DNA of 64,000 nucleotides. It comes from Eledone cirrhosa (Eukaryota). The position numbers and the translations under genes were made by a program. The DNA lies in NCBI GenBank assembly GCA_964016885.1, contig OZ024742.1, positions 104,470,001-104,534,000 of the forward strand, written 5' to 3'. Positions within the stretch are counted from its first letter, which is position 1, and the number at the start of each line of letters is the position of its first letter. A model generated the notes under the pieces. That model was given only the letters and a program-made list of their open reading frames with translations, searched no databases and was not told the DNA's origin. Below, in pieces: positions 1 to 64,000 of this stretch.

Positions 1-50
1 GCAGACACAGACACACATATATATATACACACATACACACACAGAGCTCA

Positions 51-81
<31 letters not shown>

Positions 82-450
82 AAGCTTTCCCCTCTTCATA
101 GCTTGTTTTTCATATATAAAGATAAAACTGCTATATAAATCTGAAGGTATTCTGAGCCCTCTCTGGTTCACTTTCACAGATACAGCATACATGCAAAGAA
201 GGTTCAGAATTTTGGGTCACAAGCTGTCAAATATCAAGTCAGATATTATTGAACACCCCCACCTTCCCACCCAGTTAAAATGTACAGAACTGCTGACAAC
301 AAAGTACTAAGTTTAATAATTTGTGACAAATTTAAAATATCTATTTGTAATGGTGAAACTATTCTAAAATACAGAGCACTTTCTCACAATGGAAGACTTA
401 CAATATTCAGCCAAAGCAAATAAATAAAATGCTGTGTCTGTTTGGCAAAC

Positions 451-628
451 CTACAACCACTAAACGCACAAACGCACTGCATTCAGAGTCCTGGCTCTTA
501 TACTGCAGCAACAACAGATCTTGCTTCTCAGAGCTAACAAACTGTGTAGCACCCTCACACCGAAGGTCATCTGGTATAAACCATCATTTCCTTTTAATAA
601 CACACCAAACAGTTTCACTCTCCAGATC
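451..628 (-). other. Possible host-gene exon (UTR or coding status unclear)
   Basis: On the minus strand a (CT)n polypyrimidine tract and 'aattttgtacag' acceptor precede position 628, and a weak donor TAG|gtttgc follows 451. The sequence is not recognisably repeat-derived. Confidence 0.3.
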
Positions 629-816
629 CTGTACAAAATTACCAGTTTGAGAGAGAGAGAGAGGGGGGGGGTAGAGAGAGAGAGAGAGAGGGGGGACATC
701 TTGAAGCTGATCTTTAATAAAACTACTAAAGTACAATATATTGTCAAAGATCTAACAATCATAAACACAATCTTCCAATACATGGAAGATATGAAAAGAT
801 TCAACAAAAGAAAAAT

Positions 817-1033
817 TTAACCCTTTAGCATTTAAAGTGGCTGTGTCCGGCCACAATTCTCTCACTTCTTTCTGTTCAAACCAGCGATAATTGGGCACTC
901 ATACTGATATTAAGGTATTGCTCTCAAAATAAATAATATCAAAATCTCATAGATTCGATATTATGTGAGATAAAGAGTTTACCATGAAAATACAATAGTA
1001 AATATAGAGTAATGTAAATGCTAAATAGAGTTA
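817..1033 (+). mobile_element. piggyBac-like MITE, copy 1
   Basis: Starts TTAA-CCCTTTAGCATTTA and ends in a decayed TAAATGCTAAA(t)AGAGTTA. Colinear with 58150-58379, whose right end is TAAATGCTAAAGGG-TTAA. Confidence 0.8.
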
Positions 1034-1344
1034 TGTAAACAGTATAGTTAATACAAAGCATTGTGAGATTTGTAATAAAGACTGATAAGATTAAAAAAGC
1101 CTACACATTCTTTGCCCTTTATCTTTCTACAGCATTGTATCGGCTTTTGGAAACTTTTAGGTCTTTTATTAAACATTTAACTACTTTATAGCTGTCCTTG
1201 TTTTTCACCTTTTTCTTACTTTTGCTTCTTTTGCCTTTTTTTTTCTGTTAATTATAACGAGTATTAGATACCTTCCCAGTTGATCGATGGCTTACTAATT
1301 CTAGATAGGTGTTTGAATTGATTAAATGAAAAAAATTGCCTAAT

Positions 1345-1960
1345 AATTTCTTCTCCAGTGTGAATATGTGGTCGGCTGTGCTGTGTCTGGGGCAAAAACC
1401 TCACTGTTCATCAGCAAGCTTGGACTCAACAAATCTCCCTGCATCTCTTTGCCAGATACTTAGCATGGACTTTACCAGTGAGGCTGATCCCTCTGTAATT
1501 GGAACAATCTCTCTTATCTCCTTTTTTGAAAATTGGGATTATGACTGTCGATTGCCATTGCTTAGGTGCCTTTCCAGAGATCCAGACGACCCAGCACCCA
1601 CGAATCAGCCAGACAATACCTTCTCTATTTAAGGCTTTTAACATCTTGGGCTGGATTTCATCTTCCCCAGTGGCCTTGTAGCATTTGAGCTCTTTACTGC
1701 TCTCGTGACCTCAGCCTCAGAGATTAGTCACTGCTCCCAGATGCACTTTGTGTACACCAGAAGTATTCACTCCACCTTGCGAGGATGCACCTATCTGAAG
1801 AGAGGAAAACCCCAGATGCATTCCTGATAGCAGGTGTAGAGGAAGATTTCTTATTACAAAGTCAGCAGGTGGTTCGCTATAACACCTTATTTGTTGCTCT
1901 GTAGTCGATTCCAGCTTAACTCCAAAGTCCTCCCATGTCTTAACTTTGGAAGACATGGGA
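1345..1960 (-). pseudogene. RTE-clade LINE reverse transcriptase fragment (N-terminal RT region), frameshifted
   Basis: ORF 1426..1644 reads 'PKQWQSTVIIPIFKKGDKRDCSNYRGISL'. It is preceded by KATGEDEI and followed by Q-GF..STADHIF; these are typical non-LTR RT domain 0-2 motifs. Confidence 0.9.
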
Positions 1961-2197
1961 GGTTAGGAATGTCAGCATGTGGTTAAAATGTGGGTGTATG
2001 ATTAGAATGTCTCAGGAAAGAATCGGTGGAAAGAACTACCAAGAAAAATCTGAGCAGAGGTTGTGGAGCTGATTTCAAAATCACTGAAGCTCAGAGATGA
2101 CAAAGAGCTGCAATGAGTGGAGAGATGCTGTGCTAGAAAGAACCTGTCCAACCCTTGCAAGCATGGAAAAATAGACATAAAACAGTAATGCTACTGA

Positions 2198-2200
<3 letters not shown>
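1960..2200 (+). mobile_element. Decayed 3' end of an RTE LINE (same family as 55770-56322)
   Basis: 'gagtggagagatgctgtgct...gtccaacccttgcaagcatggaaaa' matches the ORF end and 3' tail at 56240-56320. Confidence 0.75.
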
Positions 2201-2248
<48 letters not shown>

Positions 2249-2426
2249 ACTACATATACTTGTGTATAAGTTGCATGTTGGTTTTCATGGAAAAAATGCA
2301 ACTTAAACACCCCTATCCTCTAAGTATACATAGTATATATATATACATATACCCAGAGAATTTCCCATCTGCATTGTTGAGGCTTCCAAAACGACCAAAA
2401 GAAAATAAATCCTATTATTCCACAAT

Positions 2427-2613
2427 AGCAGTGGATTGGCAGTATAGGTAGAGGGTCAGACACCATGCTTTGACGCATAGAGTTACGGCCCTTGCCATTC
2501 TGAGTTCAAATACTGCCAAGGTTAACTTTGCCTTTCATCCTTACGGGGTCGATAAAATAAAGTACCAGTATTGCACTGGGATAATTGCTGGCCTTGTGCC
2601 AAAAGTAGAAACA
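2427..2613 (+). mobile_element. tRNA-headed SINE family A, short form, full length
   Basis: Has A-box-like TGGCAGTATAGGTAG, B-box GAGTTCAAATAC and body 'aactttgcctttcatccttacggggtcgataaaataaagtaccag'. The 13-bp TSD ATTATTCCACAAT lies at 2414-2426 and 2614-2626. Confidence 0.92.
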
Positions 2614-3289
2614 ATTATTCCACAATGCTTCAAGGAAACTTCAATACTCTATATACATTATATATATATATATATATATATATAGATAGATATTTGTATG
2701 TGTGTATATATAACATAAACCTAATATAACTGTAAAATTGCCTCCTGTTTTGTTTGTTTCATTTATTAACTATATATATATATATATATATATATTGGTG
2801 TGTGTGTGTGTGTGCGCGCACACTTTATAGTTGTTTTGAAATAGATATAGACATAGATATAGACATACATATACAGATGCTTATATGCACATGTATACCT
2901 TTACATACAAACATAATCATGCATACAAATGTATATTGGTGTCAAATGTGAACTAAACAGGAAATAAGGGTGGAAGGAGCACATCACATATCTGGGGGAA
3001 GATTGTAATCTCTTTGTGGACAGCAGAACAGGATACTATTAATTGACCCAGGGTACATGAGACACTGTTGCCTGGCTGTGTATATGGGGTGGTGTGTGAG
3101 TCTGCTGTTTATTAACACTGGGAAAAATAGTACATAACACACTAGTGATTAACCCCAGACACCTCACCCCCTTCTCCAAGATTATGCTGTACATACTGTG
3201 AGAAAGGAAGTAAGAATATAGACGTTATAGACAGGCTGTTCAATTTAGTAATATGGGATTATTTTTTAAAGTAATTTTTGGAACGCCAT

Positions 3290-3490
3290 TGTTGTGGTTT
3301 ATTTAGCACAAGTCAGCCAGCTCTAATCAAGGAGGCCCTATCATCAAACACTTTCCAGCCAGCCGCAAACAACCCATCTTTTTGAATATCATGAATTGCA
3401 TTAACCTATGTATACTTATTTAAGATGATAGGGGGTAGTTTGAGGAAAATTTGGCTATTTCTAACAGGTTGAGTGACCATGTTGTGGGTC
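3290..3490 (-). mobile_element. Old interspersed repeat family E (SINE-like; 'tagaaatagcagccaaat...gggctaaacaacaac')
   Basis: Related copies at ~13990-14115, 22310-22470, 42085-42295, 43230-43460, 48530-49130 and 57690-57850. Confidence 0.65.
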
Positions 3491-4160
3491 CAACAATGGC
3501 ACACTGAGGTGGGTATAATCAACTTTCTCTACAGTCTCTATTTCTGTATGTGTTGATTACCGTTAGCCTTTCCAACTGAGTTGAATGTTTCACTGATGAG
3601 GACTAATATGACTGAAACAAATTTTGCTTACATCAGATAGCTTAATGGAGCAAATTCACTCCAATCTGCATTTTCTATAGTGTTGAAAAATGTTGATATC
3701 ATCATCATATGTCCATGCTGGCATGGGTTGGACAGGTCGAATCAACCCATCTTGCTTATATGTCCATATTTGGTATTGTTTCTATGACTGGATGCCTTGT
3801 AACCACTTTACAGAGTGCACATCTATAGCTAGATGCCCATGCAAATATTTTGTTGCAAATTCAAATTCAACTGGGATTGACTAGGTGGGACGTTGGTATG
3901 ACAAAATAACAAAATGCTGATGTCAATGAAAGTTATTCAATGATTATATATGAACCCCTAATAAAACCTTTAGGCTTTATTCTTGTTGTTTAGCCACTGG
4001 TCAGTCCTGATGAAGCAGACCTATGTTTGATGACATTCCAATTCCAGTGTTGACCCTTATGACATTACCAGCTACATACAGTGCATAGAGAAATAACATT
4101 TGTAATTGCTTTAGTACTCAATTGATAACAGGTTGACTGATAAAATGACAAGTCAGCCAA

Positions 4161-4385
4161 TCATATTGATGGCCTCCCCACAACCCCGGCGGACAGAATG
4201 GAGAAGGTGTTTCCCCAGAGGACGGCAAGGAAGACGCGCTGGAAGAGCCATTCCAACTCGCGAGGCTCACACCTGCAGCTGGCCAGCTCAGCACCTATGG
4301 TGCTGAGTAGGGAGGTAGCCCTAGGGCTGAGGACACCAGAAGTCTCCACTGCCAAAGGTACGACCGCAAACCTGTTGGAGAGCTC
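4161..4385 (-). pseudogene. C-terminal fragment of a CRE-like non-LTR retrotransposon (restriction-like endonuclease region)
   Basis: Translation F..AVETSG...WLFQRVFLAVLWGN matches the F.P.AVET.G ... L.QR.S.A..RGN C-terminus of this group. Confidence 0.8.
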
Positions 4386-4530
4386 GTGTCCTCTTTTCTA
4401 AAACAGTAGAGTGTGCTGCTGTTTCTAGCAAATCAAACAGCTATATACATGCTCCCGATTTGCAAAACCTTTAAACTAACTTTGTAAGATGTTGGTTATA
4501 AAACAATAGGGTTATATAGGGCAGTTATAA

Positions 4531-4588
4531 TAATTGTTTCTACTTTAGGCACAAGGCCAGCAATTACCCAGTTCATTACTGGTACTTG
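4531..4588 (-). mobile_element. SINE A short form, 3' fragment
   Basis: Reverse complement of 'gtaccagtaatg..ctgggtaattgctggccttgtgcctaaagtagaaacaatta'. Confidence 0.85.
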
Positions 4589-5216
4589 AACAAGTATTAG
4601 CACCATAGCAGTGGCCAGTTTGTAGAGTTACATAAGAAGGTATAGTGTTTGTCAAGTTATAAGCCAATTTGGCAAAAGTATTTTTCTGTAAATTGGCAAA
4701 AGTACTAACAGGAAGATGGCTGGAGTATATGAGTATATAGCTTTCAACCAAGTGACACAGAAAACCCCACTTGACTAACTTAGAAACACTTCAGACAGCC
4801 ACTGGAAGAAATATTGTATGTATGTGTGCGTGTGCACCCACTAGAACACATTGTTTAGTGTGAAATTTTTGAAATTCACAGAAACTTCAGCTTCCAGTAA
4901 CTCTCTTTATATATATGTGTATATATTATGCGGAAGTTGAGTATTTATATTAATAGTGTGACTTAACTCCGGGCTATTGGCGGTTTCAAGACAACACATT
5001 TAAATCATCAGGTCCATTGGAGGCCGTGCATGACGCTAAACTACGTCATGTTTTACTTTTCTCAAACGGACCTGGTGATTTAGACGTGTTTCCATCAGGA
5101 AACCGCTGGTATGATGAAGAAGTACATATTAATCTAATCACATGTAATAGATATGAGGGCAAGTTTATTAGGCTAAAATAATTGTAAGAAATAAAATAAC
5201 TTCAGCTCTGCAGTTT

Positions 5217-5777
5217 GGTGTAATATGACTGAAATAATTTTATTTTGATATATATATATAAATATATATATATATATGCCGAAATTCGATCTCGCTGAAA
5301 TTATATTTGTATATATATATATATCTATATATATATATATCACAAAAAAAAAAGAGAATCAGTGTTGCAACGAATGGAATTTATTGGACATATTACAATC
5401 GTTTCTCTGGCAACCAGCTCGATGTGATGATCGAACCTGACTCTGAAATCGCAAGGTCCTCCGATACGTCTTGATTCTACGAAGCAGATTTAAAAAAAAA
5501 ATAAAAAAATCTGCTTCGTAGAATCAAGACGTATCGGAGGACCTTGCGATTTCAGAGTCAGGTTCGATCATCACATCATGGTTGCCAGAGAAACGATTGT
5601 AATATGTCCAATAAATTCCATTCGTCGCAACACTGATTCTCTTTTTTTTTTTGTGATATATATATATATATATATAGATATATATATATACAAATATAAT
5701 TTCAGCGAGATCGAATTTCGGCATATATATATTTATATATATATATCAAAATAAAATTTTTTCAGTCATATTACACC
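5217..5777. repeat. Long near-perfect palindrome (arms ~275 bp, 15-nt A-rich spacer)
   Basis: 5217-5491 is the reverse complement of 5507-5777, including the embedded (TA)n and poly-A tracts. A third partial copy lies at 5790-5875. Confidence 0.95.
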
Positions 5778-5975
5778 GATCGTGCCTCGAGCTGGTTGCC
5801 AGAGAAATGATTGTAATATATCCAATAAATTCCATTCGTCGCAACACTGATTCTCTTTTTTTTTTTTTTGCGATATCATACTCTGCTCTGTGAGAGCATC
5901 GAGTGCTCGAATGACCTACCACATATGGACGCTTTAAGCATCCAACACCAATTATATATATATTACATTCACACA

Positions 5976-6054
5976 CAGGGTGTCCCAAAAAATGTATACA
6001 CACTTTGATTAGAATGCTGTTGAAGTGTGTATATAATTTTGAGGAAACACCCTG
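5976..6054. mobile_element. Tc1/mariner-type mini-MITE (~80 bp)
   Basis: TIRs CAGGGTGTCCC.../...AAACACCCTG followed by TA. A second copy in the opposite orientation is at 29288-29372. Confidence 0.8.
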
Positions 6055-6059
6055 TATAT

Positions 6060-6222
6060 GTAGATTCCAGAGTTGTGTCGGAGGGTAACCAGAGTTAAAA
6101 ATGTTATTCAATACATTGGTAGAGTATAGGCATTTTTATTATATATAGAAATGACTTCTACTGTTTCATTCGTTTTGAAATCATCATCAGGAATGTCCTG
6201 ATACGAATGAAACAGATCTAGT

Positions 6223-6226
<4 letters not shown>
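6060..6226. mobile_element. TA-embedded fold-back element with hammerhead-like core on the minus strand (6154-6197)
   Basis: Leader motif at 6103-6126. Minus strand reads GACATTC-CTGATGA-...-GAAACAG-TA-GAAGTC. Related to 12150-12250, 34710-34885 and 38555-38600. Confidence 0.6.
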
Positions 6227-6271
<45 letters not shown>

Positions 6272-6787
6272 AGTGAACAGCACAAAATATAACTACTCCA
6301 TTACCAAAAGTTTCTGGATCACAGACGATAATAATATCTCTGGATCGTTCGTCAGATAGAGATGTTATGACATCTCTATCTGACGAACGATCCAGACGTA
6401 TATATATTATTATACATAGAGCACTCTTTTTCCCTTGCTTTTCCTTTAGAATTACGTAACACAAAACATATATATATATATATATATATATACATATTTA
6501 TATCTCCTTATAATATATAACCACCAATTTCTGTCTGTCTGTCCGACAGTGGAAACACGTGCGCGCGTGGTTGCAATCTCTCTCTCTCTCTCCAGCTATC
6601 CCTCTCTTTTAGTCTGTCTGTTTCTCTCACTCTCACTCTTTCTCTTTGTAACACACTAACATTCCTCCCCTCTATCGCTGTGAAGAATGGGGAGATGGAG
6701 GAGGAGGAGGAGGAGAGAGTCACTTCGTTACTTCACCTCTGCCTTTCTTTCTCTCCCCTCTCACTCCCTCATTACGTACAGACATTA

Positions 6788-6978
6788 GGGCGGTGGATTG
6801 GCAGAATCTGTAGAGTCGGACACCATGCTTCATAGCATGGAGTTACGTCCCTTTACGGTCTGAGTTCAAATACCGCCGAGGTTAACTTTGCCTTTCATCC
6901 TCACGGGGTTGATAAAATAAAGTACCAGTAATGTACTGGGTAATTGCTGGCCTTGTGCCAAAAGTAGAAACAATTATT
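6788..6978 (+). mobile_element. SINE A short form, full length
   Basis: Colinear with 2427-2613. Confidence 0.9.
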
Positions 6979-7095
6979 AGAAACATTGCTTCATTTTTAC
7001 ATATCTAAGCATTAGTAAAATAACTAATAATTTCAAAAGTAATTTTTCAATTCCAATTGTTATGAACAGCAAAACATTAATAATAATTTTGTTTT

Positions 7096-7625
7096 AAGAA
7101 ATATATATACATTTCTGTGTGTGTAATATATATATATATACACACACAGAAATATATATACATTTCTGTGTGTGTAATATATATATATATACACACAGAA
7201 ATATATATACATTTCTGTGTGTGTAATATCATCATCATCATCAACGTTTAACGTCCGTGTTCCACGCTTGCATGGGTTTGGACGGGGGTAGTCCCACTTG
7301 AGGCAAGAGTGATTGTCTTGCTCGCATAGGACTGTCTGGCAGGTTTTCTACAGTTGGATGCCCTTCCTAACACCAACCACATTTACAGTGTGGGTCTGGG
7401 AGGTTTTTACCGTGTTGCCTACACGGCCACATTACAGCGTGGACTGTGTGTGTTTTTGTCGTGACACCTACACGATCTCATTTGTTTCGGCCTCGATATA
7501 TATATATATACACACACAGAAATATATATATATACACACAGAAATATATATACATTTCTGTGTGTGTAATATATATATATATATACACACAGAAATATAT
7601 ATACATTTCTGTGTGTGTGTAATAT

Positions 7626-7668
<43 letters not shown>

Positions 7669-7730
7669 GAAATATATATACATTTCTGTGTGTGTAATAT
7701 ATATATATATACACACACACAGAAATATAT
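7096..7730. repeat. Palindromic-unit minisatellite (~45-55 bp unit) interrupted by a SINE
   Basis: The unit 'agaaatatatatacatttctgtgtgtgtaatatatatatatacacac' is repeated at 7096-7228 and 7496-7730. Confidence 0.85.
7228..7495 (-). mobile_element. SINE/retroposon family D with RTE-type 3' tail and (GAT)n end
   Basis: 'gtggttggtgttaggaagggcatcca...cccatgcaagcgtggaacacggacgttaaacg(atg)n'. Close copy at 42610-42880; older copies at ~3700-3820, 38325-38495, 41020-41200, 41220-41510, 49220-49525, 56805-56990 and 61670-61775. Confidence 0.85.
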
Positions 7731-8229
7731 GGGCATTTCTCTGTTTGTCTGTCTGTCTGTCCTTCCCTAAAACTCAAATGTAGGTGCTACAGAAATATTA
7801 CCTTCCCCTTCCTTTCTCCACTTTGGTACTACCAAGAGAAACACTGTCACTATAGAAACATTACCTTCCCCTCTCCACTGACTTTGGTCACTGAGGCCGA
7901 GGGAATCGCTGGTTGCTATAGAGACACCTTGCACAAGCCAGAAGTAACCAGTTCGAGGCGGTTCTGACTTGACACCATGCCAAGGACCATTTGAAGATAT
8001 ATTTCCATCGTTATATCAAAACGTGTATGTATCATAACATTTATATTTCCGTCACTAAACTCTTTTTCTCCTTTTTAGTTTTAACATTTATTTATTTCAA
8101 AGATTTCACCGTATAGATAACATATATATTTATACATGCATAAAAGACACACCGAGAGACGGTGAACATGTGGTGCCGAAAACATTTCTCATCCAAATCT
8201 CAAAAATATCAGTATCTACACTAGATTTG

Positions 8230-8266
8230 CTAGCAGAAAACCGCCCACCGGGTGGTTTTCTGCTAG
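8230..8266. repeat. Helitron-type 3' hairpin/palindrome ending in CTAG
   Basis: ctagcagaaaacc-gcccaccgggt-ggttttctgctag, directly abutting the next Helitron's 5' TC. Confidence 0.65.
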
Positions 8267-9417
8267 TCTATATATATAAAACGGTAGATGTCTGTCTGTG
8301 TGTGTGTATGATTTTTATGCATTTCCACATTTCTCTACCGATTTTGATGAATTTTTTTCCAATGTGCTCCAAATTTACCAGGGCAGGTCAACGCGTAATT
8401 ATTTTTGCCAAAAATTTCCTGCTTCTATGAAAAAAAATCGATAAAACTAAATACATGCTGTAACCCTCTCTCTTACACGCTTCATTCCTCTCAATCTCCT
8501 CTGCAACTCTCTTTAAAAGGTTACTGCCTCCGTCTACTACCCCTTACAGTTTAGAACAACGACAAACCTTCTTTTGAAGGAACGCGACACAAACTTTGAA
8601 ACCTAAGCAACAAACAGTCATAACGACACTCATACAGCAAATATAAAAATTTAAAAAGCCGATAACACTAAATACATACTGCTCTCTCAACGTTCCATTT
8701 TACATCAAATAAAAAATATTCAAAAGCAACAAATGAATTTATAAAACAACAAACGTAATTTAACAAACAATTCAACAAACATAATTTAACTGCTTTACTC
8801 TCTCTGTCGCTCTTCACTCCCTATATGACAATACTGCAGAGAGAGAAACAATGTATATGATCAAATGGAGCGTTCCGTATATTCCCCCTCTCTATAATTT
8901 AACTGCTTTACTCTCTCTGTCGCTCTTCACTCACTATGTGACAACACTGCAGTGGAGCGTTCCGTATTGGCGTACGGCTTATCTGGGGCATTTTCAATCG
9001 ACTTATTGCAAATAACAACCCACAAAATAACACTTCATATAACAGATTAATGCTATAGACATATGAATCGAAATGTAACCCGTGAACTTTTTCCTGGGAA
9101 AAATTATTCGAACAGACATGACCTCATTGCCAGAGTGTTCAGACTGAAACTGGCTAATCTCCCATGGCGGACAGATCTGACACCCAGCGGCATCAGGGCC
9201 ACCATCTTGCAAATTTGGTCTACTAAATTCGCTATTGGAAGATTATTAACCCATCATTGATTGTCCAAAATGCTAATTGGTTCGTAACTATTAATAACCG
9301 GTTCAACTGCTTTATGCACTCAATTGATAAGCTTATGCGCTTTCAAGCTTCGTTTACCTGTATGTAACTTTTCATAGCAAATGAACAAACCCGAGCAACG
9401 CCGGGCTAAACTGCTAG
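8267..9417 (+). mobile_element. Non-autonomous Helitron
   Basis: Has a 5' TC-TATATATATAAAA end followed by (TGTC)n/(TG)n, and a 3' GC-rich hairpin 'cccgagcaacgccggg' ~8 nt before terminal CTAG followed by T. Internal Rep remnant 'RHDLIARVFRLKL' at ~9110-9152; internal 59-bp duplication at 8781-8839 and 8895-8953. Confidence 0.88.
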
Positions 9418-9431
9418 TATATATATATATA

Positions 9432-9636
9432 TAGGAAAAAGTATGACCCCGACGGCAGAGCTCAAGCCGTTTCGGCGTCTATTTGTAGACTGAAATCAGT
9501 CCAGAAATAGCCGTCGAAAGAGCTTGAGGTCTGCCGTCGGGGTCATACTTTTTCCTATTACCCACTCTACTACCCTAAGTATTGAGTACTCTGGTGCGTT
9601 ATGGTCCATCTGGTTCCTTACCACAACTCCTTCGTT
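9432..9636 (-). mobile_element. TA-embedded hairpin element, family X1
   Basis: ~50-bp stem (9432-9484 with 9504-9557) plus leader motif at 9565-9590. Homologues at 12260-12398 and 51556-51748. Confidence 0.75.
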
Positions 9637-11040
9637 AGATATATATATATAGATAGATATAGATATACCATAACAACCAATGAAATTTAATACTGATTTC
9701 TTACGTTGACCTAAGGCCTAATATTTGTAAAAGAGGAATTGATTAAATAGATCCTAGTATTTGCCAGGTACTAATGTCATTCATACAGATGTTCTGGGTT
9801 GTAATTGGTGCTATTGACTGAATGCAGAGAGGCGAAATTGGATATACTACTCATCCCCCGCCCTAAACTTAACAGGGATATGTTTTATACTTACAGCAAT
9901 ATATAATATTGTTATACTTTGGGAGGGTCATGTTGCCAATAAGAATCTTGCTAAACAAATTCAGAAACGAAATATATAATGTTTTATAATTAGAGCAATA
10001 TATAATGTAATATACATTTCTAATAAGCCCATCCCTCTCCCTGCGTGGAGAGACAAAGAGAGGGGGAGAAAAAGAAATGTGCATATTTAGATATGTTTGT
10101 CCAAGTGTATGTATGTATATATATATATATATATATATGGTTTTTTACATTCATTTAATTTATTAATATTTTATTTGAGTGACCCGAATCTTCCTGGTCG
10201 TTCTTTTTCGGCTGCATGGGTGATTTTAGGCATGACCTCTACGTGTTGGTATTTTAACGATAGTTATAGCTCTGATTTTTCCAAATTATTGAGCCCTCTG
10301 CCACATATATCGGATATTGTTTATCGTGATTTCGTGGGCTGATATTCCGATTCTCGATTATTCTGAGAGAGAGCGAGAGAGAGAGAGAGAGAGAGAGAGT
10401 GTTGAATTTCGTAATAATATCCAAGCTGGTAGAGCACTCAATGCGAGAGAAGAGCTGTTACATAAAATATGTTATTGTATATATACACACTTATCCTCCA
10501 ACCCTTGCTAGTAGGATGTTAAACGATGATAATGTTATGTGTGTGTTTCATATAATTTAAACAACATACAAGTTAACTGGTATCATTTATCAAGAAAAAT
10601 GTTTAGTTTCGATTTACTTACTCACACGCAGTAATAAAACCACACGTGTCTGTATATGTAGGCCACTGCATATTGTGTATGTAAACAGCTATGTCTTCAA
10701 ACATTTCTACATATATGAATGTAAATAGTTATGTCTACACATATTTCTACATGGATCTATATAAACAGCTAAGTCTACACTTATTTCTACGTGTAATAGC
10801 CTTTTAAAGTTCGTTGTTTCTTTCGTGTGTATCAGTAACAGTGAAGGTATGCCGTTATGACGGGGTGAAATGAAATGGAGAAGGTGGGACTGTTTGACTT
10901 CTAAAAAGTTGTAACAATCTACAAACTTAGACACAAGTCACGTCCAGGTCTTTCCGGGGGATATTAGTGACCGAAAACTGGAAGAGCAAAACCAGGTTGC
11001 TAATTTCGCTCTAAGGAACGTCTGCTCTACTCATAATCTA

Positions 11041-11193
11041 TGAGGGTCGGCAAAAATCTTGCATGCATTAATTTCAACTCTTCTAATTAGTAACTGCATT
11101 GTTTCCTTCCAGGGACTATGTTGAAAAATAAACCTCATTTAGTTATTCCATGAGAGTATCTTGGTCAGCCTATGAACTTTCAGACGACCCTCG
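11041..11193. mobile_element. mariner-like MITE
   Basis: Ends (T/C)GAGGGTCG.../...TATGAACTTTCAGACGACCCTCG. It is the reverse-complement homologue of 24171-24556, and the TIR resembles CGAGGG-type mariner ends. Confidence 0.75.
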
Positions 11194-11553
11194 ACAAAAC
11201 ATTTAACGCACACATTCCTCATTATTTATCGAGTGTTTGGGACAACATTTAATAAAGTTTCGTATATAAAGTTGTGATGGAAAATATTTAACTAACTCTT
11301 CCATCACCAGATTTATAACGAAAAACACTGCCAAGATATTTCAAGGAATTTGTGTGGATCTAATAACATAAGTAACTTTCTCATTATTTAGATAGTGTTT
11401 GAAATCTAACATATATGCATATTGCTCGTTTGTTGATTTGTTTCTTTTGTAAATCATATTCACATAAAAACCATAAACCTTACAGTAAAACGGTTTATCT
11501 TTAATCAGATATAGAGTAGGTATAGATAAAAATCATTACGAACCTAAAATAAT

Positions 11554-11603
11554 TGTTTCTACTTTAGGCACAAGGCCAGCAATTACCCAGTGCATTACTG
11601 GTA
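11554..11603 (-). mobile_element. 5'-truncated SINE A (50 bp)
   Basis: 13-bp TSD AACCTAAAATAAT at 11541-11553 and 11604-11616. Confidence 0.9.
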
Positions 11604-12035
11604 AACCTAAAATAATACAAAGTTGGGAGCACTATATTCAAAGAGTTCTTTTAAAGTGAAAGAAAGTTATTCTAAATCTCAATCATGATTCACTTAATAA
11701 TTCCCGGAAAGTCTTAAGAATATGTCGTTATTTTTCAAGTTAACTTGTTTTTGACCAATTGCTACTTTCTTTTTCTAAACGTTTGGCTAAATATTAAATT
11801 CTATTCTAGACATATATTTGAGTATTTTATGTAAATAAATTTTTGGGGAAACTAGAAGACCCACACATTCGAATCTCTCTTATGCTATGGTCTGTCGTAA
11901 TTGGGATATCACGAAATCCTAAGATATGAAAATCAAATCTAAGTTATTACAATTTCACTGAATCATGAAAATCAGAGAATCTCATTTCATTTTCCCTATA
12001 AATCTGTTTGCCCTGTGAGCATTTCAGGTATTGCA

Positions 12036-12138
<103 letters not shown>

Positions 12139-12259
12139 TGCATCCCGGGTTCAATCGTTGGTAACCATAGTAAGTAAGGTACTCAATACATAGTAGAGTA
12201 TATATGTTTAATATGGAAATGGCTTCTACAAGACTAGAACTGTGTCATATCAAAATGGA

Positions 12260-12398
12260 GGCGGTAAAAACCAGTTAGACCATTACTCACTAGAGATACT
12301 TGGGATAGTAGAGTGGGTAATATGAAATATTCGGGACCCCGACGGCTGAGCCCCAGCCGTTTCAACAGCTAGATCTGTTAAAGTCCCGAATTTTTCAT
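12260..12398 (+). mobile_element. TA-embedded hairpin element, family X1
   Basis: 'tacttgggatagtagagtgggtaata...gaccccgacggctgagc...gccgtttc' is homologous to the reverse complement of 9504-9610. Confidence 0.7.
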
Positions 12399-12506
12399 AT
12401 ATATATATGTATTATGTTAAGGTATCAATACATACATACATAATATGTATGATGATTGTTTCTCAATAAAAAAAAGTTCAATGGACCTTGGTTCAGAGCA
12501 TAAATA

Positions 12507-12583
12507 ATTCAAATTAAAAGGTATATGTATATATAAAGAACCATGGTTCTCTCTATATACATATCTATCTTTTAATTTGAATT
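12507..12583. repeat. Imperfect 77-bp palindrome
   Basis: aattcaaattaaaag...gaaccatggttc...cttttaatttgaatt. Confidence 0.8.
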
Positions 12584-12823
12584 ATGTGTATGTGTGTGAG
12601 TGCAAAAGGCAAATAGAAATAACAAAAGCATACGACACAGTACAATAATTATAAGTTTTACGCTTGATATAGTAGGAAAAGAGTCTTATTCGTTGGATTC
12701 CTACATTGGATTTTCACCCTGGAACTGGATTTTACCTGGACTCTACCTGAACTTTCACTTCGGTATCTTTTCGGATCACTGTATTTTCTGATTACCTTTT
12801 GCTACATATATATATAGGATTTG

Positions 12824-12855
<32 letters not shown>

Positions 12856-12858
<3 letters not shown>

Positions 12859-13123
12859 AAAGTTCTATTTAAAATTGTTGGGATACAACAAGTAAATATT
12901 TTTATAACTGATATAAAGCACTCGACAAGTATTTGGAGTAGATATACGATATTAATAAATGGTTGCATTTTAAAAGGGTACGTCAAAGCTTATTTGTAAA
13001 ACTGTTATATATTGTATTTTGTCTGATGAAGGCATACCATAATTTAATTTGGTATCCCTGAAATATGTATAATTAAATAAATATGGTTTTATAAATATAG
13101 TTTCCATTTATTAATATCGTATA
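12856..13123 (+). mobile_element. TA-embedded Penelope-like fold-back element
   Basis: Leader motif at 12917-12941. A 20-bp inverted repeat (~12943-12962 / ~13104-13123) flanks a hammerhead fold, with (TA)n on both sides. Confidence 0.7.
13015..13079 (+). ncRNA. Type I hammerhead ribozyme
   Basis: Stem I tattttgt/attaaata; core CTGATGA (13023-13029); stem II agg-c-atacca/tggtat-c-cct; GAAA (13060-13063); short stem III ATA-tg-TAT; cleavage triplet AUA. Confidence 0.75.
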
Positions 13124-13386
13124 TATATATATATATATAGCGTATCTCTCTCTCTCTCTCTCTCTCTCACGAGAGAAAGAGAGAGAGACGATATATATAT
13201 ATAACAAATCCTACAGATATTAGCTACTAGCTTATAATCTACAAGTTTCGAAGATTTAAATTCACAAATTTTGTAGAAGATAAAAGGGTTGTATTCTAAT
13301 CAGGGTTTAAGCAATTTTTCTTCTCATACATTTCTTATCACACACATATACATCCATCTATCCATGTATATATATATATAAATGTA

Positions 13387-13438
<52 letters not shown>

Positions 13439-13524
13439 TATATATAATATGCCATGTGTATATGTCTAACTTTTAAAAATATTGGACCTCTGTCGAATGT
13501 TCTAGTTGCATGATTAACAGCCTG

Positions 13525-13557
<33 letters not shown>

Positions 13558-13559
<2 letters not shown>

Positions 13560-13910
13560 CCAAAGTTCATTGATTACTCAACGAATACAGTTTTACAATA
13601 GTTTAGAAGCACTCAACAGTAGAGTTTTCCTGGAGTTTTTAATATTATTCAAAATGTTAACAAATGAAAAATATTCGCATAATCAAAATATATACTTTAT
13701 TATATATATTTCAAAGGTACTGATTATATCAAATCATATATTGAATCATATATATGAATAATCAAGACCGTACATATATTTTGTCTGATGAGGATGTACT
13801 GAAAAAAAAAACAGCACAGTAACTTTGAAATATATATGTAATAAAGTACGAATCTAAATGATATGTATATATTTTGATTATGCGAATATTTTTCATTTGT
13901 TAACATTTTG

Positions 13911-13918
<8 letters not shown>
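13558..13918 (+). mobile_element. TA-embedded Penelope-like fold-back element
   Basis: Leader motif at 13608-13626. A ~55-bp perfect inverted repeat (13642-13696 / 13865-13918) plus an extension flanks a hammerhead fold. Confidence 0.75.
13777..13848 (+). ncRNA. Type I hammerhead ribozyme (partly decayed stem II)
   Basis: Stem I tattttgt/ataaagta; CTGATGA 13785-13791; stem II includes tactg/cagta; GAAA 13827-13830; GUA cleavage triplet at 13838-13840. Confidence 0.65.
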
Positions 13919-13949
<31 letters not shown>

Positions 13950-14247
13950 ACCCGTGCATGCATGGAAAAGCGCACGTAAAAGGGTGACGCCACTACATGA
14001 GAGTCAGTCTCTACGTGATAACTTGAGTGTTAGGAATAGCAGCCAAATATCCCTCAAAACGCACACTACCGCCGTAAATAGAGAAAAAAAAACATACTGG
14101 TTAATGTTGTCCTGGATGAAATATTGTTTTCTGTATAAACGACGAGAATGTCACAAATTGGTAAACTTTTGCTCATCGATCTGCTCAATCGGTAGTAAAC
14201 ATCAATAATATATATATATATATAGTATTAATGTTTACTACCGATTG

Positions 14248-14284
<37 letters not shown>

Positions 14285-15879
14285 ACACGCGCACACAACA
14301 ACATACATGTGTGAGTGCATTCGTGATAATACATTTGTATACAAATATTGCTGTGAACACACGTCGAGGTAATAAATAAAGTAGGAGATACATCCGAAGG
14401 TGCAGTGAGATCCAAAAGAAATCTTTACCCAAATTTAGACTCTAAATTAGAGTGAGGTAAGGTTTTTCTAGGTCTAAAAGCGTATTCGGGTGCCTTTAAT
14501 AAGCAAAAAAATGTACATACATATATACACGCGTGTGTTTACAGACACAATGTGTATAAATGCATATGCATCTATTCGTAGGAGAATATAACATTTTTTA
14601 TAGAAATGTTGTTACCTTTCCGTCGAAAGAAAAGTGGTGGTGGTGGTGGTGAGAAGAAGCAGAGATAACCAGAAAAAGTTTTCGCTTAATACCCTCTCCT
14701 TCGCACACCATACCACGAAAAAGGTTGGGGTGGAAACAGAGATAAAAGGGATGGGTGACTGAAAAAGGTGACGATAATAGTGAATGGTGTGAAAACGAGT
14801 GTTGGTAAGTGAAATTGCGGTTCAAATGAAATATATGTACAGGATCTTACCCAATTCTTTCGCTCCAAAAGTAAAGAAAGTTGAAACCAAGCCTGTATTG
14901 TATATATTCTCTCGTTATTTTACTCACTATAGTCAACAACTGGTCTGGTATATCAGTTAGAGTATGGTTACCCGCCCGAGCCTGGTGATGGACGTGACTA
15001 ACTCACTAGAACAACACTATTACCCTCTTTCCTTTTCTCTTTCTGGCTGTATCTCTCAGACAGAGTAGAAGGGTCAGACACTTAAACAGTAGCAGAAATG
15101 ACGCCGACGGCAGAGGGGGAGAAAAAAAAAGAGAGGAATGAAGTTACAGAGTAGTTAATGGAGATAGAGGAAGAAAAACGATGCTGGAGATAGCGTAAAA
15201 AGAAAAAAAATAATGTAGGCGATGGAGTCAGAAGGAAAAATAACAAATAAATGGTACGGTTGAAGGGAGGGGAAGAATCAAGAGGAAAAGGCAGAGGAAC
15301 CGGTTTAGAGAAGGGAGGTGGTGTGTAAAGCAGACGAAGCGGTGGAGGGCGATGGAATGAGAAGGGATGGGTGGTGGAGATAGAGGACCATGACGAGAGG
15401 GAGGGAGTGTATAGACAGAAATAAAGAAATCAATGAACGAAACATAAAGGAGAGAGAATATGAGAGACAGAGAAGGTGAAATGAAAGAAGGAGACAGAGG
15501 GGTATGCGGCAAGCTGAGTAGGGCGATGGTTGCGGTGTCGGTTAAAAACTTTTTTTTTAATGCAGACTGACAAATAGGTGAGTAAAAAGGCGGCAGTAGC
15601 ATTACTGAAGCAACCCTTAACAGCAACTTGGACAATAAGACGACCAAATGAGGGGGCCTACACACGGCCTCTGAACTTGTTAGAAATAGCATCCACATTC
15701 ACATACTTTACCATCTTAACAAAAAGATGCGATAGTCATAACTGGAATGTCTTTGATGACAGGCTCCGACCAGAGCAGACCTGAGACGTGACTGCTCAAT
15801 ATGTTGATTCTAATTGAACTTCGACACATCATTGGTAATCTATTCGTGACTTTATTGAAAGATTACTATCCTGGTATTT

Positions 15880-17345
15880 GGGACTCTTCTCATCTTCGCT
15901 CACTTATTCCTAAGAGGGTCATGGGGGCAGTGTCCTCAAACACTCCTTCCAGCGGATCCTGTCAGAAGCAACCGTCTCCAACTGATCCAGCTGGATCCCC
16001 AAGCGAGACCAGCTAAGCTCATGCATGTTATCCAACCATCTTGCTCGGGATCTATCCCTGGATCTCCAGCCAGTTAGTTTTGCCTGTAAAATTTGTCTAG
16101 CGATTCTTTCCAGAGACATTCTAACCACATGCCCATAGTATCGGAGCTGTGATCTCTCAATTCGGAGAAGTAGCGGCTCTACCTGGAGTGACTCTCTGAT
16201 ATCCGAGCTATGCACTCTATCGGGTAACGTTACTCCAAAGACCCTTAGGGGGAACCCCATTTCAGCCACTTGTATTTGCGATCGTATTCTTTCGGTCATT
16301 AGCCAAGATTCATGACCATAAGTAAGACTTGGTATGAATACCGAATTCAATAAAGCGAGTTTAGCATTTACACTTACCTCCCTTCTTCTGATTACCGAAT
16401 GCTAAAACTGGCGCATTACTGCACCAGCTCCTGCAATTCTTGCACTTAATTCAGCCCCTTGCATTCCATCACTCATGAACACGGCCCATGATAATTTAAC
16501 TTTCCCATTTGCTTCAGTCGAACTCCACTCACATGTAGAGTGCACTGCGCAACATTTAAGAACTGAAGCAGAAACTGCCGAGTTAAACAGTCTACACTCC
16601 GTTTCGACACCTCAATTTGCTCAGAGATTTATCTGAATTTTGATGCTATAGTATTCGTATACCTGATCCTGGCTTCCTTATCCATTAAAGCTTCTTACTT
16701 TATATTGTAGGTCGAGCTGAATCTGCCAATTTTGTGGGCTTCGTTGGTTTTAGATAGTCTCAAGTTGTAGATAACTAGATGGTGATCAGTTGACAGCTCA
16801 GTCCCTCTCTTAACATGAACATCTAGCACTGGATTGAAGAGGTCAGAGACAATAACAAAATCAATTATTGATCTCTTCCCCTGATTCCCCTTATACCAAG
16901 TATATTTATGGATGTCTTTGTGCTGAGAAAAGGGTGTTCATAATAGAGAACCCATTACTAGAACAGAAGTCTAATAAGGCCTCTTCATTCATGTTTACAT
17001 TGGGATCGCCGTTCCTTCCAATCATTCCTTTTCATGTCAGGTGGTCAGTACCAACATGTGCATTGAAGTCTCCCATTAGGGGATATGACTCAGTCTTACA
17101 TTTAACTACATCTAACGCTGTAGTGACTTCATGAAGGAAGGACATGTATTCAGACTCTTTGTTGGGTGCTTAAAATTGCACCACTACAGATACCTTTTAA
17201 CCTAAGCTTCAAGAGGCAAATCTTTCGTCCTAATGGGATCGAGTCCATAACACATTCTGATAGCCAAGGGTTGATGAGTATGCTCACCCCAGCTGTGCAC
17301 TCATTTCTGACACTACACCCAAATAGTGGAGTTTCCATCATCCAA
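15880..17345 (-). pseudogene. RTE-clade LINE, internally deleted: APE endonuclease (16770-17345) and RT C-terminus/3' end (15880-16560)
   Basis: Motifs 'AGVSILINP', 'MGDFNAHVG', 'TDHHLV' (APE) and 'LTYGHESW...QLRYYGHVVRM...RSRDRSRARWLD' (RTE C-terminus). Multiple stops and frameshifts. Confidence 0.92.
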
Positions 17346-17539
17346 CCAAATCTACAGTACCAGAGTGTTAGTGTTGTTTTTAGCGAGTTTAGCCTCCGTC
17401 GAGTAAACTTAAGTCGAAGATGTTTCAGCCGTGACCATACCTTACTTTTCCTAAATCTCTTGGGACTTCATTACCCAATGTGGTTTTTTATAAAAGGACA
17501 GTACTTTATGATTTGACCCAATTAAAAATGCCACGGTAT

Positions 17540-17755
17540 TTGTTTCGGCTCACTAGGGTCAACTTTGCCTTCAACCCTTTCGAGATCGATAAATAAAGTA
17601 CCAATCCAATATTGGGGTAGATTCTTTCCTTGGAAAAAATCGAATGTGTTCCAACCTGGGAAGGAATGGGCTTCACTGGAGTTAAAACGCTCAAGACACG
17701 CCATGTCTTGACAGGACAGCGCCTCTACAACTCCATTAGCAGTTAAGAGCCCTTT
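17540..17755 (+). mobile_element. SINE family C (family-A-type head and central domain, different 3' half)
   Basis: 'ccttggaa..aaatc..gtgttc..acctgg..gatgggct..ccagg..aaa.gc.caagacacgcc'. Further copies at ~19938-20190, 22520-22980, 24560-24860(-), 25645-25955(-), 35765-36090, 37775-38045(-), 49530-49755(-), 59150-59435(-), 60385-60565(-) and 60745-60980. Confidence 0.8.
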
Positions 17756-18208
17756 ACCTTACACTACGATTTGAGAGACGTTTTGTTATTTCTAACAGGG
17801 TGGGCGCCCCAGTTAGAGGCTGCCTTGATGGCTTGGTGGTGTAGTTAGTTGTAGGTCATTTGTGCCACTTTATATACAGGAAAAAAAAAACAGCTACCGT
17901 ATTATTTATTACTTTACAAACAGCAAACAAACACAGTCAGCCATGAAACAAAAGTGCGGTAGGAAGGGGAAAGCAAAGAAGCTTTGGTGAACAACGTGAG
18001 GTGAGATGTAAAACTATAGGAGATAAATAGATAGATGAATACATTCCGCTGGAGTACGAGAGAGGGGGGAATGAATACCTGATTTTTCTCTAGCAGACAG
18101 GCAGGAAGAGTAACATAGCAAGCTATCTCCCAACACATTTAACTTTTGTAACTATAAATAATATAACGGGGTACATAGAGGAGTGTTACATATGTGCGCT
18201 TGAGTATT

Positions 18209-18212
<4 letters not shown>

Positions 18213-18286
<74 letters not shown>
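18213..18286. repeat. (CA)n microsatellite
   Basis: ~37 perfect CA units. Confidence 0.98.
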
Positions 18287-18288
<2 letters not shown>

Positions 18289-18371
18289 GGAAGTTGTTAT
18301 GGACCTCACTATTATTTCTATGCCACTGGGTCAGACATGAAGGTCACAACCACTTATTATATGTTTTGTTG

Positions 18372-18410
<39 letters not shown>

Positions 18411-18502
18411 TTCTATATATATGTTTGGGGTGGACTTGTTACAAATTTAACCAATAAACATACACGCACTATTTGACCTTCACTTCAGCTTTATTACTAT
18501 TA

Positions 18503-18732
18503 GTTATTGGTTATTTCGTCAAACCTCTTTCGTCACACATTCTGTGACCTCTATGATTACTTGTTCTTCTTCTCTGTATCTCCTCTTCTTTCTGGTCTTA
18601 TTCCGTTTACTCCATCTTGATGCAGTAAAAACAGAATAAGACCAGAAGGAGTAGACACAGAGAAAAACAAAAACAATCATTGAGGAAGTCACAGAATGTG
18701 TGACGAAAAAGCTTTGACGAAATAACCAATAA
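18503..18732. mobile_element. Fold-back element with 45-bp inverted repeats
   Basis: 'ttattggttatttcgtcaaacctctttcgtcacacattctgtgac' versus 'gtcacagaatgtgtgacgaaaaagctttgacgaaataaccaataa' (2 mismatches). Confidence 0.8.
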
Positions 18733-18906
18733 TTAATTGTTTCTACTTTTGGCACAAGGCTAGCAATTACTCAATACATTACTGGTACTTTATTTTATCG
18801 ACCCCGTAAGGATGAAAGCCTCGACGGGATTTGAACTCAGATCGTCAAGAGACGTAACTATGCTGGAAAGCATGGCGTCCGACTCTACCTATACTGCCAA
18901 TCCACC
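18733..18906 (-). mobile_element. SINE A short form
   Basis: Reverse complement of family A with a small internal deletion. Confidence 0.88.
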
Positions 18907-19109
18907 AAAGCTGAAGTGAAAGTGAAATAGTGTGTGTGTTTTTTATTGGTAAAATTGGCAACATGACTATCTCCAAATATAACAATGTCTGTTTCAACAC
19001 ACGATTTCACATCAAGAATCTCGCAAAACAAATAAATAAACGCATATATATATATATCAACAAATACCCCCTGGGTAATGCAATTTCATGCATAACGGAG
19101 GAATTGTAT

Positions 19110-19314
19110 AATATTGGTTTCTCAAAGCCGACAATTTGGGGGGAGGGGAAAGTCGATTAAATCGGCCCCAGTGCGTGACTGGTACTTTATTTTATCGACC
19201 CCATAAGGATGAAAAGCAAAGTTAACCTCGGCGGGATTTGAACTCAGATCATAAAGGGCCGTAACTCTATGTTGCAAAGCATGGCGTCCGACCCTCTACC
19301 GATACTGCCAATCC
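19110..19314 (-). mobile_element. SINE A long form
   Basis: Contains the extra 'gggg(t/c)cgatttaatcgactttcccctcccc' segment. Other long-form copies at 21295-21435, 24272-24462, 33740-33892, 34905-35097 and an older one at 59715-59940. Confidence 0.88.
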
Positions 19315-19387
19315 AGGTTACACGACAGCCTAGAATAAGTCTAACCATTAAGCAACATAGGCACATGCTTAGGGTGCTAAGGGAAAG

Positions 19388-19578
19388 CAGACCTGCCAAC
19401 CAACCCAAACGGGGAGTATCGTGAAAAGAAAAGTTTCCCAAAACGGGGAGAAATGAGGCAAGATGGGGAGATTTTACATAATGAAAGTTATGCCCATTTT
19501 CACAAGAGAAGACATCTCTCACTCACCCCAAAGTGGTTGGGAGATCTCCCCGATGGACGGGGGGAGTTGACAGGTCTG
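19388..19578. mobile_element. DNA-transposon MITE with CAGACCTGCCAAC TIRs, copy 1
   Basis: TIRs cagacctgccaac / gttgacaggtctg. An inverted homologue is at 20194-20389. Confidence 0.8.
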
Positions 19579-20193
19579 GAAACGGGACACCAGAGTTTTG
19601 TTCCAGCGTTGGGTTCACCATAGTACAGCTGAACCAGGACCCCGCCAAAAGAATAGACCCACAAAAAAAATGAAACATATATACATATACTACATAAAAT
19701 AACAATAATTGTTATGGTTTCGTTTATATGCCAGAAGAGCCCGCTCATAGAATACAATAAATGTTACGGACCTAGGTGTTATAAGACATCATACAATAAA
19801 ACAAACGTATTGGAATTGGATCAGAACAAGAAAGAAGTAAAACATTTTATAAAACACAATAATTGAAGCTAAATGTAATATTATAAAACATGGAAAACAT
19901 TTAGGGCTATATAGTTTTGACAAGTGGTCAAAACCAACGTTGCCTTTCACTCCTTCGGGAGTGATAAAAAAATATCAGTCCAGTACTGGGGGTAGTTTTT
20001 CATCCATAGATTTTTTTCTCACTGCCACTATCACACACACACACACACACACACACTCCTTCTCTGGAAGAAAATGGCTGTGTTCAGATCTGGAGAGGGA
20101 ATGGGCTCCACCAGGTTTTAAATACCCTAGACATGCTATATGTCACTACGGCACACCTACGACTCCACCAGGAGTTACGGACCCATACATACA

Positions 20194-20389
20194 CAGACCT
20201 ATTAAATCCCCCCGTCCGACGGAGATATCTCCCATCCACTTTTGGGTGGATGAGATATGTCTTCTCTTGTAAAAATGGATATAGCTTTTCATTATGTAAA
20301 ATCTCCCCATTTTGTCTCATTTCTCTCCGTTTTGGGGCACTTCTTTTCATGATACTCCCTGTTTATGCTTTTAGAGGTTGGCAGGTCTG
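20194..20389. mobile_element. DNA-transposon MITE with CAGACCTGCCAAC TIRs, copy 2
   Basis: Reverse-complement homologue of 19388-19578, flanked by CATACA on both sides. Confidence 0.8.
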
Positions 20390-21782
20390 CATACAACAAA
20401 AAGCATTAGTTTGCATCTTTTGATTCATGTATCATCAAGGTTGGAAAATCAATGGATTAAAATGTTTCATTTCGTATTAATAATTATATTTCTTTTTTCA
20501 AAAATTGACCACCAACATCGGTTTTTGCAGAAAGAATTATTTATAATAAAGTTTTATATTTATATTTTCCCTTTAGAAAATAAATTAAAATGTGTTGAAA
20601 TGTTGTTATTAGTAACTAATTTGCTTATACTGCTTGCTATTTTGTGTTAAATACTATTAGGTCCTGGGCTACACGTACTGAGTGGACCTTAAGAACAAGG
20701 TTTAAGGAAAATTTAATATATTCTTACAAAGCTAACAAGAATCTAAATTCAAACATTTGGTTTGCGTAACCATTTGGAAACAAATTTCTCCAAATCATCA
20801 AATATATTCGAAATTCTTGAGAACATCGTTTCCGGTTACCATAGGAACAAGTCTATTTAGTGTTGCTCATAGCAATGTTGATCTGTGGGCATTCTTTAGA
20901 TGTTTCATCTTGAGGAAACTCCTCTCTCCATCTCTCTCCATTTGCCTTAGCATGAAACACAGGTATAGCTGTAGTGTTATTTTAACATTAGGAAATGAAG
21001 AAGTTAAGCTACTGTTTGCTACAAGGATGTAGATATAAGAAGCTTTTAATGTTCCATTCTAGAACATTGCCCAACATAAATGAAGAATTTTTGGCACAAA
21101 TTCAGGCTAACTGTTTCTTTATTGATAAAAACAATGTATATATATTTGTATAACATAATAAATTTTTTTTTTATCTATTTTTAAAAAGTGAAGATTCGCA
21201 CACTCAATCACATGCTACGATAAGGGGCGCTGGAATTTCCCTCTAATATTTTGTGAGGCAAAGCCAACACACTCACGGCATTATCGTATATTTGTATTCA
21301 AATCCCGTCGAGGTTAACTTTGCCTTTCATCCTTACGGAGTCGATAACATAAAGTACCAGTTACGCACTGGGGTAGATTTAATCGACTTTCCCTTCCCCC
21401 AAAATTGCTGGCCTTATGCCTATATAAGAAATCATTATCGTAAATTTGTGATGCTATCTGTATAGTGAATTCATTTATTTATTCATATTAATACATTTTT
21501 TTAATGTATTGATCTACTATTATCCAAAGTGGTAAACGTATACTACCAAATTTACCTGTAATATGAACCTTTGCCATGAGCATTATCGATGTATTAATTA
21601 ATAAAGATTTCTAACGCAGGTGTGCAATGCCACAATTTGTGGGCGGGACAGAAGGGCATCGGCTTGACTGGTAATTTATTTTATTGAAGATGAAGGAAAA
21701 CGATACTTATAGGTAGGTAAATTTAAGGGTTTCGTTTACATGTGAAAATAGCCAATAATCAGGATACTTAGATTGTTACGAT

Positions 21783-21945
21783 CAAGGTCGGATTAAGTCG
21801 TTTTGATGTTCTAAGCACTAAGAGAATATGGTGCCCTCCAATTTATTTTTAATGACAAATACACTTCATTCGAATAAAATGGTGCCCTTCTTCTCTCGAT
21901 GCCCTAAGTATGTGTTTATTTTGCTTAATTTTTAATCCAGCACTG
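21783..21945. mobile_element. hAT-like MITE
   Basis: TIRs caaggtcggattaa / ttaatccagcactg; imperfect 8-bp TSD gttacgat/gttacatt. Relatives at ~45845-45985 and ~46560-46755. Confidence 0.65.
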
Positions 21946-23697
21946 GTTACATTCATCTAATACAATCGTATTCAAGGAACTTGGTTCCAACTATAATTAT
22001 CGGTTAGTTTATAAAAGCAAAGAGTAAAGAAAAAAACTGTACTAAATGACTGCGGCAATTAGATCTTTAACAAGAATCTCAATCAATCAAACACTACAAT
22101 TCTTTCTTTTCTTTCTCTTTTTATTCTATCTTGTTTAAATCACTTCATAAAAAATAAATCTCTGCTCACCACGACACAATAAAAATAGTATTATATATTC
22201 TTCACCACAAAACCACTACGGAAAAAATGCAAAAGAGTTACAATCTATTCTACCCAGAAAATAGTCACTCTGTCGAGCTAACGCGCAAACGTCAACGTTG
22301 TCTCCCGGCCAACTAGACGTAGCAGCCAAATCTCCCTCAAAACACTTTTTAAAAAAAAGATACACTGGATAATGTAATCCGGAATAAATAACGCCAGAAA
22401 AAGGATGGGATGGTCATGGCATTTCATTAATATGTCTGCTTGATCAGGGCCGACCTGGGGGTTAAATGTTTATAATAAAATTAGACTAACGTGGTTTAAT
22501 ATCGATCATCATTGTATTGAAGGCGGCGAATTGGCAGAGTTGTTAGAACGTCGGATAAAATGCATTGCGGTATTCGTTCAAATCCCGCCGTGGTCGGCTT
22601 TGCCTTTCATCCATTCAAGGTCGATAAAAAAGTACCAGTTTAGTATTGGGGTCGATTCTTTCTCTATATTATTTCCTCATTTCCATTCTCTTACTCCCTT
22701 TCCTTCTCTGGAAGAAATCTGCTGTATTCGGACACGGAGAGGTGATGGGGATCGCCAGGCTTCCAAAATCACCAAAGAACGCCAAATATAGTAGTAAAAG
22801 AATACTGGGGTCAATGCTTCCTCTATATCTCTATCTCACTTCCTTTCTCTCACTTTCTATCCCTCTCTGAAAGAAATTTACTGTATTCAGACCTGGAGAA
22901 GAGATGGGCTCTGCCAGGTTTTTAAAATGTTCTAGAAATGCCATATGCACCTAGGACCCCTCAGGAGTTACAGGACCCTGCCATGCCATAGTAGGAAAAG
23001 AGTCTTAATGTTTCGGACGGTAGTGTTTCATCAAAAGATAGAATGAAAGAAATAAGAAGAAATAGAAAGATAGACGAACGATAGAGTCAGAAAAGAAAGA
23101 AAACGGAACCGGGAGTTTCAGGGAAGGGGAAAACACGTGTGTAGTTAGTCAGCTATAGTTACCTATATACACAATGTTTATAGTTACGTACACATTCACA
23201 TAGTCTAGGTTAATCCTCTACTTGATCTATGTTTATCGTCTGCTCAGTGCACTATTGAATGTAATAATATATCAGTCAGAGGCCAACAACAATAAATATT
23301 ATGAAAACATCGCACACAACATGAGACAATCACTCACTCATTGTCCATTTGAAATTCCCACCCCGTATCAACCATTGTACCACATGTGTTTCTACATAGA
23401 TCTCAGTCTCTCACTCTACAATTTACATACACACAATGTATTTCCTATATCAATCATGTTGCTACAATAAGTTCCCTTTCCACTCACAAGGTCCTGGGTT
23501 CTAACCCTACATTTATCCCCGTAACTAGTTATTTCTCCAAGGTTAACTCTTTGTACATACATGAACATTTATGTAATTATATCCTAGAAATAAATTATAA
23601 AAATACACATTTCCCAGGTTGTATAACTGTTCATATATCATGCAATCTTGGTATATAATGGCGTAGCAATCCTGAACTTCAAACATTAAATACAGTC

Positions 23698-23790
23698 GGT
23701 TGACTTTGCCTTTCATCCTTACGGGGTCGATAAAATAAAGTACCAGTAATGCACTGGGTAATTGCTGGCCTTGTGCCTAAAGTAGAAACA
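23698..23790 (+). mobile_element. 5'-truncated SINE A short form
   Basis: 13-bp TSD ATTAAATACAGTC at 23685-23697 and 23791-23803. Confidence 0.92.
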
Positions 23791-24170
23791 ATTAAATACA
23801 GTCAACACTTTTGACGTGATTATTGACGACACGAGCCCACTGGTATTATCAACCAGCAAATAAAATAGTCAGCCGGTTTGTGAGAGTTCAGCAAATGTAT
23901 CAAAAACTACTGAAGTCAACATGTTAATCTAAATAAATCTATCAGGAGAATACTTTAGAGAACATCAACGCCAACAGCAATGTCATTACAACATACAAAA
24001 CAAATCAGCTTAAGCTACAACAGAATCAATTTAGCTTAATCTAGTCAACATGCGGTAATGATTTAACAGAAAATGTCTGAAAAATAGTTGGTTAATTCAA
24101 ATGTTTAATAATATGTTTTCTAGTGGACAGATTGTTGTGAACATTTACAGTATTAGACTGTATGTATGTA

Positions 24171-24556
24171 CGAGGGTTGGCGGAAAAATTAATAGACTGA
24201 CCAATATACTCTCATGAGATTTATTTTTCAACATAGTCCCCGGAAAGAAACACTACAATTATTAATAAGAAAAGTAGATTGGCAGTATCGGTAGAGCGTC
24301 AAACATGCTTTGCAACATAGAGTTACGACCCTTTACATTCTGAGTTCAAATCCCACCGAGGTTATCTTTGCCGTTCATCCTTACGGGGTCGATAAAATAA
24401 AGTACCAGTGATACACTGGAGTCGATTTAATCGACTTTCCTCTCCCCACAAATTGTTAGTTCATTAATAAGAAGAGTTGAAATTAATACATGCAAATTTC
24501 ACAGCTCTAGCATCACTTCTTCATAGTCAGCTTATGAACTTTTCAGCCCACCTTCG
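24171..24556. mobile_element. mariner-like MITE split by a SINE A insertion (24272-24462)
   Basis: TA-CGAGGGTTGG...CAGCCCACCTTCG-TA ends. The SINE is flanked by the 11-bp TSD ATTAATAAGAA (24261-24271, 24463-24473). Confidence 0.85.
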
Positions 24557-26055
24557 TATGTATGGCCTTGTAATCCCTATTGGAGTCGTTAAGACGCCGC
24601 CTTTGCATACCACGTGTATTGGACATTTTAAACCTGGCAGAGCCCATCCCATTTCCAGGTCTGAACACAACCGATTTCTTCCAGAGAAGGAGAGAAAGAG
24701 ACTTGACCCCAATACTGGACTGGTCTTTTCTTTTCTTTTTTTTTATCGGGCTCGAAAGGATGAAAGGCAAAATTGACCTGGGCGGCATTTGAAAGAGAGC
24801 CAGAACGAATACCGCAAAGCATTCTTATCAGACGTATCAACGACTCTGAGAAGACGCCGCACTGTATGAGGCTAAATACTTCAATTGTTAATGTGATGTA
24901 GTCATAGGGCCGGTTTGTACTTTTCACGTGGGACAGGATATTAAGAGTAACCAGTCACCATGAACAGCATATGACACAACAGAAAATATCGCTTTTCACA
25001 CCCTGTTGTACTATGAAGAAAGGTATTCCAGCTGTAATTATCGTATCTTTTGGGGCATGCATGGTGGATCTCCGTCAGTTTCAACGATGAGTGTTCCAGT
25101 TGTTGTTCGAAAAATAGTACAAACTGCTCGTGAAATTAATGTGCAAGAGGCTGAGCATTCCATAGTTCCCAAAGAGATTCAACATGACACAGTGTGGCTG
25201 GTCCTTTGAATTACAGGTACTACTATTTTTTTCCTGCTGGGTGAACTGGGGTGACATGAAATAGTGTCTTGCTCAAAGACACAACGTGCCGCCTAGAACC
25301 AGCTTTGTCAAACGTTAATTTCAGGAGCATTTTACGGCTGTTCCGTGGATCGCATCAACTGGAACACTCGTCGTCACCACCGACGGATATCTCACACACA
25401 CGGTTCTACAAATGGCACTGCCTACACACTGTATTACAGTGTAAATGGTTGAGCAACACAATAATTTCACACATAAATTCTCGTCGACAAACGATTATGG
25501 TCGAAGACAGTTGCTCAAGATACCCTACGGCGAGATCGAACCTGGAGGCTGATGACCGTGAAGTGAATTTCTTAACCACTCCTGTACACATTGTGTACAC
25601 AACACTCACACACGATACTATTACATAGATACATATGCATGCATGGTTCCGTAACTGCCGCGGGAGTCTTAGGGGCGCCGTATACGCCGTTTCTAGAGCA
25701 CTTTTTTTAACCTGCTGGAGCCCACCTCCTCTCCAGGCCAGAGAAGGATAAAGAGTGATAGAGTGAAAGTGAGAAAGAGATATAGAGGAAGGTTCGACAC
25801 CAGTATTTGACTGGTATTTTTTTTCATCGACCTCGAATGGATGAAAGGCAAAGTTGACCTCGGCGGGATTTGAACTCAGAGAGTAGAAAGCCGAAATGAA
25901 TACCGCAAAGCAGTCTATACGACGTTCTAACGACTCTGCCAATTCGCCGCCCGCCTCATAGATACATATGCACACTCATAAACGTAAAAAGCCACATATG
26001 GTTACACAGAAACATACGTATGCAAGTGTATACACATATACATATATGTATACAC

Positions 26056-26088
<33 letters not shown>

Positions 26089-26394
26089 AACAGAGATCTA
26101 TCCGGCTATACTTAACATACATCCGTCATGTTGTTATGATCTATAGCCATTACATCCCTTCTATTGCCATCAAATGAACACTCCCACCTCTCTAATGTGA
26201 TTTATAGGCAGAAATTCTATACTGACCAACAACCAGGCACTTCGGTGTTTACTAATTGCATGAATTTCTTCCATTGTAACGTGATGTATATACCACGTGA
26301 ATTCGAGAGAGATGGCCGAATCGGTAAAGCGTCGGATAAAATGCCCGCAGTTGTATTCGTTCCGGCTCTCTATGCTCAGAGTTCAAATCCCTCA

Positions 26395-27320
26395 GTACAT
26401 GACATTGAACAAGAAGAGATTCAAAAAGCAAGAATAGAAAATCCTTCCGTACAGAACTATGATTTAAGATTTAGAAGAGGATCAGATATGAGAGGCTATA
26501 ATTTACCAACTAGTAATGAAATAACTGTTGTTTATTGGGGGGGGGGGATAGATGGTGCAGCAACTACACAGAGATATTGTCATCTACCATAAGTTCAACC
26601 TCCCCAGAAAATACCATATATTTCATGCCACTTGGACCCCATGACCAACCTTATATTGTTTCCATATGGTGAATTTGGGTGGCATAGTGACATGCAACAC
26701 GCAGGACATGCATCCGCCATAGACTGACAATGCAGGAATATTACAGATACTGTATAGCATATAGAGGAGAATTCAGTGATACATAGGGCAGGTGGATTAT
26801 TTCAGCAGTATGTAGTGGATACCTATGTGAAAGTAGAGCGATGCGGGCTTCAATGAGGAACAATCAAACCCAATTGTGAGTGGATGGGTATAATAATTTA
26901 ATGGGTTATCTAAACAGTAGCAGATGACAACACTGAGCTTGGGGTACCAGCTATTTTGTCATCGTCTTCACTGGCAGCCCAAGAAACATGCATCAGTACT
27001 TTCAGGATGCTATGACAATTGTTGCCAAATATGGCAAGCCAGCTATAACTTATACATGCAGACCTAAATGCCCTGATATTCAAAATAATTTAAATCAAAA
27101 TGAAGCATCAGAAAACACCAGATTTAGTTGCCCGAATTTTTAAGGCTCAGCTTTCTAAAATGATGAACGATATCAAAGAAAGACACATTCTTGGTGCGCG
27201 AGTGGATTATGTTTACGTTATTGGGTTCCAAAAAAGAGGACTTCCTCATTGCCATATGTTGGTCACCTTCAGAAACGCAGACAAGCTTAGAAACAGAGAA
27301 GACATTCACAGAATCGTCCT
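26395..27320 (+). pseudogene. Helitron RepHel fragment (Rep/HUH endonuclease region), frameshifted
   Basis: Ordered motifs YNLPTSNEI, LFPYGEFGW, LFQQYVVDTYVKVE, TGSPRNM..FQDAMTIV..YGKP..TYTC, PDLVARIF and FQKRGLPHCH (HUH motif). Confidence 0.95.
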
Positions 27321-27974
27321 TTCTTTCTTAAATAGTTCCTCCTAATTTTTTTTATCTGTAGAATTTCCAAGGGTCCCGCTAGTATTCATTGATTTAACTA
27401 ATGACTTGGTCATATCGACCACATTTATATAACAATCATTTTGCAAGACTGATATTACCATAAAAAAATGAGAACTACCTCATCCTTTATTTATATATAT
27501 ATATTGCGTGTGTAATGTTAGTATGTATTTGCATATGTGTGTGTGTATATATATATATATATGTGTGTGTGTGTAGAGAGAGAGAGAGATTACTTAATAC
27601 AACGAAGTTATTCAGTCAGGTCAAAGGTCGTCCATTTAGCTGTAGTGGACAGTATGAATCTTTTATCATTGGTTTTCCTATTACATTAGAACTGAATAAT
27701 TAATGGAGTTACCAATTTTAGCTTACACTAATCAATCAGCACTTGATTAGAATGTATTTTTTTATTTTTGTTGTTTCGGTTTTTTATTCTCTCTTGTTTT
27801 TTTTTTGCCTGCAAACTGAGATTAAGTTACTATATTTTAAAAATAATCCGGAATTTGGGCGAAATTAATAATATAACAAACTTTTTCATTTAGTAAACTG
27901 GTGTTTGGAATAAAATTATGATGGTAGGATTTTAGATAAATATAAATACTTCAAAATAAATAGTTTTTTAATGA

Positions 27975-28455
27975 TCAAGGAGCGGAGTCTGGCGACTCCA
28001 CAAGGACTCCGTGGTTTGTTCTGCCGCCTGAATGCTGGTCGCTTTGCTCGCTACACCGAGCTAAAACTGGTCATTAAGCGCGTCCCAGCTCGGGTAAATA
28101 TCCCCTCAGTTCTGGAGCTGGCTGGGCTATCCAGAATTGATGGGAAAAGACCAGATAGTCTTACCCTTTATCCCAGGGTAATAGGCAGATGTCTCATCTG
28201 GGATGCCACAGTTAGCGATACATTTGTTCCCTCCCACATCATGGATGCCGCGGTAGATGTGAGGATCACTGCTTTCGTTGCCGAACGGAATAAAATCCTA
28301 AAATACCGGGAACTATCAAATAACTATTTTTTGCAGCCTGTGGAATTGGACCGCTAACTGCGAAGTTCGCGGCTCACCTTACCGAGGTGTCAGGTGATGC
28401 CTGTGAGGGTGCTTGGTTGTTTCAGTGCCATCATCCGCAGTAATACTGCGAGCGG
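27975..28455 (+). pseudogene. CRE-like non-LTR retrotransposon 3' fragment (Zn-knuckle remnant plus restriction-like endonuclease)
   Basis: 'GLFC...GRFARY..L...IKR...PSVLE..GLSR.DGKRPD.LTL.P...GRCLIWDATVSDT...AERNK..KY' is a PD..D-type RLE signature. Confidence 0.88.
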
Positions 28456-29287
28456 TTTGCCTAAAACATTTCCGTTGACCCTTGTGATGTGCGGCCGATT
28501 ATCGCAGTTGGTGGTGAATTGATGGTTGTTTTTGTTTTGTTGTTTTTTCTCTCGCTTTGACCATATATTTTTGTGCATGATATATCTGTGAGGTTCCTAG
28601 TAATAATTAATTGAAGATATTTAGATTTAGACAATATGGGACCTCCTCAACCACAAGAAAGTGGACCTTAATAACGCAACTATTACAAGAAGCACTTTGA
28701 AGCAGGTGAAAACATTGTGTGTGAGTGTACCATCTCAAATATACAAAAACATTACGGTGATATGTTAATTCCGAAACTTCACTATAGAATAATAACTAAT
28801 TAGAGTGTCCACCCAGAATGTTCTGAACCACACCTCCCCGAGCTCCAAAGCCTGGCGACAGGCCTGGGTGAACTTAAATTCCCATTCCATGTTTATTTAA
28901 TTTTCACCTACAAAGTGACACGGGTAGACAATTGCATACGTGTATGTTCACACATAAACACAGATTATATATATAGTGTATATAATAAGTCGATACACAA
29001 TAAAAACAAATACATGTCAACGAAATTTCATCGTTTTTCTTCTTTATATATTTTTATTATTAGTCTTGGAGACTGGTGTAATAGTATTTTTTTTCCATAT
29101 ATTAAGGGAAGTTTAGTTGATAGGTTTGGTTACTATTTTGAAGATGAAATATGTTTTTCTTATGAAGTTAAGTGTTTTAAACGAATTATTCGTTTTCTTT
29201 TGTACCTTCCCTCGAGAACTCCATAACATCCGTCTCGGTGACGAGTGCAATAATAACAATTTATCTATCCATCTGTAAGTGCATATA

Positions 29288-29372
29288 CAGAGTATCCCCC
29301 CCCCCCCCCAAATGTATACACACTTCAACAGCATTCTAATCGATGTGTGTATACATGTTTTGGGACACCCTC
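29288..29372. mobile_element. Tc1/mariner-type mini-MITE, copy 2
   Basis: Reverse complement of 5976-6054, flanked by TA. Confidence 0.75.
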
Positions 29373-29977
29373 TATATATATACATACCCAGAGGGATATC
29401 AAGAAGTATGAAGTACCAAACGCATTTGTATACCTAAACCCATAATTATACGTATCACAAATATACTTTAAAAAATGCATATACCTACGTACATCATTTA
29501 TACACACACATACACCTCCCTATTCTCGCTATTAAGGTGTAGATACAACTAAAAAGTGACACATGTTAAGACTTGACAGTATCTCACGTACTTACTGCTG
29601 TCTGTCTACCTGCGGCCTACCTTTCTTCTGTACGGAGTATACTGGGTGAACGTTTAGAAAAAGCAATAAAAACAAATACATGTAAACGAAACTTCATCGT
29701 TTTTCTTCTTTTTATATTTTGAGTCGATAAAATATATACTAGAATATATATATGGAGTTGATCATAGCATCAATACTACCAATTATATATATATATATAA
29801 GTAAGCACACGTACATACATATATATATACACACACATATATATATATGCATATGTACGTATGGGTTATATCGAACATAAATAATAATGTTAGATTCGTT
29901 TGTAAACAAATCTGAAGCTGTGTTGTGCCGTGCCGGTGACCGATCGTCATCTGTTTGTTCAACACTGGCTTTGAGGA

Positions 29978-30020
29978 ACAATCAACATGTTTCGAGGTCA
30001 TTATCCTTCATCAGGACTGT
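29978..30020 (-). ncRNA. Minimal type I hammerhead ribozyme
   Basis: Minus strand acagtc-CTGATGA-agg-ataatga-cct-c-GAA-ACATGT-T-gattgt: 6-bp stem I, palindromic minimal stem III ACATGT, GUU triplet. Lies in a ~300-bp TA-flanked insert. Confidence 0.7.
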
Positions 30021-30201
30021 ATATCTCTGCCAGTCTGTTGAACGGTTGAAAATATTGCATTTTCTTAAGTACACATCGGCTGAGTAGCCTCATTTGCATA
30101 CCGAGCGAGTTGCGGCTGGCCTTGCCGAATATTAAAAATAAAATTAGAATGTTATTATATATATATATATATATACATATATATACACACACACACACAT
30201 A

Positions 30202-30491
30202 CAGGGGAACCTCGGTTCAAGAACTTAATTCGTTCCTAAAGGTAGTTAGTCACCCGAAATGTTCGTAAGCCGAAACTATTTTACCATACGAAATGTTGAG
30301 AAAGAGAGAGAGAGACTGTGTGTGAAAGGCGGGTAGATATCACCATAGTAACTAACTACACAGCAAGTGACGTTTCCCCGCTGATACTCCAAGCTTGTTG
30401 CCGGTTTGTGTGTTTGTTACTCGAGACACATTTCGTGAACCAAGACGTTTTATTTTTCGGAAAAAATAGTCTGTGAACCTATTTTCCACTG
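30202..30491. mobile_element. pogo/Tigger-like MITE
   Basis: TA-CAGGGGAACCTCGGTTCAAGAAC left end and decayed right end ...gtgaacctattttccactg, with internal ttcgt..ccgaa subrepeats. Confidence 0.65.
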
Positions 30492-31854
30492 TCTATATAA
30501 TGGAGTTAATTAAAGAATCAATAGTGCTAATTCATCCGGATACTTTATCAATCAATTAAATTACAATGTATTCCCTCCATCATTCACTTTCTGTTTTGAT
30601 ACCAACCCGGCCAAAACCGCATCACGTTCTCGAAAACGAAAACACCTTTCTTAAAGGACTCCTGTTTAAAGATTCTTATATCAACCTTTTGATAATTTAT
30701 ATTTCAAATACCATCTTAATAACGAAATTGATCATTTTAGTAAATCCCTTCAGATTCTTCATTAATTCATTAAACTACAGTGTATTTCAATAGAAGCGTG
30801 GTAACAAAGGGGTTAAGAACGTGGCCGTGTGCAACTTAGAGCTTCGTGCGTGATTCGTCATTTTATTCTTTCGTAATTCTTTATGTAACAAGCACTTGGA
30901 TTCTTCTGTTTCAGTTCCCCTATCTGTTGGGGAAAAGGTACCAGATTTTCTGGCGAAATGTTTCCTGGGACACGTTAGCGTCTTGTCCAGGAGAAGATTA
31001 ATTCTACAGAATCACGAGCTTTAAAAACTTGCTACACGAAATCCTGAAACTTTCACTCTTTTCCACATACACACAACTAGCAAACTGCAAATAGACACAC
31101 ACAAAATACACTGATAATGCAACAAGCAATACTGGCCGACGTGACGAAGTTCAGTTAATGAATCAGTTTTTATCAAGACCGAAAGTTCGAAGCGAACTCA
31201 ATAATGTCTATTGAAAAATGTCACTCACACATACACATAAATGTGTGTGTTTCCTGGCCTGAGTAGCGACTCATGAAGACTCAACTTTGAATTATTATTA
31301 TTATTGTCATCTACATACATCATTGGGTATTTTTGTCATTGTTCTGTATTTCACCACAGGGTGATTCCTTAGATACCTGTATTTGGTAATTACAGGTGAG
31401 ACACATCAATGGCCATTTAACGTTGATTTTCTCACTAGCATAGACAAGGACAACTGTTTAATGTAAACTTTCCCATTAGTAGAACAACCAGGTGTGATGA
31501 TAATATTATCGAAGGATTAGAATCCAGGGGAAATAATGTTATTAGGCATAATTTCCTAACCTCAATAAGCACAGGTATTTCATATTTACACACCGTTCTG
31601 CAGCACTAGTATATACATCGTATGGTTATTTATTTCTAACTTAGGTATTTAGTGATATTCTAAATGCTTTGTTAAAGAGGCAAAGTTAATATTTACAGGA
31701 ATTGTGGCGGCAGTGGTGGTAAACAGGATCCTGAGATGTTTATGCATTTCCCCAAGGACATAAGTACTATCCCTTTCCTTTATATTATATTTGTTTGTGC
31801 TTTCGTTCTGTAAGCATTTAATTATTATATCTCTTTTTATACAACAGTCAATAA

Positions 31855-31898
<44 letters not shown>

Positions 31899-31950
31899 CA
31901 TACTGAGGTGTCGGTAAACAACCAGCATATACTAAAAATATATATATATA

Positions 31951-32135
31951 TATTCGTTTTAATAAGGCTAAATAGTGAGTCTTGTTAGTCTGGAATATAT
32001 CACAGGGTCATCGGGTAAACAAGCGAAACTCCAGAGTAACAAGACTCACTATTTAACTTTAATAAAATGAATATTTAAACTCTGCTTCGGTATTCATTTA
32101 GTACACTTTTCTCACAGCCGTCAACTACATACGGA
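31951..32135 (-). mobile_element. TA-embedded fold-back element, family X2
   Basis: Inverted repeats at 31952-31987 and 32037-32071; hammerhead 3' half GAAACTC-CA-GAGTA at 32025-32038; leader motif at 32078-32106. Homologous to 56370-56555. Confidence 0.65.
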
Positions 32136-33135
32136 TATATATAATATGTATGTATACGTGTGTGTATAATTATTAATAGCGAGGAAGAAATAAAATGTAA
32201 CATACCAGAGTGAGAAATTTGGTGTCTTCGTTAAAATAAATCTATATATTGGGACATTGAATATAACACCGAGGTATAGATAGACATATAGTTAGATGAA
32301 TGGACTTAGTAAATCAAAGTTTTTGTAATAGTTATCCGTTCCATGCTACCACGTAGTGTTGTTGATGTTGGCTGAAGGTGTGTTTGTTTATTTATTTAAT
32401 TATTTATTTGTATTATTGTTGTGTTTTGTTTTTTTTTCATTGTAGCGAGATGAGAAAACAATACTGACTTAGTCTGGGTAGTTAGTTGTGGTGGGAGGAG
32501 AAAGTGTGCTTATGTGTGACTATTGGTTGTGCGGGTGTTGCTAGCAAAGTTTAGTGCTGGACTAGAAGAGACAGCCGTGGTTGGAGTATAATTTCAACAT
32601 ATAGTTTCTCTGCCTGTGTTTATATTTATTATATATTCGTCATATATTAAATGTGTTTATGATTAAATGTTTACAATTTCAATTAAACACATCGACAGTG
32701 TTGATTAATATAAAGCGGCCAAGCTAAAACCTCGAAGTCACTGATGTTTTTCTTCTTAGAAAATAAAAATTAATACTCTACTTACAAGTATTGAGTGCTC
32801 ATTCAATCAATTATTTAAATACTACCGTATTTTTATTACACATTCTAATTGTGTGTGTATATATATATATATATATAAGCATTAACCAAATAGAAACGGT
32901 GGAGAAAAAGTGTTCGTACGTGTGTATGCATTTATTATCACATGTGAATTTCCAGTCAATTGACAGATTCTAAGGGGTCAGCAAGTTTCATTCACACTGA
33001 GGGTAGGGGGTAACAAACAAACAAAATGATAGTTAGAGGAGTGGTGGTGGTGGTAAGACTATACTATGTACACTGACCCAGTTTATACATACATGTGTGT
33101 ATGTATATATATATATATATATATATGAGTGTGTG

Positions 33136-33171
<36 letters not shown>

Positions 33172-34450
33172 AGGAAGGGGCTGTGTGTGGAGAGATCTTG
33201 CCAGTCAAATAAAGATTGGATTCCAGGTGACGGCGGACGAAGGAAAAAAACACAAGAGACTGTGTTATAGGACCTACCTCAGTCCTTCTGTCACACGTTC
33301 GTTAGTTTTTTTCCCTTCTGTCTCAGTACACGTGTGTGAGTTTGTTTCTCTCTCTCTCTATCTATCTCTTTCTCTGTTGTCCTTTTACCTCACGCACTCT
33401 GTTGACAGCTAAGCCATTCTAAACTTCTGATCGAGAACGTGATTTGTTCCATGAAACCCAATAGAAAGACTTAAGCAGAGGAAAGAGAGTGTGGCGGTGC
33501 TTTTATTCTAATTGTATTTATTGTATTACCTTCTGTTATTGAACTGTGTGTGACAGTGGGGGGGGGGGGGTATTGCCTTCGAGGGTTTTAAGCCGATTAT
33601 GTCGAACCCAGTACTTGTAAATTAACACATATTTCATCAAACTCGGAAAAACGAAAGATAAAATTGACATGGGTGAAATTTGAACGCAGAATGTAAAGAG
33701 TCGTAAGGTTTCTTGTCCGACACTATCGATTGTCACAATGTATTCTGAGTTCGAACCCCGCCGAGGTTATCTTTGCCTTTCGTCCTTATGTGGTCGATAA
33801 GGTAAAGTACCAGTAATGCACTGGAGTCGATTTAATTGACTTTTCACTGCCCAAAAATTGCTGGCCTTGTGCCTTTAGTTGAAATCATTATTAGCATTTT
33901 TTTCTGGACAGAGAAAATTTATCATGAAAAGATTTTCAGGAAGAGAAAAATAAAATAGGTGGTGGGATTAAATAATGAAAAAAAAAAGTGTGTGTGTGGG
34001 GGGGGGGGGGGGAGACAGAGGCAAACTTTACACTCTAGGGTGGGGTGGGAGGTATATTCTAGCTGCTCCCTGCAGACAAAATGGTGAAAGCATTGCATAG
34101 TAAACAGCCAGAGACACTTGCGGCATCAGTCATTCCACCCCGCGAGGTGTTTTACTCTTCCCGCTTGTCTGTCCACCTGTGGAATAATTATTAAGTAAAA
34201 TATTCTTAAGGTCCAAGTAATGAGAGGTCCTATAGATTTTTCCCGAATGCTTGATTTGTAATGGACCACGATGCAATGTAACAGCTAAACAAATGCCCTT
34301 CAAAAGAGAGCCGCCTCAATCTTGCTTTCTGTCTGAAATTCCTCTAGGGAGATTAGATATTGGATTGGGAGTGAGAGAAGGTTTGAGATGGAAAGACAGC
34401 GGGTGGGGAAAACATCGTTGACAAAATCTTCGAATTATCAATAACGCCCC

Positions 34451-34498
<48 letters not shown>

Positions 34499-34709
34499 CC
34501 TGTTAGTTCTTTCGTTACTTTGGTATTGTATGGTTGGGTTTTGCCTACCGCAATGTCCAATTTGTCAAGCTATTTAAACGTATGTTACTCTAAGGACCTA
34601 CCCTTATTGAGTGCTTTGCTAACTCATTCTTATTGTAGGTCGACTTTGCTTGGTCACAGCCAAAGCTTCGATTTTACTAAGCTTTCACTTATATATATAT
34701 ATATATAAA

Positions 34710-34885
34710 GGATGGTTTTCTAAAGGAGGTCAAGGAAAAAAACCCACAGTTAAATAACGTACTCAATACGTTAGTAGAAAAGAAACATTCATTTTATATA
34801 TAAATGACTTCTACAGGACTAGAACTTTTTCATTGTATAAAATCATCAGGAATTCCTGAGTCTTGTAGAAGTGATTTCTATATAA
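34710..34885 (+). mobile_element. TA-embedded fold-back element with decayed hammerhead on the minus strand (34804-34860)
   Basis: Leader gtactcaatacgttagtagaa at 34759-34780; inverted repeats around the core; minus strand reads ttc-CTGATGA-...-GAAA.AG-ttctagtc-CTGTA-GAAGTC. Confidence 0.6.
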
Positions 34886-35189
34886 TAATTATATACATAT
34901 ATATAATGGTTTCTTATATAGACACAAGGCCAGCATTTTGGGGGGGAGGGGAAAGTCGATTAAATCGACTCCAGTGCGTGACTGGTACTTTATTTTATCG
35001 ACCCCGTAAGGATGAAAGGCAACAAAGTTAACCTCGGCGGGATTTGAACTCAAATCATAAAGAGCCGTAACTCTATGCTGCAAAACAGCATCCGACTTTA
35101 AGAAAACGTGTATATATTTATGCATAATAAACATGTCTTGATATGAATGTTTTAATCTGTGATCATGTCTCAGTAGCCACTTAAGAACG

Positions 35190-35231
35190 CCAGACACTAG
35201 TATTTGAGGATTCTTTATCCATCATCAGTGG
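35190..35231 (-). ncRNA. Decayed type I hammerhead ribozyme
   Basis: Minus strand cca-CTGATGA-t-ggat-aaaga-atcc-t-CAAA-tac-ta-gt-GTC-tgg. All three stems form, but GAAA is mutated. Confidence 0.55.
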
Positions 35232-36837
35232 TGTTTATCCACTCAGCACTGAGATTAAAATAAGCTATTGCTTATATACTTTTTGTGAATAAAATGTGTG
35301 TACAGGTAAGCTAAACTATGTGGTATACTGTTCGAAAAATGTAAAAGTAATTAGGTCTTTATGCACCTGTATTTTTTCTGTGTGTGTGTACATACATACT
35401 CACACACATATATACAGCATATCAAATGCTTCATTATAATTAGGGAAGTAATAAATGAAATTATATATATTATATATAACAAAAAAAGGGGGAATTAGTA
35501 GTGATTAACTTTCTAATCCCTACATGTTACTTTAAATTATTCACTCACTGTCTGTCTGTCTCTCTCTCTCAAAGAGTCTCTCTATCAATTTAACCAGTAT
35601 TCATCTTGTCAATCTATTTATGTCAACTCTCACTCTCTTTCTCCACACACACTCAATTTTAAAATATATATACATGCAATTTTATGTCTATTTTTTCTTG
35701 CTGGCACAGAATGAGCAAGTTGTCACAGACTGTCAATTCTTATTAAGAGAACTGTATTGTTGGGGGAAAATTGGCACAGTCATTAAATTGTTGGATAGAA
35801 AGCTTTGTAGAAATCGTCCCAGCTCTTTGAGTTCAAATCCTGCTGAGGTCAGCTTTGCCTTTCATCTTTTCAAGGTCAATAAAAAATGTGTCAGTCTTGT
35901 ACTGGGGTTGATTCTTCCTCTGTATCTCTTTCTTACTTCCTCTCTATCACTCTTTTTCCTTTTCTGGAAGAAATCAGTTGTGTTCAAACCTGGAGGGGGT
36001 TGGCTTCTGTCAAGTTTTAAATGCCCAGGACATGCTGTATGTCACTACAGCATCCCATCGATTCCATCAGGAGTTATGGGTCCATACATAAAACTATGAA
36101 TTCTTGGGTCAACCTAAGCTTTGTGAGTAAGCTAGGTTTGTGTTGCACATCCACAATGGAAGTAAAAATATCACAATTATTTAGCTCAGTGTATAAAATC
36201 ATGGATCATAACAGGAAACTAATTTTTCTCAACCCAGCTAATTCTATGATGGGTGGATTGCAGAATAATAAAAGTAGCCAAAGTAACAACCAAAGAGTGA
36301 ATTATATTCTTTAAGCTGTATATATAAATTCTTTGAAAATTCATTAACTGTTTCTGATATTCTTTATAATGTTCCTATTCCAGCAGTATGTAATACTACA
36401 CAGTGTAGATTAAAGACCTCCTTCGGTTACAAATGACCATGGGATTTGCACCTAGAAAGTTTTCCTTCTGAGACACAAGTCCAGGGAAGGTATTTTTGTG
36501 GAAGACGAAGTTGCCCATGCGTACCAGTCTCCCCTCTTCACACCACTGATATTGTCCAAGGGAAAAAAGGCTATGACTTGACACCAATAATGTCGCAATG
36601 CATTTCTATGGCTGATCAAACTGGAGCAACATGAAATAAAGTGTTTTGCTTAAGAACTCAACGCAAAGCCCTGTCTGAGAATTGAACTCACAACCTCACG
36701 ATTGTAAGCCCGTCATTCTAACTACCAAGCCATGCGCCTTCACTAATTAAATAAAGTACTAATCAATACTAGGGTTGGTTTAATCAGTTTTGCACTTCAC
36801 TCAAATTTACAGGCCTTGTGCCTAAATTAGAAGTCAT

Positions 36838-36942
36838 CCCGCCGAGGTTAACTTTGCCTTTCATCCTTACGGGGTCGATAAAATAAGTACCAGTAATACA
36901 CTGGGTAATTGCTGGCCTTGTGCCTAACGTAGAAACAATTAT
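36838..36942 (+). mobile_element. 5'-truncated SINE A short form
   Basis: Near-identical to the 3' half of 51353-51539. Confidence 0.88.
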
Positions 36943-38597
36943 TTGATTTGAAAACAAATATAGCCAGGACAGAAATACTATATAGAAAGTCAGATTGAGT
37001 GAGTTAATTTTCAACAAATTTAAACATACAGTGTTGCTGTGTTGAACATATTTCTTTGGCATAAGTATTACACAAAAATAAGCAGGATTGAGTTTTTATT
37101 ATTAGATTCAAAAACAAATTGTGACCAGATAATTTGAAGATACTACAAGATGGGCCTGTTGTGGTGAGTAGAGAGAGAGGCATTGGATGACCCCCCCCCC
37201 CCCCCTCCATACACATAGACACTTTTCAATGGTACACTCTCAGTTTTAGAAACATTTACAGTGATATGCTTATTTCAAAACTCCATCTTCGAACTATTGC
37301 GAATTAGAGTGAATCCACCCAGAATGAATTGAAGCCTCCTCCTGCCGTTAAGTTGTGTCAAGAAGAAAGCAATCTCCCTCGTGATTTATATGATAAATGC
37401 ACCCACCACATGATGTCAAGTGGTGACAGGAAGAGCATCCAATCATAGAAAACTAGCAAAGAGCTGAGAGGACTCTTCAGTTGTGCCAAACACATGACAA
37501 CCTCCCTAATAAAATACACCCTGTTGTATACAGGAATGTATGTAAGTAAATGCTGGGCTTGATTCATCTAAGAGGTCATTGACTCCGATTAATTACTAAC
37601 TTGGTCTGGGATAGCCCATCCAACCATTGCTTGTAGGGAAAACTGTCATTAAATGATGATGGTTCATCTAGAAATCTATCAAATCTGTCGTCAAGCTTCC
37701 TATCAGCCTCTCTTTCTATGTACAGACAAACATATGCACACAAATATAAATACATAAGTTAAGAATATAAGTAAAGGGCCCATAACTCCTGGTGGAGTCA
37801 TAGGGCAGGGCCAGCAAGAGAAATTTTGCAAGACGGTCCCGAAGCAGGCAAACATTTTTCTCAAAATGGATGTTGCATGGTTGCTGTGGGGCCTTCTTAG
37901 CTCTTGGGCCCCGGAACAAAGTACTGGCTGGAGCCTCCTCTCATAGGCCCTGTCATAGGGGCAGAGCCCGTTACTCCCCAAATCAGAGCACAGCCAATTT
38001 CTTCCAGAAAAAGAGGAAGATAAAGAGGAGCGAGAGAGAAAAAGAAACAACAAAAACAAACTGAATGAAGCTAGGTTGTGGTCATTCTAAGCTCAATAGC
38101 CAGTGGTCATCAACTACAGACTGTTATTAATCACCAAGACACATAATTAACAAAGTTTCTTCATTATTGTTTTATTTTTATTTTTCCATTGAACAATGAA
38201 TGAAGTAAGGTAAGTTGAGTCACTTAAAGTTACAAACCTATCATTCAACTGTTGCATGTGTATGTCACAAGAGGTGGTAGCAGAGAGACAGTTGATAAAA
38301 TAAAGTACCATTTGATCACACTATAAATGTGGTTGGCATTAGGAAGGGCATCCAGTTGAAGAAACCAATCCAGAAACAGTTATGTATAAGCGAGGCATTG
38401 TCATCTGACCTGAATTGAGTTGACTCACAATGGGTCAACTTGTCTAACCCATACTAGCATGGAAAAATGGATGTTAAATAGTGATGGTCATGATGCCCCC
38501 TTTAAAATATGTGGTCTTGGGCTGGAAATTTCTATATACACACATATATATATATATGAAGTTTAATATAGAAATGGCTTCTACAGGACTAGTTCTG

Positions 38598-38636
<39 letters not shown>

Positions 38637-38637
<1 letters not shown>

Positions 38638-38966
38638 TGGAGGCACATGGCTTAGTGGTTAGAGCATTGGGCTTGCAATCGAAAGGTTGTGAGTTCAATT
38701 CTCAGACCGGGTGATGTGTTGTTTCTTTGAGCAAGACCCTTTATTTCACATTGCTCCAGTTTACTCAGCTGTAGAAATGAGATGATCGGGGTCCATATCA
38801 TTCCACTGCAAAGTGGTCGTGGAGGTGCCACGGCAAAAAGCACCCAGCACTCACTGTAAATGAGGTTGGTGTTAGGAAGGGCATCCAGCTGTAGAAATCA
38901 AGCCAGAATCAGTCCCTGTCCCACCCTTGCAAGCAGGGAAAAGCGGACGTAAAATGATGATGATGA

Positions 38967-38970
<4 letters not shown>
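38637..38970 (+). mobile_element. tRNA-headed, CORE-like SINE family B with RTE-derived tail, full length
   Basis: A box TGGCTTAGTGG, B box GAGTTCAATTC, central 'gtgttgt.tc.ttgagcaagac.ctttatttcac' and RTE tail with (GAT)n. Near-identical copies at 50353-50690(-) and 63587-63859(+). Confidence 0.92.
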
Positions 38971-39005
<35 letters not shown>

Positions 39006-39214
39006 TTATGTGGTTTCCTGTGATATTGACAGTGTGCAAAGCTCTGAGGTCTTGGATTTTTAGCCCTAATTCTCTCATAGAGCCCCATGATCGTTATATA
39101 TATCGATCTGTTTCGATATATATGTGTGTGTGTATACACGCATAAACTAAACAGACATATATATCTATACATATATATGTATTTTTATGCGTGTGTATAT
39201 GTACGCGTTTAGGT

Positions 39215-39385
39215 TTTCATAAAAGAGGAAGACAGTGCATTACTCAATACAAATGTAGAGTAAATATTTGTTGTAGAGCTGCGATTATTTTCTGTTAATA
39301 ATTAGTTTCATGAGTTTCGTGTTTACCACTACCAGTAATAAACGTGAAACTAAATAGTAACAGAGTAATCTTAGATCTATAATAT
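39215..39385 (+). mobile_element. TA-embedded fold-back element
   Basis: Leader tactcaatacaaatgtagagt at 39241-39261; inverted repeats at 39271-39312 and 39343-39382 containing the hammerhead 3' half GAAACTA-AA-TAGTA. Confidence 0.6.
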
Positions 39386-40444
39386 ACGTAGATACACACA
39401 CACACCCGCACACATACATACATGTATACATACACACACCCGCACACAGATGCATACGCACTCATAATCACTGCGTTAACTGCATTGCTATGTTTGGTGC
39501 TAGGAGCACAACGCAGTTTTCAGAAGATGACAGAAATATAGGTTAGAACGTAAATGAATGCATCACACAGAAGATTTCCAAGCTTACTGGCTAGGGCATG
39601 ACATACCTTGCTAATTACCTGCCTGCCTGCCTGGCTCTATATGTAGACTAGTAGTTAGTTAGATACTAGAATGGTTTCTTTTACAAAGAGATGTTCTCAT
39701 TTGCAAGAAAATACGTACATTCAAATACACCCACTCACACATAGTCTCTCTCTCAAATACAAAAACACACATACAAACAAATGTACACATATACACAGGT
39801 TAAATAAATAGTTAAACATCAAACGGCATGTGTTTTTTTTTCCTTTTTTTTTTAAGTTGTCTATTTGTAATCAGGCATCTATTAATTAGTGATTATCTCC
39901 CTTTGAGTTTAAAAACGAGTGGGAGAAATTATTACTTTATCACATTCTTTTACAAAAGATGTATTCGTGAGTGAAATTGGGTGGACGGAAACTGCTTGGA
40001 AGCTCGTTGGATGGACTGTACTAGTAATTCAAAGGACCGGCCTTGTTACACATTAAGTCACGCTGAACCTCTCCAAGAATTACGTTGAGTACATGTTTTT
40101 GTTGAATACTCAGGCGCTTTTTAAAAAAGTTTATTCAAGAATTAACTAGAAATATCATCGGCATACATTAGCACGTTTTTCTCAGTTTTTATAAGGGTAA
40201 GAAAATTTAACAATGAAATGTTTTTATTTTACTTTATAGATTATGAGTTACCCAAACTAGTTTATGTTTATAGATCGGGCCGATCATTGGGTTAAGTAAA
40301 ACGAGGGCAAATAAAGAATAATGTTGGCAACAGTTGTTATAAATCAATTGTATATATTGTGTGTGAGTGTGTGTCTACATTATAAACCTTATTGTTTGAA
40401 GACTGCCACCCTACTCCTACCCGAATATGTCGTCTGCCCCATAC

Positions 40445-40620
40445 TCCCAGCCACAGGTCTTGCACATGTGGGCAGCTAACTCTGCTCCAATAATAGTGAG
40501 CAGGGACGTGGACCTGGGACCAAGAACACTGGATGTCTCCACAGCTACAGGCTCAACCACAAACCTATCAGAGATCAGCCGATACTTTGACAGTTTGCTC
40601 TCTTTTGCCTGGGCTGGTTA
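40445..40620 (-). pseudogene. CRE-like RLE 3' fragment
   Basis: Minus strand reads ESKLSKYRLISDRFVVEPVAVETSSVLGPRSTSLLTIIGAELA, homologous to 4161-4385. Confidence 0.8.
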
Positions 40621-42338
40621 ATTTCATGAGCAGGCTTTGCTGCCCACTAAGCAGAAGAGAGCAAATTGTCAAAGTATCGGCTGCTCTCTGGGTGCTTTTT
40701 GTCATGGAACCAGTATGACCACCTTACAGAGTTGACTATGTATATTTTATCTAGCAAGGATAAATCAACACCCTTACTCTTTGGTGCCTTTTAACAGGGT
40801 CCATTCTGTTACCAGTATTTTCTACTTAGTTTTCAACCAATCTTGGAAGCCATCCAAAAAAAAAAAAAAATCGTGGATGCTACCCTCCCTCATCTCACTA
40901 AGCCATCACAAAAACAATTCTAACTCTCACAATATAAAGATAAGTTTGAATACTCTTATATTTTACACAAGTACATATGTGAGTGAGTAGATGTGTTTGT
41001 TTTTAGATAATTCTATAAAAAGCACCCAGTCCATGGTGTAAATGTAGCTGGCGTTAGGAAGGGCATCCAGCTGTATAAACTAAGCCAGAAACAGTTCTAT
41101 ATGAGCAAGAGACAGTCATCTGACCTGACTTGACTCATAACAGGACAACTCGTCTAACCCATGCTAGTGTAGAAAAATGGGTGTTAAATGATGATGATGT
41201 ATGTATATCATCATTATTATCATCATCATCATCATTTTTATGTCCATTTTCCATGCTGGTGTGGGTTGAACCAATTATCACAGTCTAAGACTAGACAGGT
41301 CAGTAAACTACATCTTGCTCACAAGTTCCATTTTTGGAGTGGTTTCTACAGCTGGATATCCTTCCTAATACCAACCACTTTACAGAGTGTACTAGATGTA
41401 TTTAATTGTAGCACCAGTGCTTACTTCTATACTAAGTGAACTGGGTGAATTTTAACATGGCTCCAGCACTATCACTTTACAGAGTATGCTAGGTGCATTT
41501 TATCATGGCACCAGGTCTCCCCAAAGCAATATTGTTTCTGATGAAAAAAAGGGAAACAACATGTAGATGGTGTAAATTAATTTCGATATTTAATTTAATT
41601 TTTTTTTTAATTCAAATATGTTGATTTTTCACAACTGCTCACATTTATTTAGTGATTCTTTCATTCTTACTTTAGCAAATAAACTGAAGTCTATGCTTTG
41701 CTGAGAAGACCTAATAAGTTCAAAACATAACTGGAGTAGTCTCCCATATGTGCCGAATGATGAAAGAAAATATTAGTCATAGAACTAATGTTGTCTTTTC
41801 TTCACCGCATAATTATTTCTAATTAGATATTTTTATGCTCACTACATGAAGTGAATTAACACTAACTTAACTATTGTTTTTCATATAGATAATATCTCTA
41901 TATATATTTTTTGTTAAATATGACAAAACAAGTTCCATGTTTTATTTCAAAGGTGAGTGGTTAATTATAGGAAGAATAACCAGCATAAATCAATTCTTCC
42001 ACAAAATAAATAAATAAATAAATACTCCAACCTTGTAAGAATGTAAAAATGATTGTATATTAGCAATAATAATTGATTATAGTTATTGTTTAGCTTTAGG
42101 TTGGTTTTGATCGAACAGACCTACAATCGAAGCTGTGTCCATCCCGCCTATTTTTAGATTAATTTTTCAGACATAGTCTGTTTAGGATACATTATATATG
42201 TCCTTCCTTTTATTTTTATTACGGTAGTATGAGATTTGTAAGTGATTTAGCTACTATTTCCAGCATTCTGAGCAACTGCATAGTGGCTTCCTTATAAACT
42301 GATTTTGTTCTAAGCTGTTATTTAGACTCTGGTCAGCA

Positions 42339-43042
42339 TTAACTCTTTTGATACCAAACTACCTAAAACTGTTCCTGTTTCTACTATACAGAACTGTTTA
42401 TTTTAAAGTGTTAACATTTAAGACAATGTCACTGGGCTGAGATCTTTCGCGCTACGCAGTAATACAGAAGACCCGCCTTGCCTAAGTACAAAGTGAAACC
42501 TACAGTCAGTAGGCACCTCTTAACCAAAATAGACCCTCGTCCCACTACCCCTACCCCCACCCCCATCTACACCACCCCTTTCGATGTAAAGTTATGTTGG
42601 TACCACAACATCCAGTCCTAAATAAATGAGGTTGTGTAGGTATCACGGCAAAAAAAAACACACAGTCCACGCTGTAATGTGGCCGTGTAGGTAACACGGT
42701 AAAAACCTCCCAGTCCACACTGTAAACGTGGTTGGTGTTAGGAAGGGCATCCAGCCGTAGAAAAGCCGCCAGACAGTCCTGAGCAAGACAACCAATCTTG
42801 CCTCAAGTGGGACAATTCCCGTCCAGACCCATGCTAGCGTGGAAGATGGACGTTAAACGATGATGATGATGATAATGATGATAAAAACTTTCCATCATAA
42901 TTTTAAGTAAGAAGTTATGTTGCAAACAAATATAAGAAATTTGTTGCATTAGTAAATCTCTCCAAACTCTAGATTATTTACAAAATTATTAGAAAATCAC
43001 AAGCTATGTCTTTCATTAGGAATATAGGAACAAATGTGTTAA
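42339..43042. mobile_element. Second TTAA-flanked (piggyBac-like) MITE interrupted by a family D retroposon (~42410-42880)
   Basis: Left end ttaactcttttgatacc, decayed right end ...ggaacaaatgtgttaa. Relatives at 43060-43220, 53440-53600 and 59690-60064 (ending aaagggttaa). Confidence 0.55.
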
Positions 43043-43659
43043 AGTGTTTATATCTATCTAAAGACCTTCCATCATAATTTTATGTAAGAACATTTTTTAA
43101 GTTATTTTCCAAACAGGAAATAATAAGAAAATTTGTTGCATTACTAAATCTCACCAAATTCTTGATTAATTTCAAACTTATTTGAAAATCACAGTTAATG
43201 TCTTTTATTCAGAATATGTTAATGAAAAGATCAGTTAGCAGACTTATGATCGAAGGCAATCTAGAGCATACTGCCATTTTTCTCCATAAGTATCAAACTA
43301 TCATCATCATCATCATCATTTTACGTCCGCTTTTCCCTGCTCATGGATATCATCCAACTATCATCTAATCTATCCTTCCATTATTAAAACAGTAGAGTGT
43401 GAGTGGTATGAATTTTGGCTGCTATTACTAGCAGGCTGAACCATCCCATATAGAGGTCCTCTTTACTATTATGATCATCCCTATTTCAATTTTACTTTTA
43501 GTTACACAAAGGGTGAAACACACACCTTGATAACATTAGTGGTTTCTAATAACAACTTATGCCCTTACATAGATGGCTTTAGAATGTACAGATCCACTTT
43601 GGTCTTCATCGTTCTTAAGTTGATAAAATAATTCAAAACAGATCCAGACTATTAATCTA

Positions 43660-43980
43660 TTAATGATAATGGAGATGATAGTGGTGGTGATAATGGTGAT
43701 GATGGTGGTGATAATGGTGATGATGACGGAGATGATGGTGGTGATAATGGTGATAATGATGATGATGGTGATAACAGTAATGATGATAATGAAGATGGTG
43801 GATATGATAATAGTGGTGATAATGCTGATGATGATGAAGATGATGGTGATAGGCATAATGATGAGGATGATGATGGTGGCAGTAATAATAGTGATGATGA
43901 GGATAAAGATGGTGGTGGTGATAATGGGGATGATGATGATAATAATAGTGGTGATATTGGTGATGATGATGATGACGATT
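43660..43980. repeat. Degenerate trinucleotide repeat (ATG/GTG/ATA)
   Basis: Explains the low-complexity ORFs 43557..44052. Confidence 0.95.
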
Positions 43981-44128
43981 CAAAGTATCATCAAAACTGT
44001 ATCTCACACACACAACCTTAACTGTCAAAGTGTTTAATCTCATGTAACACACCGGAACTCAAACTCAACATCTCCCATAAAACATTTTATTTACCACACA
44101 CTGCATCTCATATAACACAGCATTCCAT

Positions 44129-44262
44129 GCAACCATACATTGCAATCATATACTGCAACCATGCACTGCAACCATACATTGCAACCATGCACTGCAACCA
44201 TACATTGCAACCATACATTGCAACCAAACACTACAATCATACACTACAACCATACACTGCAA
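44129..44262. repeat. 13-bp minisatellite (GCAACCATRCAYT), ~10 copies
   Basis: gcaaccatacatt / gcaaccatgcact units in tandem. Confidence 0.9.
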
Positions 44263-44877
44263 TAAAGTGTGTACAGTATAAAATGTGGTACAGAATTTAG
44301 CCATAGTTTTTTTCCTTTTTTCTCTCATCCTGTTTATTATCTTTGGTGTATTGTATACCCTTTGATCAAGACTCCTATCATTAAAAAAAAGTCAAGTTAA
44401 AGTCTGTCTCAACCTTGGAGGCTCATCAGGCTGATCCTTATCCCAGTTTAAGTAACTAAGACTACAAGAATCCTTCCTGGACAGGACATCAATCTATTGC
44501 AGCATTAACTTACAACTATTGCTGGTACTTATTTGCAGCTGAGTGCACTATAGCAATGTGAAATGGGTTGTTTTTCTCAAGAACACAACATGCCACCTGA
44601 TCTAGGAATTGAACCTACAACATTATGATTGTAAATCCAACACCTTAACCATAAGGTCATGCATCTTCAATCATATAATAATATAAGTCTTATTGAATCA
44701 AGAGCAAATTGTTTAGGTTACCTTTCCATGATGTACATCTATTGAAAGGACACAGGTCCAATCAACAGCAACTATCATACAGTTATTCCAACAGTTTATG
44801 CAAATATTTACATTTACAAAGAAATTGAAACTTCATCTAATATGAGGAAATTATCATAAAGGTTTAAAATGTATAGA

Positions 44878-45032
44878 GATATGGCTGAAGGGTTAAGGAG
44901 TCCACTTTGTAACCAGTTGGTTCTTAGTTCATTCCCACTATGAGGCACCTTCGGCAAGTCTCTTCTACTTTAGCCTCAGTTTGATCAATGCCTTGTGAAT
45001 GGAATTTGTTTGACATAAACTACAGAAAGGCC
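44878..45032 (+). mobile_element. Old tRNA-headed CORE-like SINE (distinct family)
   Basis: TGGCTGAAGGGTTAAG...AGTTCATTCCC, then 'gcaccttcggcaagtctcttctactttagcctcag', resembling the CORE domain. Confidence 0.65.
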
Positions 45033-45243
45033 TGGTGTGTGTGTGAGTGTGTGTGTATTTGTGTGTACATCTTAAAGGGTTACAGCTGGCGATATAAATA
45101 AATATACAAACACATGTGACATTATTATGGTTCATTTTATGATATTGATAAATAAATTCAAATATCTCTAAATTTGATCTCTTTGTTGGTGTAAGATTTC
45201 TGATGTAAGACATAATCAATAATAAGTTAATATAGACACTTAC

Positions 45244-45282
45244 CTCTCGTATACCTCCAGTTGGTGTACATGTTGTCATTAC
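45244..45282 (-). CDS. Candidate 39-nt internal exon of an unidentified host gene
   Basis: Minus strand: ttttgttttctttgttctattcaacag|GTAATGACAACATGTACACCAACTGGAGGTATACGAGAG|gtaagt. Strong acceptor, consensus donor, length a multiple of 3, and two open frames (VMTTCTPTGGIRE or xNDNMYTNWRYTRx). Confidence 0.65.
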
Positions 45283-45547
45283 CTGTTGAATAGAACAAAG
45301 AAAACAAAATTATAAGTATTGTACTTTTTCTTTTAAACAGACATGTAAAGTGAGATTTGGAAATGAGAAAAATGAGAAAGAAAAACATGCAAAATTATGT
45401 CCCATATCTTTCTTAAATATATTATCAAAAAAATGAAATGAAATGGTTGCTTCCAACTGAAAATCAAAATTGAGGTGTACATTGGATTAGCTAAAAATAT
45501 ATCAACATTTGCCATGTATCTGTGTATATCATGCCTCATCCTGTTCA

Positions 45548-45637
45548 TTTTCCTGACATTTGTACATTATTCTATGTGCTATACATGCACCTTTGATGAG
45601 TTGTAGTGCACCTGATCACTGTACACTATAATTTCAT
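45548..45637 (+). mobile_element. 3' UTR of a CR1-like LINE
   Basis: Reverse-complement match to 47232-47322. Confidence 0.8.
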
Positions 45638-45834
45638 TGGATTGGCAGTATTGGTAGAGGGTCGGACACCATGCTTTAACGCATAGAGTTACGGCCCTTG
45701 CCATTCTGAGTTCAAATCCGGCTGAGGTTAACTTTGCCTTTCATCCTTACGGGGTCGATAAAATAAAGTACCAGTAATACACTGGGTAATTGCTGGCCTT
45801 GTGCCAAAAGTAGAAACAATTATTATTATTATTA
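45638..45834 (+). mobile_element. SINE A short form, inserted in the (ATT)n tail of the CR1-like fragment
   Basis: Full family A sequence ending in (ATT)n. Confidence 0.9.
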
Positions 45835-47113
45835 TGATTTTTTCGCTAGACACAAACTCAATTTACACGGAGCCAGGTAAACATCCTTTTACGGACTTAG
45901 GCACTTGAAGAATTATGCCCTACTCCACCATATATAAATCTGGAAAATATATTTTTTTTAAATGACAAATACATTTAATTTGTGAGTATGGCTGTAGTAG
46001 TTATATCTGTATGTATGTATGTGTGTGTATGTATGGATGTATGAATGTTTGTATTTATGTATGTAATGTTTCAGAACACTATTGTAACATCATCCTAAAC
46101 AAAACACCTGTCTTTCCCCACCTTGCACAGACAAGCATAAAGAACAAATGTACACAGAAATAGCTGCGCCACCTCAATGCTCCCACCCACCCCAATGCTG
46201 TTCTGGGATGTACGCTATGAACAAAAGGTACTACATTGCCAGTCTCTGCTGTGGTGACCCCCAGCACTTGAATATATCCTTTTGGAACATTTTTGAACAC
46301 TATTTATAGTACTAAATTTTAACACATCTGAGTACAACTGATGACATCAGTAACATTTTTATAATGCAGAAATGTTTGACTATCAATGGTTTATACTTGT
46401 GCCAAGTTTCATTGTCATAGCATTAGTGGTTCAGGAATAAAACAGGGGAATGAGCTCTCAGAGATCCCACCTAGCTTATGAAGCCCCCAAACTGCCTAGG
46501 TTTTATAGGGTTAATCATTATTTTTCTTCAGTTAGAGACAATATAATATATTTCTTGGGATAGATTAACCCGTAAGCAAAATAAACATGTTTAGGGCATC
46601 AAGGGAAGATGACCACCATTTTATTCAAATTAAATGTATTTGTCATTTCAAAAACATTTTTTTTGCAGACTTTATGTGTAGTAAAAACCAAAGCACAAGT
46701 ATATTGAAACAAATTATTGGAGGGACTTAAGCCCCAAAAGCCCCTTAGCACCTGAAGAGTTGTAACATCATGAGTCAACTCCTAAAAACAGACAGACAAC
46801 AAGAAATAATCTTTGGAATTCAATATTTATTTCAAAAATCTTGCAATAAATTTGTTTAACTAGAATTGATAATAAGTAATTAGGATGTTGCAGTTTAAGA
46901 GGCATATATATATTAACAAAAAAAGACATAAAATGTATGTAGAAGGATGACAGAAATAGAATTCCTAAAAATACTACATGTTTAAGTAGCGGAACATTTA
47001 TATAATGACACTAATGGTCATGAAAGATAAATGGATTGATATCACTCAAAGAATGATCATAATATTTAGAACAGCATGACATATACATATACGCACACAC
47101 ATATACATATATG

Positions 47114-47745
47114 AGTGGAGGCACGTATCCTAGTGGTAAGGATGTTGGACTTATGATCATAATGTCATGGGTTTGATTCCTGGACTGAGTTATGTGTTGT
47201 GTTCTTGAGCAAAACACTTTAATAATAATAATAATGAAATTATTGTGTAAAGTGCTCAGGTGCACTACAACTCATCAAAGGTGCATGTATAGTACATAGA
47301 ATAATATACAAATGTCAGGGAAGTGAATAGTGTATGAGTCATGATATACATGTGTGTATGTGTATGGAGGGGGAACATTAGGTGTAGTGATGGCGAATCT
47401 CGGGAAGCATGGAGGTTTTAAAGGATGCAGTGTCTCGACAGATAACAACTCGTGCAGGTAGTTTGTTCCATGCTTCAGCAACTCTGAGCGTGAACAAATG
47501 TTTCTAAAAGTCATGGGAACTGTGCTGTTTTCTGACTTTGTGGGCATGTCCACGTGTGTTAGACACATGGAAATCAAAAAGGTACTCAGGTTTAATGTTG
47601 CCCCAGTATACTCAACTGAAAATGAGTATCAGCAATATCTGGGTGGGTTTAACTCTGCAATGGACTGGCATCCTATCCAGAAGGGGCTTCATGCCATGAA
47701 AACCGATATAAGCATTCGCCTGTCCCAGTGTGATGATGGTGTCCA
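47114..47745 (+). mobile_element. SINE B-type element split by a CR1-like insertion
   Basis: tRNA head and 'ttgagcaaaacacttt' at 47114-47220; the element resumes at ~47592 with 'atgttgccccagtatactcaactgaaaatgagta'. Confidence 0.7.
47221..47590 (-). pseudogene. CR1-like LINE 3' end (ORF2 C-terminus, 3' UTR and (ATT)n tail)
   Basis: Minus strand reads TRGHAHKV...LFTLRVAEAWNKLPARVV...FK, the conserved CR1/L2-type ORF2 terminus. Confidence 0.88.
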
Positions 47746-48049
47746 AAGGTTTTCTAGGGTGTGCTTTCTAAAGTGAACAACAAGCGAAAGATATATAACA
47801 GAGTTACATTGAGTGGATCAAACAACAATATAAATCTTCTTCACTACATCCAATAAAGACACAAAAAGAAAAAAGGAAAAAAGATCTGGTGAGAAGTGAA
47901 AGTTGATCTCATGATGTCAAACCTCACAAAAGAGAAGAATCAGGAAAGAGAAAAGTCCAACGCTTGCTAGCGGGGAAGACGGACATATGATGATGATAAT
48001 GATTATATATATATATCCCTCTTTAAAGGTCTTTACCTGGTTTTTATAA

Positions 48050-48350
48050 GCTAGGAGTGCTCCAGTTGTATGAGCAATGGAATGTTCATGAAATGAACAT
48101 GCAAGTGGCTGAGCATTCCACAAACAGATGCAATCTTACTGTAGTTCACAAGGAGATTCAGTGAGACAATGTGTGAAATGGCTGGCCCTTTGACTTACAG
48201 GTACATATTATTTTTACCAGCTGGGTGGGTGGACTGGAGCAAAGTGAAATAAAGTATCTTGCTCAAGGGCATAACGCACTGCCAGAAATTGAACTCACCT
48301 CCTACAATTGTGAGCCAAAACCCCTAACTACTAAGCCATGTACTTTCACT
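48050..48350 (-). mobile_element. SINE B-type head with an alternative body
   Basis: Same head and CORE-like block as 38637. The body is shared with 25095-25290 and 40025-40115. Other B-type heads at 36590-36745, 44400-44670, 50740-50960, 56577-56695 and 59515-59670. Confidence 0.75.
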
Positions 48351-48601
48351 ATAAATATAGATATATGAAGGAGAGAGAGAGAGAGAGAGAGAGAGAGTGA
48401 GAGAGAGAGAAAACAAAGTATGTTAATGAAAAATGGTAAAAGAAAGAAGTCTTTGTTCAGTAAATTGGAACATTTCCTAAAACAAATGTTTCATCTACCT
48501 ACATAACCCTTTGACATTCTATTCACAGAACTATAGAAACCTATGTGTGATAATTTTACTTGCTAGAAATAGCAGCTAAATCTTACTTAAATCACCCTAC
48601 T

Positions 48602-48980
48602 CCTCCTCCTTCACCTACTTATTCCTGGGAGGGTGGTGAGGTCAGAGTCAGACACGCTTTTCAGATTGTTCTATTAGAAGTAACCATCACCGAATGATCT
48701 GGTTGGATTTCCAAGCAAGACCAAACCAGCTTATGGATATCATCCAACCATCATGCTTGTTGTCTACCTCTGGGTCTCCTGTTGGTTGACTTTGCCAGTA
48801 AAGACATGTCCATAGAACCAGAGCTATGATCTCTTGATTAAGAAGAGTATCATCTCTACATGGAGTAACTGCCTGATATCTGAGCTATGGACCTTATCAT
48901 GTAATGTTATTCCAAAGACCCATTTCATCCACTTGTATTTGTGATTGTATTCTTTTGGTCATTACAGAAGATGCACGACC
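48602..48980 (-). mobile_element. RTE LINE 3' fragment (same family as 15880-16350) inserted into a family E repeat
   Basis: Colinear with 15900-16320; accctact is duplicated on both sides. Confidence 0.8.
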
Positions 48981-50352
48981 AAATCATACCCTACTGTCTC
49001 AAAAAAAGAGTAGACATTAGATAATGTAATTTTGGTCCTAGATTTCCTAAAACGTTGGACTGGCCATAGATGGAATGCCTTTGATCATAGTTTTACTTGG
49101 TCAAAGTTCACCTGTGCTAAACAACAACAATCATTGCACTTAACAGACCATTTTTGAAACATATATGAAATGTATTATTGTTGTTCTTGTTGTTCTTGTT
49201 GATCATAGAATTAGTATGTATGTATCACAAAAACATCCAGCCCACACTGTAAAGTGGTCATGTAGGTTTCACAACAAAAAGCACCCAATCCAAACTGTAA
49301 AGTGGTCTTGTAGGTGTCACGACAAAAAGCATACAGAACACACTGTAAATGTGATTGGTATTAGGAAGGGCATCCAGCCGTAGAAATCTAGCCAGAAACA
49401 GTCCTATATGAGCAAGAGATGGTCGCCTGACCCAATTTGCCTTTAATGGAACAATCCATCTAACCCATGCTAGTGTGGAAAATGGATGTTAAATGTAGAT
49501 GATTATAATGATGATGATGATGATATATATGAACCTGTAACTCCTGATGGAATCGTAGAAGTGCTGTCATGACATACAATGTCTCTTGAGCACTTTAAAC
49601 CTAGCAGAATCCATCCCCTCTTCAGGCCTGAACACAGCTGATTTCTTCCACAGAGGGATAAAAGGTAAAGTTGACTCCGGAAGGATTTGAACTCAGAGAG
49701 TCAGAATGACAACCATAAAGCATTCCATCCAATATTTTAACAACTCTGCCAATTCTTGATCTCTACTATTGACTGCCTCTCTGTCCCTTTGCCTGTATGT
49801 CTATTTGTCTCTCTCTCTCTCTCTATCTGTTTGTCTCTGTCTGTCTCTGTCTCTCTATCTGTCTATCTTTATCTCTGTTTGTTTCTCTCTCTCTCTCTCT
49901 CAGTTTGTCAATCTCTCCTCTTCTGTCTCTCAAACCCTCTCTCATTCTCTGTTACAACCACTCTTTTCCTTCCCCACCACCATGACACTGAATAAATAAG
50001 CATTAATTAATTAATACCTCTTAAATACTAAGAAGTAACAAAATAACCCCACAAAAACAATGGATGTAGTTCAAAAAGAACTGGGGTGGAACAGTTGGGA
50101 AGAAGGTGGGTAAGTAATATACAATATATTCTAACAACGTTGACTAATTATATCATTTGAAACAGTTGAAAAACAAAGTGGTTTATTTTTGTGTGTCTAT
50201 TATACAAAGGACTGTTGTAATTAATTCATTACTGAAAATATTTATTAAATATATATACTTTTACCACTGAAAAAAAAACCAAGGTTGTCTGGTATGAGTA
50301 GTTGATGAATAGAGAAGTTTGATTGTCTTGTTCAGCTTCCATTTGAATCATG

Positions 50353-50690
50353 TCATCATCATCATCATTTCATTTTACGTCCGCTTTTTCCCTGCTTGCA
50401 AGGGTGGGATGGGAACTGATTCTGGCTTGATTTCTACAGCTGGATGCCCTTCCTAACACCAACCTCATTTACAGTGAGTGCTGGGTGCTTTTTTGCCGTG
50501 GCACCTCCATGACCATTTTGCAGTGGAATGATATGGACCCCAGTCCCTATCATCTCATTTCTACAGCTGAGTAAACTGGAGCAATGTGAAATAAAGTGTC
50601 TTGCTCAAGGAAACAACACATCACCTGGTCTGAGAATTGAACTCACAACCTTTTGATTGCAAGGCCAATGCTCTAACCACTAAGCCATGT
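50353..50690 (-). mobile_element. SINE family B, full length
   Basis: Near-identical reverse complement of 38637-38970. Confidence 0.92.
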
Positions 50691-50966
50691 GTATATATAT
50701 ATATATATATCATCATCATCATCATCATCCGTTCGCTTTTCCCTGCTTGCAAGGGGAGTCAAAAAGTCTAAAGTCTGTCTTAAGCCAGTGAAGCAACTGA
50801 GAATACAAGACTTCACTCTCGACAGGACACCAGTCCATCGCAGAGTTAAACCCCTAGCTATTGCTGGTACTCATTTTTAGCTGAGTATACAGGAGCAACG
50901 TGAAATGAAGTGTTTTGTTCAAGAACACATCACGCAACCCAGCCCAGGAATCGACTCGAGAGCATC

Positions 50967-51006
<40 letters not shown>

Positions 51007-51352
51007 TCCTCCGCTGCTGACCCGTATGCTTGCGTGTCACTGCCGGGGAATCCAGACAACGACACCAAATGGCGGTGTGGGGCAAAACTATGACTGTATA
51101 TGCCTCAACTAGAACCTACACAAATGTAAATTAAGTCCATGCCATCCATAAACCCAAACAAAAGCAAACCCCATTCCTACAATCAACCCTACCCACTGTA
51201 ACATACTACACCAGCCATAGATTAAATTCAAACCCATCCTTCAAATTCACACCCCAGCTCAGTCAGTCAAACCACCAATAACTGCTCTAGTTAATGGTAT
51301 GAAAGTGATGGATGTCACCAGGCTGCAACCATCATATTATGTAGTTTATATA

Positions 51353-51539
51353 GGGCGGTGGATTGGCAGTATCGGTAGAGGGTCGGACGCCATGCTTTCC
51401 AGCATAGTTACGTCCCTTTACGATCTGAGTTCAAATCCCGACGAGGTTGACTTTGCCTTTCATCCTTACGGGGTCGATAAAATAAAGTACCAGTAATGCA
51501 CTGAGTAATTGCTGGCCTTGTGCCTAAAGTAGAAACAAA
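51353..51539 (+). mobile_element. SINE A short form, full length
   Basis: 15-bp TSD TATGTAGTTTATATA at 51338-51352 and 51540-51554. Confidence 0.93.
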
Positions 51540-51555
51540 TATGTAGTTTATATAT

Positions 51556-51745
51556 ATTATAAAAAGTTGGGACCTGATTGCTGAGCTCTTGCTGTTTCAA
51601 TAGCTAATTCCAGACAGCTGTTAAAACGGCAAGAGCTCAGCCGTCGGGTCCAGACTATTTATAATATAGCCATATTCTACTACCCCAAATATACGAATAC
51701 TCTGTTGAGCAATGGTCTAACTAACTTTAAACTGGTTCTATCCTT

Positions 51746-51748
<3 letters not shown>
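51556..51748 (-). mobile_element. TA-embedded hairpin element, family X1
   Basis: Stem 51556-51608 with 51612-51666; leader motif at 51674-51702; homologous to 9432-9636. Confidence 0.7.
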
Positions 51749-51816
<68 letters not shown>

Positions 51817-51819
<3 letters not shown>

Positions 51820-52020
51820 GGTGCGGACGATATTTGTTCGCAAGATTACTGTCTAGGAAAAAATAACACAGTAGTTTTATTTTTTAAGATATATTTATCA
51901 AACTTGGGTCAGTTTGTCTTCATGACTTATTCTTTCGATCTCACTTGATAAACCCGCCATTGGCTTTGATGACGGCCTCAAGCCGGCCTCGGAACCGGCT
52001 ACAGGCTTGGTCAAGTATCT
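51817..52020 (-). pseudogene. Tc1/mariner transposon right end: transposase C-terminus and TIR
   Basis: Minus strand reads ILDQACSRFRGRLEAVIKANGGFIK* (stop at 51941-51943); terminal CAGGGTG in (TA)n. Confidence 0.8.
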
Positions 52021-52362
52021 TCTACTATAGCTTGAGGTTGACTTGTGGATAACATTTGGTAGGCAGAAATGGCGGGGAAGCACATTTTGTTGTGTTCCAA
52101 TGTTCACTTGAATGAATAGTATCAAGCTTGATGTATTGAAACTAGTAATTTCCAGAGGTTGACTAATGAGAAGGGACTGTTGGTTATATTCCGTTTTTTT
52201 CATTGTCTTTATCTTGTGTGCCTTCTCATTTTGGATCATCATCATCATCATCATCACTGTTTTACGTCCATTCTTCCACGCTAGCATGGTGATATGTATA
52301 TATATATATAATATGGGAAAGAAGACATTAAACAATGATGATGATAATCGATATATATATTC

Positions 52363-52408
<46 letters not shown>

Positions 52409-54069
52409 TTTCTTGACTTTGTCTAAATTCTTCTGTATATATATATGTGTTTGTATGTTTACTTTTACAGTTAATTTATATCTCATAACTTAACAGTTTG
52501 ACAAAAAAGAGATTAATAAATAAGTGTCAGACATGAAAAACATAAGAGCTTGGGTCAATATGATCAACTAAATCCCTTCAAAGCAGCACCCCAAGTAAAC
52601 ATGAAAGGCTAGAAAAATTATCAATCTGTCTATATACAGATAATACACACATGTGTACACATGCACACATACATATATTCTTTATTAACATCAAGCTTGA
52701 GTCTTGATACTCTAGAGTTTTTTTCTTTGTACTCACAGTGTCATCAGTTTGTGTGTTCATATCTGTGTGTGAGTGTGTGCGTGCGTACGTGTGTGTGTGT
52801 GTGTGTGTAACAGCTGTTCTGTCCTAGCTATATGAGCAGTTTTCAAATGAGTGAGGGCACACTTGTACCTTCTAGAGTGTTAGCAGCTGTTCAGATCTGA
52901 AGTAGTTTTTTCAGCCTTGAAGTAGAAGCCAATCTACTAAGGTGCATATTTAGTTGTGTTAAAGGTATGTAGCGGCCATGAAAAAAGATCATCAAAGATG
53001 AGGTCTTAGGGTTCAGTAGTTGTAAAGTTTGTGAAGGGTTTAGATATGTTTGTTCATGTATATGAAGGATGTGGTATTGTAGCTATTTCATTGGTATGTA
53101 TACTGAATGTGTTTTAGTTTTGATGAATAAGGTTAGGTTTATATATATATATATATGTCATCATCATCACCATCATTACCATCATTGTTTAACATCCGTT
53201 TTATCTGCTATCAAGGGTTTGACAGGTCGTCCCAAACTGTTCAGTACTCAAATAACTGAAACCAGTGAAAGAACAAAAGAATAATATATAGCTTCACAGA
53301 AATAATGGCTAAAGGAACATTTATTAAATGAAGAATGTAAGCACTGCATCTTGATTACCTTATACAGAATTTCTTTGGTTAGGAGGAGCACCCAGTTATG
53401 AAAATAGCAAACCCAAATGCAAATCTTTAGCCATTTGAACACCAACCCAATCAAAACTACCTCAGGTTCTATGAGACAAAAACCAGCCATTTAAAAGTGT
53501 TCTTATTTAAATTAAAATCTTCCAACATAATTTGATATAACAACCATATGTTAATTTACTATGAAATAATTAATAATTTAAATAAATCCTTCAATAATTC
53601 TTCATCTAGACAGAATGATTCGTTGAACAGGTGTTGACTAAGCAATACAGGTACACACACATATATATATACAAACAACCAAAATGGTGAAATTAACTGA
53701 ACTATTGACTGGGATACTGCCAGATAAAATAACAGACCACTACCACCACTACTACTACTACTAATACTACTACTACTACTGAAAGATAATATCATTTTTG
53801 TAAACTTATTACTTAAACAAAGATTTTTATGTTAACTATTTTACAAACAAAAATTATACAATGAGGGAAAATATTAAAAAAGAATAAAAATAAAATTAAG
53901 TAATGAAAAATAAAAAGAGGGAAGGGGTAAAGAAGGGCAGATCTGGCTGTATAGGAAAGTAAAAGGAAGGACTATAAATGCCATAAATGAGAAGAAAAGG
54001 AGGGAAAGAGCAAGAACTATGGGAAAGGGAGGGGGGAAGGGTAGAGGGTGACAGACTCTACACGTAGGT

Positions 54070-54365
54070 CAGGGTGGTGTTTCGGCTGTGCCCCGCAGAC
54101 AAAACTGTAGAGGCATTTCTGTGGACAACGACCAGTGACACCCATTGCAACAGCCACCTCATCTCGTGGGGCTCCTTCCTGAGATGGGCTGCTGACATTT
54201 CGATTTTATGGAGGAGCTTGGATGTATGGGGTTTGAAGATGTCTGAGATCTTGACAGTAACTGGTGCAAAGAGGAAGCAGCTAGACAAGCCCTGGCACTT
54301 GCTTGTCTTCCTGTCCTCTGCATTGTGGGCTGCTGTACCGAGGTTTGTGGACAAAGTGACTAAGT
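54070..54365 (-). pseudogene. CRE-like RLE 3' fragment
   Basis: 'AAHNAEDRKTSKCQGL...FAPVTVK...WLLQWVSLVVVHRNASTVLSAG' is homologous to 4161 and 27975. Confidence 0.8.
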
Positions 54366-54574
54366 TGGAGGCGAGAATGTGTCATATCCCAGATGAGGGA
54401 TTTATTTCTCTCAAATTGGAAGAGGGTAATTCCGTTGGGGCACTTGCCCTTTCTGTGGTAGAGGCCTGCTGGCTCCAGTTGTGACGGGAAGACATTTTTT
54501 ATTTGATACGTCTTCTTGATAGTTATACTTTGTAATTGATGATTCTACATGTCTACACTATTGGAGCTACAGCT

Positions 54575-55332
54575 AGTTATTGTTGTTGATGTGGTTGTTG
54601 TTGTTGTTGTGGTGGTGGTGGTGGTTATTGTTGTTGTAGTGGTGGTGGTGGTGGTGGTGGTTATTGTTGTTGTTGTTTTGGTGGTGGTGGTTATTGTTGT
54701 GGTGGTGGTGGTGGTTATTGTTGTTGTTGTTGTGGTAGTGGTGGTGGTGGTTATTGTTGTTGTTGTGGTGGTGATTATTGTTGTTGTAGTGGTGGTGGTG
54801 GTTGTGGTGGTTATTGTTGTTGTTGTGGTGGTGGTTATTGTTGTTGTTGTTGTGGTGGTGGTGGTTATTGTTGTTGTAGTGGTGGTGGTGGTGGTTATTG
54901 TTGATGTTGATGTGATTGTTGTTGTGGTGGTGGTGGTGGTGGTGATTGTTGTTGTTGTTGCTGTTGCTGTTGTGGTGGTGGTGGTGGTTATTGTAGTTGA
55001 TGTGATTGTTGTGGTGGTGGTTATTGTTGTTGTGGTGGTGGTGGTTATTGTTGTTGTTGTTGTGGTGGTGGTTATTGTTGTTGTTGTAGTGGTGGTTATT
55101 GTTGTTGTTGTTGTGGTGGTGGTTATTGTTGTTGTTGTTGTGGTGGTTATTGTTGTTGTGGTGGTGGTGGTGGTTATTGTTGTTGTTGTTGTGATGGTGG
55201 TTATTGTTGTTGTTGTTGGGGTGGTGGTGATTATTGTTGTTGTTGTTGATGTGGCTGTTATGGTGGTGGTGGTAATGGTTATTGTTGTTGTTGTTGTTGT
55301 GGTGGCGGTTATTGTTGTTAGTGTTGTTGATG
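54575..55332. repeat. Long compound trinucleotide array (GTT)n(GTG)nGTT-ATT
   Basis: ~250 triplets with a recurring higher-order unit; source of the poly-Val ORF 54549..55352. Confidence 0.97.
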
Positions 55333-55769
55333 TTTCCTTTTATATGCTATAAAATGTTCAATGGACCATTGAGCTTTTACAGCTAAAGATTAATTGTACA
55401 ACATCACTGAAATGGCGGGTATGAGGAAGGTGTGAGTGTGTGTGTGTGTGTATGTGTGTGTATGTGTGTGTGTGCATGCGTGTTTCTTTTATTGATATTA
55501 TTGCCACTGTTTGTAATTAATATGTGTCTGTGTGCATTGGTGCATGTGTGTATGTGTGCACGTGTGTGTATGTGTGCATTGGTGTATCAGCTTGTGTTTG
55601 TGAGAGTGCATTTGATATTTAGTTGCTTTTGTTTGTTTGTTACGGTTACCTGTAATTAAGAGAAATAAAAGAATATATGTATGTATATATGTATGTGATA
55701 TATATATACACACATATATATATATGCACATATATATATATATATATGCACACATATATATATATATAT

Positions 55770-56322
55770 GCACATAGTATCTAGAATAAAGACGGGTTGG
55801 AAGAAGTTTAGGGAGCTGCTTCCTCTGTTCACAAAGAAGGGTTTTTCCCTGCGTACGAAAGGATGGTTATATGATGCCTGTGTGAGATGCGTGGTAGCGA
55901 GACATGGGCAGCAACTGCAGAGGATATGCGACGGCTGGAGAGGAATGAAGCAAGTATGCTCCGTTGGATGTGCAATGCCAATGTGCGTAAACGACCAAGC
56001 ATAGACGAGTTGAGAAAGAAACTGGGTATAAGAGGGATAAGTTGTGGTGTATGGGAGAGAAGGCTGAGATGGTATGGACATGTGATGTGCATGGAGGATG
56101 ACCACTGGGTAAAGAAGTGCCAAGAAATCCCAGTAGAAGGAAGACGCAGTAGAGGTAGACCACGAAAAACATGGGAAGAGGTGGTGAGAGCAGACCTCAG
56201 ATCGCTGAAACTCACCGAGGAGATGACAAAGGACCGTGACAAGTGGAGAGATGCTGTGCTGAATAGGAGCCGTCCAACCCTTGCAAGCAGGGAAAAGCAG
56301 ATGTAAAATGATGATGATGATG
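55770..56322 (+). pseudogene. 5'-truncated RTE-clade LINE (ORF C-terminus plus 3' tail)
   Basis: 'GSETWA...MLRWMC...RRLRWYGHV...EGRRSRGRPRKTW'; ends cccttgcaagcagggaaaagcagatgtaaaa(tga)n and sits in a TA-rich microsatellite. Confidence 0.93.
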
Positions 56323-56369
56323 ATATATACACATATATATGCACATATATATGGATACACACATGTGAT

Positions 56370-56555
56370 ATTGACACATGTGAGAATGAGTACTGAATAC
56401 AGAAGTGGAGTTTAAATATTCTATGTTATGGCTAAGTGAAAAGCCTTGTTACTTTAGAGATTCACCTGTGTACTCACAGGATCATCAGACTGTCTATTGA
56501 TCCTGTGAGTACACAGGTGAAGTAATAAAACTCATCACTTAGCCATAATAAAGAA
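56370..56555 (+). mobile_element. TA-embedded fold-back element, family X2, with decayed hammerhead on the minus strand (~56445-56494)
   Basis: Leader at 56389-56411; perfect 24-bp inverted repeat 56461-56484 / 56498-56521; minus strand reads CTGATGA-t-cctgtg-agta-cacagg-t-GAAT-ctctaaa-GTA. Confidence 0.7.
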
Positions 56556-57120
56556 AAAAAATATATATATCACTAAAGGCACGTGGCTGAGTAGTAAGAG
56601 AATTGGATTCGAAATTGTGAGGTTCTGAGTTCGATTCCTGGACTGGGCAATGCATTATGTCCTTGAGCAAGACACTTTATTTCACTTTGCTCCTTCTACC
56701 AGTTGTGACTGATAGAGAGTATTAGCAATTAGAAAGACCAATGAAAACATTGTTCCTTCGGTCCGATTTGACGAAAGTCGATCGACTGTCGTTGATATAT
56801 ATATATATCATCATCGTTTAATGTCTACTTACCATGCTTGCATAGGTTAGTTAGCTGTCACACGCTAAGGCCAGACAAGTCAGGCGACTAGGTCCTGCTC
56901 ATATGCTTTGTTTTGGCTTGGTTTCTATAGCTGGATGCCCTTCCTAATGTCAACCACATTTACTGTGTTTGCTGGGCACTTTTTGTCTTGTCAATAATAT
57001 GTGTGTGTTCACCACATTTTCTGTTATGCACATGCACACATACACACATTATACACCCTTTCTATATTATTTTACTTCCCCACTTATTGTAACTTTTAGT
57101 TTAAGAACCTTGTCTATACT

Positions 57121-57277
57121 ATGATGGTGATCACGATAATTATATTGATGGTGATGATAGTGATGATGATGGCCATAACTATAATCTTGGTGATTATATT
57201 GATGATGATAATGTTGGTGGTGGTGATGTTGATGAGAATGATGCTGCTGCTGCTGATGATGGTGGTGGTGGTAGTGG

Positions 57278-57310
<33 letters not shown>

Positions 57311-57320
57311 GTATGATAAC
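57121..57320. repeat. Degenerate (ATG/GTG)n repeat
   Basis: Low-complexity triplets. Confidence 0.9.
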
Positions 57321-57969
57321 AAACTACATCCAGAATATAATACTGTATCTCATTTATCTAACAGAAAAACTAAGGCTGCTTACATCCACCATTCCACTCA
57401 ACTCCACTTCTCGCTATTCAATCAATCATAGATTAGGTTCACTGATGTGAGGAGGGGTGGTGGTGTTGGTGGAGGTCATGTGGTCATAGTGGTAGTGGCC
57501 ATGGTTGAGTTGGTGGTGGTAATGATGGAAGTGATGTCCTTATTGTTGTTGGGAGAAGGGAGAAAGTTACAAAGGATGTAAAAAAATGAATAGTCAGTCT
57601 CTTGATCAAAATACCTGTCACACATTAATGGTAAATGGGATCTTATTTGCTAAAGGTTGTTGCTTAGTTACAGGTGAGCTCTGATAGAACAGACATATAT
57701 ATGCTCAAAGCAGTTCTAGCCATGGAGTTCCATCTCATATTTCTTTCTGATACAGGGTATCTAGGACTTTTTTTTATCCAGTGTATCCATCCTTTTATAA
57801 GACAGTAAAAATGTAAGTTGAGAGAAATTTGGCTGATGTTTCTAGCAGATTGAGGGATTATGTGATCCTTTGTTGGTTTGTAGTTTGGATGAGGTAACCT
57901 GTTCATTGTAAGGGACATTATAATTGTCTAAATCATTATAAGCAACAAATTGGGTAGAACGCTTTAAGC

Positions 57970-58147
57970 CGGTCATGAGCAACCTGCGGCCCATGGAGCT
58001 TTCTGAATGGCTCGCCTAAGTCAGAACAACCCGAGTTACCGCCCTTTTTTTTAATGTGGGCACGAATGTAAATTAGCGCTTGTGGCCCGCCTGATGAAGA
58101 GCCATATCTTGTGTGGCCCGCTTCTCAAAAAAGGTTGCCCATGCCTG
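57970..58147. mobile_element. hAT-family MITE
   Basis: 16-bp TIRs cggtcatgagcaacct / aggttgcccatgcctg (13/16 match); perfect 8-bp TSD CTTTAAGC at 57962-57969 and 58148-58155; subterminal (t/c)ggcccg repeats. Confidence 0.92.
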
Positions 58148-58149
58148 CT

Positions 58150-58379
58150 TTAAGCCTTCAGCTTTTAAACTGGCCATATCTGACTAGAATTCTCTCACCT
58201 CTTTCTGTTCAAACCGGCCATAACCGATGGTTCATACTTATGTTAAGGTATTGTTCTCAAAATATACATAACATCAAAATCTCGTAGATTTGATATTATG
58301 TGAGATATTATGTGAGATAAATCCTTTACCATCAAAATACAGTAGTAAATGTAGAGTAATGTAAATGCTAAAGGGTTAA
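58150..58379 (+). mobile_element. piggyBac-like MITE, copy 2
   Basis: Colinear with 817-1033; intact right end TAAATGCTAAAGGG-TTAA. Confidence 0.82.
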
Positions 58380-60345
58380 GAAAGGTACTAACTCAAAATA
58401 AGAACTGACTCTGTGATAATTCATTCAGCATGGAAAGCTGAGGAAAAGAGATGATGGTGGCACACACACACACACACACACACATACACACCTATTTTAA
58501 AGTTCTAAATTTCTTATTTCTCTTACATACCCAGTAGCTGTCCATGTTTTCTTTACATGCAACAACCTTAGTGGAGCAAGAAGGACTTGCTGGTTGACTG
58601 ATTATAAAAGCATGGGAAAAAAATATAGTGAGTTGGTTTATTGTTCATGTGAGACCAAAATGGTACTATTGTATAGTTTGTTGCTTTATTTCATATTTTT
58701 TATTTTTTTATTTTTATAGTTATTGTTGTTGTGTTTTGGTTTATCTGTTTTATAAATAAATTTGTATGAGGAGAGAGAGATTTCTTGGCTAAATAAAGTG
58801 TCATAGACTAGTTTTTTTTATGTGTTTTATAAGATGATGCATTGAATGTAACAAGGTAGAGTGCTCCTAGCCACAGAATGTAGTGTTGAGTGCCATGGGA
58901 AGGAAGGTTAATTATCACATGATAGAGTGTTCACTGTCATAGGATCATGTGTTGAGTGAATGTCACAGGCTGGAATTGTTCATGTCACACAGTCACGTAT
59001 TCAGTGAGACACCAACTCCCTCGAAAAAATGTGTTGACTGTTATTAACTAGAGTGATGCTAAGGTGAAACCCGAACAACGAAGATAAAAAGCAATCAAAA
59101 CATAACTGATTAGTGTCTGTATGTGTTTCTGGATGCACAGCTCTTGATATAGTTGTAGGGGAACCATCCTGACATACATCTGGAGCATTTTTTAAAAACC
59201 TGACAGAGCCCATCCTTCTCTAGATCTGGACACAGCTGACTTCTTCCAGAGAGATATATTGAGTGATATATTGAGGAAGATTTAACTCCAGCACTAAACT
59301 AGTACTTTATTTTATTGACCTCAAAAGGATGACAGGCAAAGTTGACCTTCATAGGATTTGAACTCAGAGTGCAGAGAGTCAGAAAGAATACTACAAAGCA
59401 TTTTTTCTAGCATTCTATCAACTCTGCCAATTTGTCACCTATGATTAGTGTATAATGTTGACCAACCTAAAAATCAAGTGTAAAATCTTGAAATGACTTA
59501 CTGATTAACAGAAACCCAGCTATTGCTGGTATTCATGTTCAACTGAGTGTACTGTAGCAAAGTGAAACTGTTTTGCTCAAGAACATAACATGCCATTTGG
59601 TCTAGGAATCAAACCCACAATACTATGATCATAGGTCCAACATCTTTACCACTAGGCCATGCACCCTCACTTTATGTAAAAGCTTTTTCTTAAATTATGT
59701 ACCAAACACCAACTTATTAATGATTTCTAATTTAGGTACAAGACCAGCAATTTTGAAGGCAAAGGTAAAGTTAAATAAATCAAACCTAGTACTGAAAAAG
59801 TTCTTTATTTTATTGACCCAGAAGGATGAAAAGCAAAGCTGACCCTGACAGGATTTGAACTCAGGACATAAAGAGCCATAAATAAATACCACAAAGTATT
59901 TTGTCCAACACTCTAAGGATTCTGTTAAGCCGCCATCCTAAACATGAACTTAATAATGAGAAAATTAGTTATATTACTAAATCCTTCAAATTCCTGGCTA
60001 TTTTTCAAATTAACTGAAACACAAACAATGTTTCTCATTAGAAATATTGTAATGAAAGGGTTAACAAGATCTAAGTGAAATTAGTAAAACCTTGGGTGAG
60101 ATCTATATGGCATATAAAAATACTGACAAAGCTTAAATGAATTGTGTAAAATGTTGATAAAATTCAAGCATCAAATATAAAATACTGATAAATTTGAAAA
60201 ATCAGTGTAAATATGCTGACAAAACTCAATGTATCAATGTTGAATGTTTACAAAATTAAAGTTATCCCTGGACAGACAAGAAGATAAATACAAAATGTAA
60301 AATAATCAATATGTTCCATGATTAATTGAATTGCATGCATGCATT

Positions 60346-60385
<40 letters not shown>

Positions 60386-61828
60386 AACCCATAACTCCAG
60401 GTGGAATTGTAGGGGCACTGTAGTAACATACAGCATATCTTGTACTTTTTTTTATTGGCTTTGAATGGAAGAAAGGCAAAATTAAGGTTGGAAAGATTTG
60501 AGCGGAGAGAGCTTAAATAAATACCACAAAACATTCAACATTCTAACGACGTAGCCAATTCACTACCATTGATATGATAATTAACATCCAATATGTAAGA
60601 TGGGAAATGTGTTGTTGGAAGAGGGAAATAAAGAAGTTTCCGGAATGATTGTCAGGAAATAAAACTTTTGAGAAGTCAACAATGAAATATTTCAAAATGT
60701 TATGGGAAGTGACGTGAAATAAATAATAGGAAAATTATAATTTAAAGTTGCCTTGCATCCTTTCAAAATTAATAAAAAAAAGTACCAGTCTAGTACTGGG
60801 GTCAATTCTACCTCTATATCTCTTGTGAGAGACTTCTCTCACACTTTCTCTTTTTCCTTCTCTGAAAGAAATCAGCTGTGCTAGACCTGGAGAAAGATGG
60901 GTTCTACCAAGTTTGAAATGCTCAAGACACACCATATGTCACTACAATGCTTGTCTCATAAAAAATTACAGGTCCATACATACATAAGATGTTTTTCCAT
61001 CTATGTGTATCTGGTTTAGAATAGGTAAAACATGTCGTGGAGTGTCTTAAGAAGCAACTAAAAGTTTAGGTGTCAGGAAGGGTATCCAGTTGTAAAACAT
61101 TGCCTCGCAAAATCCCATCTAACTCAGGCCTGCATGGAAAAGTCGACATAAGAACAAATAAGAGAAAACAATAAAGTTCTGATCCACTCTATGCGTTTTG
61201 TCATGTCTACTGACTGGATATTTACCATACAATTCCCATTGTTAATAATTCTCTGCTTTTCAAATACTTATAATGTTATAGGAAAAAAATAATAAAATTG
61301 AAATCTTAGACAACATTATTGCATGTGATTATTTATATCTTGTGGTTGTTGCAGAATTACTGACATTTGAATAATTTATATATGTGTGTGTTTGTGTGTG
61401 TATATTAAAATTGCAATATTGGGCCACCCCACCCCATGGCAAAGGCAGAGCAAACCACTCACTCTTTACCTAGTTCCAAACCTTAGTTTAAAATCATTGG
61501 TACCTTATAGGGACCATATTAGATATTAAGCTAAGAACAGATATTACACTTTGATCTGAGAAGTGATTTCAATATTGGACACAGCAATTGAAGAGAATAG
61601 GTATAATCTTTTTCTGGGGAAAATTAATTGTAATAGACTAATATCATAAGTAGTAACCAAACCGAAATACAGATCTGTATGAGCAAGACGTGGTCACCCA
61701 TCCTGAATTGTCTCATAACATGAGAACCTGTCTAATCCATGCAAGCATGAAAAATGAACATTAAACGATGATGATAATATACACACACATATATAAATAT
61801 ATTGTGTTCGTATGTGTTTGTGTGTGTG

Positions 61829-61862
<34 letters not shown>

Positions 61863-61917
61863 TATATATATGTATATATATATATATAATATATATATGT
61901 ATATATATATATATATG

Positions 61918-61971
<54 letters not shown>

Positions 61972-62151
61972 AACACCCACACATAAATATATCTATAAAC
62001 TACACAATAATTTGTCATGCTTTATATTTATTTCTGTTTGTATATGTAAAGTTTTCTTGTTATAATGTTTGTGTCAATGAGACGAAAATATAATTACTCT
62101 ACAAACTAGAATGACAAGGCTTTTTTTATACTGTGATAAATAAACACAAAT

Positions 62152-62182
<31 letters not shown>

Positions 62183-62221
62183 CTAAAATTAACATAGTGT
62201 AATCATGCATGTATATATGTA

Positions 62222-62259
<38 letters not shown>

Positions 62260-62265
<6 letters not shown>

Positions 62266-62450
62266 GTTTCTACTTTTGGCACAAGGCCATCAATTATCCA
62301 GTGCATTACTGGTACTTTATTTTATCGACCCCGTAAGGATGAAAGGCAAAGTTAACCTCGGCGGGATTTGAACTCAGAATGGCAAGGCCCATAACTCTAT
62401 GCGTCAAAGCATGGCGTCCGACCCTCTACCTATACTGCCAATCCACCGCC
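62260..62450 (-). mobile_element. SINE A short form, full length
   Basis: Reverse complement of family A within (TA)n. Confidence 0.92.
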
Positions 62451-62507
62451 ATATATATATATAATATACATATATCATCATCATATATATGTATATATAT
62501 AAGTATA

Positions 62508-62557
<50 letters not shown>

Positions 62558-62744
62558 ATAGGGAGTTGATGGACCCAGCATATTTACCAGGACCGGTTGT
62601 ATCTCAGCTTACTCAATAGGTAATGTAGAATACATTCCAGAGTATACACATAGTTATTTGCTTCAATACAACACACGTAAACGGGTGCCTATAGTAGTTC
62701 CCAGACTCGAGTTTTGGCCACACTTATATATATAATATATATAC

Positions 62745-63540
62745 TGGAGTACTTATATAAACAGCAAAGATGACTTGGCTCACAGGATGTGTTCCTGGAT
62801 TCTCAGAACTTTCCAGTCTTGAGAAACTCACACCATCCTCCTACTCTACTCTACCTTTGCCCAGCCCCACCTTGAATACTGTTGTCTACTGTGGTCTCCT
62901 CATATGAAACAAAATATTATGACAATTCGAGCACTTCACAATAACACAAGAGAGAGACAGTATGACAGGCCTTGACTATTGGGGTCAATTAGAAAAACTC
63001 AAACTCTATTTTCTTTAATACCACCATAAGCACAACATCATCTCTATTTTTATCTAGGGCGGGTAAAATTCTCGAGATCCATGGACGAGTTCTCTCCAGC
63101 GGTCTCTGTCCCTCATTATCGCTGCCATGTTCTGCGTCTCCAACAGACCAGTGTTTGTCCTTAGGGCATCAACATACGTTAACCTTGGTCTTCCTCTTCC
63201 AGTGTGTCCATGTAGGGGCTCCCACAGGAGCACTGAGTGCAATGTCAACTCTATAGTGTGGAAAATTCCATCAATATTGCCTAAATGATATCAACATCAC
63301 CTTTAAAATCCACCAAAGGCTTGGCCCCTCTGCTATCCACCCACTACAAAAATCAAACTCGCATCTCATAGCAACCATAGGACCTCAACTGGCCCTCCTC
63401 TCTTTAATATCATACCAAAATACGTCAAGGTAGAAACAGATCTCATAATATTTAAAAATTTCCTCCAAGAAATCCCAGATAAACCCCTACACCCAGATGT
63501 CTCTGAAAAACAACAACTCTTTACTTGAGTGGACCATGGT
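62745..63540 (+). pseudogene. CR1-like LINE ORF2 C-terminal region, decayed and split by an RTE-type insertion
   Basis: Reads 'WILRTF...LLLYSTFAQPHLEYCCLLWSP...LDYWGQLEKLKLY', then after the insertion 'WKI...GPPLFNIIP...IPDKP...NNSLLEW'. Confidence 0.82.
63047..63248 (-). pseudogene. RTE-like LINE 3' fragment
   Basis: 'VLLWEPLHGHTGRGRPRLTYVDAL...MRDRDRWR'; ctctat is duplicated at both junctions. Confidence 0.85.
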
Positions 63541-63586
63541 GTCCAAAAAATGACTAGGCTGTAAACCCATAATTTGAAAGATTTTA

Positions 63587-63859
63587 CCAGGTGATGCGTT
63601 GTGTCCTTGAGCAAGACACTTTATTTCACATTGCTCCAGTTTACTCAGCTGTAGAAATGAGATGATAGGGACTGGGGTCCCTATCATTCCACTGCAAAGT
63701 GGTCGTGGAGGTGCCACGGCAAAAAAGCACCCAGCACTCGCTGTAAATGTGGTTGGTGTTAGGAAGGGCATCCAGCTGTAGAAATCAAGCCAGAATCAGT
63801 TGCCAGTCCCACCCTTGCAAGCAGGGAAAAAGCGGACATAAAATGATGATGATGATGAT
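63587..63859 (+). mobile_element. SINE family B, 5'-truncated
   Basis: Near-identical to 38705-38970, with RTE tail and (GAT)n. Confidence 0.92.
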
Positions 63860-64000
63860 ATATATATATACATATATATATATGTCTATAACTTTGATAG
63901 ATTTCAGCCAATGTTGGCTCAGGCCATACCTAAGTTATATATATAATACACACATATATATATATATATATGTGTATACTTGGTCGTTTCTATGGCTGTG

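Follow-up and report, generated by a model that had tools for sequence, protein, structure and literature searches.

A hammerhead motif with a palindromic helix III in a short insertion of probable Penelope-like origin in Eledone cirrhosa

A hammerhead ribozyme had been predicted at positions 13015 to 13079 of a 64,000-nucleotide stretch of Eledone cirrhosa DNA (contig OZ024742.1), which was analysed as a whole and is called the window here. This is animal DNA in which microsatellites and dispersed repeats abound. Two questions are raised by this locus: is the motif a real hammerhead or a chance arrangement of letters, and what kind of element could have brought it there?

Anatomy of the motif and its chance expectation

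The motif lies on the plus strand, ends in helix I (type I) and has a palindromic helix III. The 5' strand of stem I (13015-13022) is followed by the CUGAUGA box (13023-13029), the two strands of stem II (13030-13039 and 13050-13059) around a loop of 10 nt, and the GAAA box (13060-13063). Then come the six-base palindromic stretch UAUGUA (13064-13069), U16.1 at 13070 and A17 at 13071, which ends the AUA triplet and after which the cut is predicted, and the 3' strand of stem I (13072-13079). All core nucleotides, C3-A9, G12-A13-A14, A15.1-U16.1 and H17, are present, and helices I and II are able to form around them. Nine of ten positions pair in stem II, with a single C.C, and seven of eight in stem I, one of them as G.U, with U.U at the third position. 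A complete core, a 9-bp stem II with one mismatch and an imperfect 8-bp stem I had been claimed in the original prediction, and each of these parts was found at its place.

Within one molecule, helix III amounts to 2 bp with a 4-nt loop, short of a stable intramolecular helix, but the palindrome permits helix III to form in a dimer. The palindromic 15.2-16.2 region, the long helix II and the U-rich 5' and AU-rich 3' flanks are all present. Helix II is closed by A-U (or by G-C followed by an extra U); the consensus pair G10.1-C11.1 is absent, and the combination of an extra nucleotide after A9 with G10.1-C11.1, typical of minimal hammerheads of Penelope-like elements (PLEs), does not occur. Outside the motif, stem I is extended by 15 bp, the plus-strand segments 12991-13005 and 13083-13097 pairing at 15 of 15 positions, three of them G.U; the alignment of these segments was reached by 5 of 1000 shuffles, in a region picked after the fold had been seen.

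A descriptor as strict as the motif found no match in 200 block-shuffled windows. A relaxed one gave three matches in the window (13023 and 13785 on the plus strand, 30014 on the minus strand) compared to a mean of 0.11 after shuffling; both descriptors were written with the match known, and the strict threshold was set afterwards. By a second, energy-based scorer the motif ranked first in the window with 17.4, which agrees with its description as the most intact hammerhead there, and in 342 shuffles scores of at least 16 arose 0.03 times per window. A complete hammerhead core of this kind is unlikely by chance, and the motif is real. The CTGANGA box by itself shows no enrichment over the window (29 occurrences, 28.1 expected). 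The 65-nt motif is not unusually stable compared to shuffled sequences (z of -1.0); the fold of 12990-13100 has a z of -2.9.

At gathering score, the Rfam models detected no hammerhead in the whole window, only one U2-like and one tRNA-like match, and at E<=10 over 12800-13300 they gave 21 simple-repeat matches and zero hammerheads. Rfam misses this variant. The strict descriptor for minimal hammerheads, as given in PMC4209133 (helix II of 3-7 bp without mismatch, loop of 3-10, GAAA-NN-UH), likewise fails on the motif whether or not a longer helix III is permitted. Because the strict descriptor, the G10.1-C11.1 consensus and Rfam all failed, the motif is filed under the published variants with palindromic helix III and not under the strict minimal class. 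Such variants are contained in the supplementary PLE alignment of PMC4209133; two of them, from the shrimp M. japonicus and from D. willistoni, have a UA-ending triplet and an A-U-closed stem II, and the shrimp sequence also lacks the extra nucleotide. Compensatory changes at 10.1/11.1 are described for crickets (PMC2837043).

The sole match of the published descriptor in the window, obtained when a longer helix III was permitted, is the compact hammerhead-like motif at 30014 on the minus strand, which has a palindromic helix III and a stem I of 5-6 bp and adjoins (TA)n.

The insertion and its sister copy

The motif is part of an element of 264 bp, E1 (12856-13119, plus strand), located between an (AT)n run (12806-12855) and a (TA)n run (13120-13139), both presumed to be target sequence; the first 5 nt of the latter also belong to an inverted repeat. 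From left to right, E1 consists of a one-sided tail of 86 bp in inverted orientation (12856-12941, minus strand, with a relaxed form of the end motif discussed below starting at 12941), an inverted arm (12942-12962, minus strand), the hammerhead, and the arm again (13104-13124, plus strand). The arms match perfectly over 21 bp, or at 23 of 24 positions. A 20-bp inverted repeat bracketing the ribozyme had been reported: the repeat exists, but there is no tight bracketing, with 52 bp between repeat and motif upstream and 24 bp downstream. It forms no part of the ribozyme, and the best reading is that the element's end was copied there in inverted orientation. Nothing on the right side corresponds to the tail. 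When 12701-13400 was compared with the window by BLAST, the matches other than simple repeats were limited to the inverted arm and 15 bp of a second element.

This sister element, E2 (13559-13914, plus strand), also lies between (TA)n runs and shows a tail of 83 bp (13559-13641), perfect arms of 54 bp (13642-13695 and 13865-13918) and a hammerhead at 13777-13848 on the plus strand, with the core at 13785 and GAAA at 13827; eight of eight positions pair in stem I and eight of ten in stem II. Past a gap of 19 bp, the left arm resumes with the 3' half of the ribozyme in inverted form (13696-13725, minus strand). The inverted part is about 84 bp long in E2 and about 24 bp in E1. The two cores are on the same strand, 762 bp apart, with E2 downstream. 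A search of the window with E1 and E2 (nhmmer) did not find a third copy.

Comparison of the two elements revealed clear relatedness of their hammerheads, whose alignment beats all of 1000 shuffles. The scores of the left 85-bp segments, comprising the tails, of the spacers and of the right arms were equalled or beaten by 4, 13 and 47 of 1000 shuffles, respectively. In an end-to-end alignment of 374 columns, 188 of 244 aligned positions are identical, a figure inflated by the AT content. All core positions are retained in both diverged copies. When the two core boxes set the register, 11 of 20 stem II bases differ, yet nine and eight pairs are kept in E1 and E2. Pairs 3, 9 and 10 changed on both sides, as did pair 5 if the inverted half in E2 is used, and both copies share a Y.C mismatch at pair 4. 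Simulations of random substitution gave P values of 0.13, 0.07 and 0.013 for two copies plus one half copy, so that conservation of stem II pairing is suggestive and no proof; repair of hairpins in the DNA could yield the same compensatory pattern. Since stem I of E2 is fully paired, the U.U mismatch in E1 is probably due to decay.

Inverted repeats and TA flanks are also expected of a MITE or another DNA foldback element, in which case an AT-rich hairpin would resemble a hammerhead by chance; the lack of an Rfam match and the background frequency of CTGANGA fit this explanation as well. MITEs are defined by inverted repeats at both termini. In both E1 and E2 the left arm starts 83-86 bp inside the element, which is not the layout of a MITE; in E1 the repeat begins 86 bp inside the left end and is hence not terminal. 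Together with the retention of every core position in two diverged copies and the chance rate of 0 in 200 shuffles or about 0.03 per window, this leaves such an origin quite improbable. Short foldback remnants like E1 and E2 could nevertheless pass as MITEs or stay unclassified.

Because each copy has perfectly matching arms though the copies have diverged, the data suggest that E1 and E2 arose from two separate insertions of related subfamilies. Alternatively, they could belong to a short non-autonomous family moving as a fixed unit of tail, arm, hammerhead and arm, with a PLE protein acting in trans and the arms being homogenised or remade at each insertion. The end-to-end alignment, the near-equal length of the tails and the perfect arms inside copies that differ from each other fit this scenario, and a resemblance between 12967-12982 of E1 and the inverted half-hammerhead of E2 (13 of 1000 shuffles in the spacer test) hints at a shared junction. 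The putative inverted half of E1 matches its own hammerhead no better than chance, however (396 of 1000), the inverted parts are of very different length, and the window contains just two copies. A fixed unit is accordingly considered unlikely.

Probable Penelope-like origin and the shared tail motif

The layout of E1 and E2 suggests another origin. In both, an inverted 5'-truncated copy adjoins a direct copy, an extension is present at one end only, the insertion is in (TA)n, as preferred by Neptune, Hydra and Naiad, and a hammerhead is included. PLE insertions have been described in which a 5'-truncated copy is inverted, one end bears a tail of 30-40 bp, the target is biased to (TA)n and the pLTRs contain hammerheads (PMC8557442), and head-to-head inverted pLTRs with a tail are reported in PMC3846280. 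From this layout PLE membership is inferred. With a probability of roughly three in four, the motif is the pLTR hammerhead of a Penelope-like retroelement that survives in a short, heavily 5'-truncated insertion in a (TA)n microsatellite. Support for the minimal Penelope-type, dimer-dependent identity originally proposed for it comes from its anatomy, from the sister copy and the layout of the element, and from the published alignment.

A plausible course of events would start with the parent's endonuclease cutting TA-rich DNA. Two short cDNAs would be copied from the 3' region of the parent element, one starting at a distal site, hence carrying the tail, and becoming inverted in the insertion, the other starting at a proximal site through a short TA match to the target and including the whole hammerhead in direct orientation. 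The two would then be joined head to head in the (TA)n target. For an element studied in PMC11167929, it is described that both strands of AT-rich DNA are cut and extended and that the tail is defined by two start sites of the reverse transcriptase.

Compared to the insertions of EN+ PLEs (Neptune, Hydra, Penelope/Poseidon) as described in PMC8557442, PMC3846280 and PMC11167929, E1 and E2 agree in that the hammerhead is close to the 3' end, a 5'-truncated copy is inverted, only one end has a tail, the target is (TA)n and there is no clear target-site duplication. They differ in lacking an ORF and in the length of the one-sided extension, 83-86 bp and not the 30-40 bp published for PLE tails. 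Metazoan PLE hammerheads (shrimp, D. willistoni, mosquito and rotifer in PMC4209133) share with the motif type I topology, the CUGANGA and GAAA boxes, a long helix II, a palindromic helix III, flanks rich in U on the 5' side and in AU on the 3' side, and dispersed single copies. Unlike those sequences as presented there, helix II here has 10 positions and a Y.C mismatch (3-7 bp in the descriptor) and is closed by A-U or G-U in place of the consensus G-C, stem I has a long extension, and no ORF is linked. Naiad is unlikely as the clade of the parent, because canonical hammerheads are absent from it. Pfam detected a reverse transcriptase or GIY-YIG domain in none of 24 ORFs tested, a subset of those listed for the window, with one weak unrelated match; the same scan missed an evident LINE fragment and is thus insensitive, and truncated PLE copies are devoid of the ORF.

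Non-LTR retrozymes resemble E1 and E2 in that they are short, non-coding, AT-rich units with a type I hammerhead and are thought to be PLE-related, a descent from PLE repeats having been proposed (PMC7229834; 10.64898/2026.07.22.740005). A double hammerhead formed by E1 and E2 in a read-through RNA would free an RNA of about 770 nt, which would then be circularised; the cores on one strand 762 nt apart and a predicted E1/E2 helix III duplex of -3.9 kcal/mol, a value uncalibrated, are compatible with this. The layout here is that of a foldback, unlike the head-to-tail tandem arrays described in these two sources. No tandem repeat was found at E1 and E2, about 440 bp of other DNA separate them, and in E2 the inverted arm captures the hammerhead's 3' half, at a penalty of 17.5 kcal/mol. 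A retrozyme is therefore very improbable, and a tandem retrozyme was rejected, as at least two consecutive hammerhead-bearing units are called for in 10.64898/2026.07.22.740005 and no head-to-tail array with two such units is present.

CTACY and TTGAGTRC, separated by up to 12 nt, make up a short tail motif that occurs six times in the window, with 0.06 occurrences expected from 300 shuffles. A relaxed pattern, the only one that E1 fits, gave nine compared to a mean of 2.06 in shuffles; both patterns were defined post hoc. For seven of the nine relaxed sites, a microsatellite is found at a distance of 43-76 nt. At 6124 and 34777, both on the minus strand, the motif is on the same strand as CTGATGA, 66 and 72 nt downstream of it, and its orientation is therefore fixed; the E1 and E2 occurrences are on the strand opposite to the hammerhead, as an inverted copy predicts. 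At seven of ten motif-bearing sites examined, an inverted arm adjoins the tail and the partner arm ends in (TA)n, the exceptions being 12198, 32776 and 34598. Junction lengths vary by eye between related copies, fitting an inversion made anew with each insertion. A profile built from five other tails retrieved neither the E1 nor the E2 tail at E<=20, and in pairwise tests one of four other tails resembled that of E1 (8 of 1000 shuffles) and none of four that of E2. Since the profile and pairwise tests mostly failed, the link across families rests on the short motif and its position.

These observations allow a tentative and rather doubtful extension of the Penelope-like reading. Several diverged hammerhead-bearing families would share the tail motif, often as a small hairpin, about 45-75 nt from the insertion end, and it would be a conserved cis-signal at the 3' end for the Penelope reverse transcriptase and endonuclease, E1 and E2 being non-autonomous foldback mini-elements whose ribozyme is kept active by the long stem I. 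The putative signal may be likened to the initiation stem-loop of the anole element. If it served recognition or initiation, short insertions would mark both start sites of reverse transcription in many families, and they would offer a compact substrate for testing how the inverted repeats and tails of Penelope elements form, which is listed as an open question in PMC8557442.

Further sequences with this motif were noticed. At 6120-6230, 34770-34890 and 12190-12245, members of one family show a decayed hammerhead core with the tail motif 66-72 nt later, and their inverted arm varies in length from copy to copy. Another fold-back family, at 9434-9640, 12250-12400 and 51550-51750, shares the tail motif, likewise ends in (TA)n and lacks a complete hammerhead.

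Predicted cleavage and other features of the window

If the parent was a PLE, two copies in its RNA may pair their palindromic helix III strands, probably aided by the protein of the element, and be cut after AUA. For the PLE studied in PMC11167929, the hammerhead is described to cleave only with protein and to be dispensable for insertion in vitro. A tested minimal PLE motif was inactive as a monomer and of low activity as a dimer (PMC4209133); according to PMC6765202, PLEs tend to insert beside one another and tandem copies are needed for cleavage. Folding calculations, uncalibrated on a known active PLE hammerhead, put the cost of the dimer-ready fold of E1 at 5.2-7.2 kcal/mol, and its homodimer helix III, equally uncalibrated, would contribute only -2.2 kcal/mol. 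The E2 ribozyme appears trapped by its own arm, as mentioned above. The predicted self-cleavage of this copy after 13071 is doubtful, because of the U.U three pairs from the core, a mismatch absent from E2, the weak homodimer helix III and the missing tandem partner. Cleavage as a monomer would be rather surprising, while weak cleavage of an engineered dimer seems possible at somewhat less than even odds. Most probably, only a passive relic is left here.

It is hardly credible that the ribozyme was domesticated to cut a host transcript as a monomer, with the long stem I holding it together. Domestication would account for the 15-bp extension departing from perfect pairing only by G.U and for the z of -2.9 of 12990-13100. 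The monomer-competent fold, however, lies 8.1-10.1 kcal/mol above the ensemble (uncalibrated and with tertiary contacts left out), a host exon was not identified nearby, and the motif is situated inside a microsatellite-flanked repeat. Any host role is accordingly very unlikely.

Taken alone, the motif matters little. The hammerhead class has already been described and is common in animal genomes, and E1 adds one more member: PMC4209133 reports thousands of such motifs for each of many animals, and in giant squid 235 hammerhead loci have been counted (PMC6962438). Penelope is listed among cephalopod repeats (PMC8967140), and Penelope families are active in Octopus vulgaris, with ribozymes unmentioned in the main text of that report (PMC13282606). 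The titles and abstracts retrieved on hammerheads in cephalopods and on PLE tails, from a collection with few subscription papers and no Repbase, do not address the family of E1 and E2 or the tail motif.

Other fold-back sequences of the window carry hammerhead-like features. A young palindrome of 308 bp with 92.6% arm identity (5344-5651, with 5787-5866) contains head-to-head hammerhead-like motifs at 5463 (minus) and 5535 (plus), each of which combines a CGGAGGA box with a stem I of 7 bp, a palindromic helix III and about 50 nt of helix II region. The motif at 5463 has the second-best hammerhead score in the window, and a third partial copy comes after the palindrome. Pairs of hammerheads on opposite strands, 100-700 bp apart, are among the PLE hammerheads described in PMC4209133. 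In a 245-bp palindrome (18496-18740), decayed hammerheads are found in the arms; the one at 18680 (plus) shows the extra A and the closing G-C pair of a textbook hammerhead, but C3 is replaced by U. A palindrome at 6328-6410 includes two CTGACGA boxes in opposite orientation (6355 minus, 6380 plus), the minus-strand one with a 6-bp stem I that is plausible by eye. Decayed hairpins led by CTGATGA form a second fold-back family at 56419-56555, 52660-52770 and 31954-32070 (pairwise scores of 49-65), and further fold-back sequences lie at 12504-12585, 40569-40690, 41037-41384 and 7097-7229. A first census of fold-backs missed E1 through masking and gave two matches in the ribozyme scan; enrichment of hammerhead cores is not claimed.

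Remnants of other repeats are also present. The regions 15919-16401 (minus), 55875-56306, 27914-28357 and 26140-26592, which we take to be fragments resembling proteins of RTE-type LINEs, restriction-like-endonuclease LINEs and Helitrons, had no match in Pfam. A protein search with the LINE-like ORF at 15922-16401 yielded 254 relatives, the named ones in fishes, a sea spider and an insect. The U2 snRNA-like sequence at 61414-61567 (minus; 75.3 bits, Rfam) contains deletions and is probably a pseudogene. A dispersed SINE-like repeat begins with the tRNA-like sequence at 38648-38705 and has relatives at 36601, 50556, 63595 and other positions, and a second dispersed repeat of about 190 bp is present in more than 15 copies (for example 2428-2619 and 45635-45824).

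Follow-up and report, generated by a model that had tools for sequence, protein, structure and literature searches.

The insert at positions 13558-13918 is best explained, with a probability of about 0.8, as two 3'-end stubs of a Penelope-like element (PLE) lying head to head, a fold-back scar in a (TA)n microsatellite. The parent element probably belonged to the Hydra clade of PLEs, an assignment that we hold less firmly than the first. We observed the two stubs, two alternative 3' ends adjoining (TA)n, a private junction, covariation in stem II of a hammerhead motif, lesions in that motif, and a fixed place for a bulged hairpin in the tail. Both the fold-back and the hammerhead are PLE debris of an ordinary kind, which a specialist would expect. 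The window, by which we mean the whole 64-kb stretch analysed, has a GC content of about 36%, is rich in microsatellites and contains many SINE-like repeats. Its SINE features suggest octopus-like DNA.

The insert is 361 nt long, hairpin-shaped, and set between two (TA)n microsatellites, the left target of insertion at 13527-13557 and the right target at 13915-13947. Other family copies also adjoin (TA)n, at about 13565 in sequencing run X2. The leftmost part is an 84-nt tail found on this side only (13558-13641, minus strand), which is the long 3' end of an inverted copy. The tail contains a conserved bulged hairpin (13609-13636, minus strand) composed of ACTC, a CAG/CTG inner stem, a 10-nt loop, a TT bulge, GAGT, and GC. 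Next comes an inverted and 5'-truncated copy of the element's own 3' end (13642-13722, minus strand), in which 13642 is the common short 3' end. This arm includes a hammerhead 3' half without the 5' core (13693-13722, minus strand), consisting of the stem II 3' strand, GAAA, an 8-nt palindromic stem III, UA, and the stem I 3' strand; its stem II strand pairs with the 5' strand of the direct copy at 9/10 positions. The junction (13723-13772, plus strand) is private, low in read depth, and built of rearranged family upstream sequence, with joints from 13772 to 13725 in other copies. On the plus strand there follow a type I hammerhead motif (13777-13848), detected by a descriptor, a 19-nt insertion that is missing from the inverted arm (13846-13864; depth of 7-19 at 13844-13856), and the short 3' end of the direct copy (13865-13918), which forms a perfect 54-nt inverted repeat with 13642-13695. 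Over its full length (13642-13722 versus 13817-13918), the inverted arm differs from the direct copy by one substitution, a 2-nt insertion, and the 19-nt insertion.

A sister insertion of another subfamily, here called copy 1 (12856-13124, plus strand), has the same layout, with a tail at 12856-12941, an arm at about 12942-12962 facing 13104-13124, and a hammerhead with a stable stem II at 13015-13079. The initial annotation stated that the inverted repeats of the two copies differ completely. Instead, their 3' ends can be aligned (37/59 columns; 7 of 5000 shuffles scored equally), and the tail at 13558-13641 aligns with that of copy 1 at a score equalled in 3 of 2000 shuffles. Reads that run from the 13558-13918 element into 3' sequence of the copy 1 type were found 246 times in run X5 and 265 times in run X6.

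This layout corresponds to what is described for PLEs. According to the available text of PMC8557442, PLE insertions are 5'-truncated, often carry an inverted truncated copy at the 5' end, and have a 30-40 bp tail on one side. The 13558-13918 element has an inverted 5'-truncated copy beside a direct copy, an insertion site in (TA)n, a one-sided tail, and two 3' ends in its family, and it fits the published description at each point except the length of the tail, which is 84 nt here. A purified PLE protein cuts both target strands, extends them, and initiates at two internal sites between which the tail lies; the PLE hammerhead in that system cuts only when the protein is present and is dispensable for insertion in vitro (available text of PMC11167929). 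By this model, a PLE enzyme would have cut both strands of the target and copied the RNA from two internal start sites. The parent RNA would carry a type I hammerhead that, judging from the PLE literature, cleaves only as a dimer through its palindromic stem III or together with protein. The first cDNA would start at the long end (13558) and stop inside the ribozyme, and the second would start at the short end (13918) and stop just upstream of the ribozyme. The two cDNAs, made from opposite target strands, would then have been joined at their truncated ends. Because inverted arms that end at TA repeats could also be terminal inverted repeats in a TA target, we considered a Stowaway-like miniature DNA transposon with an incidental hammerhead. 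This reading is hardly credible, since the tail is on one side only, the junction is private, and the arms are not uniform but range from about 21 nt (copy 1) to 81 nt (the 13642-13722 copy). Moreover, compensatory changes in stem II and the absence of the motif from 60 shuffled windows argue against an incidental hammerhead.

Sequencing reads allowed us to separate family features from those of the single locus. Reads of 4 out of 7 public runs were mapped onto 13558-13918 at 80% likeness; X1 and X2 come from one sample, which may be the source of the window, and another study supplied X5 and X6, each a RAD-seq sample. The arm had a summed depth of up to 3.2e5 and the 5' core one of about 2.2e4, against 7-330 for the junction and the 19-nt insertion (20-330 at 13727-13765). 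These figures do not equal copy number and are taken only as a sign of a very abundant family with private parts. (TA)n directly precedes position 13642 in 213 (X5) and 273 (X6) reads. In X2, loose ends at 13565 occur in 12 contigs, and their consensus starts with TA repeats. Therefore, the family has both a short and a long 3' end. At 13722, where the arm stops, 510 and 466 reads go on into the 5' half of the ribozyme. The inversion junction at this position was not found elsewhere among the joints listed for the four runs; it is private to the 13558-13918 locus.

The private junction also bears on the idea that a non-autonomous unit, a miniature PLE or something like a retrozyme, moves as the whole 361-nt fold-back with PLE proteins supplied in trans. 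Several short fold-back inserts of the same type without ORFs do occur in the window, and a preprint links retrozymes to PLEs and reports non-autonomous, PLE-derived hammerhead elements (bioRxiv 10.64898/2026.07.22.740005, available part). As described there, non-LTR retrozymes resemble our element in being non-coding, in having a type I hammerhead, and in their relation to PLEs. However, they are head-to-tail tandem units, whereas 13558-13918 is a truncated pair arranged head to head. The 361-nt unit is not tandem, no listed read piece spans it, and the depth at its junction is near that of a single copy, so that we regard mobility of the whole unit as unlikely. The family could nevertheless be non-autonomous as a linear short element.

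The type I hammerhead descriptor has only two matches in the 64 kb, at 13023 and 13785, both on the plus strand, and none in 60 locally (block-)shuffled windows. Both motifs have the core CUGANGA, GAAA, and UH in type I order. The hammerhead models of Rfam gave no match in the window, either at the gathering threshold or at E values of up to 10; for the giant squid, 235 Rfam hammerhead loci are given in the available text of PMC6962438. The initial annotation correctly noticed a block common to the two hammerheads, which amounts to 15 identical nucleotides, TATTTTGTCTGATGA, at 13015 and 13777, and the two sites also share GAAA, the palindromic stem III, UA, and the stem I 3' strand. The 12-mer alone, with one mismatch allowed, is not significant (two matches in 13/100 shuffles). 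A lone CUGAUGA and GAAAC in hammerhead spacing at 3585-3620 (plus strand) has poor helices and is perhaps a decayed hammerhead.

In the 13777-13848 motif, stem I is formed by 13777-13784 and 13841-13848, CUGAUGA lies at 13785-13791, stem II at 13792-13826, GAAA at 13827-13830, and the palindromic stem III at 13830-13839, and the predicted cut is after A13840. Stem I can pair at 8/8 and stem II at 8/10 positions, and stem III can be formed only as a self-complementary dimer. The predicted cut site lies 78 nt before the short 3' end; the hammerhead is thus near the 3' end, as in EN+ PLEs. The type I hammerheads of PLEs are described as having a palindromic stem III and weak activity as dimers (available text of PMC4209133 and PMC6765202). 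The minimal and variant hammerheads of metazoan PLEs reported by Cervera and De la Pena (2014, PMC4209133, available text) have the same CUGANGA/GAAA/UH core, a long helix II, and a palindromic helix III, and they too are mostly single motifs from truncated PLEs that vary highly within a genome. In contrast to them, the 13777-13848 motif has no extra nucleotide between A9 and 10.1, has an 8-bp stem I, has a G-U pair at 10.1-11.1, and is broken at the fifth pair of stem II.

A complete difference between the two copies in stem II had also been claimed. This was not borne out, because both stems have 10 positions with a pyrimidine-pyrimidine mismatch at pair 4, 9 of the 20 letters agree, and both partners have changed at pairs 3, 9, and 10 with pairing retained, which makes these changes compensatory. 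Stem II of copy 1 reads A-U, G-C, G-C, C.C, A-U, U-A, A-U, C-G, C-G, A-U, and that of the 13777-13848 copy reads G-U, G-U, A-U, U.C, G.A, U-A, A-U, C-G, U-A, G-C. A third subfamily, seen in loose ends of reads, has A-U, A-U, A-U, C.C, G-C, U-A, A-U, C-G, C-G; it keeps the C.C mismatch with other pairs swapped, a tentative assignment read by eye from a loose-end consensus with an agreement of 0.57. The covariation in stem II is drawn from a comparison of few sequences.

The family majority has C at 13795 (99% of X1 depth), 13822 (99.9%), and 13826 (77%). The 13777-13848 copy carries private lesions, namely T13795, A13822, which breaks pair 5, T13826, and a longer A loop. Since the family-majority letters at 13822 and 13826 are both C, the absence of pair 5 and of the canonical G10.1-C11.1 pair from the 13777-13848 copy represents a loss. 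The freely variable N7 is the sole core letter seen to differ, with C in loose ends of X5 and X6. Selection on ribozyme function, which the initial annotation had proposed together with a switch, is thus upheld at the level of the family, where the stem II covariation, the canonical G10.1-C11.1 majority, and the restriction of core change to N7 support a hammerhead-type structure that was selected; for the switch it is not. The expected excess of conservation in the core over its flanks was found weakly: 0/11 core positions appear among the variant rows listed, against 20/124 non-core positions, a count based on 40 of 67 variant rows, with a chance probability of about 0.15 and with the stem I 5' strand also free of listed variants.

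The proposed switch supposes that the upstream arm pairs with the hammerhead 3' half and toggles cleavage off and on. The idea was built on an overlap of the arm with the ribozyme 3' half (13697-13716 versus 13823-13846), which we confirmed; the direct copy has 2 additional nucleotides here. The arm is the complement of 13817-13918, and structure prediction for the 361-nt RNA gives a single long hairpin (-114 kcal/mol, z -16). In monomer nearest-neighbour calculations, which leave out Mg2+, dimers, and protein, the cost of forcing the hammerhead fold is 8.6 kcal/mol for the motif alone, 7.8 kcal/mol without the arm, and 15.1 kcal/mol with the arm; the corresponding values for copy 1 are 4.4-5.9 kcal/mol. 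The rise from 7.8 to 15.1 kcal/mol speaks in favour of a switch. However, the pair probability of stem I is 0.00 for the motif alone, with the arm, and without it. In these calculations, the arm deepens the OFF state of the 13777-13848 hammerhead, and no ON state is predicted even when the arm is removed. Mutually exclusive folds acting as a switch are therefore unsupported, given the private stem II lesions and a hammerhead fold that is disfavoured by about 8 kcal/mol even without the arm. The arrangement of the copies points in the same direction: the junction is private, the arm segment runs straight into the ribozyme 5' half in other copies, the arm of copy 1, about 21 nt in length, stops well short of its ribozyme, and the lesions of the 13777-13848 copy are not in the family majority. 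We consider a regulated switch very improbable. The 13777-13848 hammerhead is likely a decayed relic, and the inverted arm is likely a by-product of insertion rather than a switch.

The two hammerheads, at 13023 and 13785, lie on one strand at a distance of 762 nt, pairing between their stem III strands is possible (-3.9 kcal/mol), and PLE hammerheads are reported to work as dimers. A selected pair that cleaves one host transcript as a heterodimer was considered for these reasons. Each hammerhead, however, sits in its own (TA)n-flanked insertion within a microsatellite-rich stretch crowded with such tails, and the 13777-13848 copy is decayed; we give this arrangement almost no credence.

No Pfam family relevant to a PLE reverse transcriptase (RT) or GIY-YIG endonuclease was found in 26/29 ORFs of at least 120 aa in the window, the other three being GT-repeat frames at 54543-55352, and this absence is as expected for truncated stubs. 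The signature motifs of the Hydra clade, RWK, DKT, and CxCX5C without CCHH, would lie in such an RT/EN ORF. Pattern scans of metagenome contigs (0 stretches) and viral contigs detected no family members with flanking ORFs. The available text of PMC8557442 attributes (TA)n targeting to both Naiad and Hydra and reports canonical hammerheads for the latter. The EN+ PLEs of the Hydra clade (Craig et al. 2021, PMC8557442) have the same (TA)n target and, near the 3' end, a type I hammerhead whose palindromic stem III is short, and an inverted 5'-truncated copy like that of 13558-13918 is noted for Penelope-13_HM. In contrast to the Hydra elements described there, 13558-13918 has no ORF, a hammerhead unlike that of Hydra-1_Obim, an 84-nt tail, and a stem II that is longer, at 10 positions, and in which a C.C mismatch is conserved. 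Hydra-1_Obim was rejected as the direct parent because it has no sequence match. The (TA)n target is common to Hydra and Naiad and is not diagnostic of Hydra. The Naiads of Octopus are alike in target and in their inverted insertions, but they are described in the same source as lacking canonical hammerheads, and the 3' ends available there for Naiad_Obim, Naiad_Ovul, and Naiad_Omin show no likeness to our element and no hairpin by eye. Naiad_Ovul had been considered as a parent in view of the label 'HHR_half_core' and was rejected on its sequence.

In the tail, the bulged hairpin is situated on the minus strand, 5 nt beyond the short end; in it, ACTC is followed by a short stem-loop and a pyrimidine bulge of 2 nt, with GAGT last. 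A descriptor of this hairpin, drawn by eye from 6 of the 9 sites that it retrieves, has these 9 matches in the window against a mean of 0.385 (maximum of 3) in 200 shuffles, and 9/10 sites found by a sequence-only search also pair. Besides 13609-13636, the sites are as follows: copy 1 (12918-12939, minus strand; inner stem CAA/TTG, TC bulge); 5880-5904 (plus), in an unrelated-looking fold-back family where, as in the 13558-13918 element, a candidate hammerhead 3' half precedes the hairpin by 76 nt; 9564-9587 (plus), 5 nt beyond the short end of the fold-back 9431-9558; 12181-12199 (minus), 63 nt before a (TC)n run; 32775-32796 (plus) and 34587-34612 (plus), 83 and 103 nt before (TA)n; and 39242-39261 (minus) and 62611-62643 (minus), 83 and 89 nt before (AT)n. 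In 9/9 sites, a microsatellite (8 TA, 1 TC) follows at 63-103 nt, a distance that the descriptor does not require; as background, 7.5% of positions fall within a range of 60-110 nt, which was set after the distances had been seen. An inverted arm is present in 4/9 sites and ends 2-14 nt before the hairpin.

Over the 9 sites, 63/63 pair cells are paired, with compensatory changes in three inner pairs and a score reached by 0/500 shuffles; the outer four pairs never vary, being fixed by the descriptor. RNAalifold returned the same fold. Variation among the family reads is greatest in the 10-nt loop, with many substitutions and indels, and no variant is listed for the outer stems. A covariance model gave 22 further weak matches, the best of which, at 10260, is a GCTC/GAGC variant. 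The distance to a microsatellite is within the 60-110 nt range for 5 of the 22 (p 0.02) and just below it, at 56-59 nt, for another 3. For the 13609-13636 copy, the computed minimum free energy fold prefers a second, non-conserved ACTC inside the loop, which varies in the family. Folding as DNA and as RNA did not discriminate between the two for this hairpin. A possible decayed tail at 13480-13527 (plus strand) was dropped, since both the descriptor and the model missed it.

Several other fold-back elements were seen in the window. At 5217-5866, a three-armed fold-back lies among TA repeats and is followed by the tail hairpin at 5880. A candidate hammerhead 3' half (GAAA, palindrome, UA) is present in its arms, and a 5' core was not detected upstream. 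In a second family (9431-9640, 12269-12377, and 51616-51760), the copies resemble a hammerhead 3' half in which stem III is long and a GUC site is present; this is clearest at 12269-12377, and an intact or decayed tail hairpin follows. A third family (6089-6252, 12171-12248, and 34744-34905) combines short inverted arms with a tail hairpin. Two of its copies have CUGAUGA and GAAA at hammerhead spacing, and its helices gave no clean hammerhead. Two tail hairpins on opposite strands converge on a single microsatellite both at 10260-10464 and at 34587-34789, which suggests repeated insertion into the same microsatellite run. More fold-back inserts are located at 6328-6410, 12504-12585, 13125-13200, 14185-14248, and 18496-18740. 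Among repeats of other kinds, a SINE-like repeat of about 190 nt is very frequent, with more than 15 partial copies at 2425-2619 and many other places, and a tRNA-like head lies at 38648-38705. The region 15890-17500 resembles by eye a decayed LINE on the minus strand, with a diverged partial copy at 48609-48981, and its long ORFs gave no Pfam match. A U2 snRNA copy at 61414-61567 (minus strand; 75 bits) has deletions in the 5' stem-loops and is likely a pseudogene.

The bulged hairpin can be compared with published PLE consensuses. In the supplement of PMC8557442, it was recognized by eye in 3/6 new Hydra consensuses, the Hydra families that this comparison covered. In Hydra-2_Amil and Hydra-2_Ajap, the hairpin (GCTC, a 2-nt bulge, and GAGC) lies 3' of the hammerhead. 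Two such hairpins precede the ORF at the 5' end of Hydra-1_Ajap, a position that would follow if the next tandem copy began with the tail. By eye, the hairpin is near-perfect in Hydra-1_Crog, weak in Hydra-1_Amil, and not found in Hydra-1_Obim. The main text of PMC8557442 has no mention of a stem-loop, hairpin, or bulge, and our literature search, which covered few subscription papers, found no description of the bulged hairpin. The Poseidon element PAc of Anolis (Frangieh et al. 2024, PMC11167929), in its main text, has two alternative 3' ends with the tail between them, 3' of the hammerhead, as well as an AT-rich target and a stem-loop at the start region. PAc differs in that it starts inside an AC-rich stem-loop and in that its tail agrees with the 30-40 bp of PLE tails, whereas the short end here lies 2-14 nt before a bulged hairpin with a fixed outer sequence.

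We consider the tail hairpin a candidate protein anchor for the internal priming of PLEs. Situated just 3' of the short start site, it may be the point where the PLE protein binds and thereby places the internal start. A wider proposal, which we offer tentatively and at somewhat less than even odds, is that Hydra-type PLEs of the window's host, a coral, and a sea cucumber share a hairpin of RCTC, a variable stem-loop, a 2-nt bulge, and GAGY as a dock for the RT-endonuclease that fixes the start of copying. It would be the counterpart of the anchor in telomerase RNA, and the many unrelated short families of this genome in which the hairpin is kept would all use one protein. The recognition of the start site is a question left open by the first in vitro study of a PLE, and the hairpin offers a concrete and mutable candidate for what the PLE protein recognizes to start copying inside its RNA. 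It is also a short marker with which ORF-less, truncated Hydra-type inserts can be found and oriented, of which there are at least 9 in 64 kb.
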